Shown: positions 1 to 64,000 of the stretch, one piece after another
Layout: the number at the start of each line of letters is the position of its first letter
Position numbering within the stretch: the first letter of the stretch is position 1
Origin: Eledone cirrhosa
Taxonomy: Eukaryota
Reading direction: 5' to 3'
Length of the DNA stretch: 64,000 bases
NCBI GenBank assembly: GCA_964016885.1
Contig: OZ024740.1
Location: 211,606,001 to 211,670,000 of the forward strand
Notes under the pieces: generated by a model
What the model saw: only the letters and a program-made list of their open reading frames with translations
The model's database searches: none
What the model was told of the DNA's origin: nothing
Made by a program: the position numbers and the translations under genes

Positions 1-167
1 ATGAGCGAGATACGAGGGAGATATGAGCGAGATACGAGAGAGATATGAAAGAGATACGAGGGAGATATGAGCGAGATATAAGAGAGATATGAGAGAGATA
101 TAAGAGAGATATGAGACAGATAAAAAGAGATACGAGAGAGATATGACAGAGATATGAGAGAGATATG
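1..167. repeat. 11-bp minisatellite (GAGAGATATGA-like), cut by window start
   Basis: Tandem degenerate copies directly visible. Confidence 0.85.
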
Positions 168-402
168 AGGTAACATTGAAAGAATTGAATGAAAACAATT
201 GAAACCCAACACAGATGTGTAAATCTAATTCTGTGACAGTTAATATAGACATGTAGTGAAGAGAATATTGTGTTCTAGAGACAATTTATATATATGTTTG
301 TGTGTGTGTATATATATAAGTATGTGTGTGTATATATATATATATATATGTGTATATATATAAGTATGTGTATATATATATATGTATATGTATATGTATA
401 TA

Positions 403-433
<31 letters not shown>

Positions 434-491
434 GTATATGTATATAATGTATATAATGTATATATATATATAATGTATATATATATATATA

Positions 492-858
492 TATAATATA
501 TAAGATCAAAAGATGGTTAAAAGAATTCCATGTATTTTATTATGCGCATTTCAAAAACAAATATCATCATGCAATAACATTTGCGTTTTTGTCAGATAAA
601 ATAGGGAGACATGATATGAAGGTTAAAACACACTATTGAATAGTGCAGTTTTAAATCAACATATATATTGATTGCCTGATATATATGTTATTGCATGATG
701 ATATTTGTTTTTGAAATGCGCATAATAAAATACATGGAACTCTTTTAACCATCTTTCGATCTTATATATTATTTATACTCCAGTCCTACAAACTGTAGAG
801 TGCTACTTATCCGATATCTGCATTGCTTTATTGTACTACAATAAAACTCACCTCCTAC

Positions 859-861
<3 letters not shown>
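492..861. mobile_element. Family A HHR-bearing short element with inverted duplication, in (TA)n
   Basis: ~492-580 is the reverse complement of ~685-772; homologous to 36060-36351; flanked by TA repeats. Confidence 0.8.
533..603 (-). ncRNA. Type I hammerhead ribozyme, family A, core mutated (CTGACAA)
   Basis: Minus strand: tattttat CTGACAA stemII GAAA TGCGCA TA ataaaata; G8>A relative to the 36152 copy. Confidence 0.7.
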
Positions 862-910
<49 letters not shown>

Positions 911-1036
911 AAGTTTTATTTAAATTGTTGGGTTACAACGAGTAAATATTTATAACTGATATAAAAGCACTCAACAAGTATTTGGAGTATATTTACGATA
1001 TTAAATAAATGGAAACTATATTTATAAAACCATATT

Positions 1037-1102
1037 TATTTCATTATATATATTTCAGGGATATCATATTAAAAATATGGTATGCCTTCATCAGACAAAA
1101 TA
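1037..1102 (-). ncRNA. Type I hammerhead ribozyme, family B
   Basis: Mirror image of 1240-1305. Confidence 0.85.
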
Positions 1103-1239
1103 CAATATAAACAGTCTTATAAATAGATAGATTTGACATACCTTACAACTTCAACTTCCATTTAAAAATCAACTTTTTAAATGGAAGTTGAAGTTGTAAG
1201 GTATGTCAAATCTATCTATTTATAAGACTGTTTATATTG

Positions 1240-1305
1240 TATTTTGTCTGATGAAGGCATACCATATTTTTAATATGATATCCCTGAAATATATATAATG
1301 AAATA
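1240..1305 (+). ncRNA. Type I hammerhead ribozyme, family B
   Basis: tattttgt CTGATGA aggcataccatatttttaatatgatatccct GAAA TATATA TA atgaaata; stems I and II pair, stem III palindromic. Confidence 0.85.
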
Positions 1306-1366
1306 AATATGGTTTTATAAATATAGTTTCCATTTATTTAATATCGTATATATATATATATATATA

Positions 1367-1544
<178 letters not shown>

Positions 1545-1758
1545 GTATATATATATATGTATGTATATATATATATGTATGTATATATATATGTATGTAT
1601 ATATATATGTATATATATATATGTGTGTGTATGTATGTATATATGTAATTATACATATACGTATATATATATATATGTATACATGAATGTATGTATAGTA
1701 TATTTGCCAATATACCGTATGTTTAATTAAAAACATTATATATGTGTGTATCTATGTT

Positions 1759-1835
<77 letters not shown>

Positions 1836-1859
1836 GTCTGTCTGTATATATATATATAC

Positions 1860-1920
<61 letters not shown>

Positions 1921-2001
1921 TTAAGGGTACTATTTATGGTTATGTATGCAATAAAACCTTTGATGGTAATATATTATATATACACAAACCCTAAATAGTG
2001 A

Positions 2002-3009
2002 GAGATAGTCTTATTTAATAATAAGAATAGCAACTGCACACACACTAATAGGGATTGTAACAACAAGAGTAACCCGCACCACAGAAATGACCATAGGAAC
2101 ATTAAAGGAAACAAATCACCAGACATAAAAAACAGTAATAGAAGAAGAAATAATACATTTTTCAACCCTCCTTTAAATTTAAACGTCTCTACCAACCTTC
2201 CTAGGGCTTTCTTCTCACTACTAGATAAACACTTCCCATCCGGCCACAGGTACCACGGCCTTTTAAACAAAAACACTATTAAGATCTCATACTCTACTAC
2301 GCCTAACTTAGCATACCACATAGCTAGTACAAATAAAAGAAAAATTAATTCTTACTTCCAACAAACTAAATCACAACGGCCGATAAACCTTCAAAATAAC
2401 ATTCAAAATGACAGTCAAAGTAACATTATAACAAATAACCGTAATATCAATGGAAATAGTAGTAATAGCACTAGTGTAAACATTAACGCTGCGTACCACA
2501 ACCCGCATAACCATAACCCTATAGCTAACCTCCAAACTTCTACACAGCATAGTAACCGGCAGACTAGCACTCAGAGTAATTGTAACTGTAGATCAAGTAG
2601 AACCTGCCCTTTAGATAAAAAATGCTTAACCAAGGATATCATATACTCATGTACGGTCACAACTAACAGCTCTTCTGAAACCTACATAGGCTCCACTTCT
2701 AACTGCTTCAAAACTAGATACAATTCGCACCTCCACTCTTTCAAAAAACACAGTCTAGCCAACTCCACTTCACTATCTAGCTACATACACTATCTAAAAA
2801 CTAAAAATAAAATATATACACTTAAATGGGAAGTGGTAGGTAGTGCAACATCGTACAAACCACCCGATAAATTTTGTAACCTCTGTCTACTAGAGACCCA
2901 TACTATCATCTTCTCTAAACATAATCTCCTTAATAAAAAATCAGAAGTGTTCGCAAATTGCCAACACCGCTTCCGACACTCGTTCCAAAACTTTAAACCC
3001 TATATATAA
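2002..3009 (+). pseudogene. PLE ORF C-terminus: RT thumb, Asn-rich linker, CxCx5Cx5C zinc finger, GIY-YIG endonuclease (335 codons, no ATG)
   Basis: Frame +1: RRRNNTFFNPPLNLNVSTNL..LDKHFP..NKNTIKISYS..CNCRSSRTCPLDKKCLTKDIIY..TYIGST..FKTRYNSH..CNLCLLE..LLNKKSEVFANCQH*. Confidence 0.92.
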
Positions 3010-4550
3010 TAATGTCAGACTGGAACCGGCACCACCCCTAGCAATTAACATCAGTAGCACACCTTACACCTCACATCCACACCCATCTCTATACTCTAAA
3101 GATAATACTGACAGCATTTGAGTGCCACCTACCCTGGGAATACCCCCTTGTACTTCTAATACTGATATCCCGACCGTGGACTACTTATTCTGCATTGCAC
3201 AAATATAAGATTAGTATAAACTGGGGACACGGTACAGGTTGTGATAGCATAGTCCTGTGCATGGATTACCACCAAGAGATAGATTGATGATTAGATAGAT
3301 AATCGTATTGTTAAGTGAGTATATACTGTAAGCGATCAGTTCATTGAATTATGCACGTAATCATCTTGATGTGGACTCCTTTAATACCTATTAATAGACT
3401 CCACTCTAGCTTGGAGATGTGATACATAATTGATTTATATTTGAGACGGGGGTTGTCTATTACCTGATGGCCAGACTAGTGCGTTTATATGAGAGATCGG
3501 ATCTCCGGAACATACCGAAGATTTACTGGAGATGCAGGCAAGCAATGACCCGGAGCCTACCGGGTGGCATATATAATAGTGGGACCATACCAGGTCCTAC
3601 TGTTGTATTACATTTGCATGGAACAGTGACTTGAGAGTCCGACTCCTCTTATAGAACGTTTAGATATGACACCCCTTAATTATTGGTTGGCAATCATCCT
3701 AGTATATACACCCTTGTACTTCTTAATGAACAACTCTCTAACTTATAAATGGGTACCATACTCTAGATATTAGTTATAACTTCACATGATAGGCACGTAT
3801 TTGAATCACCATTAATGTAGTTTAGCATAGTAATGTAACTAAAATAACTAGCTAGTTACCTCCCCTTACGCATTAATTCCCCTTAATCATTCAGGCACTT
3901 CCGGAATTTGGACAGCATGATATATTAATTAAGAACCGACTGGATACCGTTTATAGCTTGACTATATGCTGAACCACTGCGAATTATACGATAGACGCGT
4001 GTTCTCTATATATATATTGCGTCTCATGGATTATGTGAGTGGTGGTGTGAGCAAGGACAGTGGTACGACCTTGCCTACGATACAATAAGGTTTATAGTAT
4101 GTTGAAGGTTTTTGATATTTTGGTGTTTCCCCGCATCCGAGACTGTATATCATACAGATGTATGAGAATAAATGACTTAATAATTCAGCCTATATTATAA
4201 GATCGATTGCCTGCTTCAACTGCCTGACCCTGCAAATATCATTCTGACGCACTCTAATCATGTATAGATAAGACAAGCGTGCATGCTACACGGGAGATTG
4301 CTTCATGCACTGACTACTCTAAGCTTTCCTCTTGCTTTATCTTCATAGACTGCCAACGCTTCATGTTTATCTTTATTTTCACTCTTGCTTTTATTTTATT
4401 TTATTTTATTTTATTTTTATCATGTAACACTTTATATGTAAATTGCCATGCTATTTCATTTGATGAATGTCACCCCACTGTTGATCAATATGCGCATATG
4501 TTTTATGTGTCTCTTGGGTTGAAAAGGAGGTCAAGTATGTTATAAGTAGC

Positions 4551-4597
4551 TGCTCCGAAGAATCCAAACCTCGGTTTGGAGGAAACAATTGTAAGCA
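4551..4597 (+). ncRNA. Degenerate type I hammerhead at the PLE 3' end
   Basis: tgct CCGAAGA a tccaaacc tc ggtttgga g GAAA CAATTG TA agca; U4>C change in the core. Confidence 0.65.
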
Positions 4598-4656
4598 AAT
4601 AAATGACTTAAACTGAACTTTGATTACTGTAATCTCTCTCTCTCTATATATATATA

Positions 4657-7600
4657 TGTCCTGGGTATGACATTAAACTACATCCAGTGGCAAGGCTCCA
4701 GTTCGGGAGTTCAGGAGATGTGGGGAATGTGGAGTTACCCCTTAGTTGTCATGACTCCCAGGTCTGCCCTGGCCCGGGGTGGTAGTACATGTTAGGGCTC
4801 CATTTATGGGTTAAATAACTACCTTATTCGAGTGGCGCCGGTAAGGTATTGTCAGCCATTGAAAAGAAATATGGAGAGTCGATCTAACAGCACTAGGGTT
4901 AGAGCCCCTAATTACACTGTCAAGGAGCAGCCTGGTCGTTATGACTCTGATGGCTTAGAGCCACAGAGAGGGCCAGTGGATGATGGATCAGCTGTCTCTG
5001 AGACAAATATAAAGAATGCAGAAGAGCCATCAAAATGGGCACTTTGAATGTGAGGACTATTCGGACGCTGGAGAAGGGAGAGGAGTTGGGACATCTGTTC
5101 GAGGAGAGTGGTATACAGATACTTGCGATCCAAGAATACAGGATTCTACACGATGAGCCCGTGAGGAGTGTGATGATCGGGAAGAAGAGCCAGCTCATCA
5201 CTACATCGGCAGTGAAGAACACAACAAATGCTGCAGTAGGAGGAGTGGGTTTTGTGTTCAGTGCAAAAACCAATCTGTTGGTGAGGGAAATAATGCCTAT
5301 CTCCCCGCGAGTGTTGAGGGTGACCTTCAATGGAAACCCAACACTGACAGTCATCTCAGCCTATAGTCCAACCGAGGGGGACAGTGATGTGAGTGCGGAA
5401 GAGTTCCATGAGGAGGTGTGTAGAGCTGTCAACACCACTCAGGCACACAATATCCTGCTTGTTTTGGAGGACTTCAATGCACATCTGACTAAGGAGGGCA
5501 GTGAAGATCCTTGCTGGTGCTTCCATAACAACACCAACCGAAATGGAAGAATACTGGGAGACACCCTGCTGGAGGCGAACTTGATGGCGACCAACCTAAG
5601 GTTTAGGAAGAATCTGGGGAAGATGTGGACCTACATCTCAGATATGCACCTGTCCAAGTCCCAGATTGATTTCATTCTGGTGAGGAAAAAGTGGCGGAAT
5701 AGTGTTCTGAACACGGAACCATACAGCTATTTCAGTACACTGGGTAGTGACCACCGGCTTGTTATGAGTGAGGTCCGGGTGAGCTTAAGAAAGAGCAAGG
5801 CTCGGCCCCGGAGAACAATCTATGACTGGGGAGCTTTCAAGGAAGATGATAAGCTATAGGAGAGGTTCACAGTGGAAGTGAGAAACAGGTTTAGTGCTCT
5901 GTGTGGAGGGTCAGAGGAGAGAGAGATTGGATGGACTGAGGAGAGTGTGACGAGGAGGTACGGGCACTTCACCAATGCAGTGGCGGAAGCAAGTGAAACC
6001 CTGGTGCCGAGGAAAAAGAACAAAGGGAAGCACGTCAGCTCTGCAAACCCCAAAATGTGTGCAGCCAGAGAACACCTGAAAGCTGCCAAGGACCAATTCT
6101 ATGCTGATCCTACGGAGGAGAGGATGTTGAGGTGATGAGGGAAGAGCTCTGTACCGGTTACACTGAGGTCAGAGAGGAGGCACTGATAGAGAAGATTAGA
6201 AGTGTGGAGAGAGCAGTTGACAGATCTGGATGTAAGGAGAGCTGGATGATCATCAACGAGATCACAGGGAGGAAGAGAAGGTGTTCGAGTCAGATCCAGG
6301 GAACGGGACTCGAGGATAGGAAGAGGAAATGGCTAGACCATTTTAGGACCCTACTAGGAGAGCCACCCTCCACAGCCCAGAGCACTGGGGAGATCAGGCG
6401 GCTGTTTGAGGAACTGGATGTTGAGACAGAGCCCTTCACCAGAGAGGAGCTTCAGAGAGCCAAGAAGAGGATAAAGGAGGGCAAGGCTCATGGAGAAGAT
6501 GGAGTGGCATCAGAGGTGATGAAGAGGTGTGATTTTGATGATAACATCCTGGGGTTCTGTAAAGGGGCACTGGAGAAAGGAGTTTCCCCGAATCAGTGGA
6601 GGATCAGTAACATCGTCCCAGTGCCAAAGAAGGGAGATCTCTCTAACACCAACAACTACCGGGGGATCTCACTGACGTCACTTGTGGCAAAGACCCTCAA
6701 CAGGATGATTCTTAACAGGATCCAGCCTGAGATGGAGAAGAAGCTCAGGGACAACCAGAACGGCTCAGAGAGGGTAGATCAACCACCAGTCACATCCTGA
6801 TGCTGAGGAGGATATTAGAGGGAGCTAGAGCAAAGTGCCTTCCTGCGGTCATGGTTTTCATTGACTTTAGGAAGGCCTTTGATTCTGTGGACCGTTACTG
6901 CCTAATGAAGATCTTACAGGCTTATGGAATCCCCAAGAGGATAGTGGATCTGATATCACTGCTCTACACCAACACCAAAGCCCAAGTCATTACACCTAAT
7001 GGGATGACAGAGTTCTTTGAGATACTGGCTGGAATGCTCCAGGGAGATACATTGGCCCCCTACCTTTTTATCATCGTAGTGGACTATTGTATGCGCCTTG
7101 CACTGGAGAAACACCAGGACTCTGGCTTTACTGTAGCACCGGTTCAGAGCAGGAGAGTTAGGGCGAAAAAGGTATCGGATGCTGAATTTGCCGACGACAT
7201 AGTTTTGGTGACAAATACAGTGAAGGAGGCAGAGGATTTGATGCGGGAGGTTGAGACTGTGTCGATGAGTGTGGGGCTGAAAATGAATGAGACGAAAACA
7301 AAATATCTGGTAGAGAATGTTGAGAAGCCAGAGGGGATCACTAATGTAGGCGGGAAGCCGCTGGAATTGGTTGAAGACTTCCTGTATTTGGGAGCAAAGA
7401 TTGGGAATACGGAAGATGATGTGGTTGAGAGGAAGAGCAAGGCCTGGGCGGCGTGCCACAGCTTGAGATCGGTGTGGAAGTCGGACCTTCGTAGAGACCT
7501 GAAAATCCGCCTCTTCATTGCTGTAGTGGAGTCTGTGCTGCTGTATGGGTCTGAGACTTGGACACTGACCAAGAAACTCACTCAGATGGTGGATGGGTGC

Positions 7601-7950
7601 TACACGAGAATGCTGAGGATGGCTCTGAACATTAATCAGTATACACTGAGGATGAAAAACTCAGAGCTGTATGGGAGCATCCCAAAAGTCAGCTCAAAAG
7701 TGACACAGAGGAGACTGAGGATAGCTGGACATGCTCACCGACATCCAGAGTTGACATTGCACTCAGTGCTCCTTTGGGAGCCCCTACATGGACACACTAG
7801 AAGAGGAAGACCAAGGTTAACGTATGTTGATGCCCTAAAGACAGACACTGGTCTGTTGGAGACGCAGGACATGGCAGCGATAATGAGGGACAGAGACCGC
7901 TGGAGAGAACTCGTCCATGGATCTCGGGAATTTTACCCACCTTAGATAGA
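4657..7950 (+). mobile_element. Near full-length RTE-group LINE (APE + RT) in (TA)n
   Basis: APE motifs GTLNVRT, IQE, SAYSPT, DFNAH, IDFI, SDH; RT motifs NYRGISL, FIDFRKAFDSV, QGDTLAPYLF, FADD; C-terminal RGRPR. Confidence 0.93.
5035..7945 (+). pseudogene. Disrupted APE-RT ORF
   Basis: Stop at 5857-5859 and frameshifts near 6130 and 6765 split it into four track ORFs. Confidence 0.9.
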
Positions 7951-8146
7951 TATATATATATATATTGTTATGCTTTGGGAGGGTCATGTTGCCAATAAGA
8001 AACACACGCACCAGTTGCTTTCACTTCAATTTATTATAAATTAAATTAAATTTATAAATTTAAGAATTTATAAATTTCCGGAATTTTATACTATATATAT
8101 ATATATATATATATTTTTTCACTGTATATATATATATATATGTCTG

Positions 8147-8206
<60 letters not shown>

Positions 8207-8209
<3 letters not shown>

Positions 8210-8306
8210 TGTGTCCCAAAAAATGTATATACACTTCAACAGTATCCTAATAAATATTGTCTGTACATGCAATCAAAATGTGTATATATTTCTTTGGAAC
8301 ATCCTG
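8207..8306. mobile_element. Tc1/mariner-type MITE
   Basis: Imperfect TIRs cagtgtgtcccaaaaaatgtatatacac / tgtgtatatatttctttggaacatcctg in a TA context. Confidence 0.6.
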
Positions 8307-8331
8307 TATATTTATATATATATATACATAT

Positions 8332-8375
<44 letters not shown>

Positions 8376-9254
8376 GAAGAAAGATATATTGAGAGTGGGG
8401 GTGGGAATAAAGTAGGTGGGTGACTCCATGAATGAATATAATGTAATGAATGTGTAACAAGTAGCAGCTTATGATCTGATAATCGTGTGATTCTAATTTT
8501 AATTACATGCGTTGGGGAGAAGGTGGGGATCTTTACCGAGGAGAGTAATGTCCATTGACATTTTCAGCCCACCTAACCAAAGATAGAGAGAAAGGTTGGG
8601 TGGGGTGAGGGTGCTTTTACAGGTAATTTGATTTGTTGACAAAGAAAATATCTCGATGTGAAAGAGTTTCGACAGAAGCTTTGTAAGAGGGGAAATTGTT
8701 AAGTATGAAAAGGAATGGTTAGAAGGCGGATTGTATAGAAGCTTTTTAAAGGCTGGAAGTGAGTTTGTCAATTACAAATGAACACATATATGGTAGTAAA
8801 ATAACTAAAATCAGGCTCCTTTCTAAGGTTTTGGTCCTCGGTGGAAGGGAAGTTCAGAATATTTTAGGTGGGCACTCTTTCCCATGATAGTTTTCAAAAT
8901 GAATCTGACCCTTTGGAAGGCGTGCTTGAGGTCTCTGCTCCCGCCCCCTACCCCAGGAGTAAGTGATCGAAGAAGAAAAAGGCAGAGGAGGATACCTAGT
9001 TGAAAATTACGGGTGCTGTGCCATCCGGTACCCTACCTCCCCTGGTGACGGGCTTGGGTAAAATAGAGAAAGAACATTGTTCAGTTGCGGCCAAATGTTT
9101 CAAGGACTTATCCATTATTTATATATGATGGACTCGGAGCCACATTAAACTCAATTGATTCCCCCAAGCACAGCCAAACAATTGTTCTAGAGAGAGAACA
9201 AATTAATATAAAAAACATGTAGTGACCTACATTCCGCGGGTTCACATACATTCT

Positions 9255-9390
9255 CTGTGCGTGAATTGGCTCAGCTCAGCCAATCAGCGCCAGTAGAAGA
9301 GGATGTATCCCTACGCGTCCTGAGGGGAGAGATTACCCGCGAAGATTTGAAGAATCTCTCTCTTCCAGCTCGACCGTGCCAAGGTAAACT
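9255..9390 (+). promoter_or_regulatory. Possible CCAAT-box promoter / first exon
   Basis: ATTGG and AGCCAATCAG adjacent, local CpG enrichment, AAG|GTAAAC donor-like site near 9383. Confidence 0.3.
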
Positions 9391-10049
9391 ACTTTTCTTT
9401 CGCCGTGAAATCACTAGCCAATATGTAACACAACAATTTAACCACGGCCTGGCAACACCTAACAGCCAGTAGCCCGTGTCTTTCTGAAATCTTAATTCGT
9501 TTGTTTTATTTCTCTTGGCATGCCAGCTCAACCTTTGTTAATAAATAATGTAAAAACAAGCTAAAGTCGTTGTCAATATTCCTATCATATCTTTCTACCA
9601 AAGGTGGTTCCTCGTGGCAACATTGTTTAACCACTTACCAACTTCTAAATACCTTCTCTGCTAAAAACATAAATGTTTATTAAATTTCATTTAAAGATAC
9701 AAGAAACTACAGAATGTTTTCTCAGTAACTTTGGGAAATACTGACCATATTTAAGACTGTTTGGGGAAATCTGATTCGTGACAAACGGCATCTCAGAACT
9801 GACTTGGGATTATTACAACAACAACAATATTTCTTAATCAGTGGAATTTTTTTTTTTTTTTTTGTCATTGTTTTGTCTAGCATTTCCGTTTAAAAAATGA
9901 TGCCAACATCATCATCGGACCGGGCGAATTGCCCGGGCCAACCTTTCGTTAGCTTAGTAACGCAGTTGTGTACACTATCACTACAAATGCGGGTAGTTGT
10001 TCCCTAACTGAACCTTTCGTTAGCAGAATAACAAGTTGTGTACATCACC

Positions 10050-10348
10050 CAGAGGCGTAACTAATGTATGGCAAGCATAGAACGTGCCATGGGTCTCACA
10101 TGAAGGGGGCGCCACCTGGAATAAGAGCACCTTCTATTAAAGTCAAACAATCCTCGTCAGAGAGTGAAAAAAGAAACTCCTTCAGATGTATGATCTGTCT
10201 CTGATTATCATTGGTGAGAAACACTATGGTAACTGGATCATTAAATCATTTATATAAATTATTAGATCCATAGGTAAAAATAGAGTGTTGGGAAGAAGCG
10301 TAATTTCACTGCCTGCCATAGGCGCTATTTTCCCTAGTTATGCCTCTA
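10050..10348. mobile_element. hAT-like non-autonomous element inserted in the 75-bp array
   Basis: TIRs cagaggcgtaacta / tagttatgcctcta; TSD not clear. Confidence 0.7.
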
Positions 10349-10354
10349 ACACTT

Positions 10355-11362
10355 CTACAAATACTGGCAGTTGTCCACTAACTGAACCTTTCGTTAGCAG
10401 AGTAACACAAGTTACATACACCATCTCCACTACAAATGCTGACAGTTGTCCACTAACTGAACCTTTCGTTAGCAGAGTAACACAAGTTACATACACCATC
10501 TCCACTACAAATGCTGACAGTTGTCCACTAACTGAACCTTTCGTTAGCAGAGTAACACAAGTTACATACACCATCTCCACTACAAATACTGGCAGTTGTC
10601 CACTAACTGAACCTTTCGTTAGCAGAGTAACACAAGTTACATACACCATCTCCACTACAAATACTGGCAGTTGTCCACTAACTGAACCTTTCGTTAGCAG
10701 AGTAACACAAGTTACATACACCATCTCCACTACAAATGCTGACAGTTGTCCACTAACTGAACCTTTCGTTAGCAGAGTAACACAAGTTACATACACCATC
10801 TCCACTACAAATGCTGACAGTTGTCCACTAACTGAACCTTTCGTTAGCAGAGTAACACAAGTTACATACACCATCTCCACTACAAATACTGGCAGTTGTC
10901 CACTAACTGAACCTTTCGTTAGCAGAGTAACACAAGTTACATACACCATCTCCACTACAAATGCTGACAGTTGTTCACTAACTGAACCTTTCGTTAGCAG
11001 AGTAACACAAGTTACATACACCATCTCCACTACAAATACTGGCAGTTGTCCACTAACTGAACCTTTCGTTAGCAGAGTAACACAAGTTACATACACCATC
11101 TCCACTACAAATGCTGACAGTTGTCCACTAACTGAACCTTTCGTTAGCAGAGTAACACAAGTTACATACACCATCTCCACTACAAATGCTGACAGTTGTC
11201 CACTAACTGAACCTTTCGTTAGCAGAGTAACACAAGTTACATACACCATCTCCACTACAAATGCTGACAGTTGTCCACTAACTGAACCTTTCGTTAGCAG
11301 AGTAACACAAGTTACATACACCATCTCCACTACAAATGCTGACAGTTGTTCACTAACTGAAC
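10355..11362. repeat. 75-bp minisatellite, ~13.4 near-identical copies
   Basis: Unit ttgtccactaactgaacctttcgttagcagagtaacacaagttacatacaccatctccactacaaat(gctgac/actggc)ag; diverged copies at ~9929-10047. Confidence 0.97.
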
Positions 11363-11893
11363 TTGGCTATCTTGACTGTTGACTATTGTTATAATTCTTC
11401 CGCTAACATCGTCTTTATCATCCACCATTGACTTCTAACAATCTCCCGGCTACCATACTTACCAAGGGGGAAGTACTTGAAAGTTCTGTGAAACACTTTG
11501 AACGATTCAGTATAGAGTATATGAGTGGTTTCCAGACCTGCAAGAGAATTTTTGGAAGGAGGTACAAGACACCTTTGGGGGCCAAAGCAGGCAAAGAGTT
11601 TTCTCAAAATGGATGTTGCATGGTTGCTGTGGAGCCTTGTTAGCTCTTGGGTCCCGGAACAAAGTACCGACTGGACCCTCCCCCCACTCTCATAGTCACT
11701 GGTGGTTTCTTGATTGCCACAACAAACCATGCGGACATTTGAAGAGGGTCTTACAAGATTCTACCAATGTTGTTCGCCACGTGCCCATGAAATTTATCTA
11801 TGGAGTTCAATAAGTTTGACCTTTCAGCGCATTAACTAGGAATTACCATCGTTCCGATAACTTGATGGTATTTCAATACAAGAGGACAGCAGG

Positions 11894-12065
11894 CAGTGCC
11901 GGATTTGCCATTGTGCTTTGGTGTTCTTAAGTACAGGTCCCCGTTGGTCGGGGGGGGGGGGGGGCATCTTCCTGCCAAAAAAATGTTTGGCCTCCTTCAG
12001 GGCCCAAGTAAGGGGCCTCATAACTTAACTACCACAGGGCCGCATCTGCCCTAAATCCGGCACTG
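11894..12065. mobile_element. hAT MITE
   Basis: TIRs cagtgccggattt / aaatccggcactg; 8-bp TSD acagcagg / tcagcagg. Confidence 0.85.
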
Positions 12066-12169
12066 TCAGCAGGGGTATAGCCAAGGCCATCTTTCAAAGT
12101 AGGGCGTAATACGAGGGAACGTACTCATACCACATGCTCAGCTCTGCTTATGCTTTTAATGCCCCCCTC

Positions 12170-12375
12170 ATCCTCCTCCTCATCCTTCTTCTTCTTCTTC
12201 TTCTTCTTCTTCTTCTTCTTCTTCTTCTTCTTCTTCTTCTTCTACCCACTCTTGCGAGGGTCCTGAGAGTCCATTAAATACACCTAGCGGGTCCTGTCAG
12301 AAGCAACCGATTCTAATTGATCCGGTTCGGTCCCCAAGCGAGACCAGCGGAGCTCATGGATGTTAACCAACTATT
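12170..12375 (-). mobile_element. RTE LINE 3' fragment with (GAA)n tail
   Basis: Homologous to 17714-18134 and 61945-62375. Confidence 0.7.
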
Positions 12376-12473
12376 TTGTTCGTAAATCTGATTTAGAAAC
12401 GATTTTGACATTTTCAAAGTTTATCTTTCTTTGAGTTTTATCATGAGTATTGAATACATTTTATACTGTAAGC

Positions 12474-12759
12474 CAGAGGTACCTCCCCCGGGGACGTTGA
12501 AAAGGTCCAAGGGCCGCTGGTGCCTAAGGAGGCAGTGAGGGGGGTAGGGTAGAGATGATATAACAGTATATTAAATATTAAATGATACATATATATAATA
12601 TTTATTTATACATAGTATATATTATATCATTTATTATATATAAATTAACGAATATTTATTATGTATTATTTACAATTTGAATGTAGGCAGGTCTCTCTGG
12701 AAATATGGGTGGGAGCGCTGAGGGTATTATGTGGTCATAAAAAAATTTGAGAACTTCTG
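12474..12759. mobile_element. hAT (Charlie-like) MITE
   Basis: Ends cagaggt...gagaacttctg; 8-bp TSD ctgtaagc / ttgtaagc. Confidence 0.75.
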
Positions 12760-12859
12760 TTGTAAGCTCTTGAAATTTTTAACTTAGTTAACGGAACTCC
12801 AGTACTAAATTTCTGAACAGGGAAGTCCGCAGAACACAGCTAGCAAATCACTGAATTAA

Positions 12860-13067
12860 CCCTTTAGCATTTAAATCGGCTACATCCGGCCAGAAATCTC
12901 TCACCTCTTTTTGTTCAAACTGACTGTAACTTGCCACTCATGCTGATGTTAAGGTATTGTTCTGGAAATAAATAATATCAACATCTCATAGATTTAATAT
13001 TACGTGAGGTAAAACCTTTACTGTGAAAAGACAATAGTATATATAGAGTAATGTAAATGGTAAAGGG
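12860..13067. mobile_element. piggyBac-type MITE
   Basis: TTAA|ccctttagcattta ... taaatggtaaaggg|TTAA. Confidence 0.85.
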
Positions 13068-13086
13068 TTAAACCATATAAGACATA

Positions 13087-13565
13087 CTCTCAGGCCTCGA
13101 ATAATCCTTCCCCCGCTTGCTTATTAATTTTTCAGACCAACCCACTTTTATTCACCACCCCTGCCACCCGCTTATTATATTTTACTAATCTATCTTCGGC
13201 GAGATTTTATTTTAAGTGGTAGCATTCTTGCGACATTTAATTTTCTTTAGAGATTAAAACATTATACATGACAAAAAAAGTACATTACTAGAAATACCAA
13301 TACGTTATAAAATGTTGGTGGAGGGGAGGCGGTTGCAATGTGTAAACTAAACGACTAATTCTGGTTTTTAAAAAATCAAGGGAGACAATCTAGAAAATGT
13401 CTAAAGAAAATTATTGCCGCAGGAATGCTACAACTTAAAATAAAGTTTCGCCGGAGATAGATTAGTAAAATATAATAAGAGGGGAGGGAGAAAGAGTGGA
13501 AGAGAGGGGGGGGGGGGTCTAAAAAATTAATACGCGTGGGTGGATGATTATTCGAGATCGGAAAG
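13087..13565. mobile_element. TA-flanked TIR element (Tc1/mariner-pogo-like)
   Basis: TA|ctctcaggcctcgaataatc ... gattattcgagatcggaaag|TA; inverted relative at 49635-50035. Confidence 0.7.
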
Positions 13566-13916
13566 TAAGTCGAAGATATACTCGGTAGGGTTGTTGGTAG
13601 TTTAGGAAATAGACACCGTCGGGAATCCTGCCGAAAGTCCGGAAATACAACATGAGTAATCTCATAGATACGTGTAGAAAGACGTCACACCCTTCTCACT
13701 ATCAGATTACATAACTATGCAATCTCTTAGCATTCAACAGGTTTTTACACATACTAAACTATATCCTTGGCTCCTTCATTTGTCTTCATTCTTTTAACAC
13801 TTTACATGCTCTTCCCTCTCATCTTTTGGATTGTTGACAATATTATACATAAGTACTGTGTCTAAGTATTGTGTCTATACATGTGTATGTGTGTGTATGT
13901 ATGTGTGTGTATGTGT

Positions 13917-13952
<36 letters not shown>

Positions 13953-13987
13953 CGTATTTATTTGTCTGCGCACACATTTGCTGTTAA

Positions 13988-14018
<31 letters not shown>

Positions 14019-14060
14019 AATACAATCATATATATATATATATGCGTGTGTGTCAACTGC

Positions 14061-14092
<32 letters not shown>

Positions 14093-14375
14093 CGCACACA
14101 CATACACACACATACACACACATACACACACACTCACACACACACGCACACCCACCCACACACACATATATAATATATATATACTATGTTAAGATATCAA
14201 TACATATTTAATATGTATGATGATCATGTTTCTCAATAAATAAGCTCACTGGAGCTTGGTTCAGGGCAACAATAATTCAAATTTAAAAGATATATATATA
14301 TAGAGAAAGAGTAATATATTGTTTGAGTAACACAGTATTTTGTATACACACACACATATATATATATAGTAAATA

Positions 14376-14542
14376 ATTGTTTCTACTTTTGGCACAAGGC
14401 CAGCAATTATCCCAGTGCATTACTGGTACTTTATTTTATCGACCCCGTAAGGATGAAAGGCAAAGTTAACCTCGGCGGGATTTGAACTCAGATCATAAAG
14501 GGAGGTAACTCTATGCTTCAAAGCATGGCGCCCGACCCTCTA
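14376..14542 (-). mobile_element. tRNA-derived SINE
   Basis: B box GAGTTCAAATCC and conserved body gcctttcatccttacggggtcgataaaataaagtacc; other copies ~15300(+), 40116(-), 47820(+), 48055(-), 49169(+), 51024(-), 52650(-), 61815(-), 62463(+). Confidence 0.85.
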
Positions 14543-14553
14543 AATAATATGAT

Positions 14554-14667
<114 letters not shown>

Positions 14668-14682
14668 TATACATATATATAT

Positions 14683-14802
14683 ATAACGAAGGAATTGTGG
14701 TAAGGAACCAGATGGACCATAACGCACCAGAGTACTCAAAACTTAGGGTAGTAGAGTGGGTAATAGGAAGAGGTATGACCCCGACGGCAGAGCTCAAGCC
14801 AT

Positions 14803-14806
<4 letters not shown>
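14683..14806. mobile_element. Short TA-embedded element, same family as 54129-54323
   Basis: Clear homology and identical left boundary (ataacgaagga). Confidence 0.7.
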
Positions 14807-14875
<69 letters not shown>

Positions 14876-15441
14876 CATACATACATATAAATATATATAT
14901 ATATATACCACATTTTGTAGTATTGAGGATATATATTAGTATTCAGTTAGAATGTCTTGATTGCAAGTATGTTGTGTATTGAAACTAAAACAATTTGTGT
15001 GTGCTTCAGTAAAATACCTATGTAGAAATAACGTGATTTGTGTGCCAACTAGTTAAATGGAAATTAAATCCACTTTAGTGAGGATATGGTTGTCTAGGTA
15101 AGCGAATATGCGTTGTAGTCGTGGAAGAAACGCTTTCAGTGTTTTGCCAGAACCCAAAAATAACAACGAACGAAAGTGAAAACACTGCAAATGAAGGGTA
15201 TCAAGTGACAACGGGAGTTTGACTCATAGCTAAAGCATCCAAACATCAAAGAAAATATTCTTGTTTTCTAACTCGTTATCCATGTCCAATAAGACACCGC
15301 ATTGGCAGAGTGGTTAGGGTGTTGGTATTTGTTCCGACTCACTGCACTTTGAGTTCCAATCTCACCGAAGTCAACTTTATGTTTCATCCTTTCGAGGTTG
15401 ATAAAGAAAGTACCAGTCTCATACTGAGTTTAGGTCTATTC

Positions 15442-15549
<108 letters not shown>

Positions 15550-15962
15550 CGGCAGAGTCATTAGAACGTCAGATAGAATGTGTATAATCCATTTCGATGG
15601 CCACTTTTACCCTTCACCCTGAATTTAGCTGGTATTTACAGCCAAACAATTCATTTATTTACTGGGACACAGGGGTAGTGGCCATAAATGTAGAAACTGG
15701 TGCCATCAGGCTTGCACTCGCTATGACCTTGGCTAAGAGTACTATTTGTAGGACTTTCGTGAATAAAATGAACATTTCTATTCATATTTCACACTTCTTG
15801 AAAATTGTTTTTAAGTGTAATCCTATATATCACTCCATTAGTCTTTAAATATTGTTTTTTTGTCATAATTTCTTTGAAATTTATACTTACTTCAATTAAA
15901 TTATCAATAAAATGTCTTATACATATACCTTTTACTCTGTAACATATAGTTATGTTTAGTAT

Positions 15963-16260
15963 TCAAAGTAGCCCTGACGTGGGGCTACTTTGAGCTCTGG
16001 GCCTAGGGCGCGGCGGTAATGGGGTCCGTCGCGCCGACAAGATCGCAAAAGCATTTCCGCAGACAATGGCCAGCAACACCCGCTGCAACAGCCACCCTAC
16101 CTCGCAGGGCTCCTTCCTCAGACGGGATGCTGACGTTCCAATCTTGCGGAGGAGCTCAGCAGTAAGGGGTCCAAGTACGCTTGAGATCTCGACGGCGACC
16201 AACACATTGGAGAATATTTGTCATCCCCAAACTGTAACGAAAGCTGTGGACTGGCATTAA
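15963..16260 (-). mobile_element. CRE-like non-LTR (restriction-like endonuclease) C-terminal fragment
   Basis: VAVEISSVLGP..LLRKIG..EPCEVGWLLQRVLLAIVCGNAFAIL resembles the QRISIAIQRGNA end motif. Confidence 0.7.
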
Positions 16261-16315
16261 GTAATCAATGGATAGGAAGCTATTCTATTGCTATTGATAT
16301 ATTCTAAGAGATTTG

Positions 16316-16768
16316 CTACTAACTCCATCATCACCTGCCAACAGAGGGAGCCTCTGTAAGGTGGTACTAACTCCCCATCACCAGAGGGAGCCTCTGTATA
16401 GTGGTACTAACTCCCCCATCACCAGAGGGAGCCTCTGTAAGATGGCACTAACACCCCATCACCAGAGGGAGCCTCTATAAGATGGTACTAACTCCCCATC
16501 ACCAGAGGGAGCCTCTATAACATGGTACTAACACCCCATCACCAGAGGGAGCCTCTGTAAGATGGTACTAACACCCCATCACCAGAGGGAGCCTCTATAA
16601 GATGGTACTAACACCCCATCACCAGAGGGAGCCTCTATAAGATGGTACTAACACCCCATCACCAGAGGGAGCCTCTATAAGATGGTACTAACACCCCATC
16701 ACCAGAGGGAGCATCTATAAGATGGTACTAACACCCCATCACCTGCCAACAGAGGGAGCCTCTGTATG
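16316..16768. repeat. 40-bp minisatellite, ~11 copies
   Basis: Unit ctaacaccccatcaccagagggagcctctataagatggta. Confidence 0.95.
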
Positions 16769-16905
16769 GTCACTCAACCTGCTAGAAATAACTATCAAAT
16801 ATCCCTTAAGTCGCACTCTACTGTTATATATATATAGGAAAAAGATTCATTGTAGTCCTAGATTCGATCGGAATGGGTCTGGTCAATTATAGTTGACCTG
16901 AAGCT

Positions 16906-16977
16906 ACACAACAACAACAGCAGCAGCAACAACAGCAACAACAGCAGCAGCAACAACAACAACAGCAAGAGCAGCAG

Positions 16978-17009
<32 letters not shown>

Positions 17010-17107
17010 GTAGCAACGACAACAACAGCGGCAGCAGCATCAACAACAGCAGCAACAGCAGCAGTAACAACAACAGCAACAGCAACAACAACAGCGGCAA
17101 CAACAAT
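16906..17107. repeat. Mixed (CAA/CAG)n trinucleotide tract
   Basis: Directly visible. Confidence 0.9.
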
Positions 17108-17189
17108 GTGCTGGAAGGTTGTGAACGAAGTTTAAGAATGTAAAGAAAGAGGAAGAGGCATAACGTTGGTGGTAGATTCAGCGGCATTA

Positions 17190-17375
17190 TACGAGGGTTG
17201 ATAGCCTATGAAGGAGTGATGCTAGAGCTGTGAAATCTTGTATGTCATTAATTTCAATTCTTCTTATTAATAACTGCATTGTTTCTTTCCAGGGACTATG
17301 GTGAAAAATAAACCTCATTTGGTCATTTCATGAGAGTATCTTGGTCAGCTTATGAACCTTTCAGTTGATCTTCGT
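17190..17375. mobile_element. Mariner-type MITE, deleted relative of 42536-42837
   Basis: tacgaggg start; shared gctagagctgtgaaatcttg segment in inverted orientation. Confidence 0.6.
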
Positions 17376-17393
17376 TCATATAATCACACGCAC

Positions 17394-17484
<91 letters not shown>

Positions 17485-17713
17485 GCGTACAATTTTATGA
17501 AGAAGAAAACGTGTAGTACTTATGACGTTGTGATCGATACGTCCGATGGATGATCAGTTTAAACATCGATCGGTCCATGTCTACAGGAATAAACATGGAC
17601 AGAGAGAGGAAGGAATTCCAGAATGTTGCTAAGTTGGAGAAGGACTGGGAGGAAATGATTTCGAATGCGTGCAGTGTAAACCAATAGCAAAGTGGGTAGT
17701 CCATGACCATGGC

Positions 17714-18105
17714 ATCTTTTTCAGTGAAATGACACTTAGAGAACGGATTCCTCCGAAGGGTCTTTGGAGTAACGTTCCTCGGTAAAGTGCGTAGCTCAGA
17801 GATCAGAGTGTCACTCCAGGTAGAGCCGCTACTTCTCCGAATCGAGAGAACACAGCTCTGATACTATGGGCATGTGGTTAGAATCTTTCAGGAAAGAATC
17901 GCTGGACAGATTTTATGGACAAAACCAACAGGTAGGAGACCTAGGGGTAGACCCCAAGCAAGATGGTTGGATAACATCCATGAGTTTGGCTGGTCTTACT
18001 TGGGTATCCAGCTGGATCAGTTGGAGATGGTTGCTTCTGACAGGACCTGCTGGAAGGAGTGTTTGAGGACTCTGCCCCCACGACCTTCTCAAGAAGAAGA
18101 AGAAG

Positions 18106-18134
<29 letters not shown>
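17714..18134 (+). mobile_element. RTE LINE 3' fragment with (GAA)n tail
   Basis: YYGHVVR..KPTGRRPRGRPQARWLD; further copy at 48575-48750. Confidence 0.85.
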
Positions 18135-18136
<2 letters not shown>

Positions 18137-18570
18137 TAATACAGGACTTCATTGCAGGGAACCAAAAAGGTCTGCCGCAATTTGAGAGATGGGATTGCTT
18201 ACAAGGTGTGCGATTTGCGAAGTATTGTTTGTTTTCGCAACAGTGGCCTTGCAGATGTTGCCATACAAGTAAAAGCCTCTCGGTTGATAGTGATTTGGAG
18301 ATTAAGGGCTTTGATTGTCAGAATTTTGGCTGATGGTTTCAGTCACTTGCTCAGCTGTTGAGACGGTTATCATCTGCCAAGTTGAAAATTATATATGTAA
18401 GTATCTATGTATCTGTGTATGTGCATGTATGTATGTATGTGTGTATGTATGTATGTGTGTATGTGTGTGTGTGTGTGTGTATGTATGTATTATGTGTGTA
18501 TGTGTGCGTAATGTATGTGTGTGTGTGTATGTATGTATATGTGTATGTATGTATGTATGTATGTATGTAT

Positions 18571-19832
18571 ACTCTCTCTTTCTCCTAATCTCGAGTTTTT
18601 GACCGGCCACCTTCCTGGTGGCAAGATTGTAAAAGAAAAGAAATTGTCATCCCTTGAATTGCAAGTATGTTTGCAAATTTTGAAGGTGCCAGCTATCGCA
18701 GCCATTTGTAGTCTATGAATTAGGGGGAAGCGCTCTTTGTCGACAAATTCAAGTTCAGTTATACTTTGGTCCAAGTGGGCTGGTATATAATCTGTAGCTC
18801 CAATAATGATCATAATGTGTGTGTGTATGTATGTTATCTCTTTCTCTTAATTTCGAGTATATTTTTAGACCGGCCACCTTCCTGGTGGCAAGGTTGTAAA
18901 AGAAAAGAAATTGTCATCCCTTGAATCGCAAGAATGTTTTGCAAATTTTGAAGGTGCCAGCTATCGCAGCCATTTGTAGACTATGAATTAGGGAGCTGCG
19001 CTCTTTGTCCGCAAATCCAAGTTCAGTCATACTTTGGTCCAAGCGGGTTGGTATATAATCTGTAGCTCCAATAATGATGGGTATGAAGCTAAAGGTGTAT
19101 CTTGGATACTGGATTTGTAAACTCCTCATCAATGGTCCGTAGATGTCCTCCTTCTCCTGTATTTTTCTGACAATGTTTACATCAAGTGGGCAGCTGATCT
19201 CCACAACAGAACACGTTTTCAATGTGTGGTCCCAAACAACAATATCAGGCCGGTGTGCTTTAATTTGGTGGCAGTTTTTATTTTCAGGTTCCACCAGTAT
19301 TCCTTAGTGCCATCTGTCTCAAAATATTCTTCCTCGTTTGTTGTTAATTTTGTTTTCCGAAGTGCGTTCCAGATGGTTCTAGCTATCCCATCGTGTCTCA
19401 TGGGAGGTAGTAGCGAGATGACATTCTTTCGCAGCTGGGCAACAATGTAGCTTACAACCTCGATCTTTGTTTTACATATCCTACATTTATTGTCAGCTGA
19501 TGGCCCTCCCCTTTTGTGCAGCAGATATTTGGTAGGGATTTCTTGTTTCTGTATTGCATAGAGATATCCCTCAAGGTGTGATGTCATAAACTTGTCGGAA
19601 CTCCATGCCAGGCTTTTTTGAGTGGTTTATCCCCTCTATGGTCTGTGTTTTACGTCTCAAGTATCCATGCACAACTTTTTCTGTACATTGGTCAATTTTT
19701 TCATCTTGTTTGAACATTGAATAGGATCTTCCGATTTCTCTGGGTGAGAGATTTATATCAGGCTTTATTCCATATCTCTCCTCCAGATCAGTGGCTATTC
19801 TAATGATTTATTTTTCATGCTCAGGCTATTCT
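18571..19832 (-). mobile_element. R4/Dong-like non-LTR element: two tandem 5'-truncated copies (18571-18815, 18835-19832)
   Basis: EGYLYAIQKQ..CRICK..RHD..RPDIVVWD..VVEISCP..KEDIY..IIIGA (CCHC + PD..E/K endonuclease); flanked by (TATG)n. Confidence 0.88.
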
Positions 19833-21488
19833 AATGATATATATTTTTTCATGCTTATGTATGTATGTATGTATGTATGTATGTATGTATGTATGTATGT
19901 ATGTATGTATGTATGTATGGATGGATGGATGGATGGATATCTCTCTCTTTAGACGATTCTATCTTTTAAGTGAATGTCTCTCCCCCCACTCTCTCCCTCT
20001 CTGTGGTGATGGTTGTGGTGGAGGAGGTGTTGTGTGTGTGTGTGTGTGTGGTGTGTGTGTGTGTGAGACTGTGTCTATGTTTAAGTTTTTGTCTGTATCT
20101 GTTTCTGCCCGGTAACTTGGCTATTCGATAAAAAAAGTGATCGACAAAGTAAGTACTAGGCTTGAAAAAAGTACCAACTGTGATATGATCATTGACCAGT
20201 ACTCCAGCATGGCCACAGTCTAATGATCAAAGCCCGAGTATAAAAAATAAAATCTGCCAAATATATGTCTAGAAATATGTGTTTATCTTCTATTTCCTAC
20301 TGTATTAAAGCTAGTGTATCTGTCATATAAAAAGTTTGTCAAGCTGGAAAGTGGCTGGTACGAGTGTGTGTGACAGATGGATGAAGAGAGGGGGGGGGGG
20401 GGGGAGAGAGATATGAGGGAGAGAGAGTGAGATGGGGGAGAGAGAGAGTGGTTGTGATGATGGTGGCAGCAACACCGAAATTTATTTTTTAAATACCACG
20501 TCTTTATGGAAAGGGGGATGGTAAGAGAGAGAGTGAGAGAGAATGAGACAGAGAGGGAGTGTGTGTATGTGTGTGTGTGATAGAGAGAGAGAGAGAGAGA
20601 GAGGGGGGAGAGAGATAGAAATAGAGAGAGAGATAGAGACTGTTCTCAAAAATATGATTCAAATATTCCATTTTGGTAGATTCAGCTATTTGATAAATCT
20701 TATCGATTTATTTGTAGTGTAGTAATTAAATCATGTATATATTATTTGTAGTATATATATATATATATATAGATAAATGAAAGGTATCGAAAACATTGTA
20801 GCAAAAGGCCAACAGTATTCCATAATATATATAAGTGACTATAGCGTCAAAATGGGAAAAATAGTTAACGTAAGATGTGGGGAAAATAATTCAAACTCAT
20901 TTCAAAGAGAATCAGGATATAGATTCATCCACAGAATTTAGTGAAATCCAGGGAAAAATCAATAGAGCCTTAACTCATGATAAAATAAAGTCTAAAATAC
21001 TCATCCTTCAATTTGGAAAAACTTCAAATGCTCTGTATAGTCTTAAAGACTATTTCACGAAAACTTTCAGTGGAGATGGTCACGGTTGGAATCCGATCCT
21101 CAGCAGAGCTCAACTCGATAACTAAAATTCTCACAGATTAATATGCCAAAAAGGGAATTTAAAACAGGCTAGTTCACCATCATGCGTGATTATGAAAAAT
21201 AAAACGCACATGAGGAAAGACAGGGCTGGTGACGTCAACAGTAAAAAATCATTCCTAAAAAAAACTCTACAATAAGGAGTTCAGCAAAAAGCAATATTAT
21301 CGCGGTTTTTTATTAAAATATACCGGGATTAGTCACAAATAATTTAAGCACTCTAGGAAAGAAATCCGAGTATAAATATATAAATGAAAGGTATAGAAAA
21401 CATTGTAGCAAAAAGCCAACAGTAGGTGTACGTATGTGTGTGTGTGTGTGTGTGTGTGAATGTGAGAGTTGGGATATGTATATATGTA

Positions 21489-21528
<40 letters not shown>

Positions 21529-21544
21529 TACATATATACTCTCA

Positions 21545-21579
<35 letters not shown>

Positions 21580-21887
21580 GTACACCTACACATATACAGA
21601 AACACCACCTTCAGCCCCCCCCGCTCCCCCCTCCCTCTCCCCTCTCCACCCTCCCACCCACCACCACCCCTACACGCCACACACCCTTTCATCACTTGTT
21701 TATTTTTATTTTTATTTTTTTTAAATTTCCTTTACTCTCTAAAAAAAAAATGTTTTCCTCCCTTTTCTCCCCCCCCCCTTTTTAAATGTCTTTCTACCAC
21801 TCCCCCACACACCCTCGGAACTCTTCCTACCCAGTTTTCTCCTGATGAAGAGCTTATGCCCGAATCGTCCCCGCCCCCCACTCTCAA

Positions 21888-22135
21888 GCGTGAAACTAAT
21901 ACTAATATAAGCTTTCAACATATTTTTTGACTAAAGAAAAATTTTTTTTTTTTAAATTTTTTTTTTAGCCTGATAGTGGGGTTTATAACCCTCAGAGAAT
22001 GGGAAAAGATGAGTATTGACGTTTCCATTCTCTGAGGGTTATAAACCCCACTATCAGGCTAAAAAAAAAATTTTTTTTAAATTTTTCTTTAGTAAAAAAA
22101 TACGGTGAAAGCTTCTATTTACTAATTTCAAACTT
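21888..22135. mobile_element. Family C palindromic element
   Basis: Arms ~21890-22003 / 22024-22132; homologous to 34198-34445. Confidence 0.75.
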
Positions 22136-22446
22136 GCTCGCTGTTTTCAAAACATACTTACTTGCCATAATACTAATATCATTTGTACTGCCTCTTCGTT
22201 TTTCTGTTTTTTTTTGTTCTCGGTTTATTTATTAAACTATACACATATATATGTGTGTGTGTGTGTGGGGGGGGGGGGTCTGTGATCTATCTATATACAC
22301 CGGTTACTGACTCACACACACGCACACGCACACGCACACGCAGACGCACACACATACACACATATATATACACACGCACACATACTGTTATAATTTCATT
22401 CAACAACACCACCAGCTCTTTCTCTCTATCTTTCTTTCTCTCTCTC

Positions 22447-22521
<75 letters not shown>

Positions 22522-22801
22522 TTATGAAGGTACATGGAAAAAAACCCGTATCTCGGGACCCGTGCTCCGATTTACACAAAACTTGTTTTATTCCATTTAT
22601 ATTCCCATTTCAGAGGCAACTTCCTTTCAAAGTATTTTCCAATTATGCGCCGTTTTGGCTGTATTAAATTACAGACAAACACACAATCACAGAGTAGTAG
22701 TGATTATTCGAGACTCGAAAGTAATCGAAGAAACACAATATAGAAACAATATACTCCCAATAAATCGAATCTGTAAGCCAGTTTCGATTCAAGGTTGTAG
22801 T

Positions 22802-23050
22802 CAGGGCCGGATTTAATGGGTGGCAAAGGGGGCAATGCCCCGAGTCCCCTGCAGTAGGGTGCCTCACCAGTGACGGCCGTAACAATTTATTTGTGCCCTC
22901 AGCTGGGCATTTTAGTTTTAGGATGGTTAGAACTCTTTTAATTTAATACCTGTATAACTTTTCAATTCCTATTATTTGCACCAAACTAACTTTGATATAT
23001 AAAACTGGGGGGGGGGGGGGGGTATTCTAACTTTTTGTGTATGAGGGGCT
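22802..23050. mobile_element. hAT-like MITE left end, truncated
   Basis: cagggccggattta terminus resembles the 11894 TIR; no matching right end seen. Confidence 0.45.
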
Positions 23051-23620
23051 CTGTATGCTTAATTAAAAGCATTTCGAAGACCTTATGCTATTGTTTTAGA
23101 GTAGTGACAGACTCACTTACTTTAATTTTCAGCAAACAGGGGAGATAAAGCTGACAGGGACCTGTTTCGCATTTATTGATGCTTATCAAAGCCAACTACT
23201 CCTCCTGTTGGCTGAAATCGTGGATGTTGGGTTCTTATAGAATTCTAGTAAATAATCAGGAACTGATTATACAGAGCGGTTGTCAGTCAAGCAGAAATAG
23301 AAAATTAGAATTGGTGCTCTGAAATAGCTATATATATATATATGAATGTATATATAGTGTATTTTGCAATACACTGTATGCTTAATTAAAAGCATTTCGA
23401 AGACCTTATGCTATTGTTAAGCATCAAAAAATGCGAAACAGGGCCCTGTCAGTTTTATCTCCCCTGTTTGCTGAAAATTAAAGTAAGTGAGTCTGTCACT
23501 ACTCTAAAACAATAGCATAAGGTCTTCGAAATGCTTTTAATTAAGCATACAGTGTATTGCAAAATACACTATATATACATTCATATATATATATAGCTAT
23601 TTCAGAGCACAAATTCTAAT
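23051..23620. mobile_element. Retrozyme-like HHR element: 323-bp tandem unit plus inverted copy
   Basis: 23051-23095 repeats at 23374-23418; 23419-23620 is inverted relative to the unit. Confidence 0.8.
23149..23193 (-). ncRNA. Type I hammerhead with U3:A8 covariant core and GUC cleavage triplet
   Basis: ggct TTGATAA gcat caataa atgc GAAA CAGGTCCCTG TC agct. Confidence 0.8.
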
Positions 23621-26600
23621 ACACATGTATTACACACACATACACATGTATGTATTACACATACATACACACACATGTATGTATTACATATACATACACA
23701 TGTATGTATTACACATACATACACATATGTATTACACATACATACACATATATGTAGTACACATACATACACATGTATGTATTACACATACATACATATG
23801 CATGTATTACACATACATACACATATGTGTTACACATACACACACATATATGTATTACACATACATATATGTATTACACATACATACATATATATGTATT
23901 ACACATACATACACATATATGTATTACACATACATACATATATATGTGAAGATAGACATAGAATATTCGAAAATATTCTGTATGTTTATAATAAACATTT
24001 TGAAGACCTAATCGCTATAGAATAGAATACGTCACGTATACACATACATACACATATATGTATTACACATACACACAAGTATGTATTACACATACATACA
24101 TATGTATGTATTACACATACATACGCATGTATGTATTACACATACATACACATGTATGTATTACGCATACATATGCAATATATGTATTACACATACATAC
24201 ACACATGTATGTATTACACATACATGTACATACATGTATTACACATATATACACACATGTATGTATTACACATAAATACACAATACATGTATTACACATA
24301 CATACACACATATGTATTACACATACATACACACATGTATTACACATATATGTATTACACACACATACACGTATATGTATTACACATACACACACATATA
24401 TGTATTACAATAGATACACACATGTATTACACATATATGTATTACACATACATACACATATATGTATTACACATACATACACATATATGTATTACACATA
24501 CATACAGACACATGTATGTATTACACATACATACACATGTATGTATTACACATACATACACACATATGTATTACACATACATACACACATACATACACAC
24601 ATATGTATTACACATACATACACACATATGTATTACACATACATACACATATGTGTATTACACATACATACACATGTGTATTACACATACATACACATGT
24701 ATGTATTACACATACATACACATATATGTATTACACATACATACACACGTATGTATTACACATACATACACACATATGTATTACACATACATACACATAT
24801 GTGTATTACACATACATGCACATATGTGTATTACACATGCATACACATGTATGTATTACACATACATACACACATATGTATAACACATACATAGACACAT
24901 GTGTATTACACATACATACACACATGTGTATTACACATACATACACACATATGTATTACACATACAAACACACATATGTATTACACATACATACACATAT
25001 ATGTATTACACATACATACACACATATGTGTATTACACATACATACACACATATGTATTACACATACATACACACATATGTATTACACATACATACACAC
25101 ATGTGTATTACACATACATACACACATATGTATTACACATACATACACACATATGTATTACACATACATACACACGTATGTATTACACATACATACACAC
25201 ATATGTATTACACATACATACACATATGTGTATTACACATACATACACACATATGTATTACACATACATACAGATATGTGTATTACACATACATACACAC
25301 ATATGTATTACACATACATACACATATATGTATTACACATACATACACACATATGTATTACACATACATACACATATGTGTATTACACATACATACACTT
25401 ATGTGTATTACACATACATACACACATATGTATTACACATACATACACACGTATGTATTACACATACATACACACATATGTATTACACATACATACACAT
25501 ATGTGTATTACACATACATACACACATATGTATTACACATACATACACACGTATGTATTACACATACATACACACGTATGTATTACACATACATACATAT
25601 GTATTACACATACATACACACATATGTATTACACATACATACACATATGTGTATTACACATACATACACATGTATGTATTACACATACATACACATATAT
25701 GTATTACACATACATACACACGTATGTATTACACATACATACACACATATGTATTACACATACATACACATATGTGTATTACACATACATGCACATATGT
25801 GTATTACACATACATACACATGTATGTATTACACATACATACACACATGTGTATTACACATACATACACACGTATGTTTAACACATACATACACACATAT
25901 GTATAACACATACATAGACACATGTGTATTACACATACATACACACATGTGTATTACACATACATACACACATATGTATTACACATACAAACACACATAT
26001 GTATTACACATACATACACATATATGTATTACACATACATACACACATATGTGTATTACACATACATACACACATATGTATTACACATACATACACACAT
26101 ATGTATTACACATACATACACACATATGTATTACACATACATACACACATGTGTATTACACATACATACACACATATGTATTACACATACATACACACAT
26201 ATGTATTACACATACATACACACGTATGTATTACACATACATACACACATATGTATTACACATACATACACATATGTGTATTACACATACATACACACAT
26301 ATGTATTACACATACATACAGATATGTGTATTACACATACATACACACATATGTATTACACATACATACACATATATGTATTACACATACATACACACAT
26401 ATGTATTACACATACATACACATATGTGTATTACACATACATACACTTATGTGTATTACACATACATACACACATATGTATTACACATACATACACACGT
26501 ATGTATTACACATACATACACACATATGTATTACACATACATACACATATGTGTATTACACATACATACACACATATGTATTACACATACATACACACGT

Positions 26601-29600
26601 ATGTATTACACATACATACACACGTATGTATTACACATACATACATATGTATTACACATACATACACACATATGTATTACACATACATACACATATGTGT
26701 ATTACACATACATACACATGTATGTATTACACATACATACATAGGTATTACACATACATACAGACATATGTATTACACATATATACACATATGTGTATTA
26801 CACATACATACACACATATGTATTACACATACATACACACATGTGTATTACACATACATACACACATATGTATTACACATACATACACACATGTATTACA
26901 CATACATACACACGTATGTATTACACATACATACACCTATGTGTATTACACATACATACACGTGTATGTATTACAATACATACACCCATATGTATTACAC
27001 ATACATACACACATATGTATTACACATACATACACACATGTATTACACATACATACACATGTATGTATTACACATACATACACACATATGTATTACACAT
27101 ACATACACATATGTCTATTACACATACATACACATACATGTATTACACATACATACACACATATGTATTACACATACATACACATATGTGTATTACACAT
27201 ACATACACACATATGTATTACAATACATACACATATGTGTATTACACATACACACATATGTATTACACATACATACACACATATGTATTACACATACATA
27301 CACACATATGTATTACACATACATACACACATATGTATTACATATACATACACACGTATGTATTACACATACATACACACATATGTATTACACATACATA
27401 CACATATATGTATTACACATACATACACACATATGTATTACACATACATACACATGTATGTATTACACATACATACACACATATGTATTACACATACATA
27501 CACATGTGTATTACACATCCATACACACATGTATTACACATACATACACATATATGTATTACACATACATACACACATATGTATTACACATACATACACA
27601 TATGTGTATTACACATACATACACATGTATGTATTACACATACATACACATGTATGTATTACACATACATACACATATGTGTATTACACATACATACACA
27701 CATATGTATTACACATACATACACATATATGTATTACACATACATACACACATATGTATTACACATAGATACACATATGTGTATTACACATACATACACA
27801 TATGTGTATTACACATACATACACACGTATGTATTACACATACATACACACGTATGTATTACAGATACATACACACATATGTATTACACATACATACACA
27901 TATGTGTATTACACATACATACACACATATGTATTACACATACATACACACGTATGTATTACACATACATACAAACATATGTATTACACATACATACATA
28001 TATGTGTATTACACATACATACACATGTATGTATTACACATACATACACACATATGTATTACACATACATACACATATATGTATTACACATACATACACA
28101 CATATATATTTACACATACATACACATATGTGTATTACACATACATACACACATATGTATTACACATACATACACATATGTGTATTACACATACATACAC
28201 ACATATGTATTACACATACATACACACATATGTAGTACACATACATACACACATGTGTATTACACATACATACACACATATGTATTACACATACATACAC
28301 ACATATGTATTACACATACATACACACGTATGTATTACACATACATACACATATGTGTATTACACATACATACACATGTATGTATTACACATACATACAC
28401 ACATGTGTATTACACATACATACACATATACGTATTACACATACATACACACAGATGTATTACACATACATACACATATGTGTATTACACATACATACAC
28501 ATATGTGTATTACACATACATACACATGTATGTATTACACATACATACACATGTATGTATTACACATACATACACATGTATGTATTACACATACATACAC
28601 ACATATGTATTACACATACATACACATATATGTATTACACATACATACACACATGTATTACACATACATACACACATATGTATTACACATACATACACAT
28701 GTATGTATTACACATAGATACACACATATGTATTACACATACATACACATATGTGTATTACACATCCATACACACATATGTATTACACATACATCCACAT
28801 ATATATATTACACATACATACACACATATGTATTACACATACATACACATATGTGTATTACACATACATACACACATATGTATTACACATACATACACAC
28901 ATATGTATTACACATACATACACACATATGTATTACACATACATAAACACATGTGTATTACACATACATACACACATATGTATTACACATACATACACAC
29001 ATATGTATTACACATACATACACACGTATGTATTACACATACATACACATATGTGTATTACACATACATACACATGTATGTATTACACATACATACACAC
29101 ATATGTATTACACATACATACACATATATCTATTACACATACATACACACATATGTATTACACATACATACACATACATGTATTACACATACATACACAC
29201 ATATGTATTACACATACATACACACATATGTATTACACATACATACACACATGTGTATTACACATACATAGACATCCATACACACATATGTATTACACAT
29301 ACATACACATATATGTATTACACATACATACACACATATGTGTTACACATACATACACACATATGTATTACACATACATACACATATGTGTATTACACAT
29401 ACATACACATGTATGTATTACACATCCATACACATGTATGTATTACACATACATACACACATATGTATTACACATACATACACACATATGTATTACACAT
29501 ACATACACACATATGTATTACACATACATACACATATGTATTACACATACATACATACATACACATGTATGTATTACACATACATACACACATATGTATT

Positions 29601-29862
29601 ACACATACATACACATGTATGTATTACACATACATACACACGTATGTATTACACATACATACACATATGTGTATTACACATACATACACACATATGTATT
29701 ACACATACATACACACATGTGTATTACACATACATACACACATATCTATTACACATACATACACACATGTGTATTACACATACACACACACATATGTATT
29801 ACACATACATACACATGTATGTGTATTACACATACATACACATGTATGTATTACACATACAC
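23621..29862. repeat. ~25-bp satellite (tattacacatacatacacacatatg), ~6.2 kb, roughly 250 units
   Basis: Directly visible; short unique interruption ~23945-24035. Confidence 0.97.
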
Positions 29863-29975
29863 AGTAATTCATCTTGGTACTTTAATATATATGAATATAT
29901 TTATAAAGATACAAGTTATGTAAAGCACACGATATACTTACGTACGTAAATGTGTGTGCGTGTAGGTATGCATGT

Positions 29976-30013
<38 letters not shown>

Positions 30014-30284
30014 GGGATAACAGATTATTGTTATAGGTAGTCCCCTTAGGTGTAGTCCAGTTAGGGTACTCCGAGTAGTGGATGGTATCAACGCTAGGCT
30101 AAGTTTAACTCAACAAGGTGTTTCCATAGTGATGCTGCGAGTACACGGTGATTTCTATGTTGTTAACACTTGGAGTAATGATAAATCAGGAAAACTTAGC
30201 CTAGCGTTGATACCATCCACTACTCGGAGTACCCTAACTGGACTACACCTAAGGGGACTACCTATAACAATAATCTGTTATCCC

Positions 30285-30348
<64 letters not shown>

Positions 30349-30505
30349 GCATACCTACACGCACACACATTTACGTACGTAAGTATATCGTGTGCTTTAC
30401 ATAACTTGTATCTTTATAAATATATTCATATATATTAAAGTACCAAGATGAATTACTGTGTATGTGTAATACATACATGTGTATGTATGTGTAATACACA
30501 TACAT
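29815..30505. repeat. Long inverted duplication (arms 29815-30106 / 30192-30505)
   Basis: Arms near-identical apart from (TA)n length; 85-bp spacer. Confidence 0.92.
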
Positions 30506-30554
30506 ACACATACAAAAACCTTTTTTGTATAGCAAACTGTGTCACTCTTCTTTC

Positions 30555-30617
<63 letters not shown>

Positions 30618-30620
30618 TAT

Positions 30621-32278
30621 ATTCTTTATTTGCCGCAAGGGCGCAGAAAGATGGGGACAAATACTGAGTGGGGAGTTTACATACATGCGTGTAAAAAAAT
30701 AAGATAGATAGATAGATAGGTCGGTAGATAGCTAGCTAGACAGACAGATAGATAGATAGATACATTTCTTTATTAGCCATAGGGGCACAAAAGAAGGGGA
30801 CAAATACAAATGGGGAGTTTACATACAGGTATATGAAAATAAAACTATTAATAAAATAACAAATGACAATTGAAATCCTCAATAGGGGGAGGTGTTACAC
30901 AAGGGTTGAACACACCCCAATAGATAGATAGATATGTTTCTTTATTAGCCACAGGGGCACAAAAGAAGGGGACAAATACAAAGGGGGAAGTTTACATACA
31001 ATAAAAACGTGTAAAATACTATCACAAATGCAGTTTAAAAATTAATCGATTTTCCCCAATAGGAGGAGACATTTCATACGCCCGAAAAAATGTGCAACCC
31101 TCATCTCCAGGAGTACGAAGAGTTTGTACCCCTTTCCTCTCTTCCTCTTTTCCCTCAAACCTACAGGCTGGCCATTCTCGCCACTTTCACCCACCTTTCA
31201 TAAATAGATAAATTTCTTTATTAGCCACAAGGGCACAAAAGAAGGGGACAAATACAAATGGGGAGTTTACATACAGGTATATGAAAATAAAACTATTAAT
31301 AAAATAACAAATAACAATTGAAATCCCCAATAGGGGGAGGTGTTACACAAGGGTTGAACACACCCCGAAAAAATGTACAGGAGCACCAACAGTGAGTACT
31401 CCCTTCCTCTCTTCCTCTTTTTCCTCAACCTACAGGCTTATATAGACAGAAGGCCCAACCACTCGGCCATCTTTGCCACATTCACCCACCTTTTATAAAA
31501 TGTGCTGGGGTACAGCACCTCTCTCTCCATCCTGATTCTTCTTCAAAAATGATATTTGAAAAAAACGAATCAGTTGCTCGCCGGAGAGAAAGGTATCTGA
31601 CCTCAGCCCTTTTAACCTCGTCCACCATATAACCTCTTTCACCATAGCCATAACACATAGGGAAACCGCCTCTCCCTCGTTTTTGAAGGAGGGTGGCGGT
31701 TTGATCATGTCAATGGACTCGGTGGTCAACTGGATTGGTCCCACCCGCGACAGAAGTCGTTCTACATAGCCCCACAGGTCGGTAACGCCCGGGCAGTGTA
31801 CAAATGCGTGCGCGACGGTTTCCTCGTCGCGCACGCATCTCGGACAGATCTTTTTCGAAGGGCGCCCGTGTCTGTAGAGCTTGTCTCGAACTGGTAGAGC
31901 TCCTCGGTAGCACTGCCAGGCCAGGGACTTTTGGAAGTTGTCCATTGGTCGCGGGCGGAAGGTCCTACCGAACAGACTGGCCAGTTCGTCCTCCTCTACG
32001 CCTAGAGTTTCTCCGAGCGTGTCGTCGCACTTGCTGCGGACCAACCCTCTATAGAATGTCGAAGTGGAGTCTCCACTGATCGCCGGGTCCGTTTGCCAGA
32101 GGTCTGTGAGCGCCTGAACACATTCGATGTGCCAGTCGCCCATTTTCCTCGGTCTTTGCTTGACCCAGGACTGCAGCTCGGTCAGCGAGACGAGTTGTGG
32201 GCAGGCTCGCCTCACGAACGGGGCCCACACCGGTTGTCTGGTGAGGAATACGTGAAGATGCCGCAGCCTGAGCGCAGA
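30621..32278 (-). mobile_element. Stack of four 5'-truncated Tx1/L1-clade LINE 3' ends
   Basis: 3' end ttctttattagccac..gggcacaaaagaaggggacaaatac repeated near 30621, 30765, 30937, 31213; ORF 31493-32230 with zf-RVT CPRC..EETVAHAFVHC. Confidence 0.88.
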
Positions 32279-32396
32279 TAGATAGATAGATATTCATATA
32301 AGTGTACATATGGAAAAGAAACAGTTGATTTCATCTATAGTTTTTTTAACTTTCTCTTTTAATCTTTTTTTTTCTATCTTACAGTCTCCTTCACGA

Positions 32397-32587
32397 ATAC
32401 TTTGTTATAATATGTTATAATATACTTTGTTGTAATATGTTATAGTATACTTCGTTATATGTTATCATATAATATGTTATATGCTATAAATATACTTCGT
32501 TATAATATGTTATAATATACTTTGTTATAATATGTTATCATATACTTCGTTATAATATGTTATATAATATACTTAGTTATATGTTAA
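32397..32587. repeat. ~25-bp AT-rich minisatellite (atactttgttataatatgttataat), ~7 copies
   Basis: Directly visible. Confidence 0.8.
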
Positions 32588-33248
32588 CGACTGGAGACTG
32601 AAGACTAGTTATGTGTAGTGAAAAATAATTTAATTCAAAATAAATAAAACCGCTTAGAAACAGACGTATGAATAATTTAACCGCTTTGGCAAAATTACTT
32701 GTTGCCTACTAATCGAACAGCTTGCTTATCTATCGATAGAAATTTACCCGCCTATATTCTTTATAGTATCTAGTTTTATGAGAACGAGCAGTTATTGCTG
32801 GTTGGTAGAATCAATCATGTGAGGGCTTTCCTTTAAAAGAGTGGAAATAGCTTAGGAGGATGAATGAGGTATATTCTTGTTGAAGTTGCGTGGGTTGATG
32901 CAACAATACAGACAAAAGCTAGCTATTGTACAATACTTGTATAAGAGACAATAGGAAACGAGTTAAGTCATAATAGAGTGGGTGTAAATATGAAAGAATA
33001 ACCTGAATATTATAAGTATATGTTTGCTACTGCATAAATTTCTCCTATCTTGCCACTTTCCTCGGATAAAATTTGTCCCATTTTTCCATTCATAGTTCTA
33101 ATTAATTATGTGTATAGTGGCCAATATTGTAGGGAAGTCCTACCATAGTTATCGATCAAGAGAAATGAAAGAGAGAAGAAGAAAAAAACACGAGGAAATC
33201 CCAACTGTAAGACCACTTCAACAGATGTGATTTCTCGTCCACTGTTAT

Positions 33249-33361
<113 letters not shown>

Positions 33362-33491
33362 TAGATATATAGATAGATACATATGTATATACAGAAAAAT
33401 GTACAGAAAAATGTATACATACATGCATACGTACATACAAACATATATATATATATATATATATATAGTAGTTTGTTGGATTTTGAAAATG

Positions 33492-33522
<31 letters not shown>

Positions 33523-33672
33523 TATAAACATGTATATACACATACATATATACATGTGTGTATATATATATAAACATATTTATACATATAAATATACACA
33601 TATGTATATATATATATATTATATATATATATATATACATACATACATATATATATATGTATATATTTACAT

Positions 33673-33717
<45 letters not shown>

Positions 33718-33921
33718 CAGATATATATATGTTCATATATATATATATATTTCATATATATATATGTTCATATATATATATATACATGCATATATATATA
33801 CATATATACATGCATATATATATATACATATATACATGTATACATACATACACACGCATATATAATATAGATATAGATATACACATGTATTTATATATAT
33901 ATATACATGTATATATAAATA

Positions 33922-33988
<67 letters not shown>

Positions 33989-34090
33989 GTTATATATGCA
34001 TTATATGTAAGTGTATATATATTTACAATCCCCCAGGAGCTTCAATAATTCATTATATATACATGTGTATGTATGTGTGCATATATATAT

Positions 34091-34188
34091 GTTTTTTAAG
34101 CTTCATATCATGTCTCCCTATTTTATCTGATGAGTACGCAGATATCACATGATGATATTTGTTTTAACCATCTTTTGATCTTATATTA
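34091..34188 (+). mobile_element. Internally deleted family A copy
   Basis: Retains tattttat CTGATGA (34127) but the GAAA half is deleted. Confidence 0.7.
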
Positions 34189-34197
34189 TATATATAT

Positions 34198-34432
34198 ATC
34201 AAGTAAGTATGGTTTGAAACAGTGAGCGAGTTTGAAATTAGAAAATATATAGCTTTCACCGTATTTTTGACTAAAGGAATTTTAGCTTGATAACGGGGTT
34301 TAGAACCCTCAGATAAATGGAAAAAGATGAGTATTGACGTACGTCAATACTCATCTTTTTCCATTTATCTGAGGGTTCTAAACCCCGTTATCAAGCTAAA
34401 ATTCCTTTAGTCAAAAATACGGTGAAAGCTAT

Positions 34433-34445
<13 letters not shown>
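34198..34445. mobile_element. Family C palindromic element in (TA)n
   Basis: Loopless palindrome centred on ttgacgtacgtcaa (~34341), ~104-bp arms. Confidence 0.85.
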
Positions 34446-34491
<46 letters not shown>

Positions 34492-34496
<5 letters not shown>

Positions 34497-34721
34497 GTAG
34501 AACACTGGAAGGTAATATCTGTAGTGGTAGAGCACTCAGTCCATGGGACGAATTAGATAGAAGTGGTTACACAACAGTTAGTTCACCATACCGAGAACAA
34601 TTGTTTCACCTTATGTTCTCGGTATGGTTAACTAACTGTTGTGTAACCACTTCTACCTAACTCGTCCCATGGACTGAGTGCTCTACCACTACAGATATTA
34701 CCTTCCAGTGTTCTACCACTA
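34492..34721. mobile_element. Palindromic element in (TA)n with HHR 3' half at its centre
   Basis: Arms 34492-34599 / 34614-34721; minus strand reads GAAA CAATTG TT at the junction. Confidence 0.8.
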
Positions 34722-34758
34722 TATATATATATATATATACACACACCCACACACACAC

Positions 34759-34878
<120 letters not shown>

Positions 34879-34916
34879 ATTAAATAAATGGAAAACTATA
34901 TTTATAAAACCATATT

Positions 34917-34982
34917 TATTTCATTATATATATTTCGGGGATATCATATTAACAATATGCTATGCCTTCATCAGACAAAATA
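34917..34982 (-). ncRNA. Type I hammerhead, family B
   Basis: Mirror of 35160-35225. Confidence 0.8.
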
Positions 34983-35159
34983 TAATATAAACAGTTTTAT
35001 AGATAAATATAGATAAATATAGATAAATATATTCGACATACCGTAATAAACATCAACTTCATTTGAAGAGGTTCACTCTAGCAGAGTGAACCTCTTCAAA
35101 TGAAGTTGATGTTTATTACGGTATGTCGAATATATTTATCTATAAAACTGTTTATATTA

Positions 35160-35225
35160 TATTTTGTCTGATGAAGGCATAGCATATTGTTAATATGATA
35201 TCCCCGAAATATATATAATGAAATA
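35160..35225 (+). ncRNA. Type I hammerhead, family B
   Basis: tattttgt CTGATGA ... GAAA TATATA TA atgaaata. Confidence 0.83.
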
Positions 35226-35353
35226 AATATGGTTTTATAAATATAGTTTTCCATTTATTTAATATTGTAAATATACTCCAAGTATTTGTCGAGTGCTTTT
35301 ATATCAGTTATAAATATTTACTAGTTGTAACCCAACAATTTTAAATATAACTT

Positions 35354-35445
<92 letters not shown>

Positions 35446-35758
35446 GAATTATTGAAGCCCCTGGGTGATTTTAAATTTAAAAAAAATTTGGAAATCCCAA
35501 CGCAAAAAAAATAACTGGGATAACAGTCGAATGGTATACATAATAGGTTAGAAAGTCGGGTAAAATACCCCCGAGTGATGGAAAAAGTGGCTAACACGTG
35601 AGACCGCACAGCTCGTAATTACACGGGCCTGAGTTCAGTCCCTCTGTGTGGAAACTTAGGCTGGGGTTTTATATTATAGTCACGGATTGAGCAATTCCTT
35701 CTCAGTTGAGTTTGGTAGACGGAAAAGTGTGTGGAATTCCGTACACCCTCCCCGCTCC

Positions 35759-35824
<66 letters not shown>

Positions 35825-35975
35825 CCAGGGTTCAATCGAGGATAAACAGTTAGTAAGGTACTCAATACATTAGTAGAGTGTAAACATTATGTTTAATATA
35901 GAAATGGCTCTAACAGGACAAGAACTGTTTAACTCAAAAGAAACATCAGGAAATCCGACTGTTCTTGTAAAACTG

Positions 35976-36476
<501 letters not shown>

Positions 36477-36580
36477 AGTATGTATACGTACATACATATA
36501 TGTATGCAGACGTACAGTAGTATGTATACATATATACATACATGCACACATATATATATGTACGTATGGCAGGAAGGTAT

Positions 36581-36623
36581 ACGTTGCTGACGATAGCTAA
36601 TAAGCTTGAAACTAGTACAGCGT
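36581..36623 (+). ncRNA. Minimal type I hammerhead between ~95-bp inverted repeats (36474-36569 / 36736-36832)
   Basis: acgttg CTGACGA t agct aata agct t GAAA CTAG TA cagcgt. Confidence 0.85.
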
Positions 36624-36888
36624 TCCTTTGTCAGTATTGAACAAATGAGCAACGATGGTTGCTAGACACTCTACGGCTTAATACGGGATGTTTGTTTACA
36701 AACACACCGAGCATTATAATAAATGTTCGGTGAATCCATACGTACATATATATATGTGTGCATGTATGTATATATATATATACATACTACTGTACGTCTG
36801 TATACATATATGTATGTACGTATACATACTTATATTTAAGTAACAGCCGTACTAAGAGTGAGAAATGAAATTTCGTTTCAATTTTTCC

Positions 36889-36922
<34 letters not shown>

Positions 36923-36963
36923 GTGTGTGTGTATATATATATATGTATATATATATATGTATA

Positions 36964-37045
<82 letters not shown>

Positions 37046-37225
37046 TGTATATATATATAGAGAGAGATATATATATATATAGATATAGATATATATGTAT
37101 GTATGTATATTTATATATGTATGTATGCATGTATGTATATTTATATATGTATGTATGCATGTATGTATATTTATATGTATGTATGTATGTGAGTATGTGT
37201 GTGTATGTATGTATATATGTGTGTA

Positions 37226-37260
<35 letters not shown>

Positions 37261-37693
37261 ATATGTGTGTATGTGAGTGTGTATATATGTGTGTGTATGC
37301 CTGTTTGTATTTACGTTTGTGTATTTTTTATGTCCCGTGACTTAAAGGTTTCGCCAAAAAAACAAAGCGATCGATAAAATAAAAAGCTAGAGTTGAAAAC
37401 ATGAGTATTATAGTTGAAGTGCTTCACATGATCAACTGAATCAAGGTGGTACTTCAGCATGGCCGCAGTCATAATGGCTGACAACCAGTAAAAAACAAAA
37501 TATATACACAATACATACATGTCATATATATACACCTAATACATACATACACATATATATACATACATGCATACATACATACATACATACATACATACAT
37601 ACATACATACATACATACATACATACATACATACATACATACATACATACTTATAGACATACATACATATATATATATATACATACATATACA

Positions 37694-37787
<94 letters not shown>

Positions 37788-37822
37788 TTATATATATATA
37801 TATTTATATACATACATATACA

Positions 37823-37873
<51 letters not shown>

Positions 37874-37908
37874 TATATATATATATATTTATATACATAC
37901 ATATACAG

Positions 37909-38011
<103 letters not shown>

Positions 38012-38143
38012 ATGTAGAAATTCTATTTAAATTGTTGGGATACAACAAGCAAATATTTTTATAACTGATATAAAGCACTCAACAAATCATTGGAGTAAAA
38101 ATACGATATTAACAAATGGAAACTATATTTATAAAACCATATT

Positions 38144-38208
38144 TATTTCATTATACATATTTCAAGGACACCAAGTTAAATTATGGTGTGCTTTCTTCAG
38201 ATAAAATA
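38144..38208 (-). ncRNA. Type I hammerhead in solo family B copy (~38015-38265)
   Basis: tattttat CTGAAGA aagcacacca..tggtgtcctt GAAA TATGTA TA atgaaata. Confidence 0.83.
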
Positions 38209-38311
38209 TAATATAGAGCAGTTTTATAAATAAATATTGACATACCCTTAAAGAATGCGACTATTACTATATATATATATAATATATTATATAAATAAAT
38301 ATATATAATAT

Positions 38312-38421
<110 letters not shown>

Positions 38422-38514
38422 TAAACGGAATAGAAAATGGTGATAAATTGTTCACAGTGAAAAATAGTTTAATTAGGAATAAATGAGAATTAGTATTTGT
38501 ATTGGTTAGTAATC

Positions 38515-38555
<41 letters not shown>

Positions 38556-39474
38556 TAACAATTTATTTATAGGGAATACATCAGCCATGTAACAGTGACG
38601 TGATTTCTGACCAGACGATAAAAGCTAAGATAAAAGCCAGAAAAATAAAGTTCGGTTGTTGAGTTTCTATGAAGGTTTTTCATATATTTCTAATATAACG
38701 GAGAAATACGGCTGACATAGTTTTGTTGGTTGTATTATAAATGATATGAAATAAATATTAGGTTATTTGAGGAATTCCAGCAGGCTAACGAGCTTTGAGA
38801 ATATCAAGTGGCCGATGACGTCATACAACATAAATGGGATGGTATTCCAAATATACATCTCTTTCCTTCTACTTCCAAATATTATTTACCTCTTACCCGG
38901 CTCTTCCGTTAGCTTTTTCATTCTCTACCTTTTACCTTCTTTCTGGGTTTTTTTTCATACTAATATACTATTTCTTTCTTTCTTTCTCTCTTTGTTTCTT
39001 TCTTCCTCTCGTTCTTTCTCTATCTCTTTGTTGCTTTCTTTCTCTAATTCTTCTCTCACTGTCTCTTCTTTCTTTTTCTCTCTTTTGTTTCTCTTTCTTT
39101 TTCTCATTCTCTCTCTCTCTCTCTCTCTCACTCTCTTTCTTTCTTTCTCTCCCTCTTTTTTTTTCTCATTCTCTCTCTCTCTCATACACACACACACACA
39201 CTCTCTCTCTTTCTCTCTCTCAAACACACACATACACTCTCTCTCAAACACACACACACACACACTCACTCTCTCTCTCTCTTTCTCTCTCTCTCACACA
39301 CACTCTTTCTCTTTCTCTCAAACACACACTCTCTCTCTCTCACACACATTTTCTCTGTCTCTCTCTCAATCACCTTTCCTAGTTATCCTCCATAAAACAT
39401 GTTAATAATAAACTTTTACTGTCTACATTGTATAAAAAGAAATTCTAATTCTTCAGCCCACGTAAAAGAAAGAG

Positions 39475-39575
<101 letters not shown>

Positions 39576-40225
39576 AAGAAAGAAGTAAAACAAAAAGAAA
39601 AGAAGTCTAATATAACGAAGAAAATAAAAAAAACAATGCTAGGGAAAAGAATAAAAGAAAATAAAAGAAAACATTCAGATTTAAAACCAAACTCTTTAAA
39701 ATACTGTGGGGAAAAGAAGGAGGAGAAAATTGGTTTAAAATCAGAAAGAAATGACCATGAATTGTGTGGGAGTATTGCTTTCGAGAATTCGGGGGAAACG
39801 GTAAGATGAAAATGACGTCATTGTTAGGGAAATTTCCACAGGTTAAATGACCTTGGATATTTTCTATGTCTTTCTATTTAATCGATTACATGACCTTAAA
39901 CCTACTGTAAAATATTTCAATTTTATTAAAGAATCTGGTTTTGTGTTATTATTTACCATCGTCATACATCGTCATACATCGTATATAGAACGTTCTTGCA
40001 TTTTCTTTCTATTAAATTTTGTTTTGATATAATATAGTAAATATAATATATAATATAAAATAATATAATATAATATAATATACATATATATATATATATA
40101 ATATAAAATAATATAATTGTTTCTACTTTTGGCACAAGGCCAGCAATTTCCCAGTGCATTACTGGTACTTTATTTTATCGACCCCGTAAGGATGAAAGGC
40201 AAAGTTAACCTCGGCGGGATATAAT

Positions 40226-40296
<71 letters not shown>

Positions 40297-40338
40297 CAAT
40301 ATAATAATACACATACATATATATATATACATCATACA

Positions 40339-40387
<49 letters not shown>

Positions 40388-40628
40388 GATACTTCCACTC
40401 TTTTTAAATTATATTTCATATCAAATAGTAAATATTCTACATACCATTACCATTCCCATTATCCTACAGTAAATATCTATTACAAAATAGGAAATTATTT
40501 TTCCATTTCAAATATCTTTCTAGAATATGTTTGAATATACATTTTTTAATTTATCATATATATAATGAAGACATAACAAATCGTCCATTTTATTATTATT
40601 ATTATATATATATATATGTATATGAATA

Positions 40629-40663
<35 letters not shown>

Positions 40664-40718
40664 TGTATGTATGTATGTATGTATGTATGTATGTATGTAT
40701 GTATGTATGTATGTATAT

Positions 40719-41328
40719 GTCAGGTCACCAGTTGGTGCTACTGGTAACATGTATCCCAGTACAACCTGTCTCATGGTCGGGTCATTGGCGACTAAACTGG
40801 CAACCCCACCAAGGTTTCTTGGTGAGGAGGGTGACTTTGGACATCCTGCAGGACTAAAAACAAAACCTGTCAAAGAGCAAAGGAGCTCTTAAGAGTCAAT
40901 GGCCATCCAAAATCACCGGGAGAGATGACCCCTTAGCCTTTGTCAAGGCAGAATTCTAGGAGAAGGAAAACTCTGATATAACACCTGCAACTCTGATGGT
41001 ATCCTATGATGTTGACTTGTTCTTCTTTTTGGTAAATATCATCTTGGTTAAGAGAGTGGGACTGGCTTTGTGCAGTGCCTTTGCTCACTATAAAAGCTTC
41101 ACGGCACAGGCAATGCTTTATATCTGGAGATCTCTCTGCACTTGTCGTCACATGGTACCATGGGCCCAGCACTATGTGTCAATAATTGTCACAAGTGTAG
41201 TGTTTGTACCAGAGTTTTCAAGTCGCTGGCTGGACTAAAAAATCACACTCGTTCAGTGCATCAGTAGGGGTTCTCCTACATGGATATAAAGTAGTGGCCA
41301 TACTCGAAAACGAGTTGGCAGCCACCAT
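40719..41328 (+). mobile_element. ~610-bp non-autonomous RTE derivative in (ATGT)n
   Basis: RTE 5'UTR-like ggagaaggaaaactctg plus 3' C2H2 remnant and ctcgaaaacgag hairpin; near-identical to 44763-45370. Confidence 0.75.
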
Positions 41329-41488
41329 GTATGTATATATATATATGTATGTATGTATATATATATATATATCATCATCTTCGTTTAACGTCCATTTTCC
41401 ATGCTAGCATGGGTTATATATATATATAATGTATATTATTGTTTGTTTAATGTATAGCCATTAATTATGACAGTACTAAAAATAAATT

Positions 41489-41546
<58 letters not shown>

Positions 41547-42535
41547 ATGTATTATTATCATCACAAAATCCCAAGTAGTACATTCAACTAATTCTATCTT
41601 TCATAGTAGTTTCATTAAACTAATTATATAATTAGTAACAACATTCTCTAATTACAAGTTGTATGTATTTATATTAATTTTATATTTAATTAATTTGAAA
41701 ATTAGACGAAGAAGAAGAAGATTAATTTAATATAGAAATAAAAGCTTCACTGTAACATTGACTTCACAATATAGTCTAATAATGGGGCATATAAACTACT
41801 GAATGGAAAAAGATGCCACAAGTAACACTGTATGCCACTATGGTGCCCTTACAACTCCATTAGGATTTACTGGACATTACCACACCAAAGCAGAAGATCT
41901 CAATGACTTCGGCACCTCCTAACAGTATTGCTCCCGCTAGTGGTGCCAACCAATATTGATGCTATCAGAGAATGTCCAGGCTTTAATCTCTGCTCTGTAG
42001 AACAGTTTTCCTCATTATCCATGACACTCCAGCCCCTTATGTCTCTTTTCAGCCATTATGATGTTTACATATTGCTGAGGGTTTGCTCTCAGCTTTCATC
42101 ATTCGCCTTTTACTTAAAGTATTTTGCTATATCCATAATAAAGTATCTGGCACCACAATAAAAGCACCTAGTCCATCCTGTAAGGTGATTGTGATGTTGA
42201 AAGAAAAAAAACCACCCAGTCTACACTATAAAGCGGTCATGCTGGTGACAGGACAAAAAGTGCCTAATCCACACTGCAAAGTGATCATGTTGGTGATATG
42301 ACAAAAATCACCTAGTTCACCCTGTAAGGTGTTTTTTTGGTAACTTAACATATGGATGGTCCTGATATAAAATTATGTTGGAAGATTATAATTTAAATAG
42401 TAGCCCCTTTAAAATGGATGGTTTTGTCATAGAACCAGAACCGGTTTTGGCAATGTTGGTATTAAAAAAAGTCAGTAAAATACATTAAAAAAATCATATA
42501 TTAAACATTCTGTTAAATACAGATCAACATAAATA

Positions 42536-42837
42536 CGAGGGTCGGCTAAAATGTTCATAGCCTGGCCAACATTCTTATCAAGAAAAATACAATGCAGCTA
42601 TCAATAAGAAGACATGAAATTAATGTGTGCAAGATTTCACAGCTCTAGTATCATTACTTCATATGCTGACCAAGATATTCTCATGGAATGAGCAAATGAG
42701 GTTTACTTTTCAACATAGTCCCTGGAAAGAAACAATGCAGTTGTTAATACGAAGATATGGAATTATTGTATGCAAGATTTCACAGCTCTAGCATCACCCC
42801 TTTATAGCCAGGCTATGAACTTTTCAGCCCACTTTCG
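42536..42837. mobile_element. Mariner-type MITE
   Basis: TA|cgagggtcggctaaaatgttcatagcctggc ... gccaggctatgaacttttcagcccactttcg|TA; internal direct repeat. Confidence 0.8.
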
Positions 42838-44204
42838 TAATTCCATCAAATAAATGGAACTCAATGTTACAACACTAATATTACACCGTTAAAATATAAA
42901 TAAATATTCTGGTAAACTTTATTGGGAATTTATTAAACGTGTGTCTTCACCAATGTTTTCGAGAACATATCAATTCTAATTAGAAGTACTTGAAATTATC
43001 AATGACTGGCAAAAATATCTATAAATACATTTTTATTATATTTTTAATTTATTTGTAACTTTTCAAACAATTTAATGACATTTTACTTTGTTCATTTGAA
43101 ACTGAGGAAATACTTTTGCGGTCTTGTCCGCGAGGGCCGCAACCCCAACACAATTGCGGCCTAGACCCAGAGCCCATCACCCTTCCTCTTCCCTCTCCCA
43201 TTCTTCTGTGACCCTTTCCCTTCCTTTTTTGTTTTAAAATATTAATATAGTTATGTATATGTTAAGTTTGGCTATAATTATTCATTTTAAACTGTGAGAT
43301 ATATACTATGTAAGGGAAATAACTCTGACATAAGAGTTATTAAATCCGATGGCGTATTTTGTAGGTGAAATTGTAGATTCTAAATATGTTATTATAACGA
43401 AAATTTTATTTACACCGCCGCGACCTAGGCCCAGAGCCCAATCCCCTCCTTTTCTTCTGTGGCCCTAGAGTCCTTGCCTTTCCCGTCCTTCACCTCTCAT
43501 TTATGGTTTTTATAGTCCCTTCCTCTACTTTCCCACACAGCCAGATCTGCCCTTCTTTACCCCTTCCCCATTTGTAATGTATTTATACAATTGTAAATAA
43601 AATTCTTGTTCCATTAATTATTCTATTAAAAACGTTTATCGTTTTATATACAATTAGGAAACAGTAGAAAAGAAGAATCAGGGCAAATTTTAGACATAAT
43701 TATTAGTCTTTGTTTAACTATTTAAGAGTTTAAATTGCATCATGTTTGTTAACAGCATGGAGGGAAATTGTGCTGAAAAGGACCCGTCCAACCCATGGAG
43801 GCATGAAAAAAAATGGAGTTAGATTGAGAGAACATATGTCGACGTGTTTTCAGTGCTAACAGGACAGTGATTGAGAAGTGGTGAGTAGGAGGATTGCTAA
43901 AAAATGGTAGTTCTTCTCAGCAAAGGGTCTGAAGACTATGTGTCTGTTTAGTAAGTAGGGAATCTTGCAGGCTGTACAGTAGTCAAAAGTTTGTCTTGCT
44001 TTGCTTTTCTGTTGGAAGTCATTGCTGATATTGTGGTGATGGATCAAATCTTACACATTACCATTGCTAGACTCTAAACTAAATAAGCTGTAACTTAGGG
44101 TTACACCCCCCCCCACTCCAGGGGATTCGTTTTTTAAAAATATATATTTATTATATCATTTGTTTTTATTCTTTAATACTAAATCATTAAAAATTATATA
44201 TATA

Positions 44205-44421
44205 GGAACGATCGACTTTCGTCTAATCGGACCGAGGGAACAATGTTTCCGTTGGTCTTTCCAATTGCTAATACTATCTATCGGTCGCAACTCCAGGTAG
44301 AAAGAGCAACGTGAAATAAAGTGTCTTGCTCAAGGACATAACGCATCGCGTGGTCCACGAATCGAACTCACAACCTTACGATTGCGAATCCAATTCTCTA
44401 ACCACTCAGCCACACGCCTTC
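44205..44421 (-). mobile_element. tRNA-derived SINE, second family
   Basis: A box TGGCTGAGTGG, B box GTTCGATTC, then gtccttgagcaagacactt. Confidence 0.8.
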
Positions 44422-44651
44422 ACTATTATATATATATACATATGTATGTATGTATGTTCTTCTGGTTTTATAACCCTGGTGGTATCCAATGATGTTGACT
44501 TGTTCTTCTTTTTGGTAAATATCTACTTGGTTAAGTAGTGGCCGTACTCGAAAACAAGTTGGCAGCCACCATATATGTATGTATGTATATATATGTATAT
44601 GTATATATATGTGTATATATATATGTATGTATATGTATATATATATGTATA

Positions 44652-44688
<37 letters not shown>

Positions 44689-44762
44689 TGTATGTATGTA
44701 TGTATGTATGTATGTATGTATGTATGTATGTATGTATGTATGTATGTATATATATGTATGTA

Positions 44763-45370
44763 TGTCAGGTCACCAGTTGGTGCTACTGGTAACATGTATG
44801 CCAGTACAACCTGTCTCATGGTTGGGTCGTTGGCGACTAAACTGGCAACCCCACCAAGGTTTCTTGGTGAGGAGGGTGACTTTGGACATCCTGCAGGACT
44901 AAAAACAAAACCTGTCAAAGGGCAAAGGAGCTCTTAAGAGTCAATGGCCATCCAAAATCACCGGGAGAGATGACCCCTTAGCCTTTGTCAAGGCAGAATT
45001 CTAGGAGAAGGAAAACTCTGATATAACACCTGCAACCCTGATGGTATCCAATGATGTTGACTTGTTCTTCTTTTTGGTAAATATCATCTTGGTTAAGAGA
45101 GTGGGACTGGCTTTGTGCAGTGCCTTTGCTCACTATAAAAGCTTCACGGCACAGGCATTGCTTTATATCTGGAGATCTCTCTGCACTTGTCGTCACATGG
45201 TACCATGGGCCCAGCACTGTGTCAATAATTGTCACAAGTGTAGTGTTTGTACCAGAGTTTTCAAGTCGCTGGCTGGACTAAAAAGTCACACTCGTTCAGC
45301 GCATCGGTAGGGGTTCTCCTACATGGATATAAAGTAGTGGCCGTACTCGAAAACGAGTTGGCAGCCACCA
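44763..45370 (+). mobile_element. Second copy of the ~610-bp RTE derivative
   Basis: Ends [25 protein letters not shown]; 3' fragments also at 44470-44570(+) and 50668-50795(-). Confidence 0.75.
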
Positions 45371-45519
45371 TGAATGTACGTATGTGTGTATGTGTGTATG
45401 TATGTATGTATTGTGTGTATGTAAGTGGGTATATATGTATGTATGTATTGTGTGTATGTATGTATGTATGTATGTATGTATGTATGTATGTATGTATGTA
45501 TGTATGTATGTGTGTGTGT

Positions 45520-47815
45520 AGAATGACTTGAGGAGCTTGGTCTATGATGTTTCAGCAGAGGTCTTTGGCTCTGTCATAAGATAACACAAGGGCTGGTTTG
45601 AGAATGACCAGGAGGTCAAGGCTCTGCTGGACAGAAAACAAAAGGCAGTCGCTGTAGTTCTTAAAGGTGGTAGCTCTGTTGGTGACAATTATGAGCGTTA
45701 CAGACAGGTAAAGAAGGAGGTGTAGGTGAAACTTAGAGCGATGCAAAATACCTGGTGAAGCAACAAAGCAGATGAAGTTCAAGCAGCATCTGATGGCAAC
45801 AATGTGAAACTGCTGCACACTCTACTCAGAGAGATGTATGGCCCTTTCAGCTCACCAGTGGCACCTTGAGATCGAAAGATGGCAAGCAGTTACTGCTCGA
45901 TCCAAAAGACATACTCGACAGATAGAGAGATCACTTTGATGAGCTCTTAAACCAGCCATCCCAGATTGATGATGATTTCTTTTACTCCATTCCTATTGAA
46001 CCAGTGAAGCATGAGATGGCTGATTTACCTTCTCTTACAGAGGTGACTTCTGCTGTGCATAAGCTGAACTGTGGTAAGTTTCTTGGTGTGGATTGTCTGA
46101 GTGCAGAGGTTTTGAAGTGCGGTGGTGAAAACTTAATGCAGCTCCTGACTGACCTCATGAAAAAGGTGTGGGAAGATGAGAGTGTCCCACAAGATTGGAA
46201 GGATGCGCTCATGGTGATTCTCCATAAAGGAAAGGGTGGGAAAGACAAATGTGGTAATTATCGTGGCATATCACTTCTTTCAGTAGTTGTTAAAGTCATG
46301 TGTTGAATTTTGATGGATAGATTGATCTCAAAGGTTGCTCTGAATGTGTTACCTGGGTTGCAGTGTGGGTTTAGAAACGAAAGAGGAACGGTGGATATGA
46401 TCTTTTCTGTTCGGCAGCTGCAAGAAAAGTGTATCAAAAAATGTATGGACTTTTACCAGGTCTTTGTTGACTTGACAAAGGTCTTAGACACCGTAAATCA
46501 TACTGTGTTGTGGAAAATTTTGAAAAAGCTTGGCTGCCCTCCAAAGTTTGTCAAAATTCTGCGTCTTTTTCATGATGACATGAAGGCTTGGATCAGTATT
46601 GGCAGTAGCATCTCTGAACCAATATCAGTTGAAAATGGAATGAAGCAGGGGGACATTCCAGCTCCAACTTTGTTTTCCTTATATTTTACAATAGTGTTTC
46701 TCATGGCAATCAGGAAAAATTGTTTGCATGGAGTTTACATCAAGTATCACACTTCATGCAGGTTGTTCAACATCAGGTGCTTTGGTGCAAGCATGAAGGT
46801 ATTAACATCTATAATTCGAGAGTTTTTGTATGCAGATGACTGCGATCTTTTTGCACATTCACATTATGAACTCTTTTTCTGAAGCTTGCAGCGCTTTTGG
46901 CCTTACAATAAGCTTGGAAAAGACTGCACCTGGGTAAGATTACACTACACCAAGTGTGTACAGAAAGAGGTTAAAAGTTGCTGACAAGTTTGTTTACCTT
47001 GGTAGTACGTTGAACAATTCATGCATACTTGACAATGAGATATCCTTAAGAATCAAGAAAGTCAGTCATGCTTTTGGATGGCTGAATGAATGTTTATAGT
47101 CCAGACGAGGTATCACCATTGAAACCAAGGTAAAAGTGTATCTGACTTGTGTCGTCTCCTCTTTGTTTTATGCTTGTGAAACATGGGCCACATACAGAAA
47201 GCGCCACAAGGAACTAGAGAGGTTTCACCAACAATCTCTTTGTAAGATACTTGGGGTGCAGTCGAAAATGCTTGTCAGGAGTAGGTGCATGAGTATATAA
47301 AGCATGATCTTCCAGCATCGGTTGAGGTGGTGCGGTCATGTGGCCCGGATATCTGATGATTGTATTCCAAAGCGACTTCCCTACGGCGAACTGTGCGAAG
47401 GAAGGCAACCACCACACAAACCAAAAATGTGGTACCGGGACTGAGTCAGGAGCACCTTGGCTTGCGTCGGAATTTCATCTGATGAATGGGAGAAAATGTC
47501 TGAGGAGCATGTGAAGTAGAGACGTTTGATCAAGCCAGGAAGTGAATACTTTGAAACTCGTTGAAGAGAACACCTAACACTGAAAAGGAGGGTGAGGAAA
47601 CAGGGACTGTTCTGAACTCCCTGATGTTGAGCAGCATCTGGTTTGCCAGCACTGTGGTTGAGTCTGCCTGAGCAAAACTGGTTTGATTAACATGAACAAA
47701 GTCATATCAGTAGACCTCATGTTGATTATGATCTGAAAAGGTGTAAGGAGTGTGGTAAGGAATGTGCAAGCATGGGAGGTCTTAAAAGACATATGAGAAC
47801 ATACAGTCAGAAGCA
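45520..47815 (+). mobile_element. Decayed RTE/BovB-like LINE
   Basis: VPQDWKDA, NYRGISLLS, QCGFR, DMIFSVRQLQEK, FVDLTK, KQGD, LYADD; many stops; C2H2 remnants at the 3' end. Confidence 0.9.
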
Positions 47816-49168
47816 AGCAGTGGAGTCTACAGTTCAAATCTTGTTGAGGATAGCTTTGTCCTTCATCCTTACGGGGTTGATAAAATAAAGTGCTGGGATC
47901 CTCTCCCACAAAATTGTTGACCTTGTGTCTAAACCAGAAACTATTATTCACAATTGAATAAATAACATTACAAATAGTTTATAATTCTTACAGAATGAAA
48001 ATATAAACACAGATAATAAATACAATTAATTATTTCTAGGAACTGCACACATTTAATTGTTTCTACTTTTGGCACAAGACCAGCAATTAGAGTGCATTAC
48101 TGGTGCTTTATTTTATCGACACCGTAAGGATGAAAGGCAAAGTTAATCTCGGCGGGATCTGAAATCAGAACGCAAAGGGCCATAACTCTATGCTGAAAAG
48201 CATGGTTTATGAGGCTCATCCGATACTGCTAGGAACCTTACAAATAGAACGCTTAAAATATATGGTCAAAGCGAGAGAAAAGGAAGAAACAATCAAATTA
48301 AAAACAACCATCAATACAAAACGGAAATTTTATGTGACCACCATGTCTAGTCACGTGACTGACACCAACCAATAAAATTGCATTTTAAACAAATAACAAT
48401 ATGAGTCACTTTGTATAAAACAGAAAGTTTCGAACTCTGCAATAGAAACACAAACCCTCCATCTCAATTTTACTTTTGATAATCATAAGAACTGTGAAAC
48501 TGGTAAAGTAAATAAATATTCATAAAAGACCCCAGTTGCATTTTCAAATTCTATTCCAAAGAATTTGAAAATACAGAGAGTCACTCCAGGTAGAGCCGCT
48601 ACTTCTCTGAATTGAGAGATCACAGCTACGATACTATCAGCATATGGTTAGAATGCCTCAGGAAGGAGAGAATTGCTGGACAGATTTTACAGGCAAAACC
48701 AGCCAGCAGAAGACTCAGAGGTAGACCCCGAGCAAGAAGAAGAAGAAGATATAATGATATACACATAATGAAAAAGAAAATAGTCCAATGTTGATAAGTG
48801 TATATAATAAAAAACAAAACAAAACAAGAAGAGAGGATAAGAAAAGAAAGGACAAGGATTATCAAGTAATGAAAGAAAGGAGGAAAGGAAAATGGTGACA
48901 GCAGGGTTTTACACGGTATAATTCTAACATATAAAGTATGTCCCGTTAGGGCATTCATTATCCCGGTAAGTGGCGACTGAGATTACAAGACCCCCCACCA
49001 CCAACACCACCACCACCACCACCACACACACAGACACTGGACAGGATACCAGCTCATCACAGGGTTAAACCCCCATCTATTGCTGGTACTCATTTTAAAG
49101 TGTCTTGCTCAAGAACACAACACGCAACCCAGACCAGGAATCGAATCCGCAACATTATTTTCGTAAGT

Positions 49169-49359
49169 TTTAGGGCGGTGAATTGGCAGTATTGGTAGAG
49201 GGTTTGACGCCATGCTTTGACGCATAGAGTTACGGCCCTTGCCATTATGAGTTCAAATCCCGCCGAGGTTAACTTTGCCTTTCATCCTTACGGGGTTGAT
49301 AAAATAAAGTACCAGTAATCTACTGGGTATGTGCTGGCCTTGTGCCAATAATAGAAACA
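49169..49359 (+). mobile_element. Full-length tRNA SINE nested in another SINE
   Basis: A-box-like TGGCAGTATTGG, B box GTTCAAATCC; 15-bp TSD attattttcgtaagt at 49154-49168 and 49360-49374. Confidence 0.9.
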
Positions 49360-49634
49360 ATTATTTTCGTAAGTCCAACACCCTTACCACTAGGCCACAT
49401 GCCTGGGTAGTAACGTTATCCATCACACACACACACACATACACACACACACACACACACATGCACACTCACACACACATACACACACACACTGACACAC
49501 ACAAATAATCGATATTAAAAGATTAGGTCTCTTATTAAAAACATTTAGCTGAACAATGAAAGTTTGTTGTTTTTTTTTATCAATCTTTTATTTAACCAAG
49601 TTTTTTTTATGTATATTCCGATAAAAACGAAATA

Positions 49635-50035
49635 CTCTCGAGTCCCCCAAAATAGGGAGTGGAATGAGAATGAAATGAGAGGATGGAATATGCGGAGGGA
49701 AGGGGGGAATAAGCGGGTTTGGAAAATCGGTAATTTTTTTAGGTTGTCTCCCTTGATGTAAATATAACAACAAAAACAGTTAGTCGTTTAGTTTACACGT
49801 TGAGACCCCAACTCATCCTATTTATTTTATAACATATGTGATTTCTAGTAATGTACTTTTGGGATCATGTATAATATTATTTAATGTCTAAAGAAAATTG
49901 TCTCAGGACTGCTACCACTTGAAATAAAATTTCGCGGCGACAGATTAGCAAAATTTAATAACCAGGGGGAGGGGGGGGGATATGACAAATTAACAAGTTG
50001 GTGGGTGGTGGGGTTGATTATTCGAGCGCTGAGAG
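49635..50035. mobile_element. TA-flanked TIR element related to 13087-13565
   Basis: TA|ctctcgag ... gattattcgagcgctgagag|TA; shared internal motifs inverted. Confidence 0.65.
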
Positions 50036-50199
50036 TAACTCAAATGACTGGCATTGCAAGGATTTCAAAGCCGGATATTATGACCGCAATTGGTTTCTTT
50101 AGTAAGGCAAAGATAACTCTATATTTGTTGTTATAGTAACAGCAACATAAACAGCAGTAAGTAAATAGATTTTTAGTTTTAGTCCCCAATGTAAAAAAA

Positions 50200-50259
<60 letters not shown>

Positions 50260-50847
50260 CTTATATACAAATGTATGTATAAATGTATCTATCTAAGTAT
50301 GTATATGTATATATTTTTTCTCTCTCTCTATATATATATATACGCAAGGGCCTTGCTTCAGGGATGTTCAAACGTCCATGTTTTATTTTTTGTTTATTTG
50401 AAATAATAGATTCTTTTTAAGCTTATTTTTTTAATATCTGAACTTCATTTGAATATATAAAATTTAATTAGCGTAAAATGTTATGTATGTATGTCTATAT
50501 GTATATATGCATGTATGTATGTGTGTATGTTTATTTAATTCCTTTATACTCGTCTCTTCAGATGATGATGATGATGAACTATCTTTAGCAAATAATTTAT
50601 TTAATGGAATTCTTTCATGGAAACATTTCATTGTCTACATACATACATACATACATACATACATACATGGTGGCTGCCAACTCGTTTTCGAGTACGGCCA
50701 CTACTTTATATCCATGTAGGAGAACCCTTACCGATGCGCTGAACGAGTGTGACTTTTTAGTCCAGCCAGCGACTTGAAAACTCTGGTACAAACACTACAT
50801 ACATACATACATACATACATACATACATACATACATACATACATACA

Positions 50848-50880
<33 letters not shown>

Positions 50881-50931
50881 GTATATATATATATACATAC
50901 ATATATGTATATATATATATATACATATATG

Positions 50932-51016
<85 letters not shown>

Positions 51017-51277
51017 TTAACATTTAATTGTTTATACTTTTGGCACAAATCCAGCAATTTTCCCAGTGCATTACTGGTACTTTATACTTAACATTTAATA
51101 TTCTATTTCACTCTAATACCATTATAAATTTTATAAATTTATACCATTATAAATTTATATATGTATGTGTATATATATATGTGTATATATATATATATAC
51201 ATGTATGTATATATATATATGTATATATACATATATATACATGTATGTATATATATATGTATATATACATATATATG

Positions 51278-51368
<91 letters not shown>

Positions 51369-51400
51369 ATATATACATATATAAACATGTATGTATATAT

Positions 51401-51568
51401 CATCATCATCATCATTCGTCGACTACTGTCGAGATGATGGATCTCACTCTCATGCCCCAGAATTCCCTGTCCCCCATCGCTGCCCCCAGGTCCTGTCTAT
51501 TGATTCCCGTATCCCTAGAGATAACGTCAGGGTTCCAGAGCAAGAGAGCGGATATGATTTCATTGCTG
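51401..51568 (-). mobile_element. RTE-group LINE 3' tip with (GAT)n tail
   Basis: [31 protein letters not shown] resembles the C-terminus of the 4657 LINE. Confidence 0.6.
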
Positions 51569-51605
<37 letters not shown>

Positions 51606-51731
51606 CATATATATACATGTATGTATGTATATATATACATGTATGTATGTATATATATACATGTATGTATGTATATATATATATATGTATATATACATAT
51701 ATATACATGTATGTATATATATATATGTATG

Positions 51732-51815
<84 letters not shown>

Positions 51816-51823
51816 TATACATG

Positions 51824-51959
<136 letters not shown>

Positions 51960-52454
51960 CGGCGTGTCACAGCTTGAGATCGGTGTGGAAGTCGGACCTT
52001 CGTAGAGACCTGAAAATCCGCCTCTTCATTGCTGTAGTGGAGTCTGTGCTGCTGTATGGGTCTGAGACTTGGACACTGACCAAGAGACTCACTCAGATGG
52101 TGGATGGGTGCTACACGAGAATGCTGAGGATGGCTCTGAACATTAATCAGTATACACTGAGGATGAAAAACTCAGAGCTGTATGGGAGCATCCCAAAAGT
52201 CAGCTCAAAAGTGACACAGAGGAGACTGAGGTTGGCTGGACATGCTCACCGACATCCAGAGTTGACATTGCACTCAGTTCTCCTTTGGGAGCCCCTACAT
52301 GGACACACTAGAAGAGGAAGACCAAGGTTAACATATGTTGATGCCCTAAGGACAGACACTGGTCTGTTGGAGATGCAGGATATGGCAGCGATAATGAGGG
52401 ACAGAGACCGCTGGAGAGAACTCGTCCATGGATCTCGGTAATTTTACCCGCCTT

Positions 52455-52458
<4 letters not shown>
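51960..52458 (+). mobile_element. 5'-truncated copy of the 4657-7950 RTE LINE in (TA)n
   Basis: Near-identical to ~7449-7947. Confidence 0.93.
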
Positions 52459-52514
<56 letters not shown>

Positions 52515-53218
52515 GGCATAGACAGAAGTGTATTAACTCACTAGCTAGTCTGCAGAAATATACATACACAAATACAAGTGGAAAAATATAAAATAAAATA
52601 AAAATATAGATAAGCAGTTGGACAAAATGATAGGAAGACGTCACACACATAATTGTTTCTACGTTTGGCACAAGGCCAGCAATTACTCAGTACATTACTG
52701 GTACTTTGTTTTATCGATCCCCGTAAGGATGAAAGGCAAAGTTAACCTCGGCGGGATTTGAACTCAGACTACAAAGGGACATAACTATGCTAGAAAACAT
52801 GGCGTCCAACCCGCTACCGATACTGCCAATTCACCAATGGTAGACTTGTACATAAATACAATCACATACCCAATACTACATATAGATACATGCATGTATG
52901 TGTCCAGTGGAAGTATAAACATATTGAAGCACGCAAGAATACAAATGAACACACGCAGATAACCACACACATAAATACATATATACACACACACGCATAC
53001 ACATTGGTCTTGCCAGTAAAAAAATATTAAGAAATATAATATAAAAAATAAGAAGTAAAACAGAACTTTATCAAAGGTTTTCCTGAACATTCTCTCTTAT
53101 TTTACCACTCTGGGCCTTTATCACATACTTTCAACAACAAAATATTTTTATAGCTCTGCTGTATACATAGAACACTCGTTTTTCCTTTGCATTCTCTTTG
53201 GAATCACCTAACACATAT

Positions 53219-53345
<127 letters not shown>

Positions 53346-53377
53346 GATGAAATAAAGATGGTTATAAGAGTTCCATA

Positions 53378-53447
53378 TATTTTATTATACGTATTTCGAA
53401 TACAAAATCATCCTGGGACAGATGTTGTGTTCTCTTCAGATAAAAAA
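53378..53447 (-). ncRNA. Type I hammerhead, diverged family A relative (~53345-53540)
   Basis: ttttat CTGAAGA gaacacaacatc..gatgattttgtattc GAAA TACGTA TA ataaaa. Confidence 0.85.
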
Positions 53448-53535
53448 TAAGGTACAATGATATGAGGCATAATAGCACTTGTTTATAGGAAAGTGCTAAG
53501 TCTACATATTTTATTGTTCTAGAATATTACTCACC

Positions 53536-53616
<81 letters not shown>

Positions 53617-53619
53617 CAG

Positions 53620-53954
53620 AAGGGATATTCAATTTGTTGGTAATGTTTATATAACTAATTCAGAGCACTCTACAGGTTTTCTGGAGTATAATATACAATG
53701 ATATTAAATAAATGGAAACTATATTTATCAAACCATATTTATTCTATTATATATATTTCAAGGGTCCCAAAATTTTGGTACGCTATCATCAGATAAAATA
53801 CGAAGTGTGTTTTATAAATTTTGACATAACCAAAGAGAATATACCTTAACGGTTCAAGTTATCTGATGATAGCGTACCAAAATTTTGGTACCCTTGAAAT
53901 ATATATAATAGAATAAATATGGTTTTATAAATATAGTTTCCATTTATTTAATAT

Positions 53955-53961
<7 letters not shown>
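53620..53961. mobile_element. Diverged family B palindrome with HHRs at 53740-53800(-) and 53859-53915(+)
   Basis: CTGATGA tagcgtaccaaaattttggtaccctt GAAA TATATA TA atagaata. Confidence 0.85.
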
Positions 53962-53994
<33 letters not shown>

Positions 53995-54088
53995 TACAAA
54001 TATTAATAAAATAGATGTTCCTTTGATCAATTAAATTTTATTATACATATTTCTTTGATGTACTCATTGAATCTTCTTTAACTCTTTA

Positions 54089-54466
<378 letters not shown>

Positions 54467-54599
54467 GTGTATGCGTGTGTGTGTATATATGTATTTATGT
54501 GTGTGGTTATCTGCGTGTCTTCATTTGTATTCTTGCATGCTTGAATATGTTTATATTTACACTGGACACATACATGCATGTATCTATATGTAGTATTGC

Positions 54600-56308
54600 C
54601 CTCTCTCCTCCCTTCTGTACGTATTGACTCTCGAGCCTTTACTGAGGAAGTTGGAGTTGTTGCAGGGTATCCCCCTGGAACCAGGATTGAGCAAAGCTGT
54701 GTCGGCCTACGCCGATGACGTAACAGTAATGGTATCGACCGACTCGGAGATCGAGGCGATCGGTACCTTACTGGAGGATTACGAAAGGTTGTCAGGAGCG
54801 AAACTGAACCGGGAAAAATCCATCGGGCTGCAACTCGGAACGTGGAGAGGCAGACCGATGCCTCCCGACGGTGTCGTCGGACACTGGACGGAGGGCCCGG
54901 TAAAGTTGCTTGGGGTCTGGTTTGGACCGGACCTCCAGGTGGAAAAGAACTGGGACGAGGTTACGAACAAGGTTTTTGCACTAACCCAGAAATGGGCCAA
55001 GTGTAAGCTGTCCCTAAAAGGTCGAGCGGAGGTGGCGAACATTTACATAGCGTCCGTCACTTACTACCGCCTGACTGTCGTGCCTTGCCCTAAGGAAACA
55101 CTCACCACCATGGAACGCATGCTCTTCCAATTTCTTTGGAAGAAACGCCCTCCTATGGTGAGAAGATCCATCTGCTGCCAACAACCTTCGAAAGGATGGC
55201 TGGGGATGCCGTGGTTGATGATGCGTAGGCACGCATTAAGGCTACGGCACCTACAGGTATTCCTCACTGGTCAACCGGTGTGGGCTCCGTTCGTGAAACG
55301 AGCCTTTCCGAGACTCGTCTCGCTCACCGAGCTGCAGTCCTTGGTCAAGCAAAGATCCGGAAAACTGGGAGACTGGCACACTGAGTGTGCCCAGGCGCTC
55401 AGGGCTCTCTGGCAAGCGAGCCCGGCCATCGGTGGAGAATCCACCTCATCATTTTATAGAGGGCTGGTGGCTAGCAGGGGCGATGACACCCTTGGAGAGT
55501 CGCTGGACATGGAAGAGGACGAACTGGCCAGCCTGTTCGGTAGGACTTTCGGCCCGGGACCAATGGACAACTTCCAGAAGTCACTAGCCTGGCAGTGCTA
55601 CCGGGGGGGCTCTACCCGTTCGAGAGAGGCTCTACAGACACGGGCGCCCGGGCAGGGATCCCTCGAAAAAGATTTGCCCTAGATGCGTGCGTCACGAAGA
55701 AACGGTTGCGCACGCATTGGTGCAATGTCCGGGCGTGGCTGATCTGTGGGGCTACGCCGAACGACTGCTGTCGCGTGTGGCGCCGATTCGATTGACCGCC
55801 GAGTCCGTGGTGACAATCAAGCCGCCTCCCCTCTTCACAAAGGAAGCAAAGGCGGTTTTTCTGTGCGTAATAGCCATGTTGAAAGAGGTTGTTTGGTGGA
55901 CACGATTGAAAGGTCTGAGGTCAGGCAACTTCCTCTCTGGCCATAGTCTGGTCTACTTCTTCCGATATCACTTCGGAAGAAGGATAAGAATGGAGAGAGA
56001 GGTGCTTGGCCACAGGCAGTTTTATGAAAGGTGGGTGATAGTGGCGAGAATGGCTCGTGTAAATGGGCTTTCTCTGTATACCATCCTGTAGGTAAAGAAG
56101 TGAAGGAGAGGGGAGCACCTTCTCCATGTGCTCCCCGGGCAAAGGATTGCACACTTTTTCGGGGGTGTGTGCAACCCCCATCACGTCCCCTCCCTTTTGA
56201 GGTTGTTTTCGATTATTTTCATTTTATACCCTTTTTACTCGGTGTTATGTAAACTCCCCCTTTGTATTTGTCCCTTCTTTTTATGCCTTTATGGTAAATA
56301 AATAAATA
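54600..56308 (+). mobile_element. 5'-truncated Tx1/L1-clade LINE with 15-bp TSD
   Basis: PLSSLLYVLTLEPLL, AYADDVTV, KLLGVWF, LSLKGR, zf-RVT; frameshift in G7 run ~55605; TSD tatatgtagtattgc at 54585-54599 / 56309-56323. Confidence 0.93.
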
Positions 56309-56363
56309 TATATGTAGTATTGCGTATGTGATTGTATTTATGTATAAGTCTATCATTATGTGT

Positions 56364-56585
56364 AAAACATTAAATATCACGAGGATATTAATGGAAAAGC
56401 AACGATCATCAGAGAAGCATTTTCCTGTCCTAGGGTTAAAAACCCCAGGAACGACAAAATATATGACCTCACTCCAACTAATACAGGTCTGAAAGGTCGT
56501 GAAAGTGACCCGTAAACACATTGGTGTATAGTGAAGGCGGGAAATCGTAGACTAGCCGTCCTATCCTCGTGATATTTAATGTTTT
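56364..56585. mobile_element. Short element bounded by 24-bp inverted repeats
   Basis: aaaacattaaatatcacgaggata / tatcctcgtgatatttaatgtttt. Confidence 0.65.
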
Positions 56586-56629
56586 GCACCATGAAACTGT
56601 ACAGTTAGGGCCATTTGAATAGGTAAATA

Positions 56630-56665
<36 letters not shown>

Positions 56666-57300
56666 CTAGCTGACCCGTCCTGCTGGCTCCCGGCTAGGTA
56701 TACCGACATTTTATCTTTTCAGGATCCCCCCCCTCCACTCCATTGCAAAGATAACGCATGCCCTGTCAAGTCAGGGGGTGGGGGTTAACGTGTTCTGATG
56801 TTGGGTTTGAATAGTTTTTAGGATTCCCCAGTTCAGCAGCCAGTACGTTAAAGAAAATTGATAGTTACAACAATAAAGGCTGAACAGAGAACAAGTTTTT
56901 TAACAAACTTTACAATAATTTTACAACCATATGGAAATTCCAAGTAACAGAAAATACATAAATTACATTGTTAGAGCCTCAGAGTATACATTCTTTGTTC
57001 GGCCCTCGGGAGCAAAGATGAAGAGATTGTTTGGCGAGCTCAACCTAGAGCATCCTACATACAATTGACCATGGGAGAAGCATGGTTTTCCCAGATGAAA
57101 GCCAGCCACTCTTAGGGTTTGACCTTGAGCTTTGTTGATGGTAATCGTGAAGCTTAGTCTGTCTGTTGCTCTAGTAACATTTTTTCTTTTTGAAAATCTG
57201 ATCTTGTGGCCAGGCTGGGACTTTTTGGGTGGCATATCGGCAGTAACAATGACGATAAACCGTCTATGCTTTCGTGAAATAAATACGTTTGTTTATATTT
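56666..57300 (-). mobile_element. Helitron 3' fragment (PIF1-family helicase C-terminus)
   Basis: SFTITINKAQGQTL..CFSHGQLYVGCSR..TKNVY; minus strand ends with a degenerate GC hairpin and CTAG|T. Confidence 0.88.
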
Positions 57301-57409
57301 TGCTTTTGTGTATGCAAAAATATCTGTACACGAATATATAATTATATATATACGACGGCGATGAATACGTTTTGCGAGGTTTTTGATATGAAATCGTGTG
57401 TCGAAACAA

Positions 57410-57745
57410 ATATTGTTATACTTGGGGAGGGTCGTATTGTTGTAATAATATTGCTAGAAATAATAACAGAACACACTCACTGTTTGGTTGGTTTTCGCTT
57501 CTGTATCTTTTATATCTCCACAGTTAATTCATTTGGTCCTCAATGTTTATCATTGACTGACCAACGGTAAAAAATACAGATATAATATAGATATTTGACC
57601 GTTGGTCAGTCAATGATAAACATTGAGGACCAAATGAATTAACTGTGGAGATATAAAAGATACAGAAGCGAAAACGAACCAAACAGTGAGTGTGTTCTTA
57701 TTATTTCTGGCATATTATTACAACAATATGACCCTCCCCAAGTAT

Positions 57746-57752
<7 letters not shown>
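57410..57752. repeat. ~160-bp-arm palindrome abutting (TA)n
   Basis: Arms ~57410-57568 / 57598-57752; no HHR core seen. Confidence 0.85.
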
Positions 57753-57801
<49 letters not shown>

Positions 57802-57804
<3 letters not shown>

Positions 57805-58199
57805 AAAGTTCTATTTAAAATTGTTGGGATACAACAAGTAAATATTTTTATAACTGATATAAAGCACTCGACAAGTATTTGGAGTAGATATACGATATTA
57901 ATAAATGGAAACTATATTTATAAAACCATATTTATTTCATTATACATATTTCAGGAATACCAAATTAAATTATGGTATGCCTTCATCAGACAAAATACAA
58001 TATATAACAGTTTTACAAATAAGCTTTGTTCCAAAAACAATGGTTGCATTTTAATAGGGTACGTCAAAGCTTATTTGTAAAACTGTTATATATTGTATTT
58101 TGTCTGATGAAGGCATACCATAATTTAATTTGGTATCCCTGAAATATGTATAATGAAATAAATATGGTTTTATAAATATAGTTTCCATTTATTAATATC

Positions 58200-58202
<3 letters not shown>
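57802..58202. mobile_element. Family B palindrome with HHRs at 57933-57997(-) and 58096-58160(+)
   Basis: tattttgt CTGATGA aggcatacca..tggtatccct GAAA TATGTA TA atgaaata; spacer 58029-58064. Confidence 0.9.
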
Positions 58203-58245
<43 letters not shown>

Positions 58246-58248
<3 letters not shown>

Positions 58249-58649
58249 TTCTATTTAAATTGTTGGGATACAACAAGCAAATATTTTTATAACTGATATA
58301 AAGCACTCAACAAATTATTGGAGTAAAGATATGATATATTAACAAATGGAAACTATATTTATAAAACCATATTTATTTCATTGTACATATTTCAAGGACA
58401 CCAAGTCAAATTATGGTGCGCTTTCATCAGATAAAATATAATATAGATCAGTTTTATAAATAAATATTGACATACCCTTAAAGAATGCGACCATTTCTGT
58501 TGGAAGCTCCCGGATAGTGGGGTTATTAAATTTAAGGGTATGTCAATATTTATTTATAAAACTGATCTATATTATATTTTATCTGATGAAAGCGCACCAT
58601 AATTTGACTTGGTGTCCTTGAAATATGTATAATGAAATAAATATGATTT

Positions 58650-58657
<8 letters not shown>
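58246..58657. mobile_element. Family B palindrome with HHRs at 58374-58438(-, U16.1>C) and 58575-58639(+)
   Basis: tattttat CTGATGA aagcgcacca..tggtgtcctt GAAA TATGTA TA atgaaata. Confidence 0.9.
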
Positions 58658-58719
<62 letters not shown>

Positions 58720-59020
58720 CTGTTATTTTAATATATATATATATTAAAATGACAGATTAAAGTTTAAGCAAAAAATCGCTGCTTTCACCCTTAACTGGAT
58801 CTTCTGAAACTAAAAAATATCAATCTGTGAACGCAGAAGTAAATATTTCGAAAAACGATGCAGCCGAAGGAAAACAGGAAGACGATACTTTGGTTCGTGA
58901 AGACAGACAGATATAAGCGTGCGACGTTATAGCTATGAATCTAATGCAGACAGCCAGACATACAGAGACATATTATAAGAGCGCATCGTTATAGCTATGT
59001 ATCTATCTAAAAAGATAGTT

Positions 59021-59509
59021 GGCGTGGCTGATCTGTGGGGCTACGCCGAACGACTGCTGTCGCGGGTGGCGCCGATTAAATTGACCGCCGAGTCTGGTCT
59101 ACTTCTTCCGATATCACTTCCGAAGAAGGATAAGAATGGAGAGAGAGGTGCTTGGCCACAGGCAGTTTTATGAAAGGTGGGTGATAGTAGCGAGAATGGC
59201 TCGTGTAAATGGGCCTTCTCTGTATACCATCCTGTAGGTAAAGAAGTAAAGGAGAGGGGAGCACCTTCTCCATGTGCTCCCCGGGCAAAGGATTGCACAC
59301 TTTTTCGGGGGTGTGTGCAACCCCCATCACGTCCCCTCCCTTTTGAGGTTGTTTTCGATTATTTTCATTTTATACCCTTTTTACTCGGTGTTATGTAAAC
59401 TCCCCCTTTGTATTTGTCCCTTCTTTTTATGCCTTTATGGTAAATAAATAAATATATATGTAGTATTGCGTATGTGATTGTATTTATGTATAAGTCTATC
59501 ATTATGTGT
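59021..59509 (+). repeat. Direct duplicate of 55732-56363 (Tx1 3' end plus flank) with an internal deletion
   Basis: Near-identical; ~143-bp deletion at agtc microhomology. Confidence 0.9.
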
Positions 59510-59700
59510 GTGACGTCTTCCTCTCATTTTGTCCAACCGCTTATCTATATTTTTATTTTATTTTATATTTTTTCCCTTGTACTTGTGTATGTATATTTCT
59601 GCAGACTAGCTAGTGAGTTAATACACTTCTGTCTATGCCATATATATATCTGTGTATGTGTGCATGTGTGTATGTATACGTGTGTGTGTGAAGTGAATGC

Positions 59701-59745
<45 letters not shown>

Positions 59746-60066
59746 CCTGTGTATATGTATGCGTAGGTATATATATATATATATATATATCTGTGTATGT
59801 ATGTATATATGTTTATATTTATATGTGTGTGTGTGTGTGTGTGTTTGCGAATGTATGTATTTGCAGACTAGTGTGTTTATACACTTATGTCTATGCCATG
59901 TATATATATGTGTATATATATGTGTGTATATAGATATATATATAGAGAGAGAGATATATAAAATGAAGTATTTCCGTAGGAAAAGTAAAGGAAAAGAGAG
60001 TGCTCTATGTAGGCTACAGAGCTTTTTAGTTATGTAATAAACAACATAAGATAATTATTTCATATT

Positions 60067-60130
60067 ATTCTTTCTGATGAATGAAGATAGCCATGGATAT
60101 CTGTCTTCAAGAAACCACTGGTAAATGAAT
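60067..60130 (+). ncRNA. Type I hammerhead
   Basis: attcttt CTGATGA a tgaagatag ccatggatat ctgtcttca a GAAA CCACTGG TA aatgaat. Confidence 0.78.
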
Positions 60131-60169
60131 TAATTATCTTATGTTGTTTATTACATAACTATATCTATA

Positions 60170-60229
<60 letters not shown>

Positions 60230-60645
60230 CCTATGTATATGTCTGTATGTATGTCTGTATATGTATTTATGTGTGTGTGTGCCTATGTATATGTCTGTAT
60301 GTATGTCTGTATATGTATTTATGTGTGTGTGTGTTGTGCCTATGTATATGTCTCTATGTATGTCTGTATATGTATTTATGTGTGTGTGTGTGTGTGTATG
60401 TATATGTGTATGTCTGTGTACATGTATGTTTGCATATATATGTATATATACATATATATATATTTTCCTTTTATCTGAATGTGTGTATATGTATGTACAC
60501 ATGTCTTTTTCTATATTGCTATATATTTTTATATATTATTTTTCTTACCCTTCTTTTCTTATGTATATTTCCCGTTATTTTTCCAGCCTCACTTCCAATT
60601 TTTAACAGATTTTAAATCTCATTTCATATCTTTTATCTATAACAT

Positions 60646-60713
60646 CTCTGTCTGACGACCGATCCAGACGTATTTTATTATTGTCTGGGATCCAGAAACC
60701 TTTGGTAATGGAG
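60646..60713 (+). ncRNA. Type I hammerhead
   Basis: ctctgt CTGACGA cc gatccagac..gtctgggatc ca GAAA CCTTTGG TA atggag; downstream 60749-60812 recurs at 53150-53215 and inverted at 59970-60025. Confidence 0.75.
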
Positions 60714-60833
60714 TAGTTATATTTTGTGTTGTTCACTTTCTAATTAAATAGCTCTGTTCTATACATAGAGCACTCTTTTTTCCTTTGCATTTCCTTCGGA
60801 ATTACCTAACACACACACACACACTTATATAAT

Positions 60834-61070
<237 letters not shown>

Positions 61071-61073
61071 GTA

Positions 61074-61180
<107 letters not shown>

Positions 61181-61181
61181 G

Positions 61182-61276
<95 letters not shown>

Positions 61277-61395
61277 GTATATATATATATATGTATATAT
61301 ATGTATATATATATATATATATAATGTGTGTGTATATATATATGTATATATATATGATATTAAATAAATGGAAACTATATTTATAAAACCATATT

Positions 61396-61461
61396 TATTT
61401 CGTTATATATATCTCAGGGATATCATATTAACAATATGTTATGCCTTCTTCAGACAAAATA
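61396..61461 (-). ncRNA. Family B hammerhead, mutated (GAAA>GAGA), in solo copy ~61355-61512
   Basis: Homology to 1037-1102. Confidence 0.65.
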
Positions 61462-61944
61462 CAATATAAACAGTCTTATAAATAAATAGATACGACATAC
61501 CTTTCAATCACCTTGCATTTGGGGGATCTTCTGAAACTAACAAAGTCAATATATACATACATATATATATATATATAAATATATAAGTGCGTGTGTGCGT
61601 GTGTGCGGTTGCAAATTATTTGTATTTATATTGTTGAATTCATTTAGACTTAACGTTTACTATGTATGGTTCGGTAGCTCCCCGAGGAGTCATATGGGGG
61701 CCTTATTGACATACGGTGTTACAAGGGCATTTTAAGAACTGAGGGTCCCCATCTCTCGCCAAGTTTGAACAGATTTTTCTCAGGTAAAGAAAAAGCGTGA
61801 GAGAAAGAAAGAGTTTTTATCGACCTTGAATGAATGAAAGGCAAAGTGGAACTTAGAGTGGAGAGAGCCGAAACGAATGCCACAAAGCACTCTATCCGAC
61901 GTATTAACTACTCTGCCAATTCCTCGCTTCAAAATTTACTATGG

Positions 61945-62375
61945 AATTCTTCTTCTTCTTCCTTGCCCACTTATTGCTGGGAGGGTCGTGAGGGCAAAGT
62001 CCTCAAACACTCTGTCCAGCGAGTCCTGTCAGAAGCAACCATCTCCAACTGATCCAGCTGGATCCTCAAGCGTGACCAACGAAGCTTATCGATTTTATCC
62101 AACCATCTTGCTTGGGGTCTATCCCAGGGTCCCCTGTCGGTTGGTTTTGCCAGTAAAATATGTCCAGCGATTATTTCCTGAGACATTCTAACCACATACC
62201 CATAGTATCAGAGCTGTGATCTCTCAACTCAGAGAAGCAGTGGCTCTATCTGGAGTGACTCTCTGATCTCTGAGCTACGCAGTTTATCGAATAACGTTAC
62301 TCCAAAGACCCTTCGGAGGAATCCCATTTCAGCCGCTTGTATTCGCGATCATATTCTTCCAGTTATTACCCATGA
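61945..62375 (-). mobile_element. RTE LINE 3' fragment, (GAA)n-tail family
   Basis: Homologous to 17714-18134. Confidence 0.85.
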
Positions 62376-62644
62376 TATAAAATACATTAAAAATAATTGT
62401 GGGTGTTTATTGATTTATTATTTTTGTGTGAGAGACATAATATACTTTGATTTCCAGTTAGCTGGCGGTGGATTGGCAGAATCAGTAGAGCGCCAGACAA
62501 TATGCTTCGTATATATTTACGTCAAAGTTGAAAGCCCACCGATCAACTTTGCATTTCATTCTTCTGGGATCAATAAAATAAAGGTCCAGGATCGATTTAC
62601 TACTTTCTACACCCACAAATTGCTGGCCTTGTACCTAAATTATT

Positions 62645-63800
62645 ATCATCATCATCATCGTCATCATCATCATCATCATCATCGCCATCATTGTTTACCG
62701 TCTATCTTCCACGCTAGCATGGGTTAGACGAGAATTGTCCCACTTGAGGCAAGGTTGGTCGGATGACCGTGTCTCGCTCATATAGGATTATCTGGCAGGT
62801 TTTCTACAGCTGGATGCCCTTCCTAACAACAACCACATTTACAGTGTGGACTGGGAGCTTTTTACTGTGTTACCTACACGGCCACATTACAGCGTGGACT
62901 GAGTGGTTTTTTTTTGTCGTGATACCTACATGACCTCATTAGTTTGGACTACATGTTGTGGTACCAACATAACTTTATAGAGAAAGGGTGGTGTTGGTGG
63001 GAGTGGGAGGATGGAGTAGGGGTAGTGGGTTGGGGTGTATATTTTGTTAAGAGCTGCCTACTGATTGTAGGTTGACTTTGTACGTAGGGAAGGCAGGCCT
63101 TCTGTATTACTGCGTGGCGCCAAAGATCTCGGTCCAGTGACATTGTCTTAGAGAGGTGCAAGTGTGTAAGGTCGGAATTTATCAAATCGTCCCAGGTTTT
63201 TCTAGGTTTACCTACTCCGTAACTACCATCAATTTTGATCGTCCTGCACTTTTTTAAACAGCTGTCCTCTTTCATGCGCAACACATGACCATACCAACGT
63301 AGTCTTCTCTCAAGTAAACAGCATCTGATCCCTCTTATTCCTAATTTCTCACTTAGTTCATTTATGTTTACCCGTTCGCAAATATTACTATTACACATCC
63401 AACAAAGCATGCATGCTTCGTTCCTCTCCAGTCTGCGCAGGTCCTCTGCACACAATGCCCATGTATCACTGCCATGTAACATTGCTATTCGTATACACGC
63501 ATCATACAATCTGCCTTTCATTTTTAGAGAGAAACCTTTTGTGGCCAACAGCCCGTTTGTAGCGGTCTGGCTACTGTACTTTCAGAGCACCCTCCACAAC
63601 TGCTGATTTTGTCACCCAGGTAACGGAAAGTGTCCACTATTTCTATAGAACCATCTGGGCAATAGAAGGAGCTAGTATCCTGTGGGCTCCTGTCGGCCAC
63701 ATATAAAATCTACGTTCTTAGAGAGCTTACCTGTGATCTCACTACATCTTTTATGTACCCACCCATAGTTTGCATTTGGGACATAGAATGGAATTTCTAC
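62645..63800 (-). mobile_element. Decayed RTE LINE 3' part with (ATG)n tail
   Basis: KGRLYDACIRIAMLHGSDTW..RRLRWYGHVLRM..GKPRKTW. Confidence 0.82.
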
Positions 63801-63849
63801 CTACTCCTCTCCTACATACTGAGCATGGCCATTTCCCAGAGGGCACCTG

Positions 63850-64000
<151 letters not shown>

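Follow-up and report, generated by a model that had tools for sequence, protein, structure and literature searches.

Palindromes in the window

The DNA analysed here (the window) is a stretch of 64,000 nt on contig C1 of the 3.0-Gb genome of Eledone cirrhosa. A BLAST search of the whole window with arm 908–1172 as the query revealed five head-to-head pairs and two solo copies of family B (Table 1). In all five pairs the hammerhead cores face outward, as had been described in an earlier note on this DNA, from which the solo tailed copy was absent. In element coordinates, with the outer full end e taken as 0 and the internal site s as -89, the tailed arm ends at e and the tail-less arm at s. The last element base at s was found at 1346, 34875, 53959 and 58200, as well as at 61354 in a solo copy, and is followed by (TA)n each time. 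The shared internal end site of the earlier note thus stands, but the positions given for it there (1348, 34873, 53961, 58202 and 61355) include ambiguous TA; the copy at 58246, the short arm of which ends about 25 nt short of s, had been kept apart from the s ends in that note as well. The centres are variable, as claimed, but the supposed loops mostly represent additional 5' sequence present in one arm, or else short filler; in the first palindrome the tail-less arm is the longer one (-269 versus -261 in the tailed arm). One arm of the second palindrome contains a 20-nt tandem duplication, and hairpin copy 1 of the third has an inner CAG/CTG stem. Hairpin copy 2, lying 9 nt 3' of e, is present only in longer-than-unit copies elsewhere in the genome.

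Table 1. Family B copies in the window and the parts of the first palindrome (element positions relative to e).
Feature	Position	Strand	Remarks
Tailed arm, first palindrome (L094)	907..1168	-	element -261..0; 3' end at 907 adjoins (TA)n
89-nt tail (s to e)	907..995	-	missing in the opposite arm
Hairpin motif copy 1	967..988	-	ACTC-inner stem-TT-GAGT-GC; 8 nt 3' of s
Minimal type I hammerhead motif, left arm	1037..1102	-	candidate, from sequence; CUGAUGA, stem II, GAAA, palindromic stem III, UA-A
Centre junction, first palindrome	1166..1168	.	3-nt microhomology AAA common to both arms
Tail-less arm, first palindrome	1166..1346	+	about -269..-89; ends at s, then (TA)n
Hammerhead motif, right arm	1240..1305	+	candidate, as in the left arm
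Second palindrome	34875..35356	.	tail-less arm minus (s at 34875), tailed arm plus; 3-nt centre
Solo tailed copy	38018..38260	-	BLAST
Third palindrome, diverged subfamily	53613..53959	.	tailed arm minus, tail-less arm plus (s at 53959)
Fourth palindrome	57801..58200	.	tailed arm minus, tail-less arm plus (s at 58200)
Fifth palindrome	58246..58656	.	adjoins the fourth within a TA run; short arm ends about 25 nt before s
Solo tail-less copy	61354..61520	-	ends at s

The window copies represent subfamilies that are 80–100% alike in BLAST. A comparison of arm-to-arm with copy-to-copy divergence, as proposed in the earlier note, gave near-identical arms within one copy and up to 20% difference between pairs. 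Each arm holds a candidate type I hammerhead, the motif being read by eye, and minimal type I hammerheads of this kind are described from Penelope-like elements (PLEs) in the available text of PMC4209133. The core and stems are supported by a stem II that covaries across the subfamilies. Rfam gave no hammerhead match at 1176–1350 and, among the 150 matches listed for the whole window, only sub-threshold microRNA-like ones; minimum-energy folding did not recover the hammerhead fold (z 0.03) and recovered the hairpins in part only. Because neither approach recovers them fully, the hammerhead and the hairpins rest on motif conservation and covariation. A microRNA hairpin was rejected as the identity of the palindromes. 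At 57513–57654 and 13899–14108 there are further perfect inverted repeats of short length that have no relation to family B; Rfam returned them as sub-threshold microRNA-like hairpins.

Family C, a second hammerhead PLE family, is found in the window at 488–850 and 36059–36350, with the same asymmetric palindromes and hairpin motif, and a related hammerhead copy ends at 53439. The C-terminal part of the ORF of another Hydra-type PLE, with the CxCx5C linker and endonuclease motifs seen by eye, occupies 2002–3009; it has no Pfam match, and some 1.6 kb of unique sequence separate it from the TA run that follows. The window further contains a satellite of about 6.5 kb with a 25-nt period and a strong strand skew (23500–30000) and fragments of LINE-type retrotransposons at 5002–7945, 31496–32293, 46307–46879 and 54594–56088 (Pfam: endonuclease, RT and zf-RVT).

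The parent element

PLEs are the group of retroelements closest to telomerase. Family B is not a stand-alone element; it forms the end that bears the hammerhead (pLTR) in a young and autonomous Hydra-type PLE of 3.9 kb. Some genomic copies extend 5' through a UTR of about 1.5 kb into an ORF with FDITMG, YRDD and endonuclease-type motifs, and copy L033 has the textbook layout of an inverted tail-less arm, a 5' pLTR running into the ORF, the UTR and a 3' pLTR ending at e. The genome holds 42 exact pLTR–ORF junctions, 40 of which were retrieved, with ORFs of 705–742 aa in nine. The two arms of a pair differ at 39 of 5583 sites, hence family B is young. Both a partial tandem forming pLTRs and an inverted 5'-truncated copy are present in family B; an inverted 5'-truncated copy with a one-sided tail is a known architecture in the portions available of PMC8557442 and PMC3846280.

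The 742-aa ORF of family B is single, and its YRDD and YVG motifs were recognized by eye. In its nearest Atlas clusters (0.95–0.98) some of the members carry the families GIY-YIG, RVT_1 and HTH_animal, and Pfam and PDB sequence searches of the ORF gave nothing significant. The DKG motif is changed to DKT (KSDKTNN in family B; D, K and T invariant in alignment A1), the CxCx5C linker reads CNCRDRSKC, and CxxC (CDLC) and CxH (CRH) lie near the C-terminus. The N-terminal RWK motif is RWR in family B and RWK in its relative L114, the R and W being invariant; a CCHH motif, a CxC domain and an IFD were not evident in the ORF by eye. Of 47 pairs, 42 have (TA)n next to both outer ends; two of the five exceptions are parsing offsets.

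These motifs, together with the hammerhead and the TA targets, match the definition of the Hydra clade as far as given in the available text of Craig et al. 2021 (PMC8557442) and place the element, on sequence grounds, presumably in that clade. Shared with the clade as described there are the single ORF with a C-terminal endonuclease, DKT, CxCx5C, CxxC, CxH, RW(R) and the hammerhead, as well as (TA)n targets, partial tandems, an inverted 5'-truncated copy and a one-ended tail. The same text describes Hydra elements as generally shorter than 3 kb, with a tail of 30–40 bp ascribed to endonuclease resolution; family B differs in its 3.9-kb unit (about 3.87 kb, above the tendency of the clade owing to the long 3' UTR), its 1.5-kb 3' UTR and its 89-nt tail. 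The target-primed retrotransposition of a PLE, the TA-like template at the internal site and the likeness to inverted pLTRs, all put forward in the earlier note, are borne out.

A MITE or DNA transposon was rejected, the arms being unequal and belonging to an RT element, and so was a retrozyme array, as none of 32 close pairs is tandem and the arms continue into the UTR and ORF. Animal (non-LTR) retrozymes, according to the portions available of 10.64898/2026.07.22.740005, are likewise short and non-coding, carry a type I hammerhead and are related to PLE pLTRs; however, they form head-to-tail tandem repeats, whereas family B consists of truncated arms of an autonomous element. One full-length family B copy (L318, G000:C18:30118365-30128355) differs by 162 private changes, of which 151, spread over about 2 kb, are A-to-G on the sense strand; it looks like an ADAR-hyperedited RNA that was later reverse transcribed.

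Fold-back chimeras in long reads do produce palindromes, but an assembly or library artefact of that kind is hardly credible here: the two arms of a pair differ at the sites counted above, the flanks on the two sides are unlike, and the ends are fixed and asymmetric. Moreover, raw Illumina reads of three samples (RAD-seq, from another study) contain TA loose ends at s in their thousands, as well as joints between opposite strands at several centres, including -274/-273 in two samples. The palindromes are confirmed as real.

Ends, hairpins and arm lengths

Ends were surveyed with a 42-nt hammerhead string, for which the genome has 522 exact matches as compared with 0 for the reversed control. 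The 100 matches listed fall into 68 clusters with 32 close pairs, all of them head-to-head; no tandem or tail-to-tail close pair occurs among the matches listed. Ends were counted in the 67 clusters on contigs C1 and C2 together with their flanks, the single row on C3 being left out, and 40 loci from an earlier DNA search were excluded from these statistics owing to their bias to tailed arms of at least 261 nt. In these 67 loci, 47 pairs combine an e with an s end and a single pair is s/s, e/e pairs being absent; a solo copy ends at s in 10 loci and at e in 8, two of the latter having an inverted arm that is interrupted, and one locus is complex, with e and s. Two-armed insertions are therefore the majority (48/67 loci), and the ends of adjacent pairs are complementary in 47/48; the s/s pair (L104) has an additional tailed piece, which makes s and e its outer ends. 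Longer-than-unit copies, 16 of 40 being classifiable, were divided into nine with a long e arm and an inverted s arm, six with a long s arm and a short inverted e arm and one e/e copy (the tailed/tailed L323), i.e. complementary ends in 15/16.

The same was seen in two other families, for each of which 30 loci were taken and double counts removed: two-armed insertions have e and s ends in 10/10 cases in family C (a 41-nt string of which has 6328 exact matches in the genome) and 10/10 in family D (577 matches), two family C rows with the inverted arm running into the ORF having been left unclassed. Across the three families one tailed and one tail-less end were found in 82 of 84 two-armed insertions, whichever arm is longer. 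The fixed outer ends proposed in the earlier note, as opposed to random ones, hence recur across the census as the two ends e and s.

At three loci (L082, L104 and L116) the s end shows a local duplication or a restart, with a repeated TTTAATATCG stretch or the order s, TA run and tailed piece, which suggests re-priming or slippage at the start site. In family D the tailed ends (L241, L249, L254, L257, L264 and others) are often followed by long (CA)n runs, the internal junction copies have (CA)3–4 only, and the tail-less ends are without (CA)n; a short template copied repeatedly at the start site, or compound microsatellite targets, are possible causes.

Both s and e lie approximately 8–20 nt 5' of a duplicated bulged-hairpin motif (RYTC...TN-GARY-RC), the sequence after e in the 5' pLTR repeating that after s. 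Each repeat consists, in this order, of a TA-like tract of 8–9 nt, RCTC, a short inner stem-loop, a 2-nt bulge with T as the first base, GAGY and GC; copy 1 has A-T as its outer pair and copy 2 has G-C, and in the element RNA sequence both copies are positioned between the hammerhead and the start codon. A genome search for the two-copy pattern gave 35 matches (control, 0), many of them lying in tandem repeats that are unrelated. Junction copies from families C, D and E were among them, D and E being discovered through this motif search itself. The duplicated hairpin with compensatory pairs (A-T/G-C and C-G/T-A) is present in families B, C, D, E and F, the variants GTTC/GAAC representing the second compensatory pair. 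Family F (L121), which was found independently of the motif, has two copies, with ends about 8 and 20 nt 5' of them. No motif was detected with a relaxed descriptor in the divergent Hydra-type families L087 and L114 of this genome. Three divergent Hydra-type families with long ORFs (L087:2518, L114 and L121:3450) were met by chance in flanks.

Metagenome contigs were scanned with an N-terminal alignment, yielding 15 loci of related PLEs. With the descriptor derived from this genome only, 7 of these showed one copy; with the relaxed descriptor, 8 of the 15, representing about five independent families, showed two separate copies, 3 showed one copy and 4 showed none. Two copies occurred in at most 0.7% of shuffles under the relaxed descriptor, a value that is optimistic because this descriptor was written after inspection of the metagenome loci. 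Antisense matches numbered 0 in 22 regions. Element ends just 5' of a hairpin were seen in families C, D and F and also at L268, the 3' pLTR of which terminates with TA shortly before copy 2, and at L272, where the 3' pLTR terminates shortly before a copy-1-like motif. The two copies are spaced 54–99 nt apart, and the tail length follows from this spacing. It may be supposed that the hairpins position the RT at s and e. In the earlier note s was taken for a place where RT stops; however, s has the same downstream hairpin motif as e and looks like a second RT start site rather than a stop.

Concerning the arms, those of a pair overlap in 43 of 47 cases. Of the 47 pairs, 32 have the tail-less arm extending further 5' and 14 the tailed arm, one pair being equal (sign test, p = 0.011); a second parse of the same pairs gave 30, 14 and 3, respectively. 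The excess is more than 50 nt for the tail-less arm in 13 pairs (up to 3.6 kb) and for the tailed arm in seven. In the four pairs with non-overlapping arms (L097, L120, L132 and L142) the tailed arm is the tail alone and its partner measures up to 3.2 kb. Whenever the tailed arm passes -300 the tail-less arm does so, too (10/10), i.e. a long tailed arm with a short tail-less one was found in 0/10; the converse fails in six cases, and both arms are short in 31 pairs (p = 1.5e-6). The arms of a pair share source alleles, which by itself fits one RNA, two sibling RNAs or self-copying alike; together with the coupling of arm lengths it favours, short of proof, one template molecule.

At the centres there is either microhomology of 0–7 nt or a short filler, which in many cases is a copy of element sequence close by, with the reservation that some fillers are parser errors and that junctions near -240 or within simple repeats are placed imprecisely. 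Microhomology of at least 1 nt was present at 14 of 19 insertion-free junctions as compared with 48% expected, a figure of little weight as the parser overcalls insertions. No two of the 47 junctions are identical, and a palindromic master copied as a unit was rejected for that reason.

Short arms accumulate at -275 to -250. Of 117 arms, 20 have their end at -275..-273, but only 7 have it at -276..-300. The A of a TCACT string falls on position -275 and is preceded, at a distance of 23 nt, by TATAA. This initiator-like site may be the transcription start; if so, the short palindromes would be run-off cDNAs from the 5' end of an mRNA in which both hairpins are present. The numbers at the edge (-275..-268) and inside it (-267..-240) are 26:5 for tail-less and 9:16 for tailed arms (Fisher, p = 0.0003), as would be expected if the RT starting at s leads.

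These lengths bear on the fold-back of the earlier note, by which a tailed cDNA is copied back on itself to an internal TA. Such self-copying would leave the tail-less arm always contained in the tailed one, and it is not supported, given the 32 pairs with a longer tail-less arm, the four non-overlapping pairs and the 10/67 tail-less solos. A modified version, in which central deletions of the unstable palindrome afterwards made the arms unequal, would account for the tailed/tail-less pairing, the shared alleles and the coupled lengths; the 14 pairs with a longer tailed arm and the short inverted repeats at -269..-247, where many centres lie, also speak for it. Central deletions may blur lengths, yet they should favour neither arm: with the tail-less arm never longer before erosion, unbiased erosion would make it the longer one in at most half of the unequal pairs (observed, 32/46), and the tail-less arms attain the 5' edge more often. 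The non-overlapping pairs, the tail-less solos and the six longer-than-unit tail-less arms with shorter tailed inverted arms contradict the model for those copies unless kilobase deletions are invoked, and s is followed by a separate copy of the motif found after e. All this considered, fold-back followed by erosion is improbable.

Proposed priming of the two arms

The pairing of a long with a short end and the motif after both ends make it likely that two RTs start from the two cut ends of the target. The palindromes are insertions of a Hydra-type PLE into (TA)n, probably produced by programmed twin priming on one RNA. In this process the GIY-YIG endonuclease would cut both strands of (TA)n, one target end would be extended from e by an RT positioned by hairpin 2, giving the tailed arm, and the other from s by a second RT positioned by hairpin 1, giving the tail-less arm. 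Both RTs would probably work on the same RNA, the trailing one displacing the leading cDNA. They would stop variably, most often at the RNA 5' end (-275), which would give the short palindromes of family B, and on tandem or circular templates they could continue for kilobases. The cDNA 3' ends would then anneal through 0–7 nt of microhomology or short templated filler and be extended over each other, this being second-strand synthesis, and a single successful priming would leave a solo copy. The chances are about even for the stronger proposal that twin priming is obligate and RNA-encoded, with the two hairpins docking RTs on one transcript and the two cDNAs completing each other; the tail would then be the distance between the docking sites and the inverted pLTR the second cDNA.

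In the available text on L1 twin or dual priming (PMC2837659) both target nicks also prime cDNA and head-to-head arms are joined mid-way; however, the second priming falls there on an internal site by chance, the arms are free of overlap and duplications of the target occur, whereas in family B the second site is fixed, nearly all paired arms overlap and most loci are two-armed. Owing to this overlap, unlike in L1, the one-RNA version needs strand displacement, which is assumed. Other points that count against twin priming are the tailed/tailed copy L323, the 14 pairs in which the tailed arm is the longer and the Hydra-type families and metagenome loci with no motif or a single one. An alternative is dual priming on two separate RNAs, which an asymmetric protein dimer would hold and of which one would be primed at e and the other at s; this would explain overlapping arms simply and make strand displacement unnecessary; a PLE protein dimer is predicted in the portions available of PMC11167929, and a few segregating sites are discordant between arms (L084, L105, L287 and L292). 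The discordant sites are, however, few as compared with the many common ones, and two RNAs alone leave the complementary ends and the coupling of lengths unexplained, so that this alternative appears unlikely, though less so than fold-back with erosion.

An experimental parallel is the green anole Poseidon protein studied in vitro by Frangieh et al. 2024 (PMC11167929), which, in the text available, cleaves and extends both strands, with two internal RT start sites bounding the tail. Family B shares with it two RT starts that bound the tail, an AT-rich target and an upstream hammerhead. The clade is different, the Poseidon starts lie inside the ORF, whereas those of family B lie upstream of the start codon, and a single AC-rich stem-loop in Poseidon contrasts with two motif copies in family B. 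The Poseidon start site is alike on top and bottom strands and has no target homology, whereas the start tracts of family B are TA-like. The portions available of that paper leave the two start sites unconnected to inverted arms.

The rotifer Penelope of Arkhipova et al. 2013 (PMC3846280, in the portions available) resembles family B in an inverted pLTR that is shorter than the direct one and in a TCACT initiator-like site; its optional 31-bp tail and the palindromes at the inverted junction are comparable as well. That account invokes self-priming on antisense RNA and deals with few copies, without an end census. Self-priming on an antisense transcript, being published for exactly such a head-to-head architecture, applies to family B in principle, and inverted copies could drive antisense transcription. 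Nevertheless, it gives no reason for two ends each placed 5' of a sense-strand motif that lacks antisense matches in the 22 regions, it does not account for the complementary ends or for the near-absence of true hairpin centres, and the later in vitro work in PMC11167929, as far as available, points to internal initiation on sense RNA; it is very improbable, standing below fold-back with erosion and above an artefact.

A search of open-licence PubMed Central and bioRxiv, with older reviews and Repbase reports outside its scope, found neither twin priming for PLE inverted arms nor the pairing rule or the duplicated hairpin, and the latter two are not mentioned for the Hydra clade in the available text of PMC8557442. 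The same text names the origin of the tandem and inverted structures of PLEs and of their tail as an open question, and second-strand synthesis is left open in the portions available of PMC11167929. Family B, a young family with hundreds of near-identical copies, provides a pairing rule and a candidate cis element, the duplicated hairpin, that is kept in relatives from other organisms. The hairpin pair makes the mechanism experimentally approachable, as breaking or moving one hairpin should cause one type of end to be lost or shifted. If twin priming holds true, the two start sites seen in vitro would be tied to the genomic architecture of PLEs.

Follow-up and report, generated by a model that had tools for sequence, protein, structure and literature searches.

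A two-armed insertion of a Hydra-type Penelope-like element in Eledone cirrhosa, probably copied from two hairpin-marked start sites

Penelope-like elements (PLEs) encode reverse transcriptases (RTs) that form the sister group of telomerase, and the open questions about PLEs that we address here concern the origin of their inverted arms and one-sided tail and the role of their hammerhead ribozymes (HHRs). Two described clades are of immediate relevance. The Hydra clade is defined by a C-terminal GIY-YIG endonuclease (EN), an RWK motif, a DKT motif, a CxCx5C linker, CxxC and CxH motifs around the E and N residues of the EN, no CCHH motif, and (TA)n targets, and the Naiad clade, in the same survey, by an EN at the N-terminus and the lack of a canonical HHR (PMC8557442). 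Mechanistic information comes from Poseidon-Ac, whose RT was shown in vitro to start at two internal sites, with both strands being extended (PMC11167929); a one-sided tail and two start sites are already published for PLEs. For the inverted arms, a fold-back or antisense-template origin has been proposed in work on the Penelope families of the rotifer Adineta vaga (PMC3846280).

The insertion described here lies in a stretch of 64,000 nucleotides of the E. cirrhosa genome (assembly GCA_964016885.1, contig OZ024740.1, positions 211,606,001 to 211,670,000), the whole of which we call the window. Read from left to right, a (TA)n tract is followed by an inverted arm of 97 bp, by the main arm, which is truncated at its 5' end, and then by (CT)n and (AT)n (Table 1). 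We take the whole to be a 5'-truncated copy, with two arms, of a young Hydra-clade PLE, probably made by copying one RNA from two hairpin-marked starts. The main arm aligns end to end with fetched genomic loci and is 99.2% identical to the closest sampled copy, and the inverted arm is the reverse complement of the sequence that longer copies carry beyond the 4637 end, matching the tails of full-length copies at 100%; the two arms meet at 2012/2013 with no overlap. The preliminary description of this DNA reported an open frame of 335 codons without an ATG, and such a frame is present (2002-3009, plus strand, stop to stop, zero Met). Its first four codons (2002-2013) derive from a stretch of the element's own tail in inverted orientation, and the native ORF begins at 2014, which corresponds to residue 497 of the full protein. 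The insertion does start at a TA tract, as had been stated, with the qualification that this start runs through the inverted arm and not through the ORF. Because the RT is absent, the window copy is immobile on its own, and it is itself a dead fragment.

Table 1. Features of the two-armed insertion and of a second Hydra-type element in the window (L013 is a genomic locus carrying the full unit).
Feature	Position	Strand	Basis
(TA)n target tract, left flank	1862..1915	.	sequence
Inverted second arm, 97 bp of own 3' tail (L013 7640-7736), ending at the long (L) start site, 1916	1916..2012	-	100% tail match; junction without overlap
Main arm, 5'-truncated Hydra-clade PLE copy (L013 4951-7565)	2013..4637	+	alignment, 99.2%
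C-terminal 331 aa (aa 497-827) of RT-EN polyprotein	2014..3009	+	comparison with full-length ORF
First Asn/His/Arg-rich linker, remainder (aa 497-540), predicted disordered	2014..2145	+	pLDDT <50 at aa 485-538; omega 0.52 vs sister family
Second Asn/Ser/Gln-rich linker, 73 aa, predicted disordered	2362..2580	+	pLDDT <50 at aa 637-681; 43% aa identity, omega 0.33 vs sister family
CxCx5Cx5C linker zinc-finger-like motif, Hydra type	2581..2625	+	four Cys invariant in 56 aligned sequences; Hydra definition
GIY-YIG endonuclease; Y, Y-G, R, H, E, N intact; CxxC and CxH flank E and N; no CCHH	2632..3006	+	invariant columns; I-TevI fold match
Long non-coding 3' UTR, fast-evolving, retained in full-length copies	3010..4550	+	alignment with copies and sister family C
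Type I hammerhead variant, predicted cleavage after 4593	4551..4597	+	CCGAAGA core (U4C), A.G at 10.1/11.1, 7-bp stem II, palindromic stem III
Short (S) 3' end, six CT units (internal sites: two)	4633..4645	+	comparison with internal S sites
(AT)n target tract, right flank	4646..4657	.	sequence
Two-armed (L/L) stump of a different Hydra-type family, not part of the window element	34494..34760	.	CUGAGGA HHR core, 8-nt stem III palindrome in common

Other repeats also occur in the window. A LINE with an AP endonuclease (PF14529) and an RT (PF00078), broken by stops and frameshifts, adjoins the insertion on its right (4660-7945), and upstream of the element two palindromic segments (541-744 and 1002-1346) are, by eye, possibly two-armed repeats between TA tracts. 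Tandem repeats are represented by about 249 copies of a 25-bp satellite (23621-29861) and by an array of 13 units of 75 bp that are 98% identical (10355-11362).

When the last 148 residues of the window frame were used as a query against the species' own 3.0-Gb genome, at least 150 matches of 93-100% identity were obtained, and 120 loci of this window family (family A) were extracted around matches among those listed. Seventeen loci carry a long frame, which is complete (829-830 codons) in 11, interrupted by premature stops in 4, and truncated in 2; the full protein (P0001) is 827 residues long, with the RT first and the EN at the C-terminus, in a unit of 4,318 bp (L013 3422-7739). These full-length copies retain the long non-coding stretch of about 1.55 kb that the preliminary description had placed before the HHR, and which in the window measures 1,545 nt from the stop to the hammerhead core. 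A hidden coding region in this stretch is rejected, as the homologous UTR of the L013 copy has no frame longer than 81 codons. The distance from stop to HHR is 1.35-1.46 kb in the sister family C, 1.55 kb in family A, and 2.0-2.35 kb in a further sister family, D, and a family A subfamily with a tandem duplication has a UTR about 0.39 kb longer; the long 3' UTR is a trait of the lineage. A SECIS element, also suggested for this region, is irrelevant because the 11 full-length ORFs have no in-frame UGA, and a crude regular-expression search gave three unconvincing matches.

Two Asn-rich linkers of the protein are expanded, and both are predicted to be disordered (pLDDT <50). The second, described beforehand as an Asn-, Ser-, and Gln-rich insert of some 80 residues, is real and measures 73 residues by our boundaries (N19, S12, Q9). 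The interval from ISYST to CNC spans 102 residues here; its median length is 35 among the 78 homologs that have at least 600 residues (30-46 in 74 of them, and 91 and 128 in two), and the excess is therefore about 65-70 residues. Comparison with family C (pS 0.41, 81-82% amino acid identity) gives omega values of 0.10 (RT) and 0.09 (EN), as against 0.52 and 0.33 in the two linkers, and the family A UTR can be aligned to that of family C only over its last ~330 nt and, in its middle, over a 55-nt block. We regard both linkers and the middle of the UTR as probable spacers that are tolerated. Similarly, in the Penelope families of Adineta vaga the ORF has Asn-rich inserts, 0.9-1.5 kb of spacer precede the 3' pLTR, and one of the inverted pLTRs bears a tail; they belong, however, to a different PLE clade, and their spacers vary among 90%-identical copies, whereas the UTR here is a stable family trait (PMC3846280).

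The hammerhead that the preliminary description placed at the 3' end of the element is there in its architecture, a type I layout, but its core reads CCGAAGA instead of CUGANGA, and Rfam is silent: nothing in the window reached the gathering score, and the 3000-4700 interval gave only three chance matches. The variant core is a property of the family, as 237 of 241 motif occurrences in the fetched, partly overlapping loci begin with CCGA and none with CTGA, and a 20-mer has 4,209 genome-wide matches with C and 34 with the canonical T (the exact 42-mer has 1,285). Family C has the same core, stem II, and cleavage triplet, with a covarying stem III of CAGCTG in place of CAATTG, both of them palindromes, and family D has a canonical CUGAUGA core. 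The motif deviates from the canonical HHR in the U4C change and in a non-Watson-Crick A.G pair at 10.1/11.1; since 15 of 26 listed Hydra HHR rows are also non-Watson-Crick at 10.1/11.1 (PMC8557442), U4C is the main deviation. A palindromic stem III fits the dimeric HHRs of PLEs (PMC4209133), and the U4C change is on record in a viroid, as a variant whose in vitro activity is much reduced but which still supports infectivity (PMC3088659). The U4C hammerhead is likely to be a weak ribozyme, assisted by dimerization or by protein, and to be dispensable for defining the ends of the element.

We lean against, but take seriously, the possibility that this hammerhead is catalytically dead and is retained as a structural or protein-binding hairpin. 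The considerable loss of in vitro activity with U4C (PMC3088659) and the failure of Rfam to recognize the motif are in keeping with a dead ribozyme, as are the in vitro insertion of Poseidon-Ac, which could do without HHR cleavage (PMC11167929), and a 551-bp family, discussed below, which has the start hairpins and no canonical HHR. On the other hand, the core, stem II, and cleavage triplet are the same in families A and C at a pS of about 0.41, with stem III exchanged palindrome for palindrome, and the viroid that bears the same variant is still infectious (PMC3088659). Two further observations concern hammerheads: at one locus (L061:2229-2411) an inverted arm ends at the predicted HHR cleavage site and is followed by S-end sequence, which may reflect a microhomology deletion or the use of a cleaved RNA, and hammerhead-core motifs of other repeat families occur in the window at 36587 (CTGACGA) and 60074 (CTGATGA).

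The reading of the insertion as a likely product of two starts on one RNA rests chiefly on where its copies end. The 3' ends of copies cluster at two sites only, the short site S, at window 4637, and the long site L, 171 nt further. The preference for TA targets claimed beforehand is borne out at both, with (TA)4 found within 30 nt after 93 of 99 S ends and 70 of 75 L ends, compared with a background of 11% in the window. Among 121 loci, 69 are two-armed and 52 single-armed. The two-armed loci with both ends classed (59; in the remaining 10 one end was unclassifiable) comprise 30 L/S, 28 S/L, 1 L/L, and 0 S/S (binomial p 2e-16). Family C behaves alike: of 31 loci, 12 are L+S, a further one was so classed by eye, and none is truly of the same type at both ends. 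The exceptions to the pairing are one L/L locus of family A (L093), one S/S locus of the 551-bp non-coding family (L250), and the L/L copy near 34600 in the window. Single-armed loci end at S in 43 cases, at L in 7, and elsewhere in 2, so a visible second arm is not obligatory. Our literature search, in which subscription journals were largely outside coverage, found nothing for PLEs on twin start hairpins, on the pairing of one S with one L end, or on stutter at initiation.

It might be supposed instead that the inverted arm arises by fold-back or self-priming of one cDNA, or from an antisense template, with the hairpins only marking sites of RNA processing or stalling. The sharing of subtype by the two arms in 44 of 44 loci that span a diagnostic site (chance expectation 11) and the frequent microhomology of 1-10 nt at arm junctions would both suit such an origin. 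We nevertheless regard it as unlikely. The two arms usually begin kilobases apart in the element, and the occurrence of one S plus one L end is not predicted. Moreover, in five L/S loci without a pLTR (the window, L036, L047, L073, and L110) the inverted arm consists wholly of tail, and fold-back copying cannot yield these loci because that tail is missing from the main arm. Under copying from two starts, the shared subtype speaks for a single RNA as template, although two transcripts of the same active source locus, or a later gene conversion of one arm by the other, could produce it too.

A few bases 3' of both the S and the L ends stands a bulged hairpin, ACNGCTC..TTGAGCT, in families A, C, and D. 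Its inner stems covary among family A, family C (81% amino acid identity), and family D (51%), and the pattern has 7,162 matches in the genome compared with 16 for a reversed control; the hairpin at the L site is weak (-3.5 kcal/mol). The S ends further carry extra CT units: four or more are found at 60 of 99 terminal S sites and at 0 of 82 internal ones. In family C, the unit repeated is that family's own 9-nt TTTCATATA, with repeats at 10 of 21 terminal sites and at 1 of 55 internal ones (two misread internal sites were reassigned by eye). We read these repeats as probable stutter of the RT at initiation. They might otherwise be target microsatellites that existed before insertion, or products of later replication slippage, in a genome that is indeed microsatellite-rich and in which 4 of 20 single-armed copies with five or more CT units have (AG)n on the other flank. 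This explanation is improbable to us, given that a mirrored tract is seen in only 1 of 25 two-armed loci, that internal S sites are never expanded, and that the unit repeated in family C is that of its own template and not a genomic microsatellite.

These observations, all of them footprints in genomic sequence, can be combined in a proposed mechanism of two starts on one RNA. The element's RT-EN would nick a (TA)n tract on each of its strands, and it would bind, perhaps in dimeric form, the two hairpins of a single transcript. Reverse transcription would then be primed by the nicked TA ends, each annealing to the AU-rich stretch immediately 5' of a hairpin, with one start site used per strand. 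In the manner of telomerase, the RT would often slip back at the start and copy the same 2-9 nt anew. Synthesis of both cDNAs would end prematurely, and short microhomology would serve to join them head to head. Much of this resembles Poseidon-Ac in vitro, where the tail is set by two internal RT starts, cleavage and extension take place on both strands, the target is AT-rich, and a dimer is predicted; the starts of Poseidon-Ac are, however, adjacent in one AC-rich stem-loop inside the ORF and show no strand difference, whereas those described here are 171 nt apart in the UTR, each followed by a hairpin copy, and genomic copies pair one S with one L end (PMC11167929). The eel LINE UnaL2 likewise has a protein-recognized stem-loop beside its start and telomerase-like slippage at initiation, but it starts at a 3' repeat of its RNA downstream of the stem-loop, and the start here is internal, upstream of the hairpin, and doubled (PMC1636434).

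One might go further, and we do so tentatively, holding the idea to be somewhat short of probable: perhaps Hydra-type PLE RTs are telomerase-like enzymes with two RNA anchors, in which twin hairpins seat two RT subunits on one transcript, each priming one nicked TA strand at its own start and able to add template repeats before elongation. The hairpin pair alone, without a ribozyme, would then license the 551-bp passenger, and the lineage would have multiplied thousands-fold with its U4C hammerhead.

That the element belongs to the Hydra clade is very likely. The earlier recognition of a PLE with a GIY-YIG EN is borne out by the intact copies and by the fold of the EN, whose model matches the catalytic domain of I-TevI (Z 9.2, rmsd 2.4 over 89 residues); the model of the full protein (mean pLDDT 85.5) has telomerase RTs as its best matches. 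The EN residues Y, Y-G, R, H, E, and N are invariant among 56 aligned sequences, and the invariant columns of the EN region include C9, C11, C17, C23, C107, C110, E113, N126, and C135, and the one Cys lying between the Tyr motifs varies. The protein has RWR at residue 38, in the position of the Hydra RWK and in place of GxKF/Y, and ADKT at residue 122, with the DKT that in Hydra replaces DKG; of 79 long homologs, 73 have DKT/S and none has DKG. All features of the Hydra protein signature (C-terminal EN, RWK-like motif, DKT, CxCx5C, CxxC/CxH, no CCHH) are found in intact copies, and the signature of Neptune, Nematis, and Poseidon (CCHH in the EN, DKG) is not. The (TA)n target agrees with the clade as well (PMC8557442); of the canonical HHR that Hydra elements carry near the 3' end, families A and C have the architecture with a U4C core, and family D has the canonical core.

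Sequence profiles were of little help, as Pfam matched neither the window frame nor the full protein and, among 50 homologs, found GIY-YIG in 3 and RVT_1 in 1; PDB sequence searches were uninformative, and Foldseek gave no significant match for the EN model, though its top nine rows were GIY-YIG nucleases. The closest named homologs come from Argonauta hians, and a FastTree tree of 50 rows (6 of our own and 44 homologs, no labelled clades) places families A, C, and D in one group near Argonauta proteins. Several traits set the element apart from the Hydra families listed in PMC8557442. Its unit of 4.3 kb exceeds the 1.1-3.0 kb of 27 listed families and does not show the tendency of the clade to units below 3 kb, which is not diagnostic; its ORF of 827 residues has two Asn-rich linkers and its 3' UTR is 1.5-1.9 kb long; its HHR core is U4C, where all 26 listed HHR rows begin CUGA; and its tail is 171 nt long and not 30-40 bp. 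Hydra-1_Obim of Octopus bimaculoides, compared by eye only, is a separate family with a different HHR. On these comparisons, the element is a previously undescribed variant family within the known Hydra clade.

An identity as a Naiad, which the preliminary description had proposed from a CxCx5Cx5C motif, has next to no probability: the motif is present, Naiads share a Cys-rich finger upstream of GIY-YIG, (TA)n targets, and inverted 5' arms, and they are known in Octopus, but CxCx5C is the linker finger of Hydra, and Naiads have an N-terminal EN, CCHH, DKA, an IFD, and, as they are described there, no canonical HHR (PMC8557442), whereas this element has DKT, no CCHH, an HHR architecture, an N-terminus and RT that by eye follow Hydra-1_Ajap and Hydra-1_Obim closely, and an RT-then-EN order in full-length copies that refutes the assignment.

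The preliminary description also suggested that this lineage could supply the RT and EN for short HHR elements, pointing to a stem III (GAAA CAATTG T) common to the window HHR and an element near 34600. The GAAACAATTGT of the window HHR does recur at 34607 on the minus strand; the match is weak evidence, because a sister family at 81% identity carries CAGCTG. The element near 34600 is the stump of another family, in which a GIY-YIG ORF of its own, 26-27% identical to P0001, ends about 200 bp upstream in 6 of 20 sampled loci, and blastn found no similarity between it and the A, C, and D units. It was rejected as a non-autonomous partner on account of this Hydra-type EN and, by its own coding content, has no need of the window lineage. 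Its 3' UTR is short, its HHR is canonical, and its short end is followed by a hairpin of the variant form ACTC/GAGT.

Indirect support for the supply of enzymes in trans comes instead from the 551-bp tandem non-coding family that shares the start hairpins. It came to light at one of 19 loci chosen for unusual hairpin variants (L223:3518-5070, at G000:C1:42789300-42797300) and is seen also at L242-L261, and a first look gave 3,936 candidates. This family carries both hairpins, ends just 5' of them, and has S+L ends in five of six two-armed insertions; it shows no similarity to the A, C, and D units and lacks a canonical HHR. It is plausibly a candidate non-autonomous passenger of this or a related Hydra lineage. 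An origin of retrozymes from PLEs has already been proposed (bioRxiv 10.64898/2026.07.22.740005). Families C (L138-L172) and D (L133-L145) are further Hydra families with intact ORFs of 810-830 residues, and the sampled family C proteins, about 99% identical to each other, suggest a very recent burst.

A young family with intact ORFs and over a thousand near-identical 3' ends offers cis signals that can be mutated, namely two hairpins, two starts, and a U4C ribozyme. Copying from two starts also makes a quantitative prediction, in that each event should yield one S and one L end from a single RNA, with a stutter specific to the template. If it is true, it would explain the tail of PLEs, tie their initiation to telomerase-style realignment, and clarify how non-coding passengers are chosen.
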